A DNA stretch of 64,000 nt, taken from an uncultured bacterium (GTDB lineage: Bacteria > Zixibacteria > MSB-5A5 > GN15 > FEB-12). This document shows, piece by piece, positions 1 to 64,000 of this stretch (position 1 is the first letter of the stretch; each line of letters opens with the position of its first letter). The stretch is from NCBI GenBank assembly GCA_965372795.1, contig CBDVDR010000008.1, forward strand, positions 64,001 through 128,000, in the 5' to 3' direction. Below the pieces are notes generated by a model. That model was not told the DNA's origin, did not search any database, and saw only the letters and a program-made list of their open reading frames with translations. The position numbers and the translations under genes are program-made.

Positions 1-79
1 GGATGCGGAGTTTCCTGTTAAGACATAACAGTCTGTATCCGAAGATAATTATAACAAACAAACTTTAAGGAAATTTAGC

Positions 80-871
80 ATGAAAAAACAGGTAATTATT
101 TTCATTACCTTGCTGCTCGTATTACCTTTTGTATTCAACGGATGTAACATCTTTGGGTGGACCGGTGGCGAAAGCACCGACTCACTAATTGATGATGGTA
201 ATAAAGAGATGCGCGATGGCAATTATGAAGCTGCTTTAGAAAAATTCGCTCAGGCAGTTGCAGAAGACTCACTTCATTCCGATGCCCTTTATTTTCACGC
301 AAAGGCAACAATGTATGCCGCTAATTTTAATGTATTAAGGTTAGCCACCATGATGTCAGATGCTGACTATTTTTCAGATCAGGATTTGCCGTTCATGGGA
401 CCGGAATGGAAAGCAGACAACAGCTTTGAGGCAAATAATCTTTATACATCAATTTGTATTGTTTACAATGATCTCAACCCAATTTTTTACGGAAAGACTC
501 ATGGTACTCTGGACAGTAATGATATAGATCTGGAATATGCAATCGCCCTCGCAATTAATGGGCTTCTTTTATTCCAGGATACAAATGCCGATGGTGTGAT
601 TAATGGTGCCGATTTTAACCTGGATATTATTTTTGATTCTATTAACGATGATTTTGAAATCGATAATTTTACCGAGTTTGTCAACAATTATTCAGATAAA
701 GAGCGCCAGGAATTTTTCGAAGCAATTGGTTCTTTAATAACTGAATCCGGTGATATTATTATAAGTATTATTGAATCAAAGATTGATTCAACCGAAGGCG
801 GATTTGATACCGAAGAAATCGAAGATTTACTGGATGAAATCGATGAAATTATCGCCACTTACGGTGGTTGA
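80..871 (+). CDS. Acidic lipoprotein with N-terminal TPR-like segment and an EF-hand-like loop
   Basis: Signal peptide with lipobox-like FNGC; TPR-like GNYEAALEKF..A; DTNADGVINGAD loop; SD AAGGA upstream. Confidence 0.6.
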   Translation: MKKQVIIFITLLLVLPFVFNGCNIFGWTGGESTDSLIDDGNKEMRDGNYEAALEKFAQAVAEDSLHSDALYFHAKATMYAANFNVLRLATMMSDADYFSDQDLPFMGPEWKADNSFEANNLYTSICIVYNDLNPIFYGKTHGTLDSNDIDLEYAIALAINGLLLFQDTNADGVINGADFNLDIIFDSINDDFEIDNFTEFVNNYSDKERQEFFEAIGSLITESGDIIISIIESKIDSTEGGFDTEEIEDLLDEIDEIIATYGG

Positions 872-887
872 GAATATAGGAGAAAAA

Positions 888-1988
888 ATGAAATATTTTC
901 AATATACAGTTAAGATTCTAATAATTGGCGTGATGGTCTTGTGCCTTAGCGGACCAAAAACATCAGCCGAGGTACCTAATGTGAATTTCCAGGATGTTCG
1001 CGCTCTGGGAATGGGTGGAGCCGGGCTAACAACAATCGATGGTTTTAGTTCTCTCATTTACAATCCGGCATCATTAGCCAAAGCCGAATTTGGACTTGAG
1101 ATTATCAATGTTCAGGCAAATATGAGTAAAGATATTATCGATTTAATCGATTTTATTGATGATAATGAAGATGTCTTCGATGATTTTGATATCCTGACCG
1201 ATGAAGAACAAGAACAACTTTTGAAAGATATGGATAAATTTGATAACAACAGTATTGGAGTCGGTGTTTATCCAAAAATCGGAGTCGTTTTCAAAGGTGT
1301 TGCATTTGGTGTGTATGGCACAGGCAATGTTGATTTTAAATTAGATAAGGGTATTTTTGATCCGAAAATTTTTGCAATCGGTCATGTCGATGTTGTTTAT
1401 TCAGCCGGTTATGGAACAAAACTTCCCCTTGGAATAATTGGATTTCTGCCAAATGATCTTTATGTCGGCGGAGCTTTAAAAATTATAAATAGAAGTTTTG
1501 TTAACTACAAAAGTGCCGCCTCGGATGCTGATTTTGAAACCGTACTTGACAGTCTTGAAGAAAATGAAACCAACGGGTTTGGTGTTGATCTTGGCGCACT
1601 TTATGAAGTGATCCCGGAGAAATTAACAGTTGGTTTGAAAGTTACCGATATTCTTTCGGATATTGGTGATGAAAAAATGCCAATGATTGTCAACATAGGA
1701 GCATCGCTCAAACTTAACGAGGCTCTGCTTCTTTCGGCTGATTATAATGATTTCTTCATGCACCGAGGTGCCAGTTTCTTTAATCGTTTATATCTTGGCG
1801 GAGAATATTCACTTGGTAATATTCTATTAGCCCGGGCAGGCTTTGCTCAGGGTTATCCGTCAGTCGGCGCCGGATTAAATCTGGGTGCAATACAGATTGA
1901 CGGTGCGATCTATGGTATTGAAAAATCCAAATCACCTGGTGGTGACGGCGATTATAACTATTCGGTTCGTTTAAAAATCGGCTGGTAG
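888..1988 (+). CDS. Outer-membrane beta-barrel protein (TraF-2/FadL/PorV-like)
   Basis: Signal peptide, RALGMGGA and YNPA motifs, amphipathic strands, C-terminal W; ATG at 888 after AGGAG. Confidence 0.65.
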   Translation: MKYFQYTVKILIIGVMVLCLSGPKTSAEVPNVNFQDVRALGMGGAGLTTIDGFSSLIYNPASLAKAEFGLEIINVQANMSKDIIDLIDFIDDNEDVFDDFDILTDEEQEQLLKDMDKFDNNSIGVGVYPKIGVVFKGVAFGVYGTGNVDFKLDKGIFDPKIFAIGHVDVVYSAGYGTKLPLGIIGFLPNDLYVGGALKIINRSFVNYKSAASDADFETVLDSLEENETNGFGVDLGALYEVIPEKLTVGLKVTDILSDIGDEKMPMIVNIGASLKLNEALLLSADYNDFFMHRGASFFNRLYLGGEYSLGNILLARAGFAQGYPSVGAGLNLGAIQIDGAIYGIEKSKSPGGDGDYNYSVRLKIGW

Positions 1989-2041
1989 CCGAAGTATTGT
2001 GTGATTATAAGTTACTAACAAAATTTATAATAAAATAAAAA

Positions 2042-2067
2042 CCGCCGTCCCTATACAGGGACGGCGG
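2042..2067. terminator. GC-rich hairpin between convergent genes
   Basis: CCGCCGTCCCT-ATAC-AGGGACGGCGG preceded by an A-tract (U-tract on - strand). Confidence 0.7.
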
Positions 2068-2131
2068 AATCACAAAGGAGACCAGATAGAGGGAGAAAAA
2101 TTTGTAATACTAAATTAGTTTTTCCTTCTTC

Positions 2132-2659
2132 TTAGTTCTCCCGGTTCTCCTGTGTTAAGGCAACACAAATAATTCCCAGATCATTTTTCAAAAGCTCAAA
2201 ATATTTACTTAACTGTTGTTCACGGTTGACAAAGTTATCTTTACGCTGCAATTGCAAAAATATTTTTTCCTTAGCCATTGTTGATGCATAAGCTGTTTTT
2301 AATTTACTCTCTTTGCCAACATTTTTTGTTTTAGTCATATCGTTAGAAGACTGTATCCACTTGGATTGCTTTTCATAATATCTTAATCGTTCACGACTTG
2401 AAGCTATATCATGATTTATAATTTTGAGAACTCGTTGATGGAAATTGCTTGTCTTTGTAATTTTGCGACTTAAACAGGCATCTTTCCAAAGTTCATAGCC
2501 ATATTGGAGTTTTTTATAAGTTAACGATGTTTGTTCAAGATCATAATCGTCTAATAAAATCAATTCATCAGACGAACTCGTTTGAATTGTTTCTCCTGCT
2601 GAAACCAAAGAAAATCCCGCCAAAACTATCACTCCCAAAATTACAGAAAATCTTAACAT
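2132..2659 (-). CDS. Hypothetical secreted helical protein
   Basis: ATG at 2659 with SD-like GGGAAGG; signal peptide MLRFSVILGVIVLAGFSLVSA. Confidence 0.55.
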   Translation of the reverse strand: MLRFSVILGVIVLAGFSLVSAGETIQTSSSDELILLDDYDLEQTSLTYKKLQYGYELWKDACLSRKITKTSNFHQRVLKIINHDIASSRERLRYYEKQSKWIQSSNDMTKTKNVGKESKLKTAYASTMAKEKIFLQLQRKDNFVNREQQLSKYFELLKNDLGIICVALTQENREN

Positions 2660-2860
2660 TCTAAATGCCTTCCCTTTTTGTTGTTCCACCTGCCTATAAC
2701 ACAAAAGTTATGCCAAAACTTATTTGGCTGAATAACAATAAGATAGGCGAATTAATGGATTAAAGAATTATGGGAATTTTTTGAAAGTATGGGAAGGCTC
2801 CCATACTGAATTATTGAAAAATGCGTTGACTATAGTAAATCAATATAGAGGTTACGCCTC

Positions 2861-3799
2861 CTATTTATTTTGTTTTTTATATTCAGAGGTAATTAGATTC
2901 AACATTTGAAAACCCATGGTAGAATCAGCATCAAAAAGAAAGCTCAGGATTGAGTCCGCCTGAGGGACAAAACCGTTTAATGAGTATGAGGCACCAAGTC
3001 CAATCCACCCGGCGTAATATAGAGAATCCTGTGAGACAATATATTTAAAGCCTTCTATCGCCGGCGAATATTCCTGATCGTAAAAATATATTAAAGCTAA
3101 TGATTGCATACAGTCACGGTAATTTTGGCGGTAAGTGAGCGCTTTTTTATAGTTACTAATAGCTTCATCTTTTTTCCCAAGATCCTGTTTGATTCTTCCC
3201 AGAAAATAAAACAGCTCGGAGTCTTTTCCCTTGGCAGCGACAGATTTTTCAAAATAAAATTCAGCACTGTCTAATTTTTTTAAGCCTGCAAATGATGATC
3301 CTAATGAAAATAGAGTAATGGCATTATTGGGCATAATCGAATCAGCTTTATGCAGGATTTCAATCGCCATATCTATTTGCCCGCCTTTAGCATATTCCCG
3401 TCCAAGATTTGATAGATAAACCGGGTTGTACGGTTCCAGTCCGACCGCTTTTTTAAAAAATTGAATAGCTTGATTCGGATTATTTTCATTACTGTATATG
3501 GCGCCGAGATTGTTATTTAGATCAGCATCAACAGAATTTATCTTAAAAGCTTTCAGGAATAAATCTTTGGCTAATTCCTGATTACCCACCGCAGAATGAG
3601 CAACACCTAAATTTCTCATGGCAGAAAAATGATCCGGTCTTAACTTGAGAGCGTTTTTATAATTATCTATCGCTTTTTGATAATCTTTATCGGTTAAACC
3701 CTTGCCGCCTTTTTGAAGGTATATCTGCAGGGAGTCAGCCGCGTTTATTGAAGCAGCTAATAAGAGAATTGATGTAAATATTATTAATAATTTTTTCAT
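2861..3799 (-). CDS. Secreted tetratricopeptide-repeat protein
   Basis: Signal peptide and multiple TPR repeats (NNLGAIY, SNLGREY, FSLGSSF). Confidence 0.8.
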   Translation of the reverse strand: MKKLLIIFTSILLLAASINAADSLQIYLQKGGKGLTDKDYQKAIDNYKNALKLRPDHFSAMRNLGVAHSAVGNQELAKDLFLKAFKINSVDADLNNNLGAIYSNENNPNQAIQFFKKAVGLEPYNPVYLSNLGREYAKGGQIDMAIEILHKADSIMPNNAITLFSLGSSFAGLKKLDSAEFYFEKSVAAKGKDSELFYFLGRIKQDLGKKDEAISNYKKALTYRQNYRDCMQSLALIYFYDQEYSPAIEGFKYIVSQDSLYYAGWIGLGASYSLNGFVPQADSILSFLFDADSTMGFQMLNLITSEYKKQNK

Positions 3800-3880
3800 A
3801 ATTTATATATCGGTTATACAGTTAGTTTCCTAATCCATTCCATGAAATTGTGATTTCCCTGAAATATTGATTTTAAAATA

Positions 3881-3913
3881 AAATAAACGGCTTGATTATC
3901 AAGCCGTTTATTT
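3881..3913 (-). terminator. Intrinsic terminator after rex
   Basis: AAATAAACGGCTTGAT-T-ATCAAGCCGTTTATTT inverted repeat. Confidence 0.7.
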
Positions 3914-3974
3914 CTTAAGCCGGAAGGCGCTTAAAAGAGGTATCCTTCGTTTCATCCTTGAACAAAGGTTTTAT

Positions 3975-4643
3975 CTATTTAACCCTTTTAGGGGTATGAT
4001 TGTTCACCATTGCAAAAGATAAATATTCCAATTCCATAGACATATTTTCATTTCTTAAATGAACATCAACCGGAACTTTTAAATTCACAGGAGCAAAATT
4101 CAGAATGGACTTAACTCCCGCACTGATAACATCATCGACGATATATTGCGCAACAGTAGCCGGTACGGCTAAGACAACAATTTCGATCCCATCCTCGGCA
4201 AGTTCCTTTTCGAGATTACTGATATCTGAAACAATAATACCCTTATGGTTCGAGCCAATTTTGCGTTGATCGTTATCGAACAATTTTACTATTTTAAAGC
4301 CTTGTCGCATAAATTCTTTGTAGCTGACTAACGCTGAACCAATATTACCGATACCGATTAGAGCAACTTTCCATCGTTTGTCAATGCCCAGGATTGAAGC
4401 AATTTTCTTTTTCAATTCCAGAACCGGATAGCCAAGCCCGCGAGTCCCAAATGAACCAAAAAATGAAAGGTCTTTTCTGACTTGAGCAGGAGTAAGCCGC
4501 TCTCTTTTAGCAAGTTCTTTGGAGGAAACCGTTTCGTAATTTTCTTTTTCCAACAATGACAAAGCCCGATAGTACAAAGACAAGCGATGGATAGTCGATT
4601 CTGATATTCTTTTTTTCAAAATTGTTCTTTCGGCACCATTCAT
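3975..4643 (-). CDS. rex: Redox-sensing transcriptional repressor Rex
   Basis: TIHRLSLYYRAL, QVRKDLSFFGSFGTRGLGY, GIGNIG Rossmann motif, ILNFAP; start uncertain. Confidence 0.95.
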   Translation of the reverse strand: MNGAERTILKKRISESTIHRLSLYYRALSLLEKENYETVSSKELAKRERLTPAQVRKDLSFFGSFGTRGLGYPVLELKKKIASILGIDKRWKVALIGIGNIGSALVSYKEFMRQGFKIVKLFDNDQRKIGSNHKGIIVSDISNLEKELAEDGIEIVVLAVPATVAQYIVDDVISAGVKSILNFAPVNLKVPVDVHLRNENMSMELEYLSFAMVNNHTPKRVK

Positions 4644-4687
4644 AAGCAAACCCTCTAATTGTATAAGAATTTAAATATAATTATTCT

Positions 4688-4705
4688 ATGTGAAATGCTT
4701 CACAA
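4688..4705. promoter_or_regulatory. Rex operator upstream of rex
   Basis: ATGTGAAATGCTTCACAA, one mismatch to TTGTGAA-N4-TTCACAA. Confidence 0.8.
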
Positions 4706-4735
4706 AAAATAATACCATTTAGTCAAAATTAAGTC

Positions 4736-4753
4736 AAGTGAAATTTTTAACAA
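4736..4753. promoter_or_regulatory. Second, degenerate Rex operator upstream of rex
   Basis: AAGTGAAATTTTTAACAA. Confidence 0.5.
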
Positions 4754-4826
4754 GATATCGGACAAATGCTGTCGTTCTTAATCTGTTTATTATAATTTAA
4801 AAAACTAATTTACATAGTATTACTTA

Positions 4827-5993
4827 TTATTTACTAATTTGACGTAGTATTTGAGAATTAATACAGGCCAGAGTTTCATAATTTATGGACCCTGATAATC
4901 CCGCAAGTTGTTCTACTGTAATAGATTCTGAATTGTCAGAGCCGATCAGGGTGACCTCATCACCGATTTTTACACCTTTGATATCGGTTATGTCAACCAT
5001 TGTCAGGTTCATGCAAATCCGTCCCCGAATCGGGGCTCTTTTCCCATTTATCAACATATAAGCCAAATTAGATAAATTTCGGTCATAGCCATCGCTGTAG
5101 CCAACCGGAATAATCGCCAAAGTAGTCGGCGTGGTGGTGCGATAGGTACAGCCGTAGCCGATAAAACTGTCGGCTGAGAGTTTTTTGATCTGGGTAATTC
5201 TTGATTTTAAGCTTAAAACGGGGCTAAAAAGGTTGTTCTCGCCACCTTCAAGGCGGTAGGACAAATAAGTTTCTTTTGAGGGCCAGTGCCCATAAGCTGA
5301 AATTCCCGGTCTTACCAGATCAAAACGGGTTTTTTCAAACAGGATCAGAGCTGCCGATGAGGCGGTATGCCTGATTTTTGGTTTAATTTTTAATTTTTCC
5401 ATTTTCTGAATCAGGGCTTTAAAACATTTGAGTTGTTGTTCAGCGTATTCATGATTGGTGGTGTCTTCGATATTGGCAAAATGCATCGAGGCGCCATAAG
5501 GCTTATCCAAAGATTTGTATTTTTTATATATTTTTGCAAATTCCGGAAGTTCTTTTTCAGTTATTCCCTGTCGGTTGGTTCCGGTTTCGAGTTTTAGATG
5601 AGTTTTTATCGGAGTTCCAAGTTTGTCGCCGGCTTTACCCAAATCGGTTAAGCTTTGACTGGTAAAAACTGTCGGTTCGATATCATAATGAAAAATATCA
5701 TTGACTTCCTCTTTCAGAAAGGGACCCAGCAGCAGAATTTTTCGATCCCAGCCGGCAAATCGCGCCTGGATTGCCTCGGACATCTCATGGACGGTGATAT
5801 ATTCCACTGATTTTTCAGAGTTCAACATCGTGACGATTTGGGAGAGTCCATGACCGTAGGCATTAGCTTTGACCGAGACAGCGACGGGTCGGTTATTGGC
5901 AAGTTTGACCAGTGACTGGATATTTTTTCTGAAGGCTGATTGTGACAGTTCAATCCATTTGAGGTGGCGGGTCTGTTTTGATATTTTTTTCAT
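4827..5993 (-). CDS. alr: Alanine racemase
   Basis: VKANAYGHG PLP motif, HLKLETGTNRQG, RPGISAYG, GRICMN. Confidence 0.95.
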   Translation of the reverse strand: MKKISKQTRHLKWIELSQSAFRKNIQSLVKLANNRPVAVSVKANAYGHGLSQIVTMLNSEKSVEYITVHEMSEAIQARFAGWDRKILLLGPFLKEEVNDIFHYDIEPTVFTSQSLTDLGKAGDKLGTPIKTHLKLETGTNRQGITEKELPEFAKIYKKYKSLDKPYGASMHFANIEDTTNHEYAEQQLKCFKALIQKMEKLKIKPKIRHTASSAALILFEKTRFDLVRPGISAYGHWPSKETYLSYRLEGGENNLFSPVLSLKSRITQIKKLSADSFIGYGCTYRTTTPTTLAIIPVGYSDGYDRNLSNLAYMLINGKRAPIRGRICMNLTMVDITDIKGVKIGDEVTLIGSDNSESITVEQLAGLSGSINYETLACINSQILRQISK

Positions 5994-6170
5994 TGGTTTA
6001 ATTTATACAATCTGATGGGGGAGAGGCAACAAGTTTTATTTGGGGGGTGAGATCATGATCAAATTATTATTTATTTGCTGAAATAGAAATAATATTATAG
6101 ATTAATGTATCAACTTCTAAATCACGCAGGAGGATAAATTAGGTGAAAATGCGTAAAAGTAATTACTTAT

Positions 6171-6360
6171 CCCACCCCAAGGGGTGGGGCACCCGAATTG
6201 ATGATAAAGAAAAATAAGTCTTGATTGTCGAAACCACAGGGGTTTCGACCTACTCATATTGATTCGAATTATAAAAATGTGGCGGGGGATAATTCCTCCT
6301 TATTCAAGCCTTAATCATGACTGGAACTACGCGTGCGCGAGGATGACACACTTCGTGTGT
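6171..6360. repeat. Cluster of REP-like palindromes
   Basis: CCCACCCC-AA-GGGGTGGG (6171-6188); GTCGAAACC-ACAGG-GGTTTCGAC-CTAC (6227-6253, GTAG-led on - strand); GTCATCCTCGCGCACGCG on - strand (6330-6347). Confidence 0.5.
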
Positions 6361-6396
6361 TTTATTTAATCAAAAAATCTTACAGCAGTTCAATTT

Positions 6397-6879
6397 TTAC
6401 AGGAGTTCGTCTTTCATATGGCTGATGATTTCCATGTGGCCTTCTTCGATTCGAGCCAGAGAACTAAACATCTTCTTACCGTCATCGGTAGAAACCCGCT
6501 TTGCCGCTGAATTAAACATCTCAAATGCTTCGACCTCAAGCCGATAAGCGATGTCTAAAATTTCTTCGATAGAGTCGGTTTCGGTCACTTCTTTAATAAG
6601 AGCGCTGTGAACTTCGTTCATTTCTTCGTTTATTTCCGGCAAGCCTTCTTGTTTCAGAATATCAGTAGTGGAAATCCATTTTTCACTGCGAACCATGGCG
6701 TCGAATTTTTTCTCGAGAATCATATAATGATCTTTTTCTTCGTAAGCCAATTTTTCCAACGGTTCTTTAATTTTTTCAGCTAAGGTTGACTGGGAAGCTT
6801 TCAGATAAAAAATATAACTGGCAACTTCCGCCTGCATTCCGGCGGTTAAGGCTTCAAGTATTTCAGGATTTGCGCCCAT
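6397..6879 (-). CDS. Ferritin-like/rubrerythrin family diiron protein
   Basis: Two E...ExxH units (EEKDH, EEGH) in a four-helix pattern. Confidence 0.85.
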   Translation of the reverse strand: MGANPEILEALTAGMQAEVASYIFYLKASQSTLAEKIKEPLEKLAYEEKDHYMILEKKFDAMVRSEKWISTTDILKQEGLPEINEEMNEVHSALIKEVTETDSIEEILDIAYRLEVEAFEMFNSAAKRVSTDDGKKMFSSLARIEEGHMEIISHMKDELL

Positions 6880-7071
6880 GATTTTTCCTTTAATCTATAT
6901 CTGTTCCAAATTTACTAAACTATCAGATCTAAGTTACATAATCAATTTTGGTAGTCAAGAGAGTAATGTCAAATATCGTCTGAATATATTTTGTCGTACC
7001 CGGTTAAGCCTGAGTCACTTAAACCGGATGGGATACAAAACATTAATTGTAATATTTCGCATTAGAATAAT

Positions 7072-7098
7072 TAAGTTATCTCGCCTTAAATCCGATAA
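7072..7098 (+). promoter_or_regulatory. Sigma-28-like promoter
   Basis: TAAG-N15-TCCGATAA versus consensus TAAA-N15-GCCGATAA. Confidence 0.6.
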
Positions 7099-7137
7099 AT
7101 AAAGTTATAGGAACGATAAACATAGCGAGGTACCCTA

Positions 7138-8313
7138 ATGGGAAATTTTGGATTATTAGATTTTCTGTCTAACAGTTTTAAGAACCAGTATCAAAATCTG
7201 CTTAACAAAATAAACGCATCACAAAATTATAAGCCGACCTTACGGCAAGCAGAACCAGAAACAACTTCAACACCGCTGAATTCAGATTCTTACACGCCCT
7301 CACCTGATGCTCTTGCCCAAGCCGCCCAGCAGGAAAAACCGGCAACGACCGCACCAGTTGCAACCGAGGATGTTAAACCGGAAGATTCAGCAGAAGTTAA
7401 TCCTGATGCTGCACCCGAAGACGCTCCTGTAAATCCGGCGATGATGCCGGATGGTACCTATTCGTTTGAGCGGATGTCGCGTCTTGATTATAGTATGGAT
7501 CTTCGCTTTAATCTTAGCACCTTTACCCAGACGGTTGAGAGTATTGCTAATGGTGAGGTGCAATCTCTTGAAGAGTTTGCATTCGCCGGATTTGGTCTTT
7601 CGGCTGATTTGAACTTCAAAGGAAGCCAGGCGATAGTAACAAATTCCGATAGTGCACCAAACGAACGGTCAACAATGGTCAACAAATCATTTGGGCGGGC
7701 GGGGATGGCACAAAAGTTTGCGGCCAACAGTCGCAATTTTGCGCTTAATTCATTTTATAAAGAAGCAACTCAAATTGGTCGATCAAGCAAAGTTATTGAT
7801 AACGGTACTCACCGGATGACTATTAACAAAATAGGCTTACGTTACAAACTTGACAGTAATTTCAGTTTTTCATTCCTGAATAAATTTAATGTTCAGACCG
7901 AACAGATGGCTCTTCGGTCACCTGAGGCGGTTAATAATTATATTTCATCAGCCGGTAATGTGGCAGAGTCCGGGACCAGTGAAATGATGGCATCATTCTT
8001 TGGTGCTGTTGACGGATATTTGAATCAGGCTGAACAAGACCTGATTAACCGTGCCGGAGAGTTTTTTGATCTGGCAACGGAAGAACTTGGATTTAGCGGT
8101 GAAATAGTTCAGTTTGCCAAAGAGAACTTTGTGGCAACGATCAGCGGATTTTTTGATCGGGTTGATACCGCCATAGCAGAATTGAGTTCACAATATGCTC
8201 CTCAGGTTGGATTTTCTACCCCGGTTACTGAAAGTGCAGCAGAGGTTCCGATTCCTAAAGATGATTTTAATCCGGCTGTTCAAAGCGATGCCACCCAATT
8301 GGCAACCGCTTAA
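7138..8313 (+). CDS. Hypothetical protein with Pro/Ala/Glu-rich N-terminus (C-terminal part possibly DUF5610-like)
   Basis: 391-aa ORF, SD GAGGT; family link is tentative. Confidence 0.55.
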   Translation: MGNFGLLDFLSNSFKNQYQNLLNKINASQNYKPTLRQAEPETTSTPLNSDSYTPSPDALAQAAQQEKPATTAPVATEDVKPEDSAEVNPDAAPEDAPVNPAMMPDGTYSFERMSRLDYSMDLRFNLSTFTQTVESIANGEVQSLEEFAFAGFGLSADLNFKGSQAIVTNSDSAPNERSTMVNKSFGRAGMAQKFAANSRNFALNSFYKEATQIGRSSKVIDNGTHRMTINKIGLRYKLDSNFSFSFLNKFNVQTEQMALRSPEAVNNYISSAGNVAESGTSEMMASFFGAVDGYLNQAEQDLINRAGEFFDLATEELGFSGEIVQFAKENFVATISGFFDRVDTAIAELSSQYAPQVGFSTPVTESAAEVPIPKDDFNPAVQSDATQLATA

Positions 8314-8341
8314 GGTAATATGAACTAAATTAGGGTTTACG

Positions 8342-8581
8342 ATGCGAATTCATGACGAAGACAACGACCAGACTTTAAAAAATGCATCCATATATTTGAC
8401 AACCTCAGAAGCTGCCGAACTTGTGGGGTTTCTGGTTGATATGATAAAAAAGCCGAACGTTAAGAGCGGTTTTGTCAGCGATCCTGATTTTGAACATAAT
8501 CTAAAAGTTTATGTTTATAATCAATATGAACAATCAGGGTTTAATCAACGACAAAAAGAAATTATCGAACAGGACAGCTAA
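8342..8581 (+). CDS. Small hypothetical protein
   Basis: 79-aa ORF filling the gap, plausible composition. Confidence 0.55.
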   Translation: MRIHDEDNDQTLKNASIYLTTSEAAELVGFLVDMIKKPNVKSGFVSDPDFEHNLKVYVYNQYEQSGFNQRQKEIIEQDS

Positions 8582-8626
8582 AATTTATCTTGTTCTTATG
8601 CCATAATGTTTCAATATTCCAATTAA

Positions 8627-9313
8627 ATGAAAGAATTGATTTCCAAAAACCTGGTGGAACTTCACGGGCGAATTGCTGAAGCCTGTGAAAAGTATGATCG
8701 TGATACCGATGATATTGAAGTTTTAGCCGTAACTAAAACTCATCCATCCTCTATCATAAATATAACTGTTTCAGCCGGGCTGCATAATATTGGTGAAAGC
8801 CGCGTGCAGGAAGCCGAAGAAAAATTTAAAGAGATTGGTCGAATTGCCCGTTTTCATCTGATCGGTCATTTACAAAGCAACAAAGTAAAAAAAGCGGTTG
8901 AGTTGTTTGATGTTATTCAATCGGTGGATACTTTTAAACTTGCCAAACTAATCAATAATGAAGCGATCAAAAAAGATTTTACAATCGATTGTTTACTTCA
9001 GATAAATTGTTCCGGTGAAGATCAAAAATTCGGCGCTCAGCCTGATGATTGTCTGGAGTTAATCAAACAAGTAAATAATTTAGATTCAGTTAAATTAATC
9101 GGTCTTATGACAATCGGTCCGTTTGTCGAAGATGAAGAGCAAATTCGTGCTACCTATCGAAAATGTTATGATCTGTTCAAACAAGGCAAAGATATAGTCG
9201 GGCAGGAATTTGATACTCTGTCAATGGGGATGTCAAATGACTTCGAACTGGCTATTGCCGAAGGAGCAACCATGATTCGGGTCGGCAGTACCCTTTTTGG
9301 TCCCCGAAAGTAA
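8627..9313 (+). CDS. yggS: YggS-family PLP homeostasis protein
   Basis: LAVTKT, GESRVQE, HLIGHLQSNKVK, LSMGMSNDFELAIAEGATMIRVG. Confidence 0.95.
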   Translation: MKELISKNLVELHGRIAEACEKYDRDTDDIEVLAVTKTHPSSIINITVSAGLHNIGESRVQEAEEKFKEIGRIARFHLIGHLQSNKVKKAVELFDVIQSVDTFKLAKLINNEAIKKDFTIDCLLQINCSGEDQKFGAQPDDCLELIKQVNNLDSVKLIGLMTIGPFVEDEEQIRATYRKCYDLFKQGKDIVGQEFDTLSMGMSNDFELAIAEGATMIRVGSTLFGPRK

Positions 9314-9568
9314 GTTCGGTAACTTCGTTACGATGTAATTCCCTGTTCCTATTTTCCCTTTTTTACATATCCCATCCGTTATATTTCTTATATGTTGTTG
9401 ATAACAGCCGGTTTGGTCAACTTTCTTTTCATGAAAAATATTCAAATAGCCTGTTAAGTATTTTCACAAAAGTTACGATATAATTATTAAGTGTTTCGAT
9501 TTGAAACTATCAATCGGGACAAAAGTAGACACGGAAGGATAAATAAATAAAACATAAGTGAGTGAATT

Positions 9569-10513
9569 ATGGATCTTTCTCCAAATGATATTCGGAATTA
9601 TGAATTTCAATCTCAGCTCCGCGGCTATGAAAAAGAAGCCGTTGAGTCGGTATTGGAACAAGTCGCTAATGAACTGGAAGAGCTTAAACAGGCAAACCTA
9701 AAATTGTCGATGGAGCTTGATTCTGTACAGAATCAATTTAACGGACTTAAGCAGTTTGAAGACACAATTAAAAGCGCTGCCATTGATGCCCGTCGTAATG
9801 CTGATATGACAATGGAAAATGCCAAAAAAGAAGCAGAAGAGTTGCTTGAAGATGCAAAGACTAAAGCGGAAAAAAGTATTACAGAGAATTCTAACAAAGT
9901 TCATGAAATAGAGAATCAACTTTCACAACTCGATTTGACCAAACGTTCCTATATCACGAAACTTCGCGGATTAATCCAATCGCACCTTGAGATAGTTGAC
10001 GAAATTGCAGAAGCCGAACTTCCCAAAGAAGTTAATTTAACTGCAAACGATTCAGACAAAATTGAAGTTACTGATTCAAGTGAAGTTGAAGCAAAAATCA
10101 GAGAAAATATTTCAACCGTACCAAGCAATATTGAAGGCGTTGATGCCGAAGAGTCGACGGTTTCTGATCCATTAATTGAAGCTGAGAAAGCGGCCAATAA
10201 CGATGAATCAGAAGTTGATCCTGAATTGGAAGCTGCGATTAAAGGTTTTAGAAGTAATGATGATTCAGAAAGCGACCAACAACAATCTTCCGAACCGGTT
10301 GCTGAGACTAAAACCGATCCTCAAACCGGATGGGTTGAAACAGACCGCAAAGCCGAAGATGTTCCCCCCGAATTTATTACCGGTTCTGAAGTAAATGAAC
10401 ATAATGAACAGCCGGCTCAAAATCAGGAAGCTCCACCGGAAGATCTCGGAATTGAACTTGACCGGGTCGCGGCTAAATTTGAAGAGGAAATGGACAAAGC
10501 AGACAAATCATAA
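9569..10513 (+). CDS. divIVA: DivIVA-domain protein with long acidic C-terminal tail
   Basis: LSPNDIRNYEF..LRGY..EAVESVL, coiled coil; located after yggS. Confidence 0.85.
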   Translation: MDLSPNDIRNYEFQSQLRGYEKEAVESVLEQVANELEELKQANLKLSMELDSVQNQFNGLKQFEDTIKSAAIDARRNADMTMENAKKEAEELLEDAKTKAEKSITENSNKVHEIENQLSQLDLTKRSYITKLRGLIQSHLEIVDEIAEAELPKEVNLTANDSDKIEVTDSSEVEAKIRENISTVPSNIEGVDAEESTVSDPLIEAEKAANNDESEVDPELEAAIKGFRSNDDSESDQQQSSEPVAETKTDPQTGWVETDRKAEDVPPEFITGSEVNEHNEQPAQNQEAPPEDLGIELDRVAAKFEEEMDKADKS

Positions 10514-10535
10514 TTAAAATTCCTTCCTCAGCAAT

Positions 10536-10573
10536 AAAAGATCGGCCTAATATTCCTACCTGGCCGATCTTTT
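10536..10573 (+). terminator. Intrinsic terminator after divIVA
   Basis: AAAAGATCGGCC...GGCCGATCTTTT. Confidence 0.6.
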
Positions 10574-10739
10574 TGAATATACACACTTCTCACAATAAGT
10601 AAGATTTCTCAAATATTCCGATTATAACTCACAGTAATTTTCTGATATAAATATCTCTGATATTCAATTTCTATTTTACAAATCGGTTAGTTCTGTTTAT
10701 TCTCTCTGTTAGTAAATGAATTATAAAAGGGAGTTTAAA

Positions 10740-11576
10740 TTGGACACAGTAAATGAAATGAACAGAATGCTTGATGAAGCGGTCGCATATATCAGAACTC
10801 AAACTGATTTTGTCCCCAAAATTGGAATTATTTTAGGAACCGGATTAGGTTCCTTGGTTGATGGAATTGAAATGGTTGACACTGTTGATTATGACAAAAT
10901 TCCTAACTTCCCAGTCTCAACGGTCGAATCTCATGCCGGGAAATTACTATTTGGTAATCTCAAGGGAAAACCGGTTGTCTGTATGCAGGGACGTTTTCAC
11001 TATTACGAAGGATACTCATTCCAGCAGATAGCTTTCCCGATTCGAGTTATGAAAAAACTCGGCATGGAAACAATTATTGTCTCAAACGCCTGTGGCGGGA
11101 TGAATCCAAATTTCAAAGCCGGCGATATTATGCTGATTAAAGATCATATTAATTTCTTCCCGGGTAATCCGCTGATCGGTCCCAATGATGACACGATGGG
11201 TGACCGTTTCCCGGATATGTACGAAGTTTACAACTTCAAACTTCAGACGCTCGCCAAAGAGGTAGCCATGGAGCAGGGGCTTCGAATGCAGGAAGGTGTC
11301 TATGTCGGGTTGACCGGACCTTGTCTTGAAACCGGAGCTGAGTACCGGATGCTTCGCGGTTTTGGAGCAGATGTGGTTGGGATGTCAACCGTTCCGGAAG
11401 TTATTGCTGCCCATCACCAGCACAACAAAGTTTTGGGTTTTTCGATTGTCACCGACATGGGGCTGGCGGACAATATGCACCGTTGTTCTTTGGATGATGT
11501 TATCCGGATGGCTGGTGAAGCCGAACCGAAACTTCGCGATTTGATCGCCGGCTGTGTTGAAAAAATGATGATATAA
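10740..11576 (+). CDS. punA: Purine nucleoside phosphorylase (trimeric type)
   Basis: IILGTGLG, GRFHYYEG, SNACGG, ETGAE, VGMSTVPE; TTG start after AGGGAG. Confidence 0.92.
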   Translation: MDTVNEMNRMLDEAVAYIRTQTDFVPKIGIILGTGLGSLVDGIEMVDTVDYDKIPNFPVSTVESHAGKLLFGNLKGKPVVCMQGRFHYYEGYSFQQIAFPIRVMKKLGMETIIVSNACGGMNPNFKAGDIMLIKDHINFFPGNPLIGPNDDTMGDRFPDMYEVYNFKLQTLAKEVAMEQGLRMQEGVYVGLTGPCLETGAEYRMLRGFGADVVGMSTVPEVIAAHHQHNKVLGFSIVTDMGLADNMHRCSLDDVIRMAGEAEPKLRDLIAGCVEKMMI

Positions 11577-11625
11577 TCACGTTGACAGGTATAGCCTGTC
11601 TATTTAATTATTATAAGTTCGTTTA

Positions 11626-11653
11626 AGGTGTGGAGTAATCCACACCTATTTTT
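11626..11653 (+). terminator. Intrinsic terminator after punA
   Basis: AGGTGTGGA-GTAA-TCCACACCT followed by ATTTTT. Confidence 0.65.
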
Positions 11654-11779
11654 CAATAAAATATTATTACTTCAAATCGTAACAGAATAAATCTAACAAG
11701 TTAAAAATCCCTCCATTTGTCCGATAATAAATTTAATAAACAAATTATGTGAAAATTACAAATTGTTGAAGGGGCTGCT

Positions 11780-13090
11780 ATGTTGAAGAAACAATTCTCA
11801 AGATTAACTATCCTCATGATCTATATTGGAACCCTTCTGTTATCGATTCTTTCATTTTTCACCACTTATGCCGGAATGACGATTCTCTTAAATGAAAATC
11901 TCGCCCTGATCGGTTCTCTCGGTCTGCAAATCGCCATGCTGGGGATTGCCTGGAATTTAATGAAAATCAAAGAAAAACGTATTGCCTATATATCCGTTTT
12001 TTGCCTGGCTGCCTCTTTTTCGATTTTCTTTTCTTATGCAAATTTTGACACCAACCTGAAAGAAAATACCCGGATTGACTCGGCCCGTAAAAATTATACC
12101 AATGCCGCCCGCAATGTTTTAGCCGACTATTCAAAAACCGCTCGTGATGCCGCCCTCAAGGGACGCTATCAAATCGACCGGTTGAATACCCTTATGACAT
12201 TAGAAAAAACAAAAGGGTGGGCGACGGCTGTTGATGAAGGCTCCGGTGATCCGTTCATTCAGAATTTTCTTGATGGCGCCCGCGCAACGGTTGCATCATG
12301 GGAAAGATTAAATAGTAAAAAATATTCACAAGGGATCGGCGAAGGAATTATTTACAATTATTTTACTGGTAAAATCACTCAAGTTGAAACCAACATGATT
12401 TTGGTTAATAATTATATCACTAAACTAAATAATACTTCACAAAAACTCAATAGCACTCTTACCGTAGAAGATCAAAGTAAAATTGTTAATGATGTCTGGG
12501 CAAAATTCCCCATATCTGAAATAGCCCTAATGACCGCTACGGTTCCGGTTTATTCAAATCCGCCAAATCGCGCTGATTTTGTCGAAACACCCAAAACCCG
12601 CCAACAAGCTTTTATGATGGTTATCAATGATTTCGCCGAGATGGACAGGCTGGCAACCTTCTCTTTGTTATTAGCTTTTGCTATAGACTTTATTGTCATA
12701 CTGATGGCGTTCGTTGGAAGCTACCGGGTTGATGAAATCGACTTTCTGTTTGACCGGGTGCGTGTGGATACCGTCAACAGATTGAAAAAACTATCTCTTG
12801 ATAACAGTTCTTCGATTGATGAAGTAACCGATGAGTCTTTACATAAAATTCAAAAAGCATCTGATTTTGGTATTAACATGATTAAGAGTCAAAGAGATTA
12901 TGACAATCGCAAGAAGCAAATAAAAATCGTTCTGAAACGAAAAGGCGAAGAAGCTATTCGCGAAGATCTCAGACAGGAAAATATGGATGAAATTTCACAA
13001 AAACGATTTACCCCTGAACAGCATACAGCAACGATTAGCCGGATGCGAACCCTTATGGAATCCAAAGAAGAAGAGACGATTAGTTTGTAA
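11780..13090 (+). CDS. Hypothetical membrane protein (three N-terminal TMs, soluble domain, one further TM, coiled tail)
   Basis: Hydrophobic segments visible in translation; SD-like GGGG. Confidence 0.65.
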   Translation: MLKKQFSRLTILMIYIGTLLLSILSFFTTYAGMTILLNENLALIGSLGLQIAMLGIAWNLMKIKEKRIAYISVFCLAASFSIFFSYANFDTNLKENTRIDSARKNYTNAARNVLADYSKTARDAALKGRYQIDRLNTLMTLEKTKGWATAVDEGSGDPFIQNFLDGARATVASWERLNSKKYSQGIGEGIIYNYFTGKITQVETNMILVNNYITKLNNTSQKLNSTLTVEDQSKIVNDVWAKFPISEIALMTATVPVYSNPPNRADFVETPKTRQQAFMMVINDFAEMDRLATFSLLLAFAIDFIVILMAFVGSYRVDEIDFLFDRVRVDTVNRLKKLSLDNSSSIDEVTDESLHKIQKASDFGINMIKSQRDYDNRKKQIKIVLKRKGEEAIREDLRQENMDEISQKRFTPEQHTATISRMRTLMESKEEETISL

Positions 13091-13145
13091 AACAAAACTT
13101 TAATAAATTTCTTGGTGTAATTTGAGTCTACAGTTCAAATGATTA

Positions 13146-13175
13146 AAGGTGCAGTGAAGTCTGCACCTTTTTTTA
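13146..13175. terminator. Bidirectional intrinsic terminator
   Basis: AAAGGTGCAG-TGAAGT-CTGCACCTTTTTTT between convergent genes. Confidence 0.75.
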
Positions 13176-13195
13176 TTAAAAAAAGAAGCAATGCT

Positions 13196-14446
13196 TCAAA
13201 ATCCGGTCATGCAGACCGGTTTTTCTTCGACATAAAAAAGTTTGTTTAAGACCTCAACAAATGATATATCAGAAATTTTTATCAATGAAAAGTCGTAGAG
13301 TGATTTAAAATTAACCGCGCCCATCACAAGGGATGACAATTCGGACACATCTATGTCAACCTCGACCTCATAACTACCGTCATTATCAGTCGACAAAGTA
13401 CCATTTTCAAAATGAAGGATTATACTGCCGGCATTTGATGGATAAAAAGAATCGGCAACATTGAATTTTAATTTTATTGTTTGATTGTTAAAGTTATGGT
13501 CTGCCATCTGCACAAACAGACCGTCAGTATCAATAATGCGATACATCATCCCGGCTCCCATAATGCTGCTTTCGTGGTACACCGAGGGAATCATATTCAT
13601 GGTGCCATTGCGGGGGTCTTTGAGCATCGTATAAAAATATTCATCACTGGTTCTGAAAATAACCCGGTTAATCTGGTCAAACTGAATATGCAAATAGGTC
13701 ATCATCTCGCTTAAGGCTTCCGGGTTTTCATAAATCATCTCTTCAACAACCATATCATTTTCGATGAAAGAATCACCATCAGCTTTGGTGAATGATAAAA
13801 TCATATACCCTTCGACTTTATTATTTTTGACACAGCCGATACATTTGAAAGTTTTGTTTCTTTCGATCCGCAGTTTTCTCGTGTAGGACGATTCTTCTAT
13901 CATTCCATGAGTTTTTTCAACATAGCGGTTATAACAATCGTTGAGAATCTCAGTATCATCTAAAGTCAAATACCTGATATGCTTTTTGTTGGTGCGTGGG
14001 AGATGTTCCGGTTTGACTTTGTAGACATATATTTTAGTTCCATACCCCCACCCCATAGCTTTGTAGAAATCATGGCGGAAAGCCCAAAGGATAGTCATTG
14101 AAGCGCCCAGTTTTTTATAATGATCCAGATAAAATTCGACCATTTCTTTGGCAACATGTTCTTTTTTGTGGAGCAGGTCAACCGCAACGGCACCCAGTCC
14201 GCCGGCAAGGATTTTCTTATTGTGGAAATTCATTTGAAAATCAAAAAACCTCATCACACCCAAAATTTCATCTTCCCGGAGAAGTCCATACATTGAATAT
14301 CTGGGGTCCTTGTCAGCTTTAATGAAAATTTCCCTATATTTTTTACGCTCTTCTTCGTTTTTTACCATAAAAGCCGGATAAGCGTCTGAGAACAAATCTA
14401 TAAACCGGTCAATTTCGTTTTCATTTAATTTTCTAATCTGGCTCAT
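13196..14446 (-). CDS. Eis-family GNAT acetyltransferase with C-terminal SCP2-like domain
   Basis: GLGAVAVDLLHKKEHVAK, FYKAMGWG, MYRIID; 416-aa length. Confidence 0.85.
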   Translation of the reverse strand: MSQIRKLNENEIDRFIDLFSDAYPAFMVKNEEERKKYREIFIKADKDPRYSMYGLLREDEILGVMRFFDFQMNFHNKKILAGGLGAVAVDLLHKKEHVAKEMVEFYLDHYKKLGASMTILWAFRHDFYKAMGWGYGTKIYVYKVKPEHLPRTNKKHIRYLTLDDTEILNDCYNRYVEKTHGMIEESSYTRKLRIERNKTFKCIGCVKNNKVEGYMILSFTKADGDSFIENDMVVEEMIYENPEALSEMMTYLHIQFDQINRVIFRTSDEYFYTMLKDPRNGTMNMIPSVYHESSIMGAGMMYRIIDTDGLFVQMADHNFNNQTIKLKFNVADSFYPSNAGSIILHFENGTLSTDNDGSYEVEVDIDVSELSSLVMGAVNFKSLYDFSLIKISDISFVEVLNKLFYVEEKPVCMTGF

Positions 14447-14593
14447 ACATTTTTCCTATGTTAAACATTATCTTCTTAGCTACGTATAATAGAGTTAAAT
14501 GTTTAAATTTCAACAAATGATTATTTTTTTGATTTTTTGCATTTATTTTCAGATACTAAGGCAAGGAATATTAATTAATTTGAAAGGTATAAA

Positions 14594-16414
14594 ATGACTC
14601 CTGAAAACATTACTGCCGTTGATGAAACAATGACGCGCGATAAAATTGACGATAAACTCAAATGGGATCTGACAGATCTTTATAAGAGCGATCAGGATTG
14701 GGAAAATGATCTTGAAAAAGCCAAAACAATGATCGAGGAAGCCAAAAAATTTACCGGACAGTTAAGCAGTTCTGCCAAGACTCTTTACGATTGTCTTACT
14801 GCCCGTGGGAAATTGAACGAGACAACTTTTTCGCTTTATCAGTATGCTCATCTTAACAAAGATCTCGATAACAGGGATTCCAAATATCAGGCGATGGACG
14901 ACCGGGCGGCAATGTTGAGCGCTAATGCCGGAGCTGCGTTTTCATTTGTTGAACCTGAACTTCTGAAATTATCTGATGAACAGCTTCTGGAATTATCAGC
15001 CCAGTTTGAAAAAAAAGATGAGTATGATTTTTATATTAAAGAACTGATCCGTTCAAGGGCGCATATCCGTTCAGAGGAAGTCGAGGAAATTCTGGCACAG
15101 ACAGCTATGATCTCTCGCAGTCCGATGTCTATATTTTCGATGCTTGATAATGCTGATATTGTTTATCCGTCAATTAAAGATGAAAACGGTAATGAAGTGC
15201 AATTAACCAAACAGGTGTTTGCGAAGTTCATGGAATCATCTGATGCCCGCGTTCGTAAGGATGCCAGCGATGCCTTTTATACTCCATACAAAAATCATAT
15301 CAACACCCTCGGAGCATCGTTGTCATCTTCGGTTAACAAAGATATATTTTATTCCCGTTCAAGGAAATTTGAATCTGCTCTTGAAGCCTCGCTTGATAGT
15401 GATTTTATCCCGACCGAGGTTTATCATTCGTTGCTCGATAGCACCGAAGCAAATCTGCAGGGGCTTCATAAGTATGTTGAGTTGAGGAAGAAAATTCTCA
15501 AACTTGATGATATCCATCCTTATGATATTATCTGTCCTTTGTTTCCTGATCAAAATTATGAGGTTGAATACGACGATGCGATCAAAGAAATAATGATTGC
15601 CGTCAAACCTCTGGGTGATGAATATTGTCAGTCGCTTCAAAAGGCATTTGACTCGCGCTGGATTGATGTCTATGAAACACCCGGTAAAGAAAGTGGCGCC
15701 TACAACTGGGGTAACTACAATGTTCATCCTTTTATTTTGATGAACTACAATAAAACCGTTGATAATATGTTTACGCTGGCTCATGAGATGGGTCATGCCA
15801 TGCACAGCAAATTCTCAAGCGGTAAACAATATTTTTCAAAAGCTCATTATTCGATATTTGTTGCCGAGGTTGCCTCGACTTTGAACGAAGGACTTCTGCT
15901 GGAACATCTTCTTAAAAAAGCTACCGACAAAAAAGAGCGATTGTATCTGTTGAATCGACATATTGATAACACTGTTGGAACATATTTCAATCAGAATCTT
16001 TATGCCCGTTTTGAATTATTGATTCATGCCGAGGTTGAAAAGGGCGGAGCTTTGTCGCCGGATATGATGACTGAGGTGTGGAGAGAATTGACACAGAAAT
16101 ATTATGGTCCGGGATTTGTAATTGATGATCTTTCAGCACTCAAATGGTGCCGGATTCCTCATTTTTATATGACCTATTATGTATTTCAATATGCAACATC
16201 GTACGCCGCCTCGCAGGCAATTTTGACAAAATTCTTAAGTGGTGATGATACAATTATAGAAAAATATTTGACCTTGCTTTCAGCGGGTGGTTCGGATTAT
16301 CCGATTGAACTGCTTAAAAAATGCGATGTTGACATGACAACCGACGAACCGATTAAGGCAACCTTGAAATTGTTCTCCGACCAGATTGATGAGATGGAGA
16401 AGCTAACGAATTAA
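14594..16414 (+). CDS. pepF: Oligoendopeptidase F (M3B)
   Basis: KWDLTDLY, RWIDVYE..GKESGAY, TLAHEMGHAMHS, AEVAST, IPHFY. Confidence 0.95.
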   Translation: MTPENITAVDETMTRDKIDDKLKWDLTDLYKSDQDWENDLEKAKTMIEEAKKFTGQLSSSAKTLYDCLTARGKLNETTFSLYQYAHLNKDLDNRDSKYQAMDDRAAMLSANAGAAFSFVEPELLKLSDEQLLELSAQFEKKDEYDFYIKELIRSRAHIRSEEVEEILAQTAMISRSPMSIFSMLDNADIVYPSIKDENGNEVQLTKQVFAKFMESSDARVRKDASDAFYTPYKNHINTLGASLSSSVNKDIFYSRSRKFESALEASLDSDFIPTEVYHSLLDSTEANLQGLHKYVELRKKILKLDDIHPYDIICPLFPDQNYEVEYDDAIKEIMIAVKPLGDEYCQSLQKAFDSRWIDVYETPGKESGAYNWGNYNVHPFILMNYNKTVDNMFTLAHEMGHAMHSKFSSGKQYFSKAHYSIFVAEVASTLNEGLLLEHLLKKATDKKERLYLLNRHIDNTVGTYFNQNLYARFELLIHAEVEKGGALSPDMMTEVWRELTQKYYGPGFVIDDLSALKWCRIPHFYMTYYVFQYATSYAASQAILTKFLSGDDTIIEKYLTLLSAGGSDYPIELLKKCDVDMTTDEPIKATLKLFSDQIDEMEKLTN

Positions 16415-16455
16415 CAGACCCTTCGGGTGCTTTATGTCTGTTTGAATTGATTATC

Positions 16456-16487
16456 GTAAGGTAGGTTTTCAGACCTACCTTACTTTT
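16456..16487 (+). terminator. Intrinsic terminator after pepF
   Basis: GTAAGGTAGGT-TTTCAG-ACCTACCTTAC-TTTT. Confidence 0.65.
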
Positions 16488-16539
16488 ATATGAATAAAAA
16501 TCGAATCCATAAGTATATATATTTAAAAGGGAGAAAAAT

Positions 16540-16836
16540 ATGACACATTATGGTGGAGGAGCCGCAGCAGCCGGTACCGCAGCAGCGGCAGCGGCAGAAA
16601 TTCAGGCGCTTAAAGCCTCGGGCGCAATTGTAAAAATTGAACCGGCAGAGTTTAAGAAAATTCTGGATAAAATCGAAGAACCGTTGGTGGTATATGCTGA
16701 AGGCGGTCTGTTTACAAAAAACTATCAATATTTGATGAATTATAAGGGGTTGTTCTTTTTCACAAAAGCAACCGAACCGATTCATCTTTCAGGACGCACC
16801 GAGATAGTTGCCGCCAAATCAATCTGGGTACCGTAG
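16540..16836 (+). CDS. Small hypothetical protein with Gly/Ala-rich N-terminus
   Basis: SD GGGAG; 98-aa ORF (ALKASGAIVKIEP, YQYLMNYKGLFFFTK). Confidence 0.7.
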   Translation: MTHYGGGAAAAGTAAAAAAEIQALKASGAIVKIEPAEFKKILDKIEEPLVVYAEGGLFTKNYQYLMNYKGLFFFTKATEPIHLSGRTEIVAAKSIWVP

Positions 16837-17035
16837 AGTAACAGACATGGTCTGTTTTAAATAATCATTAAGATGAGTCGGGAGCCCAGGGCTCCTGATA
16901 CACTTAGTTTGATTAGTGCTAAATAGTCCCCTCAAATTGCCCGAAATCGATCAAACTGGCGATTTCGGCACTTAAAACTTTACAAAATCATCAAAATTCC
17001 CTATTTTAGGCGGCTATTATGGGAAGAAAAACATT

Positions 17036-20000
17036 ATGAAATTTGATCCGTTAAAAGAGAATTTCAGCCTGCCGGCTGCCGAGGAAAAAATCCTCGAATT
17101 CTGGGATACACATAAAGTATTCGAGAAAACTAATGAAATGGTAAAAGACCGCGAGCACTTCGTATTCTACGAAGGTCCTCCGACTGCCAACGGTAAACCT
17201 GGTATTCACCATGTTCTTTCGCGCACTATCAAAGACCTTGTCTGTCGCTATAAGACAATGCAGGGCTTTCGGGTAGACCGCAAAGGCGGCTGGGATACTC
17301 ATGGCTTGCCGGTTGAAATCGAAGTTGAGAAACAACTCAATCTGACCAGTAAAAAAGAGATAATCGAATACGGTATTGGACCATTTAATAAAAAATGCCG
17401 TGAATCGGTTTTTAAATATCTTGAGGACTGGGATAAACTGACTCATCGAATCGGGTACTGGATTGACCTTGAAGATGCCTATGTTACTCTAAAAAATGAA
17501 TATATCGAAACGGTCTGGTATCTGCTGAAACAGCTTTTTGATAAAGACCTGATTTATAAAGGGCATCGAACAACCGCCTACTGCCCCCGTTGCGGAACCG
17601 GTCTGTCGAGCCATGAAGTTGCCCAGGGATACGCCGAAGTTTCCGATCCGTCTATCTATGTCAAAATGAAAGATTCCGAAGAGGATTTTTCCTATCTCGT
17701 TTGGACGACAACTCCGTGGACGCTTCCTTCGAACGCCGCAATTTGTGTCAGTGCTGAGGCTGATTATGTGATGGTCGAACATGAAGGCGAAAAACTTGTC
17801 TTAGCCGAAGCTCTGGTTGAAAAAGTTATTGGCGAACCAAAAGAACCAATCAAAAAATACAAAGGTACTGATTTACTTAAACGTAAATACGAACCGCTGT
17901 TTGATTTTTATAAAGATCAGGCTGATAAAGCTTTCTATGTTATCTCGGCTGATTTTGTAACCCTTGAAGACGGCACCGGAATCGTTCATATCGCCCCGGG
18001 GTTTGGAGCTGACGATTATGTTGTCGGACAAAAATTCGGTCTTCCTGTTTTACAGGCAATCGAACCGAATGGTCTGTTTAAAGATTTAGCCGGCGACTAT
18101 GCCGGGATGTTTATCAAAGATGCCGACAAAGTGATTATTAAAGATCTCAAAATTGCCGGTAAAATGTTCAAAAAAGAACAATATAAACATAACTACCCAT
18201 TCTGCTGGCGTTGTGATACGGCGCTGATCTATATCGCAGTTGATTCATGGTATATCAAAACTACCGAATTTAAAAAACAGCTGATTGACAATAACAACGC
18301 TGTGAACTGGATTCCGGATGAAATCCGTACCGGACGCATGGCGAACTGGCTGGAAAATAATGTTGACTGGTCGCTTTCCCGCGAACGATTCTGGGGAACA
18401 CCTCTGCCAATCTGGCTTTGTGATAATGCTTCCTGTGATAAAATGAAAGCTGTCGGTTCGATTGAACAACTTATGGAAGATGGAATAGATGTGCCTGAAG
18501 AGGTTGATCTTCACAAGCCGATGATGGATGATGTACAGCTGAAATGCGAATGCGGCGGCACGATGACCCGTACTCCTGAAGTCATTGATTGCTGGTTTGA
18601 TTCCGGTGCAATGCCTTATGCTCAATGGCATTGGCCTGCTAATAATAAAGATATTTTGAAAATAAAACATCCGGCTGACTTTATCTCTGAAGGTGTCGAC
18701 CAAACGCGCGGATGGTTCTATTCCCTTTTAGCAATATCAACCTTGCTCTTTGGAAAATCGGCATACAAAAACGTATTAGTACATGATATGATTTTGGATA
18801 AAAATGGTAAAAAGATGTCCAAAAGCAGAGGGAACGCCGTTGACCCATTGGCAACTACCGATAAATATGGCGCTGATCCGATTCGCTGGTATTTAATGTC
18901 GGCCTCTAATCTGTGGCTGCCGACTAAATTTGATACCAATGCCTTGTCCGAAGTGAGTCGAAAGTATTTTGATACACTTCGTAATACATATTCATTCTTT
19001 GCTCTTTATTCCAATATCGATCAGGTTTGTGAAAAAGCTGAGGCTGATAATCTATCAATCGAAGCCTATCTTAAATCGAAAGCCGGTGAATCAGAACGGT
19101 TTGATCTGTGGATATGGTCAAAGTATAACAGTCTTGTCAAAGAAGTGATAACAGCTCTCGATAGCTATGACTTAACCAAACCGACCCGTGCGATTCAGTA
19201 TTTTGTAATTGAAGAACTTTCCAATTGGTATGTCCGTAATAACCGCCGCCGTTTTTGGGCGGAAGGTGATGACCCTTCCAAGATGCGCGCTTATTTGACC
19301 TTGTACCGGATACTGATAGGGGTTTGTAAATTGACTGCTCCGGTAACACCATTTATATCCGAACTGATCTGGAAAGAACTTGCCGGTGAAAACCGTGAGA
19401 AACATGGCAACCCGTTGTCGATTCATTTGACAGAATTCCCAACGGCTGATGATTCGGCAATTGATAGTGAGTTGGAAGAAGCTATGGGATTAGTTGAAAA
19501 GATTGTGTCTCTGGGCAGAGCGGCAAGGTCGCGCAAGAATCTCAAAGTCCGTCAGCCACTCGGAAAAATATTGATCGGGCTTGAAAATCAGGAACAATAT
19601 GAAAAACTTTCTGATTATTTTGATATTATCAAAGATGAACTGAATATAAAAGAGATTGAATATGCCGGTGAACTTGATAAGTTTGTTTCGTTCACAGCCA
19701 AATTGAATTTCAAAACCGCCGGTCCGAAACTTGGGAAAAACGTTAAAACAGCAGCCGGTATGCTGGGTGAATTAGATTCTGAAAAGATCAGGGAATTCAA
19801 TTCAACGGGAAATTTAACCCTGAATATTGACAACAACGATGTAACCCTGACCGTAGATGAAGTACAAGTGCTTAAGGTCGAAAAGGATGGCTTCGCAATT
19901 GAAAACGGGACTAATGTTTCCATTGCGATTATAACTGATTTGACCGAAGATTTAGTTGCCGAAGGTTTCGCGCGAGAATTGGTTAATAAAATTCAGAATA

Positions 20001-20215
20001 TGCGAAAATCATCCGGTTTTGAAGTTACCGACACCGTCGAGGTGCAACTGGCTTCAACAGAACAGGTTATAAGTGCAGCTAAAAGGTTTAAGACATTTAT
20101 TTGTAAAGAAACTCTTGCAAAAAACATTTCCTTTGTTGATAATGAAGTAATTGAAAATGCAACTGAATGGAATGTTAACGGAGAAAAGACAGCTATTTTT
20201 GTAGCAAAAAACTAA
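17036..20215 (+). CDS. ileS: Isoleucine--tRNA ligase, type 2
   Basis: EGPPTANGKPGIHH, GWDTHGLP, KMSKS, type 2 C-terminus (EGFARELVNKIQNMRK). Confidence 0.97.
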   Translation: MKFDPLKENFSLPAAEEKILEFWDTHKVFEKTNEMVKDREHFVFYEGPPTANGKPGIHHVLSRTIKDLVCRYKTMQGFRVDRKGGWDTHGLPVEIEVEKQLNLTSKKEIIEYGIGPFNKKCRESVFKYLEDWDKLTHRIGYWIDLEDAYVTLKNEYIETVWYLLKQLFDKDLIYKGHRTTAYCPRCGTGLSSHEVAQGYAEVSDPSIYVKMKDSEEDFSYLVWTTTPWTLPSNAAICVSAEADYVMVEHEGEKLVLAEALVEKVIGEPKEPIKKYKGTDLLKRKYEPLFDFYKDQADKAFYVISADFVTLEDGTGIVHIAPGFGADDYVVGQKFGLPVLQAIEPNGLFKDLAGDYAGMFIKDADKVIIKDLKIAGKMFKKEQYKHNYPFCWRCDTALIYIAVDSWYIKTTEFKKQLIDNNNAVNWIPDEIRTGRMANWLENNVDWSLSRERFWGTPLPIWLCDNASCDKMKAVGSIEQLMEDGIDVPEEVDLHKPMMDDVQLKCECGGTMTRTPEVIDCWFDSGAMPYAQWHWPANNKDILKIKHPADFISEGVDQTRGWFYSLLAISTLLFGKSAYKNVLVHDMILDKNGKKMSKSRGNAVDPLATTDKYGADPIRWYLMSASNLWLPTKFDTNALSEVSRKYFDTLRNTYSFFALYSNIDQVCEKAEADNLSIEAYLKSKAGESERFDLWIWSKYNSLVKEVITALDSYDLTKPTRAIQYFVIEELSNWYVRNNRRRFWAEGDDPSKMRAYLTLYRILIGVCKLTAPVTPFISELIWKELAGENREKHGNPLSIHLTEFPTADDSAIDSELEEAMGLVEKIVSLGRAARSRKNLKVRQPLGKILIGLENQEQYEKLSDYFDIIKDELNIKEIEYAGELDKFVSFTAKLNFKTAGPKLGKNVKTAAGMLGELDSEKIREFNSTGNLTLNIDNNDVTLTVDEVQVLKVEKDGFAIENGTNVSIAIITDLTEDLVAEGFARELVNKIQNMRKSSGFEVTDTVEVQLASTEQVISAAKRFKTFICKETLAKNISFVDNEVIENATEWNVNGEKTAIFVAKN

Positions 20216-20228
20216 AATCGGAGCCGTT

Positions 20229-20615
20229 ATGAAAAAAACCGATTTGAAAAAATACCAAAAACTTCTTTTAATAAAAAAGAAAGCCCTGTTTGAGGATATG
20301 GATGACATTTTGAAGGAGCGCGTTAACAAAACGATTAAAGATGCTACCGGGGATTTATCATCTTATTCATATCATATGGCTGATCAAGGTACTGATGCTA
20401 TGGAACGAGAGATGGCTTTTATGTTAGCTTCCAAATCAGGAAGGCTTATTTATCATATCGATGAAGCTTTACGGCGTATTGATAAGGGAAATTACGGCGA
20501 TTGTTTTGTTTGTGAAAAACTAATTAGTACGGCGAGACTTGAGGCTGTACCTCATGCAAGGCTTTGTATCGAATGTAAATCTGCTGAAGAGGAAAATAAC
20601 TCTGGCAAAAAATAA
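20229..20615 (+). CDS. TraR/DksA C4 zinc-finger protein
   Basis: HMADQGTD coiled-coil tip; YGDCFVC..RLEAVPHARLCIEC. Confidence 0.9.
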   Translation: MKKTDLKKYQKLLLIKKKALFEDMDDILKERVNKTIKDATGDLSSYSYHMADQGTDAMEREMAFMLASKSGRLIYHIDEALRRIDKGNYGDCFVCEKLISTARLEAVPHARLCIECKSAEEENNSGKK

Positions 20616-21135
20616 TCTCAAAAATTTCATTGCTCCGCTGACAATAATTTTCTCTGTTGTTATAATCGATCAATTGACCAAATGGTGGGCTGTGGCTAAT
20701 CTTTCCGGTAAGCCCTCGGTTGAGATTCTGGGAAAATTTTTCATGTTGACGCTGGTCTATAACGAGGGTGGTGCTCTGGGCACTAATTTTGGTCCCTCTA
20801 AATATTACCTTATTTCCTCATCATTAATTTTACTCTTTGTTTTATATTATATTTATTTAAATATCAAAATTAAACCGATCGCATTACCGCTCTCATTAAT
20901 TTCTGCCGGAGCCATAGGTAACATAATCGACCGTATTTATTATGGAAAAGTTGTAGATTTTTTAGATGTTGATTTCTTTGATATTGATCTGTTTGGTTAT
21001 CAACTTCAGAGGTGGTGGACTTTTAATATTGCTGATTCGGCTATTAGCTGCTCAATCGTTTTTTTGCTGATATATTCCCTTTTCTTCCACAAAGAGCCGG
21101 CGACTAAAGTTGAAAATGAGAATTCTGTCGACTAA
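20602..21135 (+). CDS. lspA: Signal peptidase II
   Basis: DQLTK, NEGGA, GAIGNIIDR, VVDF, FNIAD; probable CTG start at 20602 after GAGG. Confidence 0.92.
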   Translation: MAKNNLKNFIAPLTIIFSVVIIDQLTKWWAVANLSGKPSVEILGKFFMLTLVYNEGGALGTNFGPSKYYLISSSLILLFVLYYIYLNIKIKPIALPLSLISAGAIGNIIDRIYYGKVVDFLDVDFFDIDLFGYQLQRWWTFNIADSAISCSIVFLLIYSLFFHKEPATKVENENSVD

Positions 21136-21284
21136 TTCAAGATTAAAACTCTTACGTTTTTGACCAAAAAAACTAATATATTCTCTTTAATTGTATAAAC
21201 TAATACGTATATTGGTTATCCATTTCTAAGCGAATTCTTAGAAGGGTTGTATAAATATTAAATAATTAGATAAACGAGGCTGTG

Positions 21285-22346
21285 ATGATAAATAAAGAAG
21301 CTGTGATGCATATTTTAAGCGGGATTGAAGACCCTGAACTTCGTAAACCGCTAACCGAACTTGGTATGGTAAAATTTGTTGAGATAGAAGGGTCCGTGGT
21401 TACTGTCGGGATTACTCTTACTGTTCCGGGTTGTCCTCTAAAGGAAAAAATTACCAGTGATGTTGTTGAGGGTGTTAAATTTATTGAGGGTGTAAGTGAG
21501 GTCAAAGTTCAATTTGATGTTATGTCTGATGAACAGCGTGATACTTTAAAACAGAAGCTTGGCTATGGCGCCAAAGATGGCAAAGCTCAGGTAACTATCA
21601 ATAATTTTGCAAAAAGATATATTGCCGTATCATCCGGAAAGGGCGGGGTTGGGAAGTCCACCGTGACAACAAATCTGGCTGTTGCATTTGCACGTAAAGG
21701 ATTTAAAGTCGGTGTGTTAGATGCTGATGTGTATGGATTTTCAATTCCCCGAATGATCGGTGTTCATGGTCAACCAACCGTTATTGATGATAAATTGATT
21801 CCTCTTCGTCTTGGAGATAATCTCCAGGTCATGTCGATGGGCTTTTTTATTGATGAAGATGAACCTGTTATCTGGCGCGGACCTCTGCTTCATAAAGCAA
21901 TCAACCAATTTTTAGCCGATGTGTTCTGGGATGAACTTGATTATATGTTTCTCGATCTGCCACCCGGAACCGGTGATGTGACCCTGACCATTGCTCAAGC
22001 AATTCCAACGGCTGAGATGCTCGTTGTAACAACGCCACAGCAGACTGCTGTTCATGTAGCCGGTCGCGTAGCCCGTCTTGCAGAGAAAACCGAGTTGAAA
22101 ACTATTGGTGTAATCGAAAATATGGCTTACTATGTATCCAATGGAGAGAGAGATTACATCTTTGGTAAAGATGGCGGCAAAGATTTAGCGAAAACTCTTT
22201 CCACAGAATTTATCGGAGAAATTCCTTTAGAAAAATCCATTCGTGAAGGAGCCGACAACGGGTTGCCGGTCGCATCGCACGGAGATGAGAAATATATTTC
22301 ACTCTTCGAATCATTCGTTGATAAAATTCACGGAACTGACAAGTGA
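21285..22346 (+). CDS. mrp: Mrp/NBP35 (ApbC) Fe-S carrier ATPase
   Basis: DPEL N-terminal domain, SGKGGVGKST, DADVYG, WRGP, DLPPGTGD, ENM. Confidence 0.93.
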   Translation: MINKEAVMHILSGIEDPELRKPLTELGMVKFVEIEGSVVTVGITLTVPGCPLKEKITSDVVEGVKFIEGVSEVKVQFDVMSDEQRDTLKQKLGYGAKDGKAQVTINNFAKRYIAVSSGKGGVGKSTVTTNLAVAFARKGFKVGVLDADVYGFSIPRMIGVHGQPTVIDDKLIPLRLGDNLQVMSMGFFIDEDEPVIWRGPLLHKAINQFLADVFWDELDYMFLDLPPGTGDVTLTIAQAIPTAEMLVVTTPQQTAVHVAGRVARLAEKTELKTIGVIENMAYYVSNGERDYIFGKDGGKDLAKTLSTEFIGEIPLEKSIREGADNGLPVASHGDEKYISLFESFVDKIHGTDK

Positions 22347-22412
22347 TAACCTTTTGAAATGATTACTTTTTAGAAGTTGCATTAATATTTTGTAAAAAGT
22401 TTTACTCTTGAG

Positions 22413-22658
22413 TTATCCACAGGGTTAATTATTGCTCCCGTAAAGGCAGCTACAACAACGACTTCAAAAATTTGTTTTATAAACGTTCGGTCGGCTTGAC
22501 GATTCGTTCGAACTTCACTACTTATTAACATGAGAGCGAAAAAATCCCTGCATGTTAATAAATTGTGGACAACTTCCGTGTGTGTTGCTAAAATCGATAA
22601 TTTCAAGGAAGTTAGGGTGATTAGTAATTCTCTTTAATGTTGATAACATTGTGGGTAT
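22413..22658. promoter_or_regulatory. DnaA-box cluster upstream of dnaA
   Basis: TTATCCACA 22413-22421; TTATTAACA 22522; TGTTAATAA 22553; TGTGGACAA 22564; TGTTGATAA 22638; TGTGGGTAT 22650. Confidence 0.8.
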
Positions 22659-22725
22659 CTCTTCAGCTTTTTGAGGCTGTTAGTTTTACCTATATTTATT
22701 TGTTGTAGTTGAGTTATTTTTTTAA

Positions 22726-24108
22726 TTGAGGGGTAATGTTAAATTGCAAGAGAGTATGGTAAGTTCACAGATCTGGGATGACTGCCTCAAGTATATGTCA
22801 AGGCGTATGAAAGAGCAGTCATACAACACCTGGTTGAAATCGACTAAGGGTGAGCCGGGTGGAAATGGTAATTTTCAAGTTGCTGTGCCGAATCAATTCG
22901 TTGCTGACTGGATCAGAGGTCATTATAGCGAGTTGATTGAAGAAGCCTTTTTTGAGGTTCACGGCAGAAGATATGATGTACAATATGTTATATCGGCTTC
23001 ACAGGACCAGGAACAGCAGGTATCGCTTAAACTGCATGAGCCAGTTGAGATGATTATGCCGGCGCCCAGGCCGAAAAAGGCAGGTCATCATAATCTTAAC
23101 CAAAAATATCAATTTGCATCGTTGGTGGTTGGTGATTTTAACCAATTTGCTTATGCTGCCTCAAAGGCTGTAGCAGAAGCTCCCGGTATGACCCAATATA
23201 ATCCGCTTTTAATTTATGGCGGGACCGGGCTGGGTAAAACGCATTTAGCACAAGCTATCGGGCATAGTATTCTTAAAGAGTATCCCGAAAAAAGTGTTAT
23301 GTACGCTACCAGTGAAAAGTTTACATCCGATTTTATTTCATCTATTTCAGATGGTTCAATTTCTCGTTTTACGAAAGTTTATCGTGAAGTTGATGTATTG
23401 ATTATTGACGATATTCAGTTCTTCACCGGAAAGGAATCCACCCAGGAACAGTTTTTTCATACTTTCAATACCTTGTATCATCTTGGAAAACAAATTATCT
23501 TAACCTCAGATCGACCACCTAAGGAAATTAAGGGTCTCGAAGACAGGTTATTATCCCGATTTTCATGCGGGCTCGTAACTGACCTTCAAGCTCCAGACTT
23601 GGAAGCCAGGACGGCCATCCTTTATAAAAAGATCGAATCGGAAGGATTGGTGCTTCCTGATGATGTTATTAATTATATTGCAGATAAGGTTTCTACTAAC
23701 GTCCGGGAATTAGAGGGTGCTTTAATCAGGCTGCTGGCATATACGTCGTTGAAAAATGTACCCACTAACCTTGAAACCACTAAAAAAGTATTAGCCGACA
23801 CGCTTTCTTCGCATCGCAAAGAGATAACGATTGAACTAATTCAGAAAAAAACTTCTGATCTTTTTGGAGTCGATCAAAATATGATGATTGCCAAAAAGAA
23901 GACATCAAATATAGTCTTGGCGCGGCAGGTGGCAATGTATATCGCTCGTAATCTTACTGATAATTCTTTAAAAGCTATAGGTGATTCGTTTGGTGGAAGA
24001 GATCATTCAACGGTAATTCATGCCTGTAATTTAATCACTAATAAACTGTCAAGTGACTCTATTTTCAGGGAAAAAATTGACAAACTATCAGCCTCTTTAC
24101 TGTATTGA
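22726..24108 (+). CDS. dnaA: Chromosomal replication initiator DnaA (start may be TTG 22744 or ATG 22756)
   Basis: YNPLLIYGGTGLGKTHL, DDIQFF, NVRELEGAL, GGRDHSTVIHA. Confidence 0.98.
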   Translation: MRGNVKLQESMVSSQIWDDCLKYMSRRMKEQSYNTWLKSTKGEPGGNGNFQVAVPNQFVADWIRGHYSELIEEAFFEVHGRRYDVQYVISASQDQEQQVSLKLHEPVEMIMPAPRPKKAGHHNLNQKYQFASLVVGDFNQFAYAASKAVAEAPGMTQYNPLLIYGGTGLGKTHLAQAIGHSILKEYPEKSVMYATSEKFTSDFISSISDGSISRFTKVYREVDVLIIDDIQFFTGKESTQEQFFHTFNTLYHLGKQIILTSDRPPKEIKGLEDRLLSRFSCGLVTDLQAPDLEARTAILYKKIESEGLVLPDDVINYIADKVSTNVRELEGALIRLLAYTSLKNVPTNLETTKKVLADTLSSHRKEITIELIQKKTSDLFGVDQNMMIAKKKTSNIVLARQVAMYIARNLTDNSLKAIGDSFGGRDHSTVIHACNLITNKLSSDSIFREKIDKLSASLLY

Positions 24109-24388
24109 TAAGTTGTGGTTTTCTATGTGTAAAAAATGTGAATTACTTGAAATGGGTGTTAAATTGTTGATAATTAAAATTTTGGTTTAATTTTTGTTTA
24201 TTGTTAGTTGAAAAGTTTTAGGGTATATAAAAATGTTAAGTAGTTGTAGGATATATAATAAAAAGATGAAGGTTGTTAATAAATTAACTTTATTAACATT
24301 TTAACATCTATTATTATTATTACTTATATAAGATATAAAGTATAGAATTAAGAATTAGTTGTTGAAAAACATTTAGGAAAGGCATTCG
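24109..24388. other. Probable oriC unwinding region between dnaA and dnaN
   Basis: Very AT-rich; DnaA-like boxes at 24165, 24274 and 24290; trio-like CTATTATTATTATTAC at 24308-24323. Confidence 0.7.
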
Positions 24389-25501
24389 ATGAAATTCAGT
24401 TTACCGAAATCAAAGCTGGCAGGTTACCTTCAATATATTCTTCAGGTAGTACCGACAAAATCCACTTTACCAATATTAACCAACCTTCTGATTGAAGCAC
24501 TTGATAATAAATTAAAAATCTCTGCGACTGATTTGGATATTTCGATTACAGCCTCGATTGATTGTAATGTCAGTAAAAAAGGTGCAACCTCAATTCCGGC
24601 AAAGATTCTATTTGAGATTATTAAAGAACTTCCTGAATCAGAAGTTAGTTTTGAAGTAACATCATCGCGTATGGAAATTAAAATACCAAACGGTTCGTAC
24701 AAAATTGCAACAGTATCTCCTGATGACTTTCCGAAACTTCCCGCTGTTAATACAAAAAAAGAGATTAAGATTGCTGCTGACGCTTTAGTTCGCATGGTTA
24801 AGAAAACCAGTTTTGCCTGTTCTGATGATGATACACGTCCGGCTCTTAACGGTGTTTTGTGGCAGACAAAAGGTGATCGGATGCAGATGGTTGCTACTGA
24901 TGGTCATCGTTTGGCGAAGATGTCGGTTGAGAATACAAAATTAAAAGGCATGTACGAAGATGTTATTGTTCCACCAAAGGTTTTGAATCTTATTCCAAAA
25001 TTTGCATTGGATGATGATCAGGAGATCGGGATTATTTTTGGAGAGAATAATATTATTTTTAATCTGGGTGAAATTGTTTTAACATCCCGCCTGATTGAAG
25101 GACCATATCCAAATTACGATCAGGTCATTCCTACTGACAACGATAAAAAATTAGTTGTGTCCAAAGAAGATCTTGCCGGAGCAGTTCGTCGTGTTTCAAT
25201 TCTTTCTAATTCACTGACTCACCAGGTAAAGTTTTCTTTGAAAGAAAACTCACTCACTTTGTCGACTACCAACGCTGATGTTGGCGGTGAAGGTAAAGAA
25301 GTTATCGAATGTGATTATGTCGGTGAGCAGATTGAAATGGGCTATAACGCTATGTATGTTAACGATATTTTAGCAAAACTTGATTCAAGCGAAGCAGTGT
25401 TTGAGTTGTCCTCAACCGCCGCTGCCGGATTGATATATAATTCAAATTTATCTAAAGATGATTATCTCTGCCTGATTATGCCTCTCAGGCTGGCAGAGTA
25501 A
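24389..25501 (+). CDS. dnaN: DNA polymerase III beta clamp
   Basis: ATDLD, VATDGHRLA, SRLIEGPYPNY, LIMPLR. Confidence 0.98.
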   Translation: MKFSLPKSKLAGYLQYILQVVPTKSTLPILTNLLIEALDNKLKISATDLDISITASIDCNVSKKGATSIPAKILFEIIKELPESEVSFEVTSSRMEIKIPNGSYKIATVSPDDFPKLPAVNTKKEIKIAADALVRMVKKTSFACSDDDTRPALNGVLWQTKGDRMQMVATDGHRLAKMSVENTKLKGMYEDVIVPPKVLNLIPKFALDDDQEIGIIFGENNIIFNLGEIVLTSRLIEGPYPNYDQVIPTDNDKKLVVSKEDLAGAVRRVSILSNSLTHQVKFSLKENSLTLSTTNADVGGEGKEVIECDYVGEQIEMGYNAMYVNDILAKLDSSEAVFELSSTAAAGLIYNSNLSKDDYLCLIMPLRLAE

Positions 25502-25518
25502 GAATATTATTGGGAATT

Positions 25519-25548
25519 AAAAGGCAGATAAATTATCTGCCTTTTTTT
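25519..25548 (+). terminator. Intrinsic terminator between dnaN and recF
   Basis: AAAAGGCAGATAA-A-TTATCTGCCTTTTTTT. Confidence 0.65.
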
Positions 25549-25556
25549 ATCTATTC

Positions 25557-26645
25557 ATGTATTTAAAATCATTAAAACTAAACAATTTTAGAAATATTAA
25601 AACACAGTCAATTGAGTTCTCTCCGGAAATAAATATTCTGTATGGCAGCAACGGTTCGGGGAAAACTAATATTCTTGAAGCAGTTTTTGTTTTATGTCTC
25701 GGTCGCTCACATCGAAGTTCGATGGATACGGTGATGATTGAGAAGGGCAATGATTTTTACCGTCTTGAAGGACTGGTAAATTTTCCTGAAAAAGAAACCG
25801 AGGTTGCCCTAGCTTTTCAAAAAGGCGGTCGAAAGAAAATAACTATCGACAAGGTCTCGGTTAGGATCCATGAATTGTATGAAAATTTTTGTGTGGTTTC
25901 AGCGGGTCCGGAAGACAGCGATATTCTTTCCGGTTCGCCTTCGTCAAGACGTACTTTTATAGATATGTACCTTTCTCAGAAGTCCAAAAATTATCTAAAC
26001 AACCTGACTCAGTATCAAAAAATATTAACACAAAAAAACGCCGCTTTAAAACACAACATGGACCCATCGCCCTTCAACAGCATGCTGATTGATTTTGGAT
26101 CCTCTTTGATGGTGGCTCGCAATGATTTTATAAGTTTGATAAGCGGCTTATCAGAAGAATTTTATAATAAAATTACAAGCGGCGGTTCTTTTAAAACAAT
26201 TTACAATCCGTCAATTTCGTTTGATCCTGACAATACTAACCACTCTGCGGTTAAAGATGCGTTCGAACAAACTCTTCAGAATGTTCAGGAGAAAGAGCGC
26301 ATTATGCAGTCTTCTCTTAAAGGACCACACCGCGATGATATTGGTTTTGAAATAGAAAACCTTCCGGCAAGACATCACGGTTCCCAGGGTGAATGGCGGA
26401 CAGCGGCGATTTCATTAAAGCTTGCCGTTTATAAAATATTGAAAGAAGAAAAAGAAACTATCCCGATTCTTCTGCTTGATGAAATATTTGCTGAGCTTGA
26501 CAACGAACGCATTCAGGGTTTAGTTAATTCATTCGGGGGTTTTGGACAGTTGATTTTAACGACAGCCCAGGAGCCGCCGGACGTTTTAAAAAAGGGCAGT
26601 CGCTGTTTTAGAATATCTAACGGATCAATAGAGGAAACAGTCTGA
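25557..26645 (+). CDS. recF: DNA replication/repair protein RecF
   Basis: NFRN, GSNGSGKTNILEA, GPHRDD, GSQGE, LLLDEIFAELD. Confidence 0.96.
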   Translation: MYLKSLKLNNFRNIKTQSIEFSPEINILYGSNGSGKTNILEAVFVLCLGRSHRSSMDTVMIEKGNDFYRLEGLVNFPEKETEVALAFQKGGRKKITIDKVSVRIHELYENFCVVSAGPEDSDILSGSPSSRRTFIDMYLSQKSKNYLNNLTQYQKILTQKNAALKHNMDPSPFNSMLIDFGSSLMVARNDFISLISGLSEEFYNKITSGGSFKTIYNPSISFDPDNTNHSAVKDAFEQTLQNVQEKERIMQSSLKGPHRDDIGFEIENLPARHHGSQGEWRTAAISLKLAVYKILKEEKETIPILLLDEIFAELDNERIQGLVNSFGGFGQLILTTAQEPPDVLKKGSRCFRISNGSIEETV

Positions 26646-27691
26646 TGGCGGGATTGATTTTAAAAAATCTGTCAAAATCATTTGGAGACTTAAAAGTTCT
26701 CGACTCAATTAACTTAGAGTTAAACGAAGGTGAATTTTTAGTTCTATTGGGACCATCTGGGTGCGGTAAGTCTACCTGTTTACGATTGATTGCCGGGTTG
26801 GAAGATGTTGATGCCGGTGAAATTTATATTGGCAATCGTCAGGTCGAAAAAATTGAACCGAAAGATCGTAAAGTAGCAATGGTTTTTCAAAATTATTCCC
26901 TCTATCCCCACATGACGGTTGAAAAAAATCTTGCATTCCCGCTTAAGGTCGCCGGAGTTGCCTCGAAAACGATTAAAGAAAAAGTTATCAAAACCGCTGA
27001 GATGATCGGACTTTCAGATCGGCTTAAACACAAACCGAATCAACTCTCGGGCGGTCAAAGACAAAGAGTCGCTCTTGGGCGGGCTGTTATAAGGCAACCG
27101 GATATATTTTTACTTGATGAACCTCTTTCGAATCTGGATGCTGATTTGCGAATTAAGATGCGTCGAGAGATTGTCAGAATACAACAAGAATTAAATTGTA
27201 CAACAGTATATGTTACTCATGATCAGGAAGAAGCCTTATCAATGGGTGACAGAATTGCATTACTCGATAATGGTCATATAGTGCAATTTGACACCCCGGT
27301 TAAAATATATAATTATCCGGTTAATCTTTTTGCGGCCCAATTTATAGGTACTCCCAAAATCAATATTGTCGAAGCGATTGTTGAGGAAGCTACTATTCGC
27401 CCATTTGGAATAAATATTCCAACCGGGGTACGCAGGGGCAATTATAAAAAGCTGTTGTTAGGGGTGCGTCCTGATGCTATTAAAATTGATATAGACGGTT
27501 ATTATTCGGCGGTTGTGACTAGCTGTGAATTTGTTGGTGACAGCTATACCATTACCATTGAATATGATAACAATTTATTGACTGTGTCAAATTTGCAGGA
27601 ACCTAAATCAATTTCGGAGAATGTCAGGTTTACGATAAATACAGACGCAATTTTATATTTTGATCCCATTTCTAAAAAAAGCATAAATTAA
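26645..27691 (+). CDS. MalK/UgpC-type sugar ABC transporter ATP-binding protein
   Basis: GPSGCGKST, VFQNYSLYPHM, LSGGQRQRVALGR, DEPLSNLD, YVTHDQ. Confidence 0.92.
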   Translation: MAGLILKNLSKSFGDLKVLDSINLELNEGEFLVLLGPSGCGKSTCLRLIAGLEDVDAGEIYIGNRQVEKIEPKDRKVAMVFQNYSLYPHMTVEKNLAFPLKVAGVASKTIKEKVIKTAEMIGLSDRLKHKPNQLSGGQRQRVALGRAVIRQPDIFLLDEPLSNLDADLRIKMRREIVRIQQELNCTTVYVTHDQEEALSMGDRIALLDNGHIVQFDTPVKIYNYPVNLFAAQFIGTPKINIVEAIVEEATIRPFGINIPTGVRRGNYKKLLLGVRPDAIKIDIDGYYSAVVTSCEFVGDSYTITIEYDNNLLTVSNLQEPKSISENVRFTINTDAILYFDPISKKSIN

Positions 27692-27742
27692 GCTTTCGTT
27701 TTCAATTAATGGAAAAGCCCACTTAAACGTCTATTAAAGATA

Positions 27743-27770
27743 TTGACAAAAATTGTCAAAATGGTATATT
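27743..27770 (+). promoter_or_regulatory. Sigma-70 promoter overlapped by a palindrome
   Basis: TTGACA-N16-TATATT with TGn; TTGACAA-AAA-TTGTCAA covers the -35. Confidence 0.6.
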
Positions 27771-27810
27771 TTACGATACTATATTTAACCAATAATCAGG
27801 GGGTAGTTCT

Positions 27811-30330
27811 ATGCGCGGAATTACTATCTTTTTTTTAACTCTAATTGTTATAGTGTCGTTTTCTGTTTTCGCAAAACCTCCGGAAGGCACTCAAACAAAT
27901 TTTACCAATCCAAGCAAATCAATAGATTCTGACACATACATCAATGCCAATAAGCTTTTGATGCTAACAACTAATGTTGGTTCTTTTGCTTATGATTTGG
28001 GGGGACTGTTCGGGAAAACGGATGGTCTTTATTATCCCTTTACATCATTGTCTGATATAACTTTCGGTTTTAACGACAGAACTCTTATCTATGCTGCCGG
28101 GCTGTGGCTGGGCAGTGTTGAGAATGGTATTGGTGACACGCTGATCGCATTGGCTGGATATTCGCAAGAGTATGTTCCCGGTCCTATGGTGGGCGGAACC
28201 TTTCAGCCCGATAACCCTTCTTTTAGGGTCTATAAACTTTACGCTGACAGTATGGCTGGCAACCCCAATCAGGATTATCTTGACTGGCCGGTTGATCAGG
28301 GGGCGCCGGTTGATGAATATGGCAATCCTGAACTAACCGGCGATCAAACGCTCTGGACAATTTTTAATGATGCTGATCCAAGCCAACATACTAACAATTC
28401 TGGTAAAACGGCACCACTTGGGGTTGAAGTTCACCAAAGAATTTGGGCTGTGGACGAACCAGGTATAATCGAAATCCCTCAACTTGATAGATTTTTATCT
28501 GCGGTTCACATTACCGGTGGTTCTCGCGGGACTGTAGGTGTGGAATTGGTTGAAATGGATCCGCTTATTGGTCACAGCTATATGGTTGTCTTTCGAGATG
28601 ATTTCACCTATGGTTTAGTGTGGGATTTAATTAATGTTTCAACCGGAATCACAATCCTTGAAAACCAAACCAATCAGTCAGGGGACGGTCTTTATGCGAC
28701 TGTCGAAGGAATAAAAGTCCATGTAGTAAGGGGAGCCGCCGGAGTTATTGACTGGAGTATTCCCAACGGCACCAGAAGATTTACCTGGGCTGGAGGAGCA
28801 GATGGTTTTGGATGGGAAGGATTTTTTGGCGCTATCGGATGGGGCGGTCCGGGAGATACTCATGGTTTTGGAGGATACGATCCGGTTCCTGAAGAATCCC
28901 TGATAAATGTTCTTTTGAAACTTGCCGAGGTTGATGTATATGGAAATTACGATCCTAATGACCCTAATGTATCATATGGATATCGTTATTTAAGAGGTGC
29001 AAATGGCCCTCCGGCTCGACCGGAATTTGTACCTTATATTATAAATCCTTCAAGCTATGGATTTCAGGCTTTCGAAAAGAATATTCCATTGTCAGCCTGG
29101 AATGTGAGTGTTAATCCACCAAAAAGATTAACAATGGGCTTTTTGGAAAATAATACTTTTAATGGTTTGGTTGATGGTAAGTATTTTCCGGGAAGCTATG
29201 TAGACTATGACAATGTTTCAAGTTTAGGACCTCGTGAATGGTTGTGGATATTTTTGGATGATTACTCTGAAACTCTCAATCCGGCTTATGCCTTAAACGC
29301 TATTGATGATCCAATGCCGATAATGTATTGGAGTACAGCCGCCAGAAGGGGTGATGTTCCCTTTAACACCGGTGATGAATTCCTGATAATTGCAGGTCCC
29401 GGTGAGTTGAACACACCCGCTGATACTTTTATTTTTACTGTGCCGGATGATGAGCCTTTGAGCTCGGGACCGGAAGGACTGTCAATTTATATTGAACATA
29501 AGATATTTAATAAAGGCGGGAAAAATCTGATCAACTGTTACGCCTCTATCTGGGCTGATCCGGATCTTGGTGATGCCGGTGATGATATGGTCGGTTGTGA
29601 TACGGTCTTAGATTTTGGCTATTGCTATAATGGCGATCCTTATGATGGTATTTATGACACTTATGTCCCGGCTGTCGGGTTTCAGGTCATTGAAAGTCCG
29701 GTTGTTTATACCGGGAATATTTATGATACGGCAAAATACTGGGGAACTGACTTAGTTAGATATGAAAATATTGGCATGACGGCTTTTTCAAAATTCATCA
29801 ATGGTACGGACCCTCAAAGTAAATTTGAGAGCTACTATTATATGCAGGGATTAAAGCAAGATGGATCTGATTATGTGGATGAGTTTGGTGTCACGACAAA
29901 ATTCCAATTTGCCGGTGATCCGGTAACCGGTACCGGTGCGGTTGATTTTGATCAGGCAGATCGAAGGATGTTTATAACTACCGGTCCGTTTAATTTGGGT
30001 ACGACTGACTCACTCTGTTTCACGGTCAAACTTGCCGTTGGACAGGGAACCGATTACCTTTCATCAATAACAGCCTTGCGGGATATATTTATGAACGACC
30101 CTGATGATTGCTGTATTATCAGAGGCGATTTAAATCATCTCGGCGGTGACTTGCCAATTGACATAACCGACCTGACATTTCTAATTGACTATATGTTCAG
30201 AGAGGGTGCGGCACCTTATTGTGATGAAGAAGCAGATCTTGATGATTCCGGTGAAATCGATATTTCTGATTTAACATTTTTAATTGATTTTATGTTTAGA
30301 GAGGGACCGGCGCCGGCGCCTTGTAATTAG
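27811..30330 (+). CDS. Large secreted protein with C-terminal dockerin-like domain (paralog 1)
   Basis: Signal peptide; C-terminal CC..RGDLNH..DITDLTFLIDYMF..ADLDDSGEIDISDLTFLIDFMF. Confidence 0.8.
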   Translation: MRGITIFFLTLIVIVSFSVFAKPPEGTQTNFTNPSKSIDSDTYINANKLLMLTTNVGSFAYDLGGLFGKTDGLYYPFTSLSDITFGFNDRTLIYAAGLWLGSVENGIGDTLIALAGYSQEYVPGPMVGGTFQPDNPSFRVYKLYADSMAGNPNQDYLDWPVDQGAPVDEYGNPELTGDQTLWTIFNDADPSQHTNNSGKTAPLGVEVHQRIWAVDEPGIIEIPQLDRFLSAVHITGGSRGTVGVELVEMDPLIGHSYMVVFRDDFTYGLVWDLINVSTGITILENQTNQSGDGLYATVEGIKVHVVRGAAGVIDWSIPNGTRRFTWAGGADGFGWEGFFGAIGWGGPGDTHGFGGYDPVPEESLINVLLKLAEVDVYGNYDPNDPNVSYGYRYLRGANGPPARPEFVPYIINPSSYGFQAFEKNIPLSAWNVSVNPPKRLTMGFLENNTFNGLVDGKYFPGSYVDYDNVSSLGPREWLWIFLDDYSETLNPAYALNAIDDPMPIMYWSTAARRGDVPFNTGDEFLIIAGPGELNTPADTFIFTVPDDEPLSSGPEGLSIYIEHKIFNKGGKNLINCYASIWADPDLGDAGDDMVGCDTVLDFGYCYNGDPYDGIYDTYVPAVGFQVIESPVVYTGNIYDTAKYWGTDLVRYENIGMTAFSKFINGTDPQSKFESYYYMQGLKQDGSDYVDEFGVTTKFQFAGDPVTGTGAVDFDQADRRMFITTGPFNLGTTDSLCFTVKLAVGQGTDYLSSITALRDIFMNDPDDCCIIRGDLNHLGGDLPIDITDLTFLIDYMFREGAAPYCDEEADLDDSGEIDISDLTFLIDFMFREGPAPAPCN

Positions 30331-30365
30331 TTTTGATTTATTAAAAATAAATCTTGAAAGGGAAT

Positions 30366-32885
30366 ATGATGAAACAATTATTGATAATATCGTTTTTGGT
30401 TTTTGTCATGGCATTTTCTGTTCTGGGAAAACAACCCGAAGGCGATCAAGACAAGATAATCAACTCAAATAAAGCACTTGATACCGACACATATATTAAT
30501 GCCAATAAATTATTGATGATGACTACCAATGTGGGGGTTTTCGCAACTGATATTAGTAGTATTTTCTATAAAACGGATGGGCTTTATTATCCTTATACAA
30601 ACACTTATGATATCATTTATGGACTAAACAATAACTCGGTTGTATATGCTGCCGGTATATGGTTTGGGGGAGTCGACAATAGCACTAATGATACGCTGGT
30701 AACGATTGCCGAATATAATGAAGAATATGTTCCCGGACCAATGGCGGGAGGTACTTTTCAACCGGATCAAGCTTCATTCAGAGTTTACAAACTTTATGCT
30801 GACAGCATGGAGAGCAATCCAAATCAGGACTATCTTGACTGGCCTGTTGATCAGGGTGCACCAGTTGATGAGCTTGGACGTCCTGAAATAACCGGTGATC
30901 AAATGCTTTGGACGGTGTTTAACGATGCTGATCCGGTTGCTCATCAAAATAATTCAGGAATGACAGCACCCAATGGGATAGAAGTTCAACAAAGAATTTG
31001 GGCGGTTGATCAAAGCGGGAGTATTGAGATACCATTAAATAATAAATATGATGCACAATTGATTTCAGGATCAACATTTGGACAAGTTTATGCTAATGTT
31101 GTTAATCCAGCGGCGTTGACAGGGCATACTTATATGGTTGTTTTTAAAGGTGATGTAATCAACGGAACAACCTGGGATTTAATTGACGTTACCCTTGGAC
31201 TTACAATTCTACCTAACCAGACTAACCAAAGCGGTGATGCGAATTATGCTATTATTGATGGATTAAAAGTAATTGTCACAGATTTACCCTGGGGAGTATC
31301 CGGCTGGAGTGTCCCAAGTGGAATAAGGAATTTTGCATCAATGAATGCAGATGGTTTTGAATGGGAAGGGTTTAATGGTGCCATAGGCTGGGGCGGTCCC
31401 GGTGATACTCATGGATTCGGTGTGTATGACCCGGTCCCGCTTAGTTCACTGAGTGATGTTCTTCTTAAGTTTGCAACAACTGATTTAAATGGTAATTTTG
31501 ATCCTAACGATCCGAATGTTTCTTTTGGATACCGATATTTGAGAAATGCTATGAACTCTCCAGCTCTCCCCGAGTTTGCACCCTATATTATAAACCATAC
31601 CTCAAGCTATGGATTTCAGATTTTCGAAAAAAATATTCCATTATCTGCCTGGAATGTTAGTGTTGACCCACCTCAAAGGTTAACAATGGGCTTTTTGGAA
31701 AATAATGTTGTGGGTGGTTTGGTTGATGGCAAGTATTTCCCGGGCTATTATGAATTTTATGACAATACTACAAGCGATGGACCTCGCGAATGGCTTTGGA
31801 TATATCTTGATGACTACTCCGAAACCCCAAATCCGGCTTATATGATAAATGCTATTGATGAACCGATGCCTATAATGTACTGGAACACGAGTAATAGGAG
31901 AAATGAGACTTTTAATACCGGTGATGAATTCAAAATATTTGGTGGACTTCATGTGATTAATCTGCCAACTGATACATTTGTGTTTACCGTACCCTCCTAT
32001 CAATCGCTGTCAACCGGTCCGGAAGGATTATCAATTTATATCGAACATAAGATTTTTAACAAAGGCGGGAAAAACCTGAACAACTGTTACGCATCTTTCT
32101 GGTGTGATCCGGATATTGGTGATGCCATTGATGATCTGGTTGGGTGCGATACAATTTTGGGTGTCGGTTACAGCTATAACGGGGATGATAATGATGCTGA
32201 CTATGGCTTTAAATCTCCTGCGGTCGGAGTTAAGGTTTTGGAAAGTCCGATTGAATTTACCGGTAATGATACCGATACGGCAACCTTTTGGGGAATGAAA
32301 TTTCCGGGTTATAGAAATCTTGGTATGACATCATTTGCAAAATATATTAACGGTACCGATCCGCAGAATAAAACTGAGGCTTATAATTATATGCAGGGAT
32401 TAAATCCTGATGGTACTTCCTACATTGACAATCTTGGCAATCCAAACAAGTTTCATAAGTCGGGTGATCCGGTATTGGGTGTTGGTGATGTAGATACTGA
32501 CCTTGCTGATAGAAGATTTATGGTAACAAGCGGACCGTTTGATTTTGCCAATGGTGACAGCACTGTTATATTAGTTAAGTTAGCCATCGGGCAGGGTTTT
32601 GATCGATTAGCATCAGTAAGCTCGTTGAAAGAAATTCTGCAAGGCGAAGTTGATCCCGGGGGCTGTTGTATTTTCAGAGGTGACATCAATCATCTTGGCG
32701 GTGATATACCGTTAGATATTTTGGACCTTACTTACCTTATTGATTATATGTTCAGAGCTGGTGAGGCACCAATTTGTTTAGAGGAAGCTGATCTTGATGG
32801 AAGTGGTGAAATTGATATAACAGATTTGACATTTATAATCGACTTTATGTTTAGAGAGGGTCCGGCACCAGCACCTTGTAATTAA
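30366..32885 (+). CDS. Large secreted protein with C-terminal dockerin-like domain (paralog 2)
   Basis: Colinear with 27811-30330 (e.g. DTYINANKLL, NPNQDYLDWPVDQGAPVDE, GPEGLSIYIEHKIFNKGGKNL). Confidence 0.8.
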   Translation: MMKQLLIISFLVFVMAFSVLGKQPEGDQDKIINSNKALDTDTYINANKLLMMTTNVGVFATDISSIFYKTDGLYYPYTNTYDIIYGLNNNSVVYAAGIWFGGVDNSTNDTLVTIAEYNEEYVPGPMAGGTFQPDQASFRVYKLYADSMESNPNQDYLDWPVDQGAPVDELGRPEITGDQMLWTVFNDADPVAHQNNSGMTAPNGIEVQQRIWAVDQSGSIEIPLNNKYDAQLISGSTFGQVYANVVNPAALTGHTYMVVFKGDVINGTTWDLIDVTLGLTILPNQTNQSGDANYAIIDGLKVIVTDLPWGVSGWSVPSGIRNFASMNADGFEWEGFNGAIGWGGPGDTHGFGVYDPVPLSSLSDVLLKFATTDLNGNFDPNDPNVSFGYRYLRNAMNSPALPEFAPYIINHTSSYGFQIFEKNIPLSAWNVSVDPPQRLTMGFLENNVVGGLVDGKYFPGYYEFYDNTTSDGPREWLWIYLDDYSETPNPAYMINAIDEPMPIMYWNTSNRRNETFNTGDEFKIFGGLHVINLPTDTFVFTVPSYQSLSTGPEGLSIYIEHKIFNKGGKNLNNCYASFWCDPDIGDAIDDLVGCDTILGVGYSYNGDDNDADYGFKSPAVGVKVLESPIEFTGNDTDTATFWGMKFPGYRNLGMTSFAKYINGTDPQNKTEAYNYMQGLNPDGTSYIDNLGNPNKFHKSGDPVLGVGDVDTDLADRRFMVTSGPFDFANGDSTVILVKLAIGQGFDRLASVSSLKEILQGEVDPGGCCIFRGDINHLGGDIPLDILDLTYLIDYMFRAGEAPICLEEADLDGSGEIDITDLTFIIDFMFREGPAPAPCN

Positions 32886-32922
32886 ATAATATTTTGTTAC
32901 TGATAATTATTATCGTTGACAT

Positions 32923-33780
32923 TTAATGTCGTTGACAACGAGGACAGAAATGGGCAGAGCGTGAACCGATTTTTTCACGGATAATTTTTTGTCCGCAATA
33001 CTGACACGGATTGCCTTCGTTGTTATAGGCTTTGAGATATTTTTGAAAACTTCCCTGCTTGCCGTTTATACCGGAAAAACTATCAACCGTTGTGCCCATT
33101 TTGCTGATCGAATATTTCAACATCTTCTGGATTGAGTTGTGCAGTTCAATTAACTTCTTTTTTGATAGTGACGAAGTTATTTTCTTGGGATGTATCTTGC
33201 ATTGATGCAGAGCTTCATCGGCATAGATATTTCCTATCCCAACGATAAAAGACTGGTCAAGTAAAGCAGATTTTATCATTCTGGAACGGTTCTTGAACAG
33301 TTTTATAAAATCATCCTCAGAAATTTCCAATGGTTCCGGTCCAAGTTCTTTTAATCCCTTTTGTTCCCATAGTTCATCATTGTTAAAGAGGCGCAGCCTT
33401 CCGAAGCGACGATAGTCATTAAACCTTAGGCACTTTGTGCCTTTATTTTTATGGTCAGAATTTATTAAATTGAAAATTACCAGATCATGTTTGCCAATCG
33501 GTTCTGATGAATCCAGGTAGAAAAAATGTCCGGTCATTTTTAGATGTGCCCATAGGGTGAGATTGCCCGACAAAGAGATTAGTATATTTTTACCCCGCCG
33601 ACTAATAGCTTCGATTTTTTTCCCTTTTAAGGCTTTGGCGAACCCTTTTTTTTCTAAAGATTTGCCAACCACAATTGTTGAGGCGGGAGTGTTATTAAGA
33701 ATAACAGATTTGATGGTGCTGTTTTGAACAGTTTTTCTTAAGCCTCGGACAACTGTTTCGACTTCGGGAAGTTCAGGCAT
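32923..33780 (-). CDS. mutM: Formamidopyrimidine-DNA glycosylase
   Basis: MPELPEVE, RRGK, HLKMTG, GIGNIYADE, C4 zinc finger. Confidence 0.97.
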   Translation of the reverse strand: MPELPEVETVVRGLRKTVQNSTIKSVILNNTPASTIVVGKSLEKKGFAKALKGKKIEAISRRGKNILISLSGNLTLWAHLKMTGHFFYLDSSEPIGKHDLVIFNLINSDHKNKGTKCLRFNDYRRFGRLRLFNNDELWEQKGLKELGPEPLEISEDDFIKLFKNRSRMIKSALLDQSFIVGIGNIYADEALHQCKIHPKKITSSLSKKKLIELHNSIQKMLKYSISKMGTTVDSFSGINGKQGSFQKYLKAYNNEGNPCQYCGQKIIREKIGSRSAHFCPRCQRH

Positions 33781-33782
33781 AT

Positions 33783-36644
33783 TTATTTCTTATGATTTAA
33801 AATATCTTTTAGATATCTTCCGGTGTAAGATTTTCTAATTTTGGAAACATCTTCCGGTGAACCGATAGCAATAATTTCACCGCCGCCATCTCCGCCCTCG
33901 GGTCCAATATCGATTACCCAGTCAGCAGTTTTGATAACATCAAGGTTATGTTCGATCACCAATACGGTGTTTCCGCGGTCAACGAGTTCATTTAAGACTT
34001 GAAGAAGCATCCGAATATCTTCAAAGTGAAGTCCGGTTGTCGGCTCATCAAGAATATACATCGTCCGCCCGGTCGCAACCTTGGAAAGCTCGGTTGCCAG
34101 CTTGACTCGTTGTGCCTCTCCGCCGGAAAGAGTGGTTGCCTGTTGTCCAAGATGAATATATCCCAGTCCGACATTGAAAAGAGTCAGTAATTTTTTCTTA
34201 ATGCGGGGAATGTTTTCAAAAAAGGATAATGCCTCTTCAACGGTCATATCTAAAACATCAGCAATATTATTTCCTTTGAAAGTAACTTCGAGGGTTTCCC
34301 GATTATACCTTTTACCTTTGCATATTTCACAGGGAACATACACATCCGGCAAGAAGTGCATCTCAATTTTTATTATTCCATCCCCTTCACAAGCTTCGCA
34401 TCTCCCTCCTTTGACGTTAAAGGAAAATCTTCCGGGCATATATCCGCGCGCTTTTGATTCCGGTAATCCTGAAAAGAGATCGCGAACATAGGTGAATACT
34501 CCGGTATAGGTTGCCGGATTGGAACGAGGCGTTCTGCCGATTGGAGACTGGTCGATATCTATCACTTTATCAATATGTTCGAGTCCATTTATTTTTTTGT
34601 GTGGCAGTGACACTTTACGGCTGTTGTAAAAATGACGGGCAAGGATCCGATAGAGAGTTTCGTTGATTAAAGTTGATTTGCCGGAACCGGAGACTCCGGT
34701 TATGACAACCAGATTACCGAGTGGGATTTCAACGTCGACCGATTTCAAATTATTTCCGGTGGCACCGTATAATTTGATCAGGTTACCATTGTGTTCTCTT
34801 CGGGCTTTAGGTGTGGCGATTTCTTTTTTATCTGACAGGTATTGTCCGGTAATCGACCGTTTGTTTTTCTTTATCTGTTTGGGGGTACCCTGTGCAACGA
34901 TTTTACCGCCATGAATTCCGGCACCCGGTCCAAGATCAATAACATGATCGGCCGCTTCAATTGTTTCCCGATCATGTTCGACCACCAGCACGGTGTTGCC
35001 AATATCTCTTAATTCAAGAAGGGTGTCCAACAATCTTCGGTTGTCCCGTTGATGTAAACCGATAGAAGGTTCATCAAGAATATATAAAACGCCTACAAGT
35101 CGCGATCCTATCTGAGTTGCCAGACGAATCCGCTGGACTTCACCTCCTGATAATGTGGAAGCGGTTCGACTAAGCGTTAAATAGTCAAGTCCGACATTGC
35201 ATAAAAACCCTAACCGTTCGTTGACCTCTTTTAGAATTTGTTTGCCGATCAGTTTTTGCCGTTTGGTTAGGTTGATTTTTTGGAAAAATAGATTTGCCTG
35301 TTTAATTGACATATCGGTAATACTGTCAATTGTTTCCCGGTCGATGACTACTGACAGTGCTTCAGGACGAAGCCGGGCACCGTCACATGAGGGGCATTTA
35401 GAGATCGACATATAATTTTCAATCCAGGCTCTGACACCTCCAGATTCGGTCTGTTTGTATCTGCGTTCAAGATGAGGAATAACGCCTTCAAACTTAGCAT
35501 GATATTTTCCCGACCCTTTACCTTTTCCAGAAGTATGTTCATATTCAAAAGTGACTTCTTCTTTGGAGCCATATAGAATAATATTTTGTACTTGCTTACT
35601 TAACTTTTTAAACGGTTTTGAAAACTTAAAATCATAATGACTGGCGATACCTTTTAACATATATCGGTACCAGTTTGCCATATCAATTCCACCCCAGGGT
35701 TTAATGGCACCTTCATTAATAGAAAAATCATAATTAGGGATTACCAGATCCGGGTCGATTTCCATCTTTTTCCCCAAACCATCACATACCTTACAAGCTC
35801 CAAACGGGGAATTAAATGAAAACAGTCGCGGGCTTGGTTCTTCATAGCTGATATTGCAATTTAAACAGGCAAATTGTTCTGAAAAAAGAAGATCCTTCTT
35901 TTTAATATTTACCAGCACAGTTCCGTTGGCGATTTTTAGGGCAGTTTCGACAGAATCTGCCAGTCGGCGTTTTGATTTGGCTTTAACAACAAGTCGATCA
36001 ACAACTGCTTCAATGGTGTGTTTTTTCTTTTTATCCAGCTCGATATCAGAATCAGAATCATATATTTCACCATCAATTCGGAGCCTGATGAATCCTTCTC
36101 GAATAGCTTCATCAATTATATCTTTATGTTCACCTTTTTTACCCCTGACTAACGGAGCCAGAATCATCAAACGGTCACCCTCTTCAAAACTCAGGATTGA
36201 ATCTACAATCTGTTCAACTGTCTGTTGGGTAATTGGTTGGTTGCATTTTATGCAATGCGGAACGCCGATTCTTGCGAATAATAGTCTTAAATAATCGTAA
36301 ATTTCGGTTACGGTCCCAACAGTTGAGCGGGGGTTTTTGGGTGCTCCTTTTTGTTCAATTGAAATTGCCGGAGAAAGACCCTCAATAAAATCTATATCCG
36401 GTTTTTCCATCAATCCCAGAAACTGCCGGGCATAAGAACTAAGCGATTCAACATAACGGCGCTGACCTTCGGCATAAATTGTGTCAAATGCAAGAGAGCT
36501 TTTGCCTGAGCCGGAGAGACCGGTTATGACTGTAAAGCTGTTACGGGGAATTTTTACATCTATATTCTTTAAATTGTGTTCACGAGCACCTTTAACAAAC
36601 AGGAAATTCTGATTTTCAATATTCCGAGAATTATTCTTGGCCAT
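33783..36644 (-). CDS. uvrA: Excinuclease ABC subunit A
   Basis: [32 protein letters not shown], two ABC cassettes. Confidence 0.98.
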
Positions 36645-36817
36645 TTTTACTCCATTTTAAGTCCAAACAGCAATATAAACAATTTCTACGTATTTTAAAG
36701 AGAAATTCTGAATATCTAAATCACATTTATGATAAAGATTTTGATAAAATTGGTGTGGATTCTACTTCATCACAATTTACTTGACAATAAAGTAACGGGG
36801 AGTAAATTACGGCAATT

Positions 36818-37420
36818 ATGCACGATAAACATCAAGAATTTTTTGACAAACTCGCAGCTGAATGGGATACTACGTTCACTGCTGAGGACCTTGAACGCCT
36901 GTCACACATAATTGATAAGATAGGTGTTAAAAAGGGAATGGATATCCTGGATTTAGGTTGTGGAACCGGAGTTCTATTTGATATTCTAAGACGTAAAGTT
37001 TCTAAAAGCGGATCCATTACAGGTGTCGATTTTTCGATTGAGATGGCAGAAAAAGCTCATCGTAATTTTCCCTTTGAGAATGTATTCGTAGTTGATGCCG
37101 ATGCTATAAATCTTCCTTTTGCCGAGAATACATTTGATATGGCTGTTGCCTTTGCTGCGTTTCCTCATTTTTCAGACCAACAGCGAGCGATTGATGAAAC
37201 TCATCGGGTTCTAAAAAGTGGAGCCAAATTTTATATCTTTCATCTTGAATCTTCCAAAGGTATCGCCGAGGAACATCAAAAGATTGGTGGCGCTGTTGAA
37301 CATGATGAACTTCCGACCGAAGAAAAACTTCGCCAGATGTTTGATGCCAGCAAGTTTGTTGATGTCTATGTTGAGGACCATCCCGGACTTTATTTAGCTT
37401 ATGGTATAAATTCTAAGTAA
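36818..37420 (+). CDS. Class I SAM-dependent methyltransferase
   Basis: ILDLGCGTG, GVDFSIEM, LPFAENTFD. Confidence 0.9.
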   Translation: MHDKHQEFFDKLAAEWDTTFTAEDLERLSHIIDKIGVKKGMDILDLGCGTGVLFDILRRKVSKSGSITGVDFSIEMAEKAHRNFPFENVFVVDADAINLPFAENTFDMAVAFAAFPHFSDQQRAIDETHRVLKSGAKFYIFHLESSKGIAEEHQKIGGAVEHDELPTEEKLRQMFDASKFVDVYVEDHPGLYLAYGINSK

Positions 37421-37431
37421 CTGCTTTTTAT

Positions 37432-37950
37432 ATGGCAGACATTATTACAAAAACCAGATTTATTTCTCATACATCGCTATATCTTGCATTAGCTGCATTA
37501 TTACCGGTTGCCTTTCATGCCTTTGGAATCGGAGGCCGGGTCTTTTTACCGATGCATATCCCTGTTTTGTTAGCCGGTTTTCTTTGCGGCCCGTTTAGCG
37601 GTTTGATCGTTGGACTTCTGGGGCCGATTATTTCCCATCTGTTAACAGGAATGCCTCCAACCTATGCAGTACCGTTGATGACTATGGAATTATCAATTTA
37701 TGGTATGTTTGCCGGAGTCATGTATTATCGATTGAAAATGAATATTTACTTTTCGTTGATTATTGCCATGGTAGTAGGCCGGCTGGTTTTTGGTTTTTGC
37801 CTTTTATTGTTAGGTCGGTTTATGGAATTGCCTTATTCAGCGGCTGAATTTTTTGCTGCCAGTGGTGCGATTGTTACCGGTCTTCCTGGAATAGTTGTTC
37901 AGCTGTTTTTAGTACCGGTGATTGTTGCTGCTATCAAACGCGGGAAATAA
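37432..37950 (+). CDS. ECF transporter S component
   Basis: FLPMHIPVLLAGFLCG, SHLLTGMPP, GLPGIVVQL; multi-TM. Confidence 0.88.
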   Translation: MADIITKTRFISHTSLYLALAALLPVAFHAFGIGGRVFLPMHIPVLLAGFLCGPFSGLIVGLLGPIISHLLTGMPPTYAVPLMTMELSIYGMFAGVMYYRLKMNIYFSLIIAMVVGRLVFGFCLLLLGRFMELPYSAAEFFAASGAIVTGLPGIVVQLFLVPVIVAAIKRGK

Positions 37951-37953
37951 ATC

Positions 37954-38142
37954 TTATTCTTCAAAATTACATTGACGATGAGTGCCATCACAGTATGGTT
38001 GATTTTTTGTTTGGCTGCAGCGGCAGATAAAAAATTTGCCTTCTTTGATTTCTGTTGACCCATCCGGCAAGGTTACTTCTGCTTTATCACATTCAATTAT
38101 CAGAGAAGCATTTTTATTAGCTGTTATTTTTACTATATTCAT
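37954..38142 (-). CDS. CDGSH iron-sulfur domain protein
   Basis: CRCSQTKNQPYCDGTH; SD GAGGT. Confidence 0.9.
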   Translation of the reverse strand: MNIVKITANKNASLIIECDKAEVTLPDGSTEIKEGKFFICRCSQTKNQPYCDGTHRQCNFEE

Positions 38143-38219
38143 AATCACCTCATTTTTAATAGTTAATAATTATATAAAACCAAGAGACTTACCAAAAGTT
38201 TCCAGTTATAGGAATAAAT

Positions 38220-39215
38220 TTATTTTAAAATTGTAACTTCACCGCTTGTTACAGTGATTTCACCATCTGAGGTTTCAACGATTAGAGCACCCGTTTGATC
38301 AATATCGCGAGCTATTCCATGGATGGTGCGGTTTCCCAGCCGCAGCGATATTTGATTGTTTAGCAGTGATGAATAGTCCCTAATTTTGTTTAGAGATTTT
38401 TTGAGATACTGCTTATTGTAAATAATATATTCTCGTTCAAAATTAATCAAAAATTTATTGAGCAGTTCCACTCGATTAAGTTTTCGACGCAGGACTCGTC
38501 TTATTGAAGTGGCCAGCTTGCGAATGTCTTCGTGAAACATCCCTGTGGTTTGATTTACATTTATGCCTATACCGACAATTAGGAAATTGATTTTATTTTT
38601 TTCAGCTGAAAGCTCGGTAAGAATTCCGGCAGTTTTTTTTGAAGCTAAAATTATATCATTGGGCCATTTTATTTTGACCTTTTCAGGGAGATATTCTGAA
38701 ATTGCATCCGCCAACGCCACCGCGGCCATAATTGAAATTCCCGGAGCGTGTTCCGGTTTAAATTTTGGCCTGAGTATAATCGAAACATAAATTCCACATT
38801 TAGGCGGGGAATGCCATATTCTGCCCAGACGCCCTCTGCCCTTGGTTTGCTCTTCGGCTGTTATAATGGTACCTTCTTCGGCACCTTTTTCAGCAAGCCC
38901 GGAGGCAATATCGTTTGTAGATTTGATTCGATTGAATGAATGGCAATATTTTCCAATGAATTTTGTTTTGAGGTTATACAAAATTTCATCAGAGGTTAAC
39001 GAGTCAGCAGCTTCTATAAAACTGATTTCACTGTTTTTATTTTTATCAATCCGATATCCCAGTTCTTTCAATCTATTGTAGGCGTCAATAATTGCAGAGA
39101 TATCGGTATCAAATCTTTTTGCCAAAGATGAGACTGAATAAAAATGTCCTTCCTTTTTTCGAATATAAAGAAGAACATTATCGGCAAGTTTTTCGTTGGC
39201 TATCAAATCAGACAT
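38220..39215 (-). CDS. birA: Biotin protein ligase with N-terminal HTH (BirA)
   Basis: STND, QTKGRGRLGR.W.SP, KWPND, KTAGIL. Confidence 0.95.
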   Translation of the reverse strand: MSDLIANEKLADNVLLYIRKKEGHFYSVSSLAKRFDTDISAIIDAYNRLKELGYRIDKNKNSEISFIEAADSLTSDEILYNLKTKFIGKYCHSFNRIKSTNDIASGLAEKGAEEGTIITAEEQTKGRGRLGRIWHSPPKCGIYVSIILRPKFKPEHAPGISIMAAVALADAISEYLPEKVKIKWPNDIILASKKTAGILTELSAEKNKINFLIVGIGINVNQTTGMFHEDIRKLATSIRRVLRRKLNRVELLNKFLINFEREYIIYNKQYLKKSLNKIRDYSSLLNNQISLRLGNRTIHGIARDIDQTGALIVETSDGEITVTSGEVTILK

Positions 39216-40097
39216 TTACTCAACAGCCTGTAAACTAAAATCTGAATTTGGTGCCGAATGCGTTAGAGCGCCAACAGAAATATAATCAACCCCGGTGGAT
39301 GCGATCTTGGCAACGGTTTCAAGAGAAACATTTCCCGAAGCTTCAAGTTTTACAAGGGGATTAATTTTCCTTGCAATGGAGACAAGATTTAATAATTGAT
39401 CAATCGTTTGATTGTCCAAAAGTAATCGGTGGGCTCCGGCGTTGATTGCTTCGGTTAATTGATTTTCGTTTGTAACTTCAACTTCTATTACAATTTCATT
39501 GGCATCCAGATTGAATTGCAGTCTGAAATCGGAAGTTTGAATATATTCTTTTGCCAGATTGACGGCACTAGTGATATTTCCTGACGAAGCGATATGGTTA
39601 TCTTTAATCAAAATCATATCAAATAAGCCGAGTCTGTGATTTTCGCCTTTGCCATGAACGACGGCTTGTTTTTCTATTAGTCTCCAACCCGGTGTTGTTT
39701 TACGAGTATCAACAATACGACATTGATTATCACCGATCAATTTTACAAATTTATTTGTAAGGGTCGCAACTCCGCTAAGGTGACCGAGGAAATTTAAAGC
39801 GGTTCGTTCAGAAGTTAGTACGGTTTGGTTAAACCCGTCAATTTCTACAATAAGATCGCCTGATTTAAAAGAATCACCGTCATTAATTTTGAAATCAATT
39901 ATATTTGCAGAATCTACAATTTCAAAAGCCACCAGTGTGGGGAATTTACCTGATAAAATGCCGTCAGATTTTGCGACAATTTTACCTTTAAATGGGTTGG
40001 GCTCTAAACAGGCAAGCGAGGTTAAATCACCAAAACCAATATCCTCTTTCAGAGCCTCTTTTACCAGACGAATTGTTGCTTCGTGAAGTGAACTCAT
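39216..40097 (-). CDS. nadC: Quinolinate phosphoribosyltransferase
   Basis: ERTALNF, DTRKTTPG, HRLGLFDMILIKDNH, LLLDN, EASGN. Confidence 0.96.
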   Translation of the reverse strand: MSSLHEATIRLVKEALKEDIGFGDLTSLACLEPNPFKGKIVAKSDGILSGKFPTLVAFEIVDSANIIDFKINDGDSFKSGDLIVEIDGFNQTVLTSERTALNFLGHLSGVATLTNKFVKLIGDNQCRIVDTRKTTPGWRLIEKQAVVHGKGENHRLGLFDMILIKDNHIASSGNITSAVNLAKEYIQTSDFRLQFNLDANEIVIEVEVTNENQLTEAINAGAHRLLLDNQTIDQLLNLVSIARKINPLVKLEASGNVSLETVAKIASTGVDYISVGALTHSAPNSDFSLQAVE

Positions 40098-40246
40098 ACC
40101 TTAAGAGAATATACAACCCGGTAAAAGTCAATTAGGAAATTGATCATGCCTGATAACTTTTTAAAAAATAATTTACAATTGATCAAATTAATTACCCTAT
40201 GCTTTGAGTTGCATTGCGTATAAATAAGCTATAAATTGGAGTTATT

Positions 40247-41179
40247 ATGAAAAAGACTATTGCTATACTTGGATACGGTTCGCAGGGCAGTGCAATTGCT
40301 CAAAATTTGCGAGACAGTGGATATAATCTGATAATAGGATTACCACCCAAATCAAAATCCCGGCGAAAAGCTAACAAGGATGGTTTCAAACCGGTTATGA
40401 CTATCAGTAATGCCGTAAAGAGAGCTGATGTTATCTGTTTTGCTTTCCCCGATCATCTTCATGGCCGAGTTTATGATAAAGAGATCAAACCGTATTTGCT
40501 TTCAGGTAAGTCTTTATGGTTTTTACATGGAATGTCGGTTCATTTTGGTTTTGTAAATCCTCCTGAGGAATGTGATGTATTCCTTGTTGCTCCCCACGCT
40601 CCGGGTATAACTGTTCGAGAAAAATATTTAATTGATAGAAGCTTATCGGCGTTCTACTCCGTAAATCAGGATTTCAGCGGAAACGCCAAACAAACCACCC
40701 TTGCAATAGCTTCAGGTTGCGGATTTCAAAAAAAACGCCTGGTTTCAACCAGTTTTGAACATGAAGCAATCGGAGACCTTTTTGGAGAACAGGCTGTTCT
40801 TTGCGGAGGATTGGCATCGCTGATAAAAAACGGTTTTGATACCCTTGTAGAAAATGGGTTTCCCTCAGAAAATGCGTATCTTGAGGTAGCTTATCAATTA
40901 GATTTGATTATTAAACTAATCAAAGAACATGGAATCAATGGCATGTTTGAGCGGATTTCAATCGCGGCTCAATACGGTTCAGCTGAAACGGGTCCAAAAA
41001 TAATAGATAAAGAAACAAAACAGCGAATGAAAAATATTTTTGAACATATCAGTTCCGGCGAGTTCCCAACAAGGCTAAACTCTTTGAAAGACAAAGAGAT
41101 AACAAAAATGAAAAAGAATTTAAAAAAGCTCTCAAGCCCGGAATTTGAAAAAGCGGCACGTAAATACTCCCCCAAATAG
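40247..41179 (+). CDS. ilvC: Ketol-acid reductoisomerase (class I)
   Basis: GYGSQG, NLRDSG, VAPHAPG, DLFGEQAVLCGG, AYLE. Confidence 0.92.
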   Translation: MKKTIAILGYGSQGSAIAQNLRDSGYNLIIGLPPKSKSRRKANKDGFKPVMTISNAVKRADVICFAFPDHLHGRVYDKEIKPYLLSGKSLWFLHGMSVHFGFVNPPEECDVFLVAPHAPGITVREKYLIDRSLSAFYSVNQDFSGNAKQTTLAIASGCGFQKKRLVSTSFEHEAIGDLFGEQAVLCGGLASLIKNGFDTLVENGFPSENAYLEVAYQLDLIIKLIKEHGINGMFERISIAAQYGSAETGPKIIDKETKQRMKNIFEHISSGEFPTRLNSLKDKEITKMKKNLKKLSSPEFEKAARKYSPK

Positions 41180-41313
41180 CTATTAGTTGTTGTATAACAA
41201 TAGTTTATCAATCAAGATAGATATGATTGCAATAAGAGATCCTGATTGATAGTTATTTTTGATTTATGGCATTTTCTAATTTGACTTATTTAATAAATTT
41301 CATACACTAATCA

Positions 41314-41331
41314 TTGTGAAAATATTAACAA
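41314..41331. promoter_or_regulatory. Rex-like operator upstream of the TonB receptor
   Basis: TTGTGAAAATATTAACAA, one mismatch to consensus. Confidence 0.65.
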
Positions 41332-41406
41332 ATTATGACAATTTTATGACATCTTTTGAATAATGGACTCTAACTTAGACAAACAATAATAGATAAGGGA
41401 AAATGA

Positions 41407-43707
41407 ATGAAATTGTCTAAATTATTATGCATCGTTTATATATTTATTATCCTCTTTTCAGCTGCAATTCATGCTGGCGTGATTACCGGAAAAGCTATAA
41501 ACTCGGAAACTAAAATTGTAATTAGAGATGTCAACATTATCATTATTGAAACTGGAGATGTTGTATCGTCAGACCGACACGGTGAATTTAGCTTTAATAA
41601 ACTTTTAGATGGAAAATATCGATTAGTTGCCAGCCATATAGCTTATGATCCAAGCGATACAATTTACATCGAAGTAAACGGCAGCGAAAAGATCAAAATT
41701 GAACTTAATCCTACTCCCTGGGTGCTTAATGATGTAGTTGTTACCGGTACCCGTTCTCCGCATCTTTTAAAAGATGTTCCGGTTCAAACCGAAGTAATTA
41801 CTCAGCGGGATTTCCAGCGCACCGGAGCGACAACAGTCGGCCAGGCGCTTGAATCATCAATCGGGATTAATATATCAGAAGATTTATCAGGTATGGGTGC
41901 GCAGATTCGCGGTATTGAAGGCGATCGGGTTTTGATTCTGATTGACGGTGAAAGAGCTGTTGGCCGGGTGCGAGGTTCGATTGATCTTGGGCAGTTTGAT
42001 CTTTCCAATGTGGAAAAAATTGAAACGGTCAAAGGTGCCGGCTCTACTTTATATGGTAGTGATGCTATGGGCGGCGTTATAAATATCATTACCAAAAAAC
42101 CGAAACGCAGTGAAGGTAATCTGAATTTGAATTTTGAAGCGGGTGGTCCGGCTCCTTCTTTTGGTGATAAATATCATCCCTTCTCAAGCGCACCTCCGGC
42201 TTACGATCCTGCCAAAGCAGAGTTAAATACGGCAAACTTTACGCTGGGTGGTGATTATGGAAATGATATTACCGGAGTCTCTTTTGGCGGTCGTTTCTAT
42301 AAGACAGACGGCTTCGATTTAAAAAAAGAAACGCCCCATACTAATGGGGTTGAAAAGATCAGCAGATATAATTTGAATGCGAAACTTCGTCAGAAACTTT
42401 CTAACAAGTGGTCTGTAACCGGTTCAACAAGATATATGTTTGAACAAAAGGATTGGATAGAATCAGAGGTTTTTCCTCCTAATTTAGTATTTTCATACGA
42501 TGATGTTGAGACTAACAAACGATATGATGGTTCGGTTACTTTTGATTATTTATCCGGCGACCGTTATTCGATGAAATTCCGCCTTTTTGGCACTTACTAT
42601 GATCATGACTGGAGCAAAATAAGTTCTTCCAGCGGTGACTGGTTAGACACTTCAGCAACGGAAGATATTTTTTACGAAGTATCATACAGCTCAAATTATG
42701 TTATCGGTGACAAACATATAGCGACCTATGGTTTTGATTATAACAAACAGGATTTAAAGTCGACCGAACTGATTGCAGAATCAAAAGCTGATGAAGCCGG
42801 TGATGTTTATTTTCAGTATGAATACAGCCCTCACAAGAAATGGAATATTCTTTCCGGTGTTCGATATGAAAACCATAGTTCTTTTGGCGGTCATGTTAAT
42901 CCTTCGTTAAATGTTATGTACAGTGCCAGCGAAGGAGTCAAAGTTCGCGGATCTGTCGGGCGAGGATTCCGCGCACCATCAATTAAGCAGCAGTACTTTA
43001 TTTTTGATCATTTGTCTGCCGGTTATATTGTTTATGGCGGGATGGTTGATCTTCCTGATAATCTTCTGCAGCAGGTTGGTGAGGATATGAATCCATTGAT
43101 TCAGGAAACATCCCTTAATTCTTCGATTTCAGTAGAGATGTCATACGGAACTATGGGGCTTCATCGTTTTACATATTTTTATAATCACCTCGATAATTTA
43201 ATTGATTTTACTCTGATTGGTTTTCCTGAACCGTATTGGCGTGGAGTTTATATATATCAGAATATTGAAACAGCGTTTACCCAGGGGATAGAATGGGAAT
43301 CGCGAATTCGTCTTTCGAGCACGCTTGATATGTCATTTTCATATAATTATTTGAGCACTCGTAATCTTGGTACCGGTGATAGACTTATTAACCGTCCTGA
43401 TCATTCGTTTAAATTCTTTGTCACCAGTTATTTTGAAAAATATAGATTTGGGGCAAGTTTCTGGGGAAATTATCGTTCCCGTAAATTATGGGTTCCACGT
43501 ACGAACACCGGCGGCAATGAAGGGGATCCGGTATTTGCGCCGCATCGTACAACTCTTAATATGAATCTCTTCAAAAGATTTAATAATGGTATGGAAACGT
43601 ATTTGCGAATAGAAAATATTCTTGATGAAGTAAATGTTAATTACGGATATTGGCCCGGGATTACTTTTTCTATCGGGTTAAAATATGATATGTCACTTAA
43701 TAAGTAG
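41407..43707 (+). CDS. TonB-dependent receptor (probable heme/HmuR-like)
   Basis: CarboxypepD-like N-domain, VVVTGTR, plug motif KGAGSTLYGSDAMGGVINIIT, GFRAPS; adjacent HmuY gene. Confidence 0.9.
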   Translation: MKLSKLLCIVYIFIILFSAAIHAGVITGKAINSETKIVIRDVNIIIIETGDVVSSDRHGEFSFNKLLDGKYRLVASHIAYDPSDTIYIEVNGSEKIKIELNPTPWVLNDVVVTGTRSPHLLKDVPVQTEVITQRDFQRTGATTVGQALESSIGINISEDLSGMGAQIRGIEGDRVLILIDGERAVGRVRGSIDLGQFDLSNVEKIETVKGAGSTLYGSDAMGGVINIITKKPKRSEGNLNLNFEAGGPAPSFGDKYHPFSSAPPAYDPAKAELNTANFTLGGDYGNDITGVSFGGRFYKTDGFDLKKETPHTNGVEKISRYNLNAKLRQKLSNKWSVTGSTRYMFEQKDWIESEVFPPNLVFSYDDVETNKRYDGSVTFDYLSGDRYSMKFRLFGTYYDHDWSKISSSSGDWLDTSATEDIFYEVSYSSNYVIGDKHIATYGFDYNKQDLKSTELIAESKADEAGDVYFQYEYSPHKKWNILSGVRYENHSSFGGHVNPSLNVMYSASEGVKVRGSVGRGFRAPSIKQQYFIFDHLSAGYIVYGGMVDLPDNLLQQVGEDMNPLIQETSLNSSISVEMSYGTMGLHRFTYFYNHLDNLIDFTLIGFPEPYWRGVYIYQNIETAFTQGIEWESRIRLSSTLDMSFSYNYLSTRNLGTGDRLINRPDHSFKFFVTSYFEKYRFGASFWGNYRSRKLWVPRTNTGGNEGDPVFAPHRTTLNMNLFKRFNNGMETYLRIENILDEVNVNYGYWPGITFSIGLKYDMSLNK

Positions 43708-43730
43708 TTTTTTTTAAAAGGAGTTTTTTG

Positions 43731-44762
43731 ATGAAACGTGTATTAGTTAGTTTGACAGCCATGTTATTGCTTCTGGTTATCGGTTGCAGTGACGATGACC
43801 CGGTAGTAGGTAGCGACTCTACAGGATTTGTTGAAGAAACCGTTCAGAATATAGATGGATCTTTTACAACGACAGTCGATGCGTCTGATACTGATGTCTT
43901 TGCATTTTATTCTTTTGATGCTCAAGACAATGTTGTCTCGACAGGAGCCTGGGATATTGCTTTTAAACGTGAAGCAATTAAAACCAATGGCGGTTCTTCA
44001 ATGATGGGCAATGGTAGTGCCGTAGCTCATGACCTTGGAGCCGTTGATTTTGCAGCTGTAGCTCTTGGTGATACTACCGGACTTACATGGATGTCTGATG
44101 AAGTTGACCATGCGATTGATGATTGGTATGTATATAATCCTCAATCCCATGAAATAACTTATAATGGTTATGTATTCTCGATGCTTGATGCCGAGGGTGA
44201 TAACTATATCAAATTCCGTTTTGACTCAACCCATAATGCAGCTCAGGGAAGTATGGGAATAGTTCATATCTCTTATTTCTATCAGGCAACTCCAAACTCT
44301 TCGGACTTGTCAGGAACAGTTGTCGAGACATTTTTTGAAGTAGGACATGGTGCGGTTTATTTTGATTTTTCAAGTGGTTCTGTTGTAACTCCTAATGATC
44401 CTGAAAATGATCTGACATGGGATTTAAAATTTGCTAATTTTGAAATTTCTCAAAATAGCGGTCCAAACGGAATCGGTGACTGTGCCGCCTTTCAGGCCTG
44501 GGGTGAAATAACTGATCCATCAGATATTGATGCTTTTACAGCCCAACCAACTGGCGCTCCGCTATTTTCTGATATTCCCGGTTCAGCTATGACTGAATGG
44601 TATACATATAATGGCGAAACTCATCAGCTTTCATCAGATGGCAATGTATATCTGGTTAAATCAGGCGGACATATTTATGTTGTTCAGATTGAAAGTTATT
44701 ATGGTGAAGTTGACGGTGCTCCGGCAAGTGCTCATTATACTTTCATGTGGAAAGCTCTCTAA
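43731..44762 (+). CDS. HmuY-family lipoprotein with two repeated domains
   Basis: Lipobox VIGC; WDIAF..IKTNGG / WDLKF..ISQNSG; WYVYN..SH / WYTYN..TH; IESYY. Confidence 0.8.
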   Translation: MKRVLVSLTAMLLLLVIGCSDDDPVVGSDSTGFVEETVQNIDGSFTTTVDASDTDVFAFYSFDAQDNVVSTGAWDIAFKREAIKTNGGSSMMGNGSAVAHDLGAVDFAAVALGDTTGLTWMSDEVDHAIDDWYVYNPQSHEITYNGYVFSMLDAEGDNYIKFRFDSTHNAAQGSMGIVHISYFYQATPNSSDLSGTVVETFFEVGHGAVYFDFSSGSVVTPNDPENDLTWDLKFANFEISQNSGPNGIGDCAAFQAWGEITDPSDIDAFTAQPTGAPLFSDIPGSAMTEWYTYNGETHQLSSDGNVYLVKSGGHIYVVQIESYYGEVDGAPASAHYTFMWKAL

Positions 44763-44808
44763 AGTAACAAAGTTACTTAGATATTAAGTAAAGTAATACT
44801 TAATTTTT

Positions 44809-44837
44809 AAAAACTCCGGTTATGCCGGGGTTTTTTT
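44809..44837 (+). terminator. Intrinsic terminator after the HmuY gene
   Basis: AAAAACTCCGG-TTATG-CCGGGGTTTTTTT. Confidence 0.75.
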
Positions 44838-44904
44838 ATATCAAGTACTAAAGCATAGCAATTTTAATGGTTGACGCTAATATAAGCTGGCATTAGCTTT
44901 TCGT

Positions 44905-46902
44905 ATGAGTAAATTTTTAAAAACATCAGCAATAATGACGGTCATTATATTGACGGTCATGATCGGATATTTTTTTTATGATAATTATCGGGAACGATCA
45001 GTTCCTGAAAAAATTGCCCGGATTATTCATATCGAAGATAGCCGTCAAATAACAAGCAAACTCAAAGATTATCTTGAAGATCCGCAAAGCGAGGTTCGTT
45101 CACGAGCAGCACTGGCTGTGGGCCGTATTGGTTCGCCTGAGAGTGGTCAACTTCTATATAAGATGGTGGGTGATAGTTCGATAGATGTTGCCTCGACAGC
45201 CGCATTTGCAATCGGACTAACCAACTCAAAAAAATATGCCTCAAAGCTGATCGGCATTGCTTTTGATTTGCCGGCTACCGTTGGAACCGAAGCGGTAGTT
45301 TCTGCCGGCCGGTTAGCTGACAGCAGCATGACTGATGTGATTGATGAGATAATACAGTACATGACTCATCCCTCACCTGATGTGCGTGAAGCGGCGATTA
45401 AAGCTTTATTTTATAGTAACGCTAAATCCAAAGCGGCTGATATTATTAATTTGATGCAAAATGAAAAGGATGAAGTTGTTCGACAGGCAGGCCTGTTTAC
45501 TTTGGCTCGCTTTAAAATTAGTGAAGCTTCTCAAATTTATATTGATAATCTTGCTGATCCCGAACCGTATGTGCGTGCCTCGGCAATACGAGGATTGGGT
45601 GCTGTCAAAAATAAAGAGACGGAACATTATTTAACAATAGCGTTGAATGATTCTGATGTTCGGGTTGTTGCTCAGGCAATAATTGAACTAAGCCGATCAG
45701 AATCAAAAAACAGCGGGGCACTGTTAGTAAAAAAACTTGAAAAAGAGACGGATGAAAATTTAGTTCTTTTACTTTTAAACGGTTTGCGAACTCTTGAGTA
45801 TCGCCTCGGAGTAAAAGCTGCCCATCAATGGATAGATTCATTAAGCTCTTCAACTGTTATCGGTGCGGCTGTTAAATATGTTGCTACGATTAGAAGCGAC
45901 CGGACAGTAAAATTATTGGATTCACTAATCACACTTGACGATCCATATATTAAGGAAGCATGTGCTGAAGCTTATGGTATTATTAATACTACAAATGTAA
46001 TACCCCGTCTGGCGACTTTGTTCAAGGATGAAGATCCGATGGTGCAGGCGGCGGCCTTTACTGAACTGGTAAGAATTGATAGTGGAAATGTGGATTTTTA
46101 TATTAATCAGGCGTTGAACAATAAAGATTTTGTGATGATCGTTTATGCGCTTGATCATATTAAAACTAAAAAGTTGGCTTCCTATCTGCCGGTATTGAAT
46201 ACCATGATGTCACGAGGTGAAGAGATTGACTTTGATATCCGAAGATCAATAGTGGATGTTGCCTCAGGTTTTCTAAATGAAAATAAAACCGACACTCTGG
46301 CGTTGGAATTATTAATTATGGGTGCGCTTGATAAGAATTTTATTATTCGTAAAGATGCTATTGATGTTTATAAAGAAATTTATGATGAAGATCGCTATGG
46401 GATGCTTCGGTCGGTTGATACCAGGCTTTCAGAGTGGAAACTTTCATCGGCAGTCGAAGAATATCAAACCAATCCGCTGGCGATACTTACAACCAATAAA
46501 GGTATTGTTGAATTTGAATTACTTTTTGATACTGCGCCTTTAACGGTTCTAAATTTTATTGAATTTGCAGAGACACATTTTTATGAGGGATTGACCTTCC
46601 ATCGCATTGTTCCAAATTTTGTTGTTCAAGGCGGTGATCCTTATGGAACCGGCTGGGGCGGACCTGATTATTTCATTCGCTGTGAATATTCTAATCTGCC
46701 TTATAAAACAGGAACGGTTGGTATTGCTACCTCCGGGAAAGACACCGGCGGATCACAGTTCTTTTTTACTCTGTCCCCACAACCGCATCTTGAAGCACGA
46801 TATACGATATTTGGGCAGGTTATTTCGGGGATGGATGTTTTGTTGAATATTAATAAAGGCGACTATATAGAGGAAATTGAAATTAAGGATCAAACATTAT
46901 GA
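44905..46902 (+). CDS. Membrane-anchored HEAT-repeat protein with C-terminal cyclophilin PPIase
   Basis: N-terminal TM; HEAT repeats (VRSRAALAVG, VRASAIRGLG); FHRIVPNFVVQGGDP, DTGGSQFF. Confidence 0.9.
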   Translation: MSKFLKTSAIMTVIILTVMIGYFFYDNYRERSVPEKIARIIHIEDSRQITSKLKDYLEDPQSEVRSRAALAVGRIGSPESGQLLYKMVGDSSIDVASTAAFAIGLTNSKKYASKLIGIAFDLPATVGTEAVVSAGRLADSSMTDVIDEIIQYMTHPSPDVREAAIKALFYSNAKSKAADIINLMQNEKDEVVRQAGLFTLARFKISEASQIYIDNLADPEPYVRASAIRGLGAVKNKETEHYLTIALNDSDVRVVAQAIIELSRSESKNSGALLVKKLEKETDENLVLLLLNGLRTLEYRLGVKAAHQWIDSLSSSTVIGAAVKYVATIRSDRTVKLLDSLITLDDPYIKEACAEAYGIINTTNVIPRLATLFKDEDPMVQAAAFTELVRIDSGNVDFYINQALNNKDFVMIVYALDHIKTKKLASYLPVLNTMMSRGEEIDFDIRRSIVDVASGFLNENKTDTLALELLIMGALDKNFIIRKDAIDVYKEIYDEDRYGMLRSVDTRLSEWKLSSAVEEYQTNPLAILTTNKGIVEFELLFDTAPLTVLNFIEFAETHFYEGLTFHRIVPNFVVQGGDPYGTGWGGPDYFIRCEYSNLPYKTGTVGIATSGKDTGGSQFFFTLSPQPHLEARYTIFGQVISGMDVLLNINKGDYIEEIEIKDQTL

Positions 46903-47711
46903 TAAAATTCCGCTACTTTGCATTTGTGCTTTTCTTTGTACTTTCCGGATTACTGATAAACTCAAATTTGAGTTGTGAAGAATACAACGCACAAGATATA
47001 ATTGAAAAGATATTAGCTGTTGAGGCTGTACAGAAAGAGAAGCTAAAAGATATTGTGATAGATGCAGAAATGCTTGAAGGTGAAATAAAGGATGGTAAAT
47101 TTGTTGAAAAATCTAAATTTCTAAAAAAAGTTTACATTAAATTTCTTCCCGACACAACTTTGATGGTCGAAAAATATCTTGAGTATTACAAAGAAGGTGA
47201 AAAACAGTCCGAAAAGAAAATGAATGACGAAGTCAAAAAGAAGTTAGAAAAGAAAAAGAAACGAAAAGCAAAAGATATTTCCAATTCAATGTATAAACCT
47301 TTCTATGAAGAGATGAAAGATATCTATGAAATAGAATTCAAGGGATTGAAAAAAGAAAAAGTCAACGGTTATAGCTGTTTTGAGTTTAAGGTGAAATCAA
47401 AAATTAAAGATTCTGAACATATCAATGGCAGTTTCTTCTTTGACAGTAAATCATATAATCTGGTGCGAGTTGAATTTGTCCCGGCTAAATTAGTAAAGAA
47501 GCTGATGTTCAAACTGAAAAAATTGGACATGGTTTTAAATTTTCAAGAAACAGATGCCGGTTTTTGGATTGCAGAAAAATTTGAAATTGACGGACAAGGT
47601 AAAGCGGCGATATTTATAGGGGTTAAGTTTGCAGTTGAAGAAACTTACTCAAATCCGATTTTTAATAGCGGTTTGGATGATAAAATATTTGAGGTTAACG
47701 ATGGAAAATAA
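46899..47711 (+). CDS. Hypothetical Lys-rich secreted protein
   Basis: Signal peptide; ATGA overlap with upstream gene. Confidence 0.65.
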   Translation: MIKFRYFAFVLFFVLSGLLINSNLSCEEYNAQDIIEKILAVEAVQKEKLKDIVIDAEMLEGEIKDGKFVEKSKFLKKVYIKFLPDTTLMVEKYLEYYKEGEKQSEKKMNDEVKKKLEKKKKRKAKDISNSMYKPFYEEMKDIYEIEFKGLKKEKVNGYSCFEFKVKSKIKDSEHINGSFFFDSKSYNLVRVEFVPAKLVKKLMFKLKKLDMVLNFQETDAGFWIAEKFEIDGQGKAAIFIGVKFAVEETYSNPIFNSGLDDKIFEVNDGK

Positions 47712-48195
47712 ATTTAGAACCAAAGTTATAAAAGTAGAAATTCCACCGGATTGTAATATTATTTTTGGACAATCGCATTTTATTAAAACTGTTGAAGATA
47801 TTTATGAAACCCTGATTACAGCTTCGACCGAAATAAAATTTGGAATTGCATTTTGTGAAGCATCCCAGCAAAGATTGGTCAGGTCAGATGGAAACGATAA
47901 TGAAATGATACAAAAAGCAATTGATGCCGCTTTTCATGTCGGGTGCGGCCATACTTTCTTTATTTATATGAAAAACGGTTATCCGATCAATGTAATGAGA
48001 CGGGTAAAAGAGGTTGAAGAAGTTTGCCGGATATTCTGTGCAACGGCAAACGCCCTTGAAGTGATAATTGCTGAAACAAATCAGGGTCGCGGAGTGCTGG
48101 GAGTTGTTGACGGTGAAATGCCTTTGGGTGTTGAAAATGAAGATGACAAAGAGAAACGTCGACAGTTTTTGAGAACGATAGGTTATAAGCGATAA
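47701..48195 (+). CDS. Adenosine-specific kinase family protein
   Basis: GQSHFIKTVED, FGIAFCEAS, IFCATAN, GRGVLGVVDG, IGYKR. Confidence 0.9.
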   Translation: MENKFRTKVIKVEIPPDCNIIFGQSHFIKTVEDIYETLITASTEIKFGIAFCEASQQRLVRSDGNDNEMIQKAIDAAFHVGCGHTFFIYMKNGYPINVMRRVKEVEEVCRIFCATANALEVIIAETNQGRGVLGVVDGEMPLGVENEDDKEKRRQFLRTIGYKR

Positions 48196-48215
48196 TTAAC
48201 ATTGGAGTATAAGTA

Positions 48216-48419
48216 ATGCGTTTTGAAATTGAACGATCACCAACCGAAAAAATTATTATTGAAAATTCGGAATACAAAGGACATCAGTTAGTTACTCTAA
48301 GGATTTATTTTCTTTCGACTGACGAAGAGTGGCTGCCCACTAAAAAAGGCGTCACATTTAAAAGAGAGCAACTTGATGAAGTTATTAATGCTCTTAATAG
48401 TATCAAAACCGGCGAGTAA
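48216..48419 (+). CDS. PC4/YdbC-family ssDNA-binding protein
   Basis: SEYKG..LV.LR.Y..EWLPTKKGVT. Confidence 0.85.
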   Translation: MRFEIERSPTEKIIIENSEYKGHQLVTLRIYFLSTDEEWLPTKKGVTFKREQLDEVINALNSIKTGE

Positions 48420-48444
48420 TAAATAAAATTACTTTTTTTTAGCC

Positions 48445-49233
48445 ATGTTAATTTTTACAACTGATAAACCACGACTTCTTAGACATTTTCAAAAGGATCC
48501 GGTCCTATTTTCTTATCACATTGGTGACCTTGATGATTTCTATTTTTCATATTGCCAATGGGGTGCATTATATCATCTAACCCGTGCCAAAATTGAAGAA
48601 GTAGTTTTAACTTATACCGGATGTGATACTCCAACCGTACTTGCTTTTGGAGTAGATGATAGATTTCAGGAACTTTTAAATGATATTGTAGATTTGCTCC
48701 CCCCTAAATTTTATTGCCATTTCTTTGAGCGTGATAGATCGGTTTTCTTAAAAAATTACAAAGAGACATATTTGGGCAAGCATTTTAAAATGAAACTGAC
48801 TGACAATGATTCGATTCAGGCAATAGATATAAATATTCTTAATATTGTAAATCTTGAGAATAAGAATCTTAACGAATTAAAAAAGTTTTATTCGCAGGCT
48901 TATCCTGAAAACTATTTTACCGAACGAATGCTTGAGACCGGAAAATATTATGCAGTTACTGAAAATGAAAAGATTGTTTCTGTAACCGGGGTTCATGTTG
49001 ATTCGGATGAGTATAAAATTACGGTACTTGGTAATATTGCAACCTTGCCTGAATATCGAGGAAAAGGATACGCGACCGCATCTACAGCATTTTTGTTAAA
49101 GCAATTGGATTTAAGCGAAAGATTAATTTGTCTAAATGTAAAAGCAGATAATGAAGCTGCAATTTCAAGTTATAAAAAACTTGGCTTTGAAATAATCCAT
49201 GAATATGAAGAATCGATATTTGTATTAAAGTGA
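48445..49233 (+). CDS. GNAT N-acetyltransferase
   Basis: GNIATLPEYRGKGYA, NEAAISSYKKLGF. Confidence 0.88.
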   Translation: MLIFTTDKPRLLRHFQKDPVLFSYHIGDLDDFYFSYCQWGALYHLTRAKIEEVVLTYTGCDTPTVLAFGVDDRFQELLNDIVDLLPPKFYCHFFERDRSVFLKNYKETYLGKHFKMKLTDNDSIQAIDINILNIVNLENKNLNELKKFYSQAYPENYFTERMLETGKYYAVTENEKIVSVTGVHVDSDEYKITVLGNIATLPEYRGKGYATASTAFLLKQLDLSERLICLNVKADNEAAISSYKKLGFEIIHEYEESIFVLK

Positions 49234-49248
49234 CAAATTAAAGATCTC

Positions 49249-49458
49249 TTAATTAGTAAAGAAATCAAAAATGTTTCCAAGCTGGCTGCTGTCCGCTTTG
49301 AAAATTTCTGTAAATCGACAGTTTACGCAGGTCACAGTTGAAAATCGGGCACTTTGAACATCAAAAATTTTAGTCCAGAACCCACCAGCGGCGCGAAACT
49401 CGCCAATTTCACAGTTTGTGTTTCCGCATTTTGAACATCTATAATTTAATGGCGGCAT
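49249..49458 (-). CDS. Small zinc-ribbon protein
   Basis: CSKC..KIFDVQ..CVNCRFTE; SD GAGGAG. Confidence 0.8.
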   Translation of the reverse strand: MPPLNYRCSKCGNTNCEIGEFRAAGGFWTKIFDVQSARFSTVTCVNCRFTEIFKADSSQLGNIFDFFTN

Positions 49459-49539
49459 ATAATTCTCCTCTGTTTATTTAATATTACTTATAAACCAATT
49501 TAATATTCAATTTTTTATGAAAAAAGAAAAAATAATTAT

Positions 49540-49905
49540 CTATTTTTTGGAGCGATAATTTTCGATTGCCGCCCGAATAGCATCAGGAGCAATATTTGAG
49601 CAAGCCATTTTTTCTTCGGGTAAACCATTGAGCGCCTCGGCAACATCTTCACGACTCAATTTTTCAGCTTCCTCAATCGTCTTACCAATAACTAACACTG
49701 ACGCCATTGATGAAGTAGCAATGGCAGCGGCACAGCCAAAAGTTTTATATTTTACATCGACGAGTTTATTGTTTTCGACTTTCAAAAAAATCTTCATAAC
49801 ATCGCCGCAATGAGGATTGCCGACTTTTCCGACCCCATCAGGGTCAGAAATTTCCCCTGTATTTCGTGGGTTTTGAAAATGTTCCATGACGGTTTCATTA
49901 TACAT
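49540..49905 (-). CDS. iscU: Fe-S cluster scaffold IscU/NifU
   Basis: HFQNPRN, GNPHCGD, FGCAAAIA, KMACS. Confidence 0.92.
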   Translation of the reverse strand: MYNETVMEHFQNPRNTGEISDPDGVGKVGNPHCGDVMKIFLKVENNKLVDVKYKTFGCAAAIATSSMASVLVIGKTIEEAEKLSREDVAEALNGLPEEKMACSNIAPDAIRAAIENYRSKK

Positions 49906-49953
49906 GGCAAATAAGGTACGTAATTTTTGAATTAATTCAATAGAAAGAAACGA

Positions 49954-51159
49954 TTAATCGATTAATTTTTGGGCTAAAAGCCTTAAGAATAAGCCAACAT
50001 CGGTAACCAAACCGATAGTTTGCATTGATCCACGGTCTTTTAACTTAGTGACAACTGCCGGATTAATGTCTACGCAAATGGTTAATACCCGGGCGGGAAT
50101 CATATTTCCAACAGCTATCGAATGAAGCATGGAAGATAACATTAAAACAATATCAGCATCTTTTAAAATTATGGAATGATGATTTTGAGCTTCGTTCATA
50201 TCTGTTATTGTTTCAGGCAGCGGACCATCATCCCTAAGCGAGCCAGCCAGTGAATAAGGAATATCTTTTGTTAAAACGGCATGCATAACACCATTGGTTA
50301 AGGAACCCTCTTTTACCAGATTGGCAATAGATCCGGCACGACGAACTTCATTGATAGCCCGCAGGTGATTACGATGACCCATTTCAACCGGTTTTCCCGA
50401 AGAACCATCAATGCCAAGAGAAGTATTATAATAGCATGACTCAATATCGTGAACCGCAAGGGCGTTGCCTGAAAGAAGTCCATGGATATAGCCTTGTGAG
50501 ATCAGACGGGCAAGGTCTGCTGAACCGCCGGTATGAACGACAACCGGTCCAGCTACCGCAATAACTTTTTTCTTTTTGTTTCTGATAAGCTCTGCTGTAG
50601 TATCAACTGCCAACTGGACTTTTCTTTCAGATGAGACATCGCCCGCCATAAATCCAAAATCTCCTCTGTCACGATCAATAAATTCCGGTTGTACTTTTAT
50701 TCCTGAAAGTCCGAGTACAATCTGCTCGCCTTTTTTGATATCGCGGAATTTTTTTACTTGGGCGGAATTTTTATTAACGACAATTACACCATCCATCCGG
50801 AGATTATTGACGTCTAACCATTTATTGTTGTATCTCACTTGGGTTGCATGGTTGGTAGTGCTGTAAAAATCAGGAGGGACCACCCCGTCAGCCGGTGCGT
50901 TGCCTAAAACAATTTCTTCCTCCCGATCAATAAAACAACCGAGGCTGGACAGCTTCAACAAGATAGTATTTATTTTTGTAGCATCGTTTGAAATTAGTTT
51001 TAAACGAGCTTTTGAAAACTCATCATTATTTCGTCCAATGAAAAAATCAAGAATTTCAAACTCACCGCCGTCACTAATAATGGTATCAAAAATCTGTTTC
51101 ATCTGGCCGGAGTCAATTAAGTGACCTTCAGCAAGTACTATTTTTGTAATTTCAGCCAT
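49954..51159 (-). CDS. TIGR00300-family protein (ornithine cyclodeaminase-like, related to ArgZ C-terminal region)
   Basis: GHLIDSG, FYSTTNH, GPVVVHTG, GNALAVHD, AGSLRDDGPL, KLKDRGS; start at MAEITK. Confidence 0.85.
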   Translation of the reverse strand: MAEITKIVLAEGHLIDSGQMKQIFDTIISDGGEFEILDFFIGRNNDEFSKARLKLISNDATKINTILLKLSSLGCFIDREEEIVLGNAPADGVVPPDFYSTTNHATQVRYNNKWLDVNNLRMDGVIVVNKNSAQVKKFRDIKKGEQIVLGLSGIKVQPEFIDRDRGDFGFMAGDVSSERKVQLAVDTTAELIRNKKKKVIAVAGPVVVHTGGSADLARLISQGYIHGLLSGNALAVHDIESCYYNTSLGIDGSSGKPVEMGHRNHLRAINEVRRAGSIANLVKEGSLTNGVMHAVLTKDIPYSLAGSLRDDGPLPETITDMNEAQNHHSIILKDADIVLMLSSMLHSIAVGNMIPARVLTICVDINPAVVTKLKDRGSMQTIGLVTDVGLFLRLLAQKLID

Positions 51160-51236
51160 AAATCTTTTATCGGTTTTTCTTTTATTAAAGTTAATCGCTG
51201 GTTTTGCTTTTACAAAAACTATTGTATATTCCAAAA

Positions 51237-52343
51237 ATGGTAATTGAATTTGATAAGAAAGAACGTGAAAAAGCTTTATTAGTTGCTCTTTGTAAGAATT
51301 CAAAGCTTCGAGCTGATACTGAACTTTCATTAAAGGAACTCTCTTTGTTGGCTTCATCAGCCGGAGCCAAGGTACTTGGCAACAGGATACAGAATAAACC
51401 GAAGCCGAATCCGGCATTTTATATTGGAAAAGGCTTAGTTGAAGAACTCAAAGAAGAACTAAAAGACAAAGGCGGGAATTGTATCATTTTTGATGATATA
51501 CTTTCACCGGCACAGCAAAGAAACCTTGAAAAAGCTTTTGAAGTTAAAGTTATTGACCGGGCAATTCTTATTCTGGATATTTTTGCAATACGAGCCCGTA
51601 CATCTGCTTCTCGATTACAAGTCGAACTTGCCCAGCTTGAATATACTTTACCCCGTTTAACCGGAGCCTGGGTGCATTTTTCAAGGCAGTATGGTGGTAT
51701 TGGCGCTAAAGGTCCGGGGGAAACCCAGTTGGAGATTGATCGTCGTCAGGTACGGACAAAAATATCTCAACTTAAAAAAAGACTTAAAAAATTAGATATT
51801 CAACGACAAACCCAGCGTAAACGAAGGCAGTCTTTATTTAAAATTGCAATGGTAGGCTATACCAATGCCGGTAAGTCTACTCTCTTTAATAGACTTACCA
51901 AGTCAGAAGTTACAACTGCGAATCGTTTATTTACTACTCTTGATTCAACAACCAGAGTTATGTCATCCGGCTATCCTTGTCAGATTGTTTTTTCTGATAC
52001 GGTTGGTTTTATTCAAAAACTTCCTCATCAATTAGTAGAATCGTTTAAGTCAACCCTTGAAGAAGTCAAACTTGCCGATCTGTTATTACATGTGGTTGAT
52101 TACTCCAGTCTTAAAAAAGATGAACAGATCAGTCAGACTATGTCAGTACTTAAAGAAATTGATGCTCATAAAGTGCCTTCATTACTCATTAATAATAAAA
52201 TTGATTTAATTGAGGATCCCTTGAGTATTTCTGATGAAAATAACTTCTATATTTCTGCTCATACCGGAAAAGGAATTTCAGCTCTTCAAGCTGAAATTAT
52301 TTTACGTTCAAATAACTTCATGGCTCAACATATTAGAAAATAG
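51237..52343 (+). CDS. hflX: GTPase HflX
   Basis: LSPAQQRNLE, QVELAQLEY, GPGETQLE, GYTNAGKSTL, DTVGFI, NKID. Confidence 0.97.
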   Translation: MVIEFDKKEREKALLVALCKNSKLRADTELSLKELSLLASSAGAKVLGNRIQNKPKPNPAFYIGKGLVEELKEELKDKGGNCIIFDDILSPAQQRNLEKAFEVKVIDRAILILDIFAIRARTSASRLQVELAQLEYTLPRLTGAWVHFSRQYGGIGAKGPGETQLEIDRRQVRTKISQLKKRLKKLDIQRQTQRKRRQSLFKIAMVGYTNAGKSTLFNRLTKSEVTTANRLFTTLDSTTRVMSSGYPCQIVFSDTVGFIQKLPHQLVESFKSTLEEVKLADLLLHVVDYSSLKKDEQISQTMSVLKEIDAHKVPSLLINNKIDLIEDPLSISDENNFYISAHTGKGISALQAEIILRSNNFMAQHIRK

Positions 52344-52391
52344 TATTAAATATAATCTAATTTTGTCGATATAAGAATTAGAGGAAATAAT

Positions 52392-52748
52392 ATGGCAAAG
52401 ACTATTCTAATTGTAGATGACAACCCAAATATGTCGGCTTTACTGTCGGAAATGCTTGATATTTTCGATTTTGAATCGGTATTAGCACGAGACGGTAGAG
52501 AAGCACTAGACAAACTTGAGGATAAAAATTTCTCTTTGGTAATCACAGATATGAGAATGCCTAATATGACAGGCTTGGAACTACTTGAAAAAGTAAAAGA
52601 AAAATTTCCTAAAATGCCGGTAGTATTAATTTCCGGCTATTCAATAGGAGATTTTGAAGATAACAAGGCTGCTAATAAACCTGATGGTTTTCTTGCTAAA
52701 CCATTCATGATGTCTGATATAGAAAAACTTCTTAATTCTCTCTTATAA
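52392..52748 (+). CDS. Single-domain (CheY-like) response regulator
   Basis: ILIVDD, TDMRMP, ISG, KPF. Confidence 0.92.
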   Translation: MAKTILIVDDNPNMSALLSEMLDIFDFESVLARDGREALDKLEDKNFSLVITDMRMPNMTGLELLEKVKEKFPKMPVVLISGYSIGDFEDNKAANKPDGFLAKPFMMSDIEKLLNSLL

Positions 52749-52812
52749 TTTCAAAATCTGATTCTTTCGTTTTCTTGTTTACAATCGTATATTCTTTACT
52801 GTTTATTATACT

Positions 52813-53487
52813 ATGTTAAAAGATTATTTAAAATTATCTCAGTTGTTTTCTGAATTGGATGAACAATCCTTAACGGAAATAAGCATGGCTGCGTCTCTTA
52901 AGAAAATTTCCAAAGGTGAAATAATATTTTATGATGGTGATCCGGCGATTGCATTTTTCATTGTTGGATCAGGGAAAGTTAAAGTTTATAAATTGTCCAG
53001 TGAAGGCAAAGAACAAATTCTGATGATCGCATCCCCCGGTGATAGTTTTGCCGAGGCGGCACTCTTTGGAGAAAAAATATATCCAGCATCAGCAGAGTGT
53101 ATAGAGGACAGCGAAGTTATCATGTTTCATGGAGACAAATTTATTGGAGTTTTAGGACGTAATCCAAACCTCGCATTTGCCATGATTGCCCGATTATCAG
53201 AATTGCTTCGTAAACTAACCAAACTTGTTGAAGGATTAGCTTTGACCGATGTTACCACTCGGTTAGCGCATTATTTAGTGGAAAAAATTGAAGAGTCTGA
53301 AAATGAAAAAATGACTTTAACTCTCACTGAAAAAAAATCAATTCTGGCTTCCCTATTAGGTACAATTCCCGAAACTCTTTCGAGATCGTTTTATAAACTT
53401 ACAAAAGAGAAAGTTATTGAAGTCAACCGATCTAATATCCAAATACTTGACTATGAAAGACTTATAGAAATATCCAATCAAGGTTAA
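52813..53487 (+). CDS. CRP/FNR-family regulator (Dnr/HcpR-like, no N-terminal Cys cluster)
   Basis: cNMP-binding fold (GKVKVYK..EGKEQIL, FAEAALF); HTH LASLLGTIPETLSR. Confidence 0.9.
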   Translation: MLKDYLKLSQLFSELDEQSLTEISMAASLKKISKGEIIFYDGDPAIAFFIVGSGKVKVYKLSSEGKEQILMIASPGDSFAEAALFGEKIYPASAECIEDSEVIMFHGDKFIGVLGRNPNLAFAMIARLSELLRKLTKLVEGLALTDVTTRLAHYLVEKIEESENEKMTLTLTEKKSILASLLGTIPETLSRSFYKLTKEKVIEVNRSNIQILDYERLIEISNQG

Positions 53488-53541
53488 CCAGCGTAGTTTT
53501 AAGATTATTAGGAAAATAGAATTTATCCTTGAAACAGCCGG

Positions 53542-53555
53542 TTGACTTAAGTCAT
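53542..53555. promoter_or_regulatory. FNR/Dnr-type box
   Basis: TTGAC-TTAA-GTCAT between the regulator gene and the next gene. Confidence 0.55.
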
Positions 53556-53618
53556 ATATTTATATCCTGTTTTCTCCGATTATTATCATAAATAATAAGA
53601 ATTAAAAGGAGAAAAATT

Positions 53619-54113
53619 ATGGGATTTTTTAAAAAAGAACAACAACCCACCGAATGTGGTTGCCCCGGATCGGCAATGCAGCAATTTGACGATCAGGAAT
53701 CAACTGAAGCTCAAGGAGAATCAGTTTCAATTCCGTCTGAATTACGTCAATGGCCGGTACAGTTAATGTTGGTACCACCTACAGCTCCATACTTCAAAAA
53801 TTCAGAATTAGTAATAACTGCCGATTGTGTGCCGTTTGCTTATGGTAATTTTCATCAGGACTTTTTAAAAGATAAACCGATTGTAATAGCCTGTCCGAAA
53901 TTGGATGATTTACAATTCTATGTTGGTAAATTGACTGAAATTTTCAAGGCTAATGATTTGAAATCATGTGAAGTGCTTTTAATGGAAGTTCCTTGCTGTG
54001 GCGGATTAGCTGAAGCTGCCAGAGCTGCTAAAGAACAAGCCGGCGCAACCTTTCCTCTCAAAGTAACAACCGTTGGTGTTCGTGGTGAAAATATGGGAAC
54101 TAAAGAAATCTAA
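53619..54113 (+). CDS. Cys-rich putative Fe-S protein
   Basis: CGCPGS, WPVQL, ADC, CPKLD, MEVPCCGGL. Confidence 0.8.
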   Translation: MGFFKKEQQPTECGCPGSAMQQFDDQESTEAQGESVSIPSELRQWPVQLMLVPPTAPYFKNSELVITADCVPFAYGNFHQDFLKDKPIVIACPKLDDLQFYVGKLTEIFKANDLKSCEVLLMEVPCCGGLAEAARAAKEQAGATFPLKVTTVGVRGENMGTKEI

Positions 54114-54456
54114 GCTATAAATTTACCGTTGAGGAATTGTACGGTTGCTATACCTTTAGTTATGCTATCTTGTGCTAAATAAATTATTAGGCGTTACTGA
54201 AAAAGATATTGAAAATTATTGACACTGTAACGCCTACAATTCCATTTGAAATATATCATTGAACTCGGTTGGTTAACCGAAATAAATCTTTTTTAATTAA
54301 ATATAATTATTTACTAATGACATTTCCCTTTACTGTGTCCATGACTATGATGAGAATTATTATTTTCAACAATGGTTAATTGTTCATTTTTGTCATTATA
54401 TAGAGAAAAATAAAGCGCAGAATTATAGAAAATACTTTTTATGTCAGGAAATTAAT

Positions 54457-54485
54457 AAAAAAAGGCGGAATTGAATTCCGCCTCT
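54457..54485 (-). terminator. Intrinsic terminator
   Basis: AGGCGGAATT-G-AATTCCGCCT with A7 tract on + (U-tract on -). Confidence 0.7.
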
Positions 54486-54506
54486 ATTTATGCCTGAATT
54501 CTATGG

Positions 54507-56738
54507 TTATTTTTTCTTCACATTATCTTTTGAAAGAACTGAAAAGAATTCATTAAAATGAAATTTCTTCGGGTTTGTTTCAAATGGTCCGAGTTCAAAG
54601 GTTGATTTCCCTGCTGGAATCATTTGCTTTATAAAACTACTATTATTTTCTTCTTCGACTCGAATAATAACCGGCATCTTAAATTCATCAGGTACTTTTT
54701 GAGTATTACATTGAACTTCAACGAAATATTTGCCATCTTTTTGAATCATCGAATATTCAATATCATATTCAGGGTAATTGGTGCCATAAAGCCATTGACT
54801 AAAGAACCAATCAAGCTTGTCGCCATACCTTTTTTCGGCTATTTGGACAACATCGGCGTTACTAAAAGTTTTACTATTGGAACGAACGATCAACTCATGT
54901 AGAAATTTAATAAAGATTCGATCTGACTGGGTTTCGGTATCAAACATTAAAAACCGCAGCATGTGAATCAGCCAGGCACCTTTATTCTGACGAATAGTTG
55001 CAAATGGGACAGTTTCGGAAGCCCTGAAACCGGTTGCAAGGGGCACGTCCCAGTTACGATCAACGATCCGATAAACCGAGTCACGTTTATTTACTAAATT
55101 GGAATAGAACTGACTGCCATCTAAGTCAGCCTGCATAAAAAGCAATGAAAGATATTCCGGAACAGCCTCGTAGAGCCAGGCTTCACGGTTGGATGCGTGT
55201 TGTGCCAGCGAACCATACCATTGTCTGGCAACCGTATTTCCGGCAAGAATATGAAAGCCACCGACATCTTCCAGAGAACCGTCGGTTATACAGGCAATTT
55301 GAGGAGCTTTAATTAAACCCGGCATGCTGAGTAAATATCCCTCGGGGTAAATGTATTCAACAAAGGTACCGAATGGGGCGCCGAATCTCCCGGCATAAAA
55401 ATTAAAAGCTCTCAAAATTGTTCCTTCAAATTTATCGTCGGGGATATAACAATCCATCCGTTTATGAAGGTGTTTTGATTTTAGAAAATTAAGGGTCAAA
55501 CCCATATCAGAGGTTTGGCTCAAGGTATCGTAACCCGAGGCATAACCCTGGAAAATGTACTTTCTGTATGGTCTTTGGGTTTTGATTGTAATCTGTTTTC
55601 TTCCCTTGTCAAGCTGTGTTCCTTCAACCATATCCGGTCCGATATAGTTATAATCTTTTGGGACATTCAAAGTAATTGTATTCATAAATGGTTTTGGATT
55701 TTCAAAAGCCGGCAGGGCACAGTCAAAAGTTTTACCTTTATACCATAATGTTAAGGCGATGGTATCACCCTTAAATTTGTATTCGGGAAGAATTATATTA
55801 ATACATCCAAAATCCCTTCTGTGATGATAATCGACCGGAATACCCTTGTAAAACACAGAATCAGTTTTAATGTTAAAATGTAAAAACATAGTTATAAAAC
55901 GAAGACTGTCGTCATTTATAGCGAGTCTGACCGTGCATTCTCCCGGATCTATTGCCATGCCATCAAGTCCGGTCATTTCTAAAGTCGCATTGATATCAAT
56001 TGGTTCAATATTGTAGGAAATGTTTGACAGATCGGAGTTATCATAAATTGCAGATTCTTTTTTTTGGAGTACTACTCCGTCAGTTGCAACAACATCGCCA
56101 CCTTCTATTTCATAGGCAAGTCTTACTTCTTCAGCACGATCCGGATCGAAACTAAAATTAAAACGATTAAAATCAATCCAAAAATATCCATCGTTGTTTC
56201 GTTCGTAGACAGATTTCAGCAGTTGGAAATTATTATCATACTTATGCTTGATACTTGGGCGGAAAAAATATTCCCCTTGTGATTCCTTAGCGACGTTATA
56301 GGTACGCCATCCGAGCTCTTCATCTTCAAATTGAAAATTTTCTTCAAGCAGCTTGTCAAAATCATCAGCCATGCGTATAAAACAGTTCTCAAAATTTTCA
56401 TTGATCATAGAATCATTAGCAATTGAAGATAGTGATAGTTTTTCCATTTCAGATGGAATAACAATCGTTGCCGTACCTTTACCAATAAAAATGGCTGTTG
56501 TCGGCCTGTTCTCAATATAACGCAGAAGATGAATAGTACCTTCTTCAAAAGTGAAGGTTGCGATATCTTTTTTATAAACGAAATTTTTAACTTGAGCAAC
56601 TCTTCCATAACTTTTTAGCAGATCAATTTCGATCTGTGAATAATTATCTTTTAATTGCTTGAAGAATTCGCTTTCATTTGCATTTGCAGATATACTGTAG
56701 ATCATCAGAATTAATAACAGTAAGCAACATTTTTTCAT
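54507..56738 (-). CDS. Secreted M1 aminopeptidase-like protein with degenerate zinc motif
   Basis: Signal peptide; ARQWYG..WLYE, KGAWLIHMLR, LDWFFSQWLYGT; HEXXH absent. Confidence 0.75.
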   Translation of the reverse strand: MKKCCLLLLILMIYSISANANESEFFKQLKDNYSQIEIDLLKSYGRVAQVKNFVYKKDIATFTFEEGTIHLLRYIENRPTTAIFIGKGTATIVIPSEMEKLSLSSIANDSMINENFENCFIRMADDFDKLLEENFQFEDEELGWRTYNVAKESQGEYFFRPSIKHKYDNNFQLLKSVYERNNDGYFWIDFNRFNFSFDPDRAEEVRLAYEIEGGDVVATDGVVLQKKESAIYDNSDLSNISYNIEPIDINATLEMTGLDGMAIDPGECTVRLAINDDSLRFITMFLHFNIKTDSVFYKGIPVDYHHRRDFGCINIILPEYKFKGDTIALTLWYKGKTFDCALPAFENPKPFMNTITLNVPKDYNYIGPDMVEGTQLDKGRKQITIKTQRPYRKYIFQGYASGYDTLSQTSDMGLTLNFLKSKHLHKRMDCYIPDDKFEGTILRAFNFYAGRFGAPFGTFVEYIYPEGYLLSMPGLIKAPQIACITDGSLEDVGGFHILAGNTVARQWYGSLAQHASNREAWLYEAVPEYLSLLFMQADLDGSQFYSNLVNKRDSVYRIVDRNWDVPLATGFRASETVPFATIRQNKGAWLIHMLRFLMFDTETQSDRIFIKFLHELIVRSNSKTFSNADVVQIAEKRYGDKLDWFFSQWLYGTNYPEYDIEYSMIQKDGKYFVEVQCNTQKVPDEFKMPVIIRVEEENNSSFIKQMIPAGKSTFELGPFETNPKKFHFNEFFSVLSKDNVKKK

Positions 56739-56792
56739 ATAGATTTCCTTTCCCTCTTTATACTGGCATTCTATTTATAACGAATCGTCCGG

Positions 56793-57350
56793 TTATTTGT
56801 CAATTTTTCTTCCGGTTAAATTTTGTATTATTTTTAAAAATTGAAGGTACTTTTCATCACAATTAATCCGGGCTTCAATAAAAATATACCCGGGATGGTC
56901 TTTCCATACATTTTTAAGCGCATTTTCAATTATTAGAGCTTCTTCAATATTTTCAATTCTAATCTGATCCTGAGTATAAAACTTATCCCCAAGGTTTGCA
57001 GCTGATCCAAGCTGGATCACATGATTATATCTACGATACTCATTCTCTAAAGTTGTTCCTACAGTTGATATTGTTTCCGGGTGAAAGGCAAAGGCATCAA
57101 CAGTGCCCCGGTCGGTTATAAATGAGTAGTTCGAGTATTCATTTTCCCGCTCTATTTGTTTATTATAAATTAGAATATGAAATTCAAGCCAGTTCTTGCG
57201 GAAATTCGAGTTTTCCTTTAACAGTTGGCGAGCCATTTCATCAAAAAAAATAAATTCCTCAAATGATTTTTCTTTTCGAAGCCGGTTTAGAAATTCTGTT
57301 TTCCCTGATCCCGGTCCGCCAGTGATTACTATTTTATAATTATCTTTCAC
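56793..57350 (-). CDS. P-loop ATPase/kinase (AAA_28/NadR-like)
   Basis: IVITGGPGSGKT, EMAR, TDRGTVD. Confidence 0.8.
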   Translation of the reverse strand: MKDNYKIVITGGPGSGKTEFLNRLRKEKSFEEFIFFDEMARQLLKENSNFRKNWLEFHILIYNKQIERENEYSNYSFITDRGTVDAFAFHPETISTVGTTLENEYRRYNHVIQLGSAANLGDKFYTQDQIRIENIEEALIIENALKNVWKDHPGYIFIEARINCDEKYLQFLKIIQNLTGRKIDK

Positions 57351-57501
57351 TATTAAATATTTACACAGTTGATTTATTAAGTCAATAATTTAAATGATGA
57401 ATTAACAGCTTCGTTTAAAAAATAATTGTGTGACATTTACTCTACTCTCTCGTATAATGAGTTGAGTTTCTACTTTAATTCTATTGTCATAGAGGTTACT
57501 G

Positions 57502-58674
57502 ATGAATATTGATAAAATTCAGGAATATCTGAAAGAAAATAAACTTGATGGTTGGCTGATGTCTGATTTTCATGGTCGCAATGAAATTGCCATGAGAATT
57601 CTTAATATCAAAGGGATGCTTACCCGCAGATTTTTCTACTTTATCCCCGCAGATGGCAAACCAATCGCATTAATTCATAAAGTTGAAAAAAATATCTTCA
57701 AAAATCTGGGTGGGGATCATTTATATTTTTCAAGTTACACCCAGCTTGAATCTAATCTTAAAGAGATTCTCGACGGTCATTTCTTAATCGCTATGGAATA
57801 TTCACCTAATGGCAGGTTACCGTATATCGGTCTGGTTGATGCCGGTACGATTGAGCTTATCAGGAGTTATGGAGTAGAGATTGTCACGTCGGCAGATATG
57901 GTCGCTCATTTTCTTGCCAAACTAAATGACCAACAGGTTGAATCACATCAAAAAGCAGCTATTTTAGTAAATCAAATTAAAGATAATGCATTTGCATTTA
58001 TTAAAGAATCACTCGATTCAAATAAAAAAGTTACAGAATACGATGTTACTCAATTTATCCGCGGGCAATTCAAAAATAATAATATGGTAACTGATCACTC
58101 GCCTATCTGTGGAGTCGATGCGAATGCGGGAAATCCTCATTATGAGCCGACGGCCGAGGTTGCGGCTGAAATTAAAAAGGGACAACTTATTTTGATCGAT
58201 TTATGGGCGAAACTGAATCAGGATGATGCGGTTTTTGCAGATATAACCTGGATGGGCTTTGCCGGCTCAAAACAGGAGATTCCTGAAAAATATTCAAAGA
58301 TATTTTCAGTTCTGGCTCAGGCTCGTGATAAAGCGGTTGAAACCCTCAAGGAAAAAATAGGGCGACAGGAAGTCTATGGAAGTGAAATCGATGATGCCTG
58401 TCGGAATGTGATCGAGGATGCCGGTTTTGGTGACTATTTTGTACATCGCACCGGACATTCAATTACAACCGATGTCCATGGAACCGGTCCGAATATTGAT
58501 AATCTTGAAACTGAAGATAGCCGAAAATTACAAATTGGTCATCTGTTCTCAATTGAACCGGGAATTTATCTTGATGATTGCGGATTCCGTACTGAAATAG
58601 ATGTCTATATTACCGCAAATGGTCCTGAAATTGCCACCCTTCCATTACAAACAGAAATATTAGCTCTCTATTAA
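57502..58674 (+). CDS. Xaa-Pro (M24) metallopeptidase
   Basis: NPHY, IDLW, ADITW, HRTGH, SIEPGIY, RTE. Confidence 0.92.
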   Translation: MNIDKIQEYLKENKLDGWLMSDFHGRNEIAMRILNIKGMLTRRFFYFIPADGKPIALIHKVEKNIFKNLGGDHLYFSSYTQLESNLKEILDGHFLIAMEYSPNGRLPYIGLVDAGTIELIRSYGVEIVTSADMVAHFLAKLNDQQVESHQKAAILVNQIKDNAFAFIKESLDSNKKVTEYDVTQFIRGQFKNNNMVTDHSPICGVDANAGNPHYEPTAEVAAEIKKGQLILIDLWAKLNQDDAVFADITWMGFAGSKQEIPEKYSKIFSVLAQARDKAVETLKEKIGRQEVYGSEIDDACRNVIEDAGFGDYFVHRTGHSITTDVHGTGPNIDNLETEDSRKLQIGHLFSIEPGIYLDDCGFRTEIDVYITANGPEIATLPLQTEILALY

Positions 58675-58675
58675 T

Positions 58676-59284
58676 ATGTTTGTAAAAGACAATCTTATCA
58701 AAGAAATGGTCGAACAATATGGGAAGCCATTAAAGAAAAGTTTTGAATTTGAAGTCAGCCTTGAAGAACTCCAACGAATCAAATCATCTCAAAAAAAGGG
58801 ACGCAATCATGATGTGACTCTTTATATCTTAAAAGAAAATAAGATTGTCGTGATTGCAAAACCGTTTTACCCCCCTAATATGTATCGGGCGCCATCAGGC
58901 GGCTTGAATCCAGATGAGGATTTTTATCAAGGGGGATATCGGGAGGCGATGGAAGAAACCGGATGTGAGATAAAGTTTGAAAAATTTCTACTTCAAACCG
59001 ATGTTAAGTTTGTTTGTGAAGAGGCAAAAAATATAAAGGATGATGACAATAAAAATCTGACATTTGATAAGAGTCATGAAGTAACCTGGCGGTCCTTTGT
59101 TTTTCAGGCTCGATATATTGATGGTGATTTTAATTTTACCGACACCAGAGAAATTAGCGAAGTCCGTATGGCATCGCTTGAAGAATTTGAAAGCTATTCA
59201 AAGATAATGCGTTCAATGAATATTGGAGGGCTTCATTATCGAGCAGCTTTACATGACAGTGTGAAAAATTTATTAAAGTTTTAA
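58676..59284 (+). CDS. NUDIX hydrolase
   Basis: PSGGLNPDEDFYQGGYREAMEETG Nudix box. Confidence 0.88.
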   Translation: MFVKDNLIKEMVEQYGKPLKKSFEFEVSLEELQRIKSSQKKGRNHDVTLYILKENKIVVIAKPFYPPNMYRAPSGGLNPDEDFYQGGYREAMEETGCEIKFEKFLLQTDVKFVCEEAKNIKDDDNKNLTFDKSHEVTWRSFVFQARYIDGDFNFTDTREISEVRMASLEEFESYSKIMRSMNIGGLHYRAALHDSVKNLLKF

Positions 59285-59920
59285 AACAATTTGAATCAAG
59301 CTGTGTTGATGTTCAGGGCTGTTTCCGTGACGATGCAATGCACCCATTCCGGACCAATTATAAATTAATTCTTTATAATCAAATAATTGTAGAATTTCAT
59401 CGGGCTCAAAAAAAGTTCTAAAATTCCCATTATTATCTGAATAGCAGTTCCGGTCGATTTTATTCCAGTTTTTTGAAATTTTTAAAAACGATGGATCTCC
59501 GGTTGCAAAAGCAGTTATAAATAGAAGGGTTCCTTCAGTACTCCAGTTACCAATTTTGCAAATAAGCTTTGAAATTTGTTCTCTGGAAAGAATTTGTAAT
59601 AATCCAAATATGAGGATTGCCCCAAAAGGCTTTTTGATTGGCTCAAAATCCTGAAAATCACAATTGTATGCATTGATATTATCAAATAATTCTGAATTGA
59701 TTGAGATTTGCTCTATTGCTTTGGATGATGGGTCAATGGAGTTGAGCTCAAACCCCTTTTTTGCAAGAAAATAGCTGTTTCTGCCCTGTCCGGCACCTAT
59801 ATCCAACACAATCGGATAAACACGACTAATCATGTCATGATATTTAATTAGTATTGATTCAGGCTCATTTCCAAAGAGTTCCGAACTTTCAGAATAGGCA
59901 TTGTCATAATTTACCGGCAT
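59273..59920 (-). CDS. Class I SAM-dependent methyltransferase (TehB-like)
   Basis: VLDIGAGQGRNSYFLAKKG; true start near MPVNY, since the ORF extension overlaps rpmH. Confidence 0.8.
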   Translation of the reverse strand: MPVNYDNAYSESSELFGNEPESILIKYHDMISRVYPIVLDIGAGQGRNSYFLAKKGFELNSIDPSSKAIEQISINSELFDNINAYNCDFQDFEPIKKPFGAILIFGLLQILSREQISKLICKIGNWSTEGTLLFITAFATGDPSFLKISKNWNKIDRNCYSDNNGNFRTFFEPDEILQLFDYKELIYNWSGMGALHRHGNSPEHQHSLIQIVLKL

Positions 59921-59987
59921 AATCATAAAAATAATGAATAAACCTAAAAAAGAGAAGTATTTATAACGATTCTTGGTATTAAACTCC

Positions 59988-60015
59988 TTGACGAAAATTT
60001 TATATTTGTTATATT
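59988..60015 (+). promoter_or_regulatory. Sigma-70 promoter of the rpmH operon
   Basis: TTGACG-N16-TATATT with extended -10 TGn. Confidence 0.6.
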
Positions 60016-60043
60016 CGAAGGCTAAAATATTTAGGAATGGATT

Positions 60044-60196
60044 ATGAAAAGAACATATCAACCTTCGAGAAGAAAAAGACTGAACGACCACGGTTTTAGA
60101 AAACGTATGTCGGACAAAAACGGTCGGCTAGTCCTTGCCAGGCGTCGCGCTAAAGGCAGAAAGAGACTAACTCCTACCGTTGCAAAAAGAAAATAA
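60044..60196 (+). CDS. rpmH: 50S ribosomal protein L34 (not in ORF track)
   Basis: Translates to [50 protein letters not shown]. Confidence 0.97.
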
Positions 60197-60527
60197 ACTT
60201 CCCAGAACTTTAAGCCTGAAAAGCAAGAATGAGATCAGTCAACTTTTTGACTCAGGCAATAAAATTCATGGGAGTTTGTTTACTTTGATTTGGGAAGTGA
60301 GCGATAATTTTAAGTACGGGATATTTGTCTCGAAAAAAACCGGCAGCGCTGTTGAAAGAAATAAAATTAAGCGGTTTTTTCGGGAAGCTGTCCGGCTTAA
60401 TAAAAATAAACTTGAAAAAGTTTATAAATTAGGATTTCTTCCCAGAAAAACAATGAAACCCGAGTTTGACCAGATAAATGCCGAAGTCAATCGAATATTC
60501 TCAGCGCTTAACGATGCAGGAAAGTAA
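60180..60527 (+). CDS. rnpA: Ribonuclease P protein component
   Basis: [20 protein letters not shown]; follows rpmH. Confidence 0.93.
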
Positions 60528-60747
60528 AACCTCCTTATTTGCTTACCCATTAATATTTATTATTTACATGTACCGATATTCTTTATCTTCAATTATCGGT
60601 AATCAATGTCGCTTTATGCCGACTTGTTCGCATTATGCTGAGGATGCTTTAAAAAAATATGGAGCTGTAAAAGGGTCTGTTATGGCTGTTAAACGAATAT
60701 TCCGATGTCACCCCTGGCATGCAGGAGGATATGATCCGGTCGAATAG
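60514..60747 (+). CDS. yidD: Membrane protein insertion efficiency factor
   Basis: CRFMPTCSHY, RIFRCHPWHAGGYDPV. Confidence 0.95.
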   Translation: MQESKTSLFAYPLIFIIYMYRYSLSSIIGNQCRFMPTCSHYAEDALKKYGAVKGSVMAVKRIFRCHPWHAGGYDPVE

Positions 60748-60826
60748 CAGGCGAATTCTGAATTAATATGTTCGTAAGTTGCAGATACACAATAGTATAA
60801 CATTAGGATGTTAAGAGGAAATAAAA

Positions 60827-62539
60827 TTGGATAAAAAGAACATAATATTGATCGTAGCGTTAGTTGTAGTAGCAATATTTTACTTCCAGATAATGGAATT
60901 TCTGGGTTATTACACTCCCCCAACTTCGCAACCTGTAGTTACTGATACAGTTACGGTATCACAAACGACTCCTGAAACTCAGCCGATGCCTGTTGAAATA
61001 TCAGCAGAATCAATGGATGTAACCAGACAAGTAATAGCAGCCCAACCGGTTACAGATTCGTTAGTCAGTGACACTATTATTGTTAAGACGCAAATGTATG
61101 AGATTATGTTAACTTCATTCGGAGGTGGACCGGTCTCAATCAAATTGAACAATTATGACTATCGTAATGATGTCAAAATTGAAATGTTACCTGAATCAAC
61201 CTCCCCTACTCCTGAAGCGATATTTGCCGGCGGTACTTTTTCCACTTCTAATATTCCTTACACATCAAATCTTCAAGCAGGTACTTATGAAGTAACCTCT
61301 CAACCACTTGAAATTGTCTACACTTATGCTTTAAGTGTTGGTGGTGAGATTATAAAAAAATATACCTTCAATCCTGATAAATATAATTTTGATCTGGTTC
61401 TTGAAGTAAATCAGCGCGAAAGATTTGGATTTGAACGCAAATATAATATGATGTGGAACTCCCCGATTGGAGTCACCGAGCCACAGTCTGATATTGATTA
61501 TCAGGCGATGGAAGCAGTCGCTATGATGATGGGTGAGCGTGAAACGCTTGATGATTATGATGACAATGATAAACTAAATCAGACTCTTGCCGGTTCAACT
61601 TCGTGGGCAGGAGTTCGTTCTAAATATTTTGCGGCTGTAATAATTCCGCGCAACAGAGTTGCCGAAGGTGCTATTGCTAAAGGTTTCAAGTCAGAGAAAC
61701 TTGAACCGGATGGATCTTCAGTAGAAGCCCGTTCGATAACCGCCGGTTTAGAAATGCCATTTGCAAATGTCAGTGTTATTTCAGACAGTTTTACAGTTTT
61801 TGTTGGTCCTCTTGATTACACAGCGATGTCCGGTTACGATGTCGGACTTGAGGATATTCTTGGAATTGGAACAACGCCATTTGTCGGATGGATAATCAAA
61901 CCATTTGCAATCGGATTAATTTGGATTCTTCCCAGGATCTATGATTTTGTTCCCAACTATGGTATCGTAATTATTCTTATAGCTTTCTTAGTAAAAGTTA
62001 TAACTTTGCCTTTGTCTATGAAAGCCTTCAAGTCGATGCAGGCAATGAAAGAACTTCAACCAAAAATTGATGAGCTTAAAAAGAAGCATAAGAAAAATCC
62101 TCAGTCGTTAAATAAGGAGATGATGAAACTCTATAAGACGCATGGGGTAAGTCCGCTGTCGGGCTGTTTACCGATGCTTCCCCAGATGCCTCTTCTCTTT
62201 GCCATGTTTGCAGTTATTCGCCAGACGATTCTACTTCGTGACGCACCCTTTTTCTGGTTTATTGATGATTTGTCAAGGGGCGCATCCGGCATAATGGATC
62301 CTTATATTATTCTGGTCATCTTTATGATTGGGGCACAGTTTATCTCACAAAAATTAACGATGGCAACCAATCAACAGAATAAAGCGATGATTTATATGAT
62401 GCCGTTGATGATGGGCTTTTTCTTCTATTCCTTCGCTTCCGGACTGGTTCTATACTGGGCCTGCTTCTCAATCTTCTCTTTGATAGATTATTTCTTATTC
62501 AAACGTAATAAAAAAAATGCGCATGTTAAGGTGGCATAA
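60827..62539 (+). CDS. yidC: Membrane protein insertase YidC
   Basis: N-terminal TM, periplasmic domain, NYGIVII, LQPKI, GCLPML.QMP, GLVLYW. Confidence 0.96.
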   Translation: MDKKNIILIVALVVVAIFYFQIMEFLGYYTPPTSQPVVTDTVTVSQTTPETQPMPVEISAESMDVTRQVIAAQPVTDSLVSDTIIVKTQMYEIMLTSFGGGPVSIKLNNYDYRNDVKIEMLPESTSPTPEAIFAGGTFSTSNIPYTSNLQAGTYEVTSQPLEIVYTYALSVGGEIIKKYTFNPDKYNFDLVLEVNQRERFGFERKYNMMWNSPIGVTEPQSDIDYQAMEAVAMMMGERETLDDYDDNDKLNQTLAGSTSWAGVRSKYFAAVIIPRNRVAEGAIAKGFKSEKLEPDGSSVEARSITAGLEMPFANVSVISDSFTVFVGPLDYTAMSGYDVGLEDILGIGTTPFVGWIIKPFAIGLIWILPRIYDFVPNYGIVIILIAFLVKVITLPLSMKAFKSMQAMKELQPKIDELKKKHKKNPQSLNKEMMKLYKTHGVSPLSGCLPMLPQMPLLFAMFAVIRQTILLRDAPFFWFIDDLSRGASGIMDPYIILVIFMIGAQFISQKLTMATNQQNKAMIYMMPLMMGFFFYSFASGLVLYWACFSIFSLIDYFLFKRNKKNAHVKVA

Positions 62540-62543
62540 AAAG

Positions 62544-63943
62544 TTGACACCTAAAAAAAAAAGTTAACTACTCTTAGCGGCAATGAAACCATTGCCGCTA
62601 TCATAACTCCCCCCGGAGAAGGCGGTATTGCCGCTATCCGTCTTGCTGGCAAACAAAGTTTATCAATTTTAGAAAATCATTTTTCTTTTAATAATAAGAA
62701 TGAAAAATCATTCAAGCCGTTTTTGATGAGATTCGGACTTTTTAATAATAATAATAATGAGATCATAGATGAAATTACGGCAGTCTTTATGCCGGAAGGT
62801 AAATCATACACCGGACTGGAACAGGTTGAAATCTTTTGTCATGGCGGACAACAGGTTGTTACAAAGATTTTAAATGAATTACTTTCATCCGGAGCCAGGG
62901 CAGCCGAACCGGGAGAGTTTACCCAACTTGCATTTCTATCCGGAAAAATTGATCTTCTGAAAGCTGAGGCTGTTGCTGAGATAATTGCCGCCAATACCGA
63001 ACATTCATTTGAGACAGCCCGGGAACATCTTTTGGGAAGTTATTCAAATGAAATTGAGAAAATACGAGATTCTATCATTTCTATAATAGCAGAAGTCGAA
63101 GCCTCGATTGATTACCCTGAGGAAGAGATCGACCCATCCGACAGGCGAGGCCTGTTAGACACAATTTCGAAGTTAGTGGATGATATAGAAGCCCTTGAAG
63201 AAACATATCAGGGTGGGAAAATTATTAATGAGGGGTATAAAATCGCCATTGCGGGACGCCCTAATGCAGGTAAGTCATCTTTGTTCAACCAGTTACTTAA
63301 AAAAGAACGGGCTTTGGTAACTTCTACTGCCGGAACGACCAGGGATTACCTTTCGGAATGGATCGATCTCGAAGGTTTTGCAGTCAATATTATTGATACT
63401 GCCGGAATTCGTAAGGGTGGCGGTAAAATTGAAAAGGCTGGTCAAAAATCGGCTAAGAAAATAATTGATTCTTCAAATATGGTACTGTGGATTTACGATT
63501 TGTCCCGGAAAAGTTGGAAAAATGAACTTGAAACTGACATGAAAACGATGCAACACAGTAATATAACATTTATAGGCAACAAGAATGATCTGGTCGAAGC
63601 TAATGATGTTAAAGAATATAACAATTATGAATCAATAGCTGTCTCTTGTGTAACCGGATCCGGAATTAAAAAATTAAAAAAAGAGATTATAAAGAATATA
63701 GAGAATAAAATGCCTGATTTCACATCCGGTTTGATTGTAACCTCTGCCAGGCATCAACAAAAATTGAAAATAGCAAACGGTTGTTTACAAAATGCAAAGG
63801 AATTGATCACAATATCAGAATCCCCGGAGATTACAGCAGTTGAGCTACGTTCAGCAGCATCGGCGATTGATGAGATAACCGGCAAGGTATATACAGAGGA
63901 GATATTAGGTAAAATATTCTCGAAATTCTGTGTCGGCAAATAG
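62544..63943 (+). CDS. mnmE: tRNA U34 modification GTPase MnmE; 5' end frameshifted at A10 run (62553-62562)
   Basis: ETIAAIITPPGEGGIAAIRLAG (from 62585) in frame with ORF 62723-63943; GRPNAGKSS, GTTRD, DTAG, NKND, FCVGK. Confidence 0.93.
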
Positions 63944-64000
63944 CCGATTGGCGAAGCCCGTTTATTATAATATGAAATTGAGTTTAAAGATTAAACTAAA

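Follow-up and report, generated by a model that had tools for sequence, protein, structure and literature searches.

Probable programmed recoding at a conserved out-of-frame A run early in mnmE of Zixibacteria

The window, a 64,000-nucleotide stretch of DNA from an uncultured bacterium of the Zixibacteria, carries two neighbouring plus-strand genes, the upstream of which, yidC (60827-62539, stop TAA 62537-62539), encodes the membrane insertase with Pfam matches to 60KD_IMP (1e-53) and YidC_periplas (1e-17). The main frame of the downstream gene, mnmE, occupies 62555-63943 on the plus strand and comprises 462 codons followed by the stop TAG 63941-63943. Between 62555 and 63940 the N-terminal, helical and Ras-like G domains of the MnmE/TrmE GTPase are present (Pfam TrmE_N, 7e-33; MnmE_helical, 2e-52; MMR_HSR1, 7e-21), and the main-frame product was matched in 41/41 relatives. 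The product ends in ...SKFCVGK, which fits C(I/L/V)GK, the C-terminal motif of the MnmE/TrmE family.

A frame scan from the TAA at 62552 found no ATG, GTG or TTG in the MnmE frame ahead of the conserved ETIAAI (62585), and the earliest canonical in-frame start in the window, TTG 62723 (406 aa), would cut off the conserved N-terminal domain. Past the yidC stop, the TTG at 62544-62546 is preceded at a distance of 9 nt by the Shine-Dalgarno-like AAGGTGG (62528-62534, plus strand) within the final yidC codons, the 5-mer AGGTG being scored at 15 nt upstream of the shifted start in the window. This TTG opens a zero-frame mini-ORF of 7 codons (62544-62567, plus strand), which reads TTG ACA CCT AAA AAA AAA AGT TAA and stops at TAA 62565-62567. 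ATG 62517 and ATG 62523 are alternative possible starts of the mini-ORF and, as they share the frame of the TTG, are likewise out of the MnmE frame. The slip site is a run of ten A's (A10, 62553-62562, plus strand), the first two of which form with the preceding T a TAA in the MnmE frame (62552-62554, plus strand). As this TAA shuts the MnmE frame on the 5' side, the shift has to fall inside the A10 run. The start codon would be brought into register with MnmE either by an mRNA carrying one A more or by ribosomes slipping -1 on A_AAA_AAA, and A10 plus one A gives a MnmE product of 466 aa. Both routes, an added A and a -1 tandem slip, predict an identical junction peptide, (M/L)TPKKKKLTT.... 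The earlier note had proposed that mnmE apparently has to be corrected by -1 within the A run and that TTG 62544, located after the yidC stop and AAGGTGG, reads into a TAA; the former is borne out with all its sequence details, and the sequence confirms the latter.

The same arrangement recurs in relatives. Among 104 usable yidC-mnmE junctions of this Zixibacteria family, 37 possess A9 or longer, and in 36 of these 37 the proximal start codon lies 3n+2 from the conserved N-terminus, the run with the -1 offset being found in 36/104 junctions and 18/46 genera. With 11 further Zixi-type species of the same layout, the arrangement extends to 47 species in all, a count that overstates independence as the genomes share kinship, and 28/28 Zixi-type metagenome contigs show the same layout and register. 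Every shifted junction holds A9 to A11 (A9 in eight, A10 in 38 and A11 in one of the 47 species) and always calls for the same -1 correction. An in-frame ATG, GTG or TTG is wholly absent in 34/47 shifted species, a T+AA stop like the one at 62552 of the window is found in 13/47, and the zero-frame peptides of the 47 species, 5-37 aa long, are not conserved in sequence. The in-frame relatives, on the other hand, possess A8 or shorter, or Lys codons interrupted by AAG, with L080 as the sole exception. Apart from L097, the start is in frame in all of the 67 family genomes whose run is A8 or shorter, five of which use an ATG inside the end of yidC. L097 has an out-of-frame ATG without any run, which counts against the recoding reading.

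The shifted start is located a median of 6 nt past the yidC stop, compared with 7 nt in plain relatives. Shine-Dalgarno support for it is weak and equal in the two classes, with 5-mers near 6/47 shifted starts, 9/66 plain starts and 22/1860 control positions. Two layouts, ATG-x-x-A10 and ATG-A10, occur in at least two Zixibacteria families, and free-living bacteria of at least 24 genera, with genomes of 3 Mb, have retained the arrangement. Layout, conservation and the constant frame offset are direct observations and, as it is found again in dozens of species, the layout is far beyond chance; judged by these comparisons, the out-of-frame A run is a conserved, selected feature. A comparison of yidC-mnmE junctions had been proposed to look for a conserved out-of-frame A run together with a hairpin: the run was recovered (36/37), while the hairpin, discussed below, is not tied to it.

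Long homopolymers are error-prone and the assemblies of some relatives consist of a single contig or very few, and a homopolymer assembly or sequencing error, with the true genomes holding one more A and mnmE being an ordinary in-frame gene, had been named as the simplest alternative. This alternative is very unlikely, as the identical offset is present in 36/37 long-run family genomes, whose assemblies range from 1 to 640 contigs, the 28/28 Zixi-type metagenome contigs agree, run lengths of 9, 10 and 11 all call for one and the same correction, and an in-frame A11 or A12 version was found nowhere among the junctions compared. In the same genome, 25 other A/T runs of nine or more, four of them of length 10, lie in intact frames, that is, frames open for at least 40 codons on either side of the run, which likewise argues against error.

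Elsewhere in this genome a long run coincides with a -1 break just once, at the A10 of a chelatase gene of the fs-chlD family described below (G000:C3:143750-143759), which speaks for programmed recoding; Pfam gives an AAA+/Mg_chelatase gene plus a VWA gene there, and an assignment of this site to dnaX was dropped on account of these matches. Two candidate 'frame breaks' at A9 runs, C9:105871 and C16:32218, are adjacent genes with their own starts, the pair at C9:105871 looking by its motifs like coaC followed by coaB.

As A10 runs mutate fast, mnmE might also be a phase-variable contingency locus toggled within populations by DNA slippage, as the earlier note had considered. On/off alleles of run length were, however, not seen among the 28/28 Zixi-type metagenome contigs and the 47 species, all in one register; in-frame length variants amount to 0/28 in the contigs and to L080 only in the genome set, so that all species representatives but one sit in the 'off' register. 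Seven related contigs (L113, L173, L181, L217, L232, L253 and L282) keep A10 while their flanks vary, and contingency control would be unexpected for a housekeeping enzyme of tRNA modification, which together make phase variation highly improbable.

No shift at all would be required if translation initiated in the MnmE frame past the run at a non-canonical codon, for example the ATT of ETI or an AAG. The sister-family genomes L023 and L025 seem to start mnmE at ATA/ATC, 6 nt past a GGAG-type motif, suggesting that weak mnmE starts may be used in this phylum. In the window, however, a near-cognate codon with a ribosome-binding motif is absent from 62555-62585, and the E/D-T before the Ile codon is conserved with synonymous variation, from which it follows that translation starts upstream of E/D-T. 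As such initiation would also leave the run of always nine or more and the offset of always 3n+2 unexplained, it is an extremely remote explanation.

Programmed -1 recoding at the A10 run is thus the probable mode of mnmE expression in this Zixibacterium, with RNA polymerase slippage as the most likely molecular route. Initiation would take place just past the end of yidC, either at TTG 62544 or at an ATG sharing its frame. On the unaltered mRNA translation would stop after 7 codons, with full-length MnmE (466 aa) arising solely from events with a -1 frame correction. The likeliest route to such events would be RNA polymerase slipping while it copies T10, so that some mRNAs gain one A; a ribosomal -1 slip of tRNA-Lys(UUU) on A_AAA_AAA may add to this. 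The likely purpose is an MnmE output well under that of yidC, its partner on the same transcript, and this output may be tunable.

Slipping by bacterial RNA polymerase becomes efficient at a length of nine and mostly adds A's (PMC5009743). The dichotomy between A9-A11 and A8 or shorter supports slippage, as nine is the efficient-slip length (PMC5009743). As in recoding of the Thermus dnaX and fs-chlD type, an A/T homopolymer of nine or more lies at the frame junction, site and offset are conserved, and the in-frame relatives are run-less. No stimulatory element conserved with the run emerged from the hairpin register counts and the check for upstream hairpins; directly upstream of the run, where IS elements place a hairpin, stem lengths are no different from those of shuffled sequences. 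The genome also encodes tRNA-Lys CUU as well as UUU by separate genes, and separate tRNA-Lys species for AAA and AAG were proposed to favour polymerase slippage in Thermus (PMC5009743). Slippage-dependent expression, one of the options of the earlier note, is therefore the best-supported mechanism, with a run of always nine or more and one offset.

Downstream of the run a perfect 11-bp hairpin, TAGCGGCAATG-AAAC-CATTGCCGCTA, is predicted on the plus strand at 62575-62600 (arms 62575-62585 and 62590-62600), beginning 12-13 nt past the A10 run in the window, with its 3' arm falling within the conserved ETIAAI codons. The 131-nt stretch containing it folds with an MFE of -41.7 kcal/mol (z = -5.0; 0/200 shuffles fold as well). 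The motif ATTGCCGCTATC, present at 62591-62602, has a second copy at 62627-62638 (plus strand), whose codons specify the second IAAI of the N-terminal domain and with which the 5' arm could pair instead. Stem and recurring 3' arm are thus present as had been described. Compared with a congeneric genome (rows L001 and L111), the hairpin shows a compensatory A-T to G-C change; across the alignment 56.7% of cells are paired versus 52.9% in shuffled alignments (0/500) and the covariation score is 0.219 versus 0.171 (0/500), while a control slide of +3 scores as well (55.0% paired, covariation 0.224). The hairpin is real, with some covariation, in a subset of genomes. In Rfam four matches were obtained, every one far under the gathering score.

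A role as conserved frameshift stimulator is not upheld. In this register, stems of at least 7 bp are found in 8/37 run-bearing versus 14/67 run-less relatives, and a fold z-score of -2 or lower in 14/37 versus 15/67; the hairpin is just as common where the run is missing and so does not qualify as a conserved stimulator. In six genomes from two genera (L047, L058, L091; L051, L073, L093) a 12-15-bp stem starts 2-4 nt past the run, a geometry of ribosomal stimulators that was counted against slippage. The run stands in codon phase 0 in 37/47 species, a bias that pure slippage does not require and that also counts against it, although the bias could stem from common descent or from Lys coding.

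Both of these observations would fit a correction that is mainly ribosomal and autoregulated, with tRNA-Lys(UUU) slipping by -1 on A_AAA_AAA in an RF2-like feedback loop. As the MnmE/MnmG modification of wobble U34 curbs slipping, low MnmE activity would raise MnmE synthesis. In this genome AAA is decoded by tRNA-Lys(UUU) alone, since a CUU isoacceptor exists, and of about 3000 genes two have -1 breaks at long A runs, one of which encodes the enzyme that modifies the AAA-reading tRNA. In E. coli, -1 frameshifting at the lambda G/GT site went up when tRNA-Lys(UUU) was hypomodified, and deletion of mnmE impaired lambda infection like deletions in the thiolation pathway, an impairment ascribed to increased frameshifting in the model figure (PMC3296357). 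Iterated AAA codons are likewise reported to disturb E. coli ribosomes (PMC4363877). A heptamer of the X_XXY_YYZ type stands in the zero-frame phase (A_AAA_AAA, 62555-62561), as is trivially the case for a run of nine or more, and as any such run contains a correctly phased A_AAA_AAA, a ribosomal route may play a part.

On the other hand, a slippery site of 7 or 8 nt occurs in no shifted gene, all of which have nine or more, while A7-A8 is tolerated by in-frame relatives (L065, L024). A conserved stimulatory structure about 5-9 nt downstream, as expected for -1 ribosomal frameshifting, was not found among the 37 run-bearing and 67 run-less relatives, the hairpin being neither universal nor run-specific and its spacer in the window being too long at 12-13 nt; nor does an internal Shine-Dalgarno sequence lie about 10 nt 5' of the slippery site, AAGGTGG ending 20 nt before the heptamer. 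An A10 also serves the chelatase gene, which has no tie to tRNA modification, and mnmG starts with an ordinary ATG. A mainly ribosomal, autoregulated correction is therefore unlikely, and we are only slightly less doubtful of the broader proposition that ribosomes account for at least part of the slip and that it senses the modification state of tRNA-Lys(UUU), the under-modified tRNA slipping more and thereby giving more MnmE. A feedback loop via under-modified tRNA-Lys is plausible. If true, the loop would be without precedent as an autoregulatory recoding circuit of a tRNA-modification enzyme and would form a -1 counterpart of the RF2 loop; at least two families of Zixibacteria, using two layouts, would have evolved or retained it. 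As the recoded gene encodes the modifier of the tRNA that reads the slippery codons, a possible feedback between tRNA modification and reading frame is directly testable.

Returning to recoding by polymerase slippage as the preferred reading, mnmE of many Zixibacteria would represent a previously undescribed, deliberate use of a known recoding trick. Among the papers searched, those on GeneTack included and the supplementary cluster lists of PMC3711429 aside, no description of conserved mnmE/trmE recoding was found, and none of slippage in Zixibacteria. Conserved recoding in ordinary chromosomal bacterial genes is rare, known cases including prfB, dnaX and the chlD-type chelatase; to these is added a housekeeping gene whose reading depends on a slip at codons 4-6, a trait that an uncultured phylum has kept in at least 24 genera. 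Gene callers will label such mnmE genes as truncated, split or pseudogenes.

Like the mnmE site, dnaX of Thermus thermophilus (A9) has a hybrid-length homopolymer without an obligatory stimulator, mostly added A's and, as in this genome, separate tRNA-Lys for AAA and AAG (PMC5009743). In Thermus, however, the unslipped mRNA gives the full-length and the slipped mRNA the short product, both functional, at a mid-gene site (PMC5009743), whereas in mnmE the unslipped mRNA would give a 7-residue throw-away peptide and the slip, at codons 4-6, would be needed for the sole functional product. For the fs-chlD 'magnesium chelatase' family, recoding at poly-A has been published, the shift in E. coli reaching 40-63% when the run counts 9-11 A's (PMC3711429). 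The family shares with mnmE the -1 correction at A9-A11, conservation across genera and a downstream part made only after the shift (Antonov et al. 2013; PMC3711429), and an A10 example is present in the same genome. It differs in gene family, in the position in the gene and in having two large products instead of one, an AAA+ protein and an AAA+-VWA fusion.

E. coli dnaX, with A_AAA_AAG, an internal Shine-Dalgarno sequence and a hairpin, shares the Lys-codon slippery site read by tRNA-Lys(UUU) and, in the window and some relatives, a GC-rich hairpin downstream. In contrast, every mnmE site is a run of at least nine A's and A_AAA_AAG occurs at none of them, the hairpin shows no tie to the run and is spaced by 12-13 nt in the window, and the Shine-Dalgarno-like motif 20 nt upstream of the heptamer is placed for initiation and not for frameshift stimulation. 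As in mnmE, prfB (RF2) undergoes an obligatory early shift for its sole functional product and, should the ribosomal alternative be right, the activity of the mnmE product would likewise set shift efficiency; prfB shifts by +1 at CUU UGA with a Shine-Dalgarno sequence, while mnmE would shift by -1 at poly-A with a feedback that is only hypothetical. In insect endosymbionts such as Buchnera and Blochmannia, out-of-frame genes with a long A tract are presumed to be rescued by polymerase slippage (PMC12188211; PMC5009743), and mnmE is named once in this context, among the Walczuchella pseudogenes with long tracts (PMC12188211). Those are sporadic lesions in degenerating genomes, whereas the site in Zixibacteria mnmE is fixed across at least 24 genera of free-living bacteria.

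In the window, yidC (60827-62539, plus strand; Pfam 60KD_IMP and YidC_periplas) terminates with a TAA at 62537-62539 and is followed after four bases by a TTG start codon at 62544 that opens the frame TTG ACA CCT AAA AAA AAA AGT TAA, closed at 62565-62567, and the long frame coding for MnmE (Pfam TrmE_N, 7e-33; MnmE_helical, 2e-52; MMR_HSR1, 7e-21) is the -1 frame relative to this start. Two ATG codons, at 62517 and 62523, share the frame of the TTG. Upstream, the MnmE frame is closed by a TAA at 62552-62554, composed of the T before and the first two adenines of an A10 run (62553-62562), and has no ATG, GTG or TTG ahead of the conserved ETIAAIITPPGEGG (62585); a canonical start first appears in this frame with TTG 62723, use of which would remove the conserved N-terminal domain. 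An mnmE frame out of register with its natural start at the A10 run, as read in the earlier note, is fully confirmed from the sequence. In this genome of 3.35 Mb (69 contigs, 38% G+C) the gene stands in the classic order rpmH-rnpA-yidD-yidC-mnmE, where we take the mutually overlapping ORFs at 60044-60747 to be the usual rpmH, rnpA and yidD; directly downstream on contig C8, from about 128115, follows mnmG with an ordinary ATG start.

The GTDB family of the window comprises 108 genomes, with the MnmE N-terminus found in 106 and 104 usable yidC-mnmE junctions (G044 and G059 gave no match, G120 a match at a contig edge and G102 a locus, L114, at a contig end; locus L008, with a match beginning at residue 50, was dropped, L111 standing in for its genome, G001). 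A run of at least nine adenines follows the yidC stop, ahead of the conserved N-terminus, in 37 of the 104 junctions; the proximal start of 36 of them is offset by 3n+2 from the N-terminus, requiring a -1 correction, with the A10 of L080 (7-contig assembly), which is in frame, as the sole exception. The 36 shifted junctions are spread over 18 of 46 genera, and five genera are mixed. Where the run does not exceed A8 (67 junctions), 61 possess an ordinary in-frame start, and in five an ATG within the final codons of yidC is in frame (L042, L108, L054, L066 and L075). In-frame relatives encode the same lysine-rich N-terminus from short or G-interrupted runs, such as ATG TGC CCG AGA AAA AAG AAG (L014) or GTG AAA AAA AAG (L024). 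The remaining junction, L097 (G053; 640-contig assembly), lacks both an A run and a canonical start in frame, its ATG standing at the usual position and at 3n+2; a CTG start, an error in the assembly or another cause may be responsible.

Across 47 species with the shifted arrangement, the run is A10 in 38, A9 in eight and A11 in one, the start codon is ATG in 41 and GTG or TTG in three each, and the distance from start to run is 3-18 nt in 46 species; for L131 a TTG 45 nt upstream was picked automatically, with an ATG also directly before the run. The run begins in codon phase 0 in 37 species, in phase 2 in seven and in phase 1 in three. A stop composed of T and AA closes the MnmE frame in 13 of the 47, and 34 have no canonical in-frame start anywhere. 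As the start position agrees with that of plain relatives (median 6 nt from the yidC stop versus 7 nt), the shifted genes look like plain genes minus one base in a run of lysine codons, a state that is kept.

A scan for A9 followed after 30-60 nt by degenerate TPPGxGG codons, in one genome for each of 185,579 species, returned 53 stretches, 42 of which encode the MnmE N-terminus. These consist of 26 repeats of family loci, 12 further Zixibacteria-type genes, 11 with an ATG at 3n+2, mostly immediately before A10, and one (L164) with ATA in its place, and four genes from other phyla (Chromatiales, Companilactobacillus, Legionellaceae and Prevotellaceae), all four with in-frame starts. The sources of the further matches are labelled Candidatus Zixiibacteriota, in some cases Ignavibacteriales or only 'bacterium'. 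Phylum-wide, the motif occurs in 47 of 285 genomes, namely in 33 of 107 genomes of the family (f1) plus the window genome, 12 of 33 of the sister family f4, the single genome of f12 and none of 143 genomes of the remaining 17 families; a reversed control pattern gave no match in the 285 genomes. In JGI metagenomes at least 119 stretches match, at least 32 of them encoding MnmE; among the matches listed, 28 contigs are of Zixibacteria type (four repeating earlier loci), all with a 3n+2 start and a run of A10 (26) or A9 (two), and four MnmE contigs that are not of this type start in frame. A public contig labelled Promethearchaeota archaeon (L155; coverage about 0.4) shows the Zixibacteria-type start ATG-AGT-A10 at 3n+2 and 89% identity to the first residues in the window; a bacterial contig mis-binned into an archaeal MAG is the probable explanation.

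A homopolymer assembly error, the simplest alternative named in the earlier note, was addressed by two controls, the other A/T runs within the genome and the comparison with relatives. The genome holds 111 A/T runs of at least nine (102 of length 9, eight of length 10 and one of length 12); for 25 of these (21 of length 9, four of length 10) the frame that contains the run stays open over 40 or more codons on each side, so the assembly calls such runs in frame. Together with the constant offset across relatives, the decisive control, this makes such an error very unlikely. A frame-break signature was obtained at four runs, of which one is spurious, the run lying within an ORF on the opposite strand, and two are adjacent genes, each with its own start. 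The fourth, an A10 at C3:143750-143759 (L168, 1451-1460), lies where GAA AAA AAA AAG TAA ends a 397-aa AAA+/Mg_chelatase ORF and the -1 frame leads into a 367-aa VWA ORF (Pfam); this is the layout of the published poly-A recoded chelatase (fs-chlD), with which mnmE shares the -1 break at A10. In one of the two adjacent-gene cases, on contig C9 (105871-105879, minus strand), an A9 occupies the last codons of an ORF followed by a TAGTG stop/start overlap and a second ORF; from motifs we take the two to be coaC-like and coaB-like, so that coaBC, usually fused, appears split. On contig C19 (2441-2450, minus strand) an in-frame A10 two codons past the ATG of a protein with a signal-peptide-like N-terminus (MQNKKKMKSVLFVLICF...) demonstrates tolerance of long in-frame runs close to start codons.

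Homopolymers of nine to eleven adenines mutate quickly, and no in-frame A(n+1) allele is present among about 70 sequences, which argues that selection maintains the out-of-frame state of mnmE. The same absence, and the A10 kept in seven related contigs despite varying flanks (L113, L173, L181, L217, L232, L253 and L282), speaks against phase-variable expression, which the earlier note had also considered.

The sole universal signal at the shifted sites is the run of at least nine adenines, the length for efficient slippage of bacterial RNA polymerase, which mainly adds adenines and fits the 9-10 bp RNA-DNA hybrid (PMC5009743). That the correction needed always amounts to one extra base is also consistent with polymerase slippage, sites of 7 or 8 nt such as A_AAA_AAG are absent from the shifted genes, and A7-A8 is tolerated in in-frame relatives. 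In this genome tRNA-Lys(UUU) is accompanied by tRNA-Lys(CUU), a combination linked in a review to polymerase slippage replacing ribosomal frameshifting in Thermus (PMC5009743). On account of the universal run, the constant requirement of one added base, the lack of short sites and the two tRNAs, programmed transcriptional slippage is the favoured mechanism, whereby an mRNA with one extra A would join the MnmE frame to its start. The ribosome may contribute to the correction, as a phased A_AAA_AAA heptamer is part of any run of this length, the runs show an excess of phase 0, and a 12-15-bp stem begins 2-4 nt past the run in six genomes belonging to two genera.

The perfect 11-bp hairpin predicted at 62575-62600 (z = -5.0; none of 200 shuffles as good), the 3' part of which coincides with the first copy of a 12-nt repeat, ATTGCCGCTATC, at 62591 and 62627, is real and shows a compensatory change: between window (L001) and congener (L111) an A-T pair is replaced by G-C, AAT becoming GAT across from an ATT that changes synonymously to ATC. 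A stem of at least 7 bp in this register is present in 22 of 104 family junctions versus 14 of 624 control registers. Pair counts give modest support (56.7% of cells paired versus 52.9% shuffled; covariation score 0.219 versus 0.171; both reached in none of 500 shuffles), with a register shifted by one codon performing equally well. The hairpin is a feature of the mnmE 5' end in the family; no match to an Rfam family was obtained. Of the conserved out-of-frame run plus hairpin anticipated at related junctions, the run stands and the coupling does not, as the stem is equally frequent without a run (14/67) and with one (8/37), and the hairpin is no conserved frameshift stimulator; no enrichment of hairpins was found directly upstream of the run. 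Four loci of genus g5 (L005, L039, L044 and L059) have an in-frame mnmE without run and a 14-15-bp stem in the same register, the role of the hairpin therefore being unrelated to the slip site. In L036 (G057), a perfect 14-bp hairpin, CAACGACCGGCAGC-ATG-GCTGCCGGTCGTTG, with an in-frame ATG in its loop, lies between an A9 run and the conserved N-terminus.

With respect to purpose, the zero-frame peptide (5-37 aa) is not conserved across the 47 species, from which we infer that the recoding sets the MnmE expression level rather than providing a second product. In E. coli reporters of the chelatase family, 63%, 40% and 10% shifting was reported with 11, 9 and 7 A's (PMC3711429); on the values for 9-11 A's, MnmE would result from perhaps one event in three to one in two, and its output would fall relative to the co-transcribed insertase gene yidC. 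It is striking that only two genes of the genome break to the -1 frame at a long run and that one of them encodes the modifier of the tRNA reading AAA. The feedback proposed in the earlier note, by which under-modified tRNA-Lys would raise MnmE synthesis, is plausible by analogy with E. coli, where hypomodified tRNA-Lys(UUU) leads to more -1 frameshifting at the lambda G/GT site and mnmE deletion impaired lambda infection much like thiolation-pathway deletions, increased frameshifting being the authors' model (PMC3296357). The papers searched contain no description of conserved mnmE recoding; their sole related mention lists mnmE with the pseudogenes that carry poly(A) tracts in an insect endosymbiont (PMC12188211). 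Programmed poly-A slippage is a known principle; unusual here are the position directly past the start codon and the suggestive gene. In the sister family, L023 (about 1432-1500) and L025 carry an mnmE without canonical in-frame start and, six codons ahead of DTI and 6 nt past a GGAG-type motif, an isoleucine codon (ATA or ATC) that may be a non-canonical start and another means of low MnmE synthesis.
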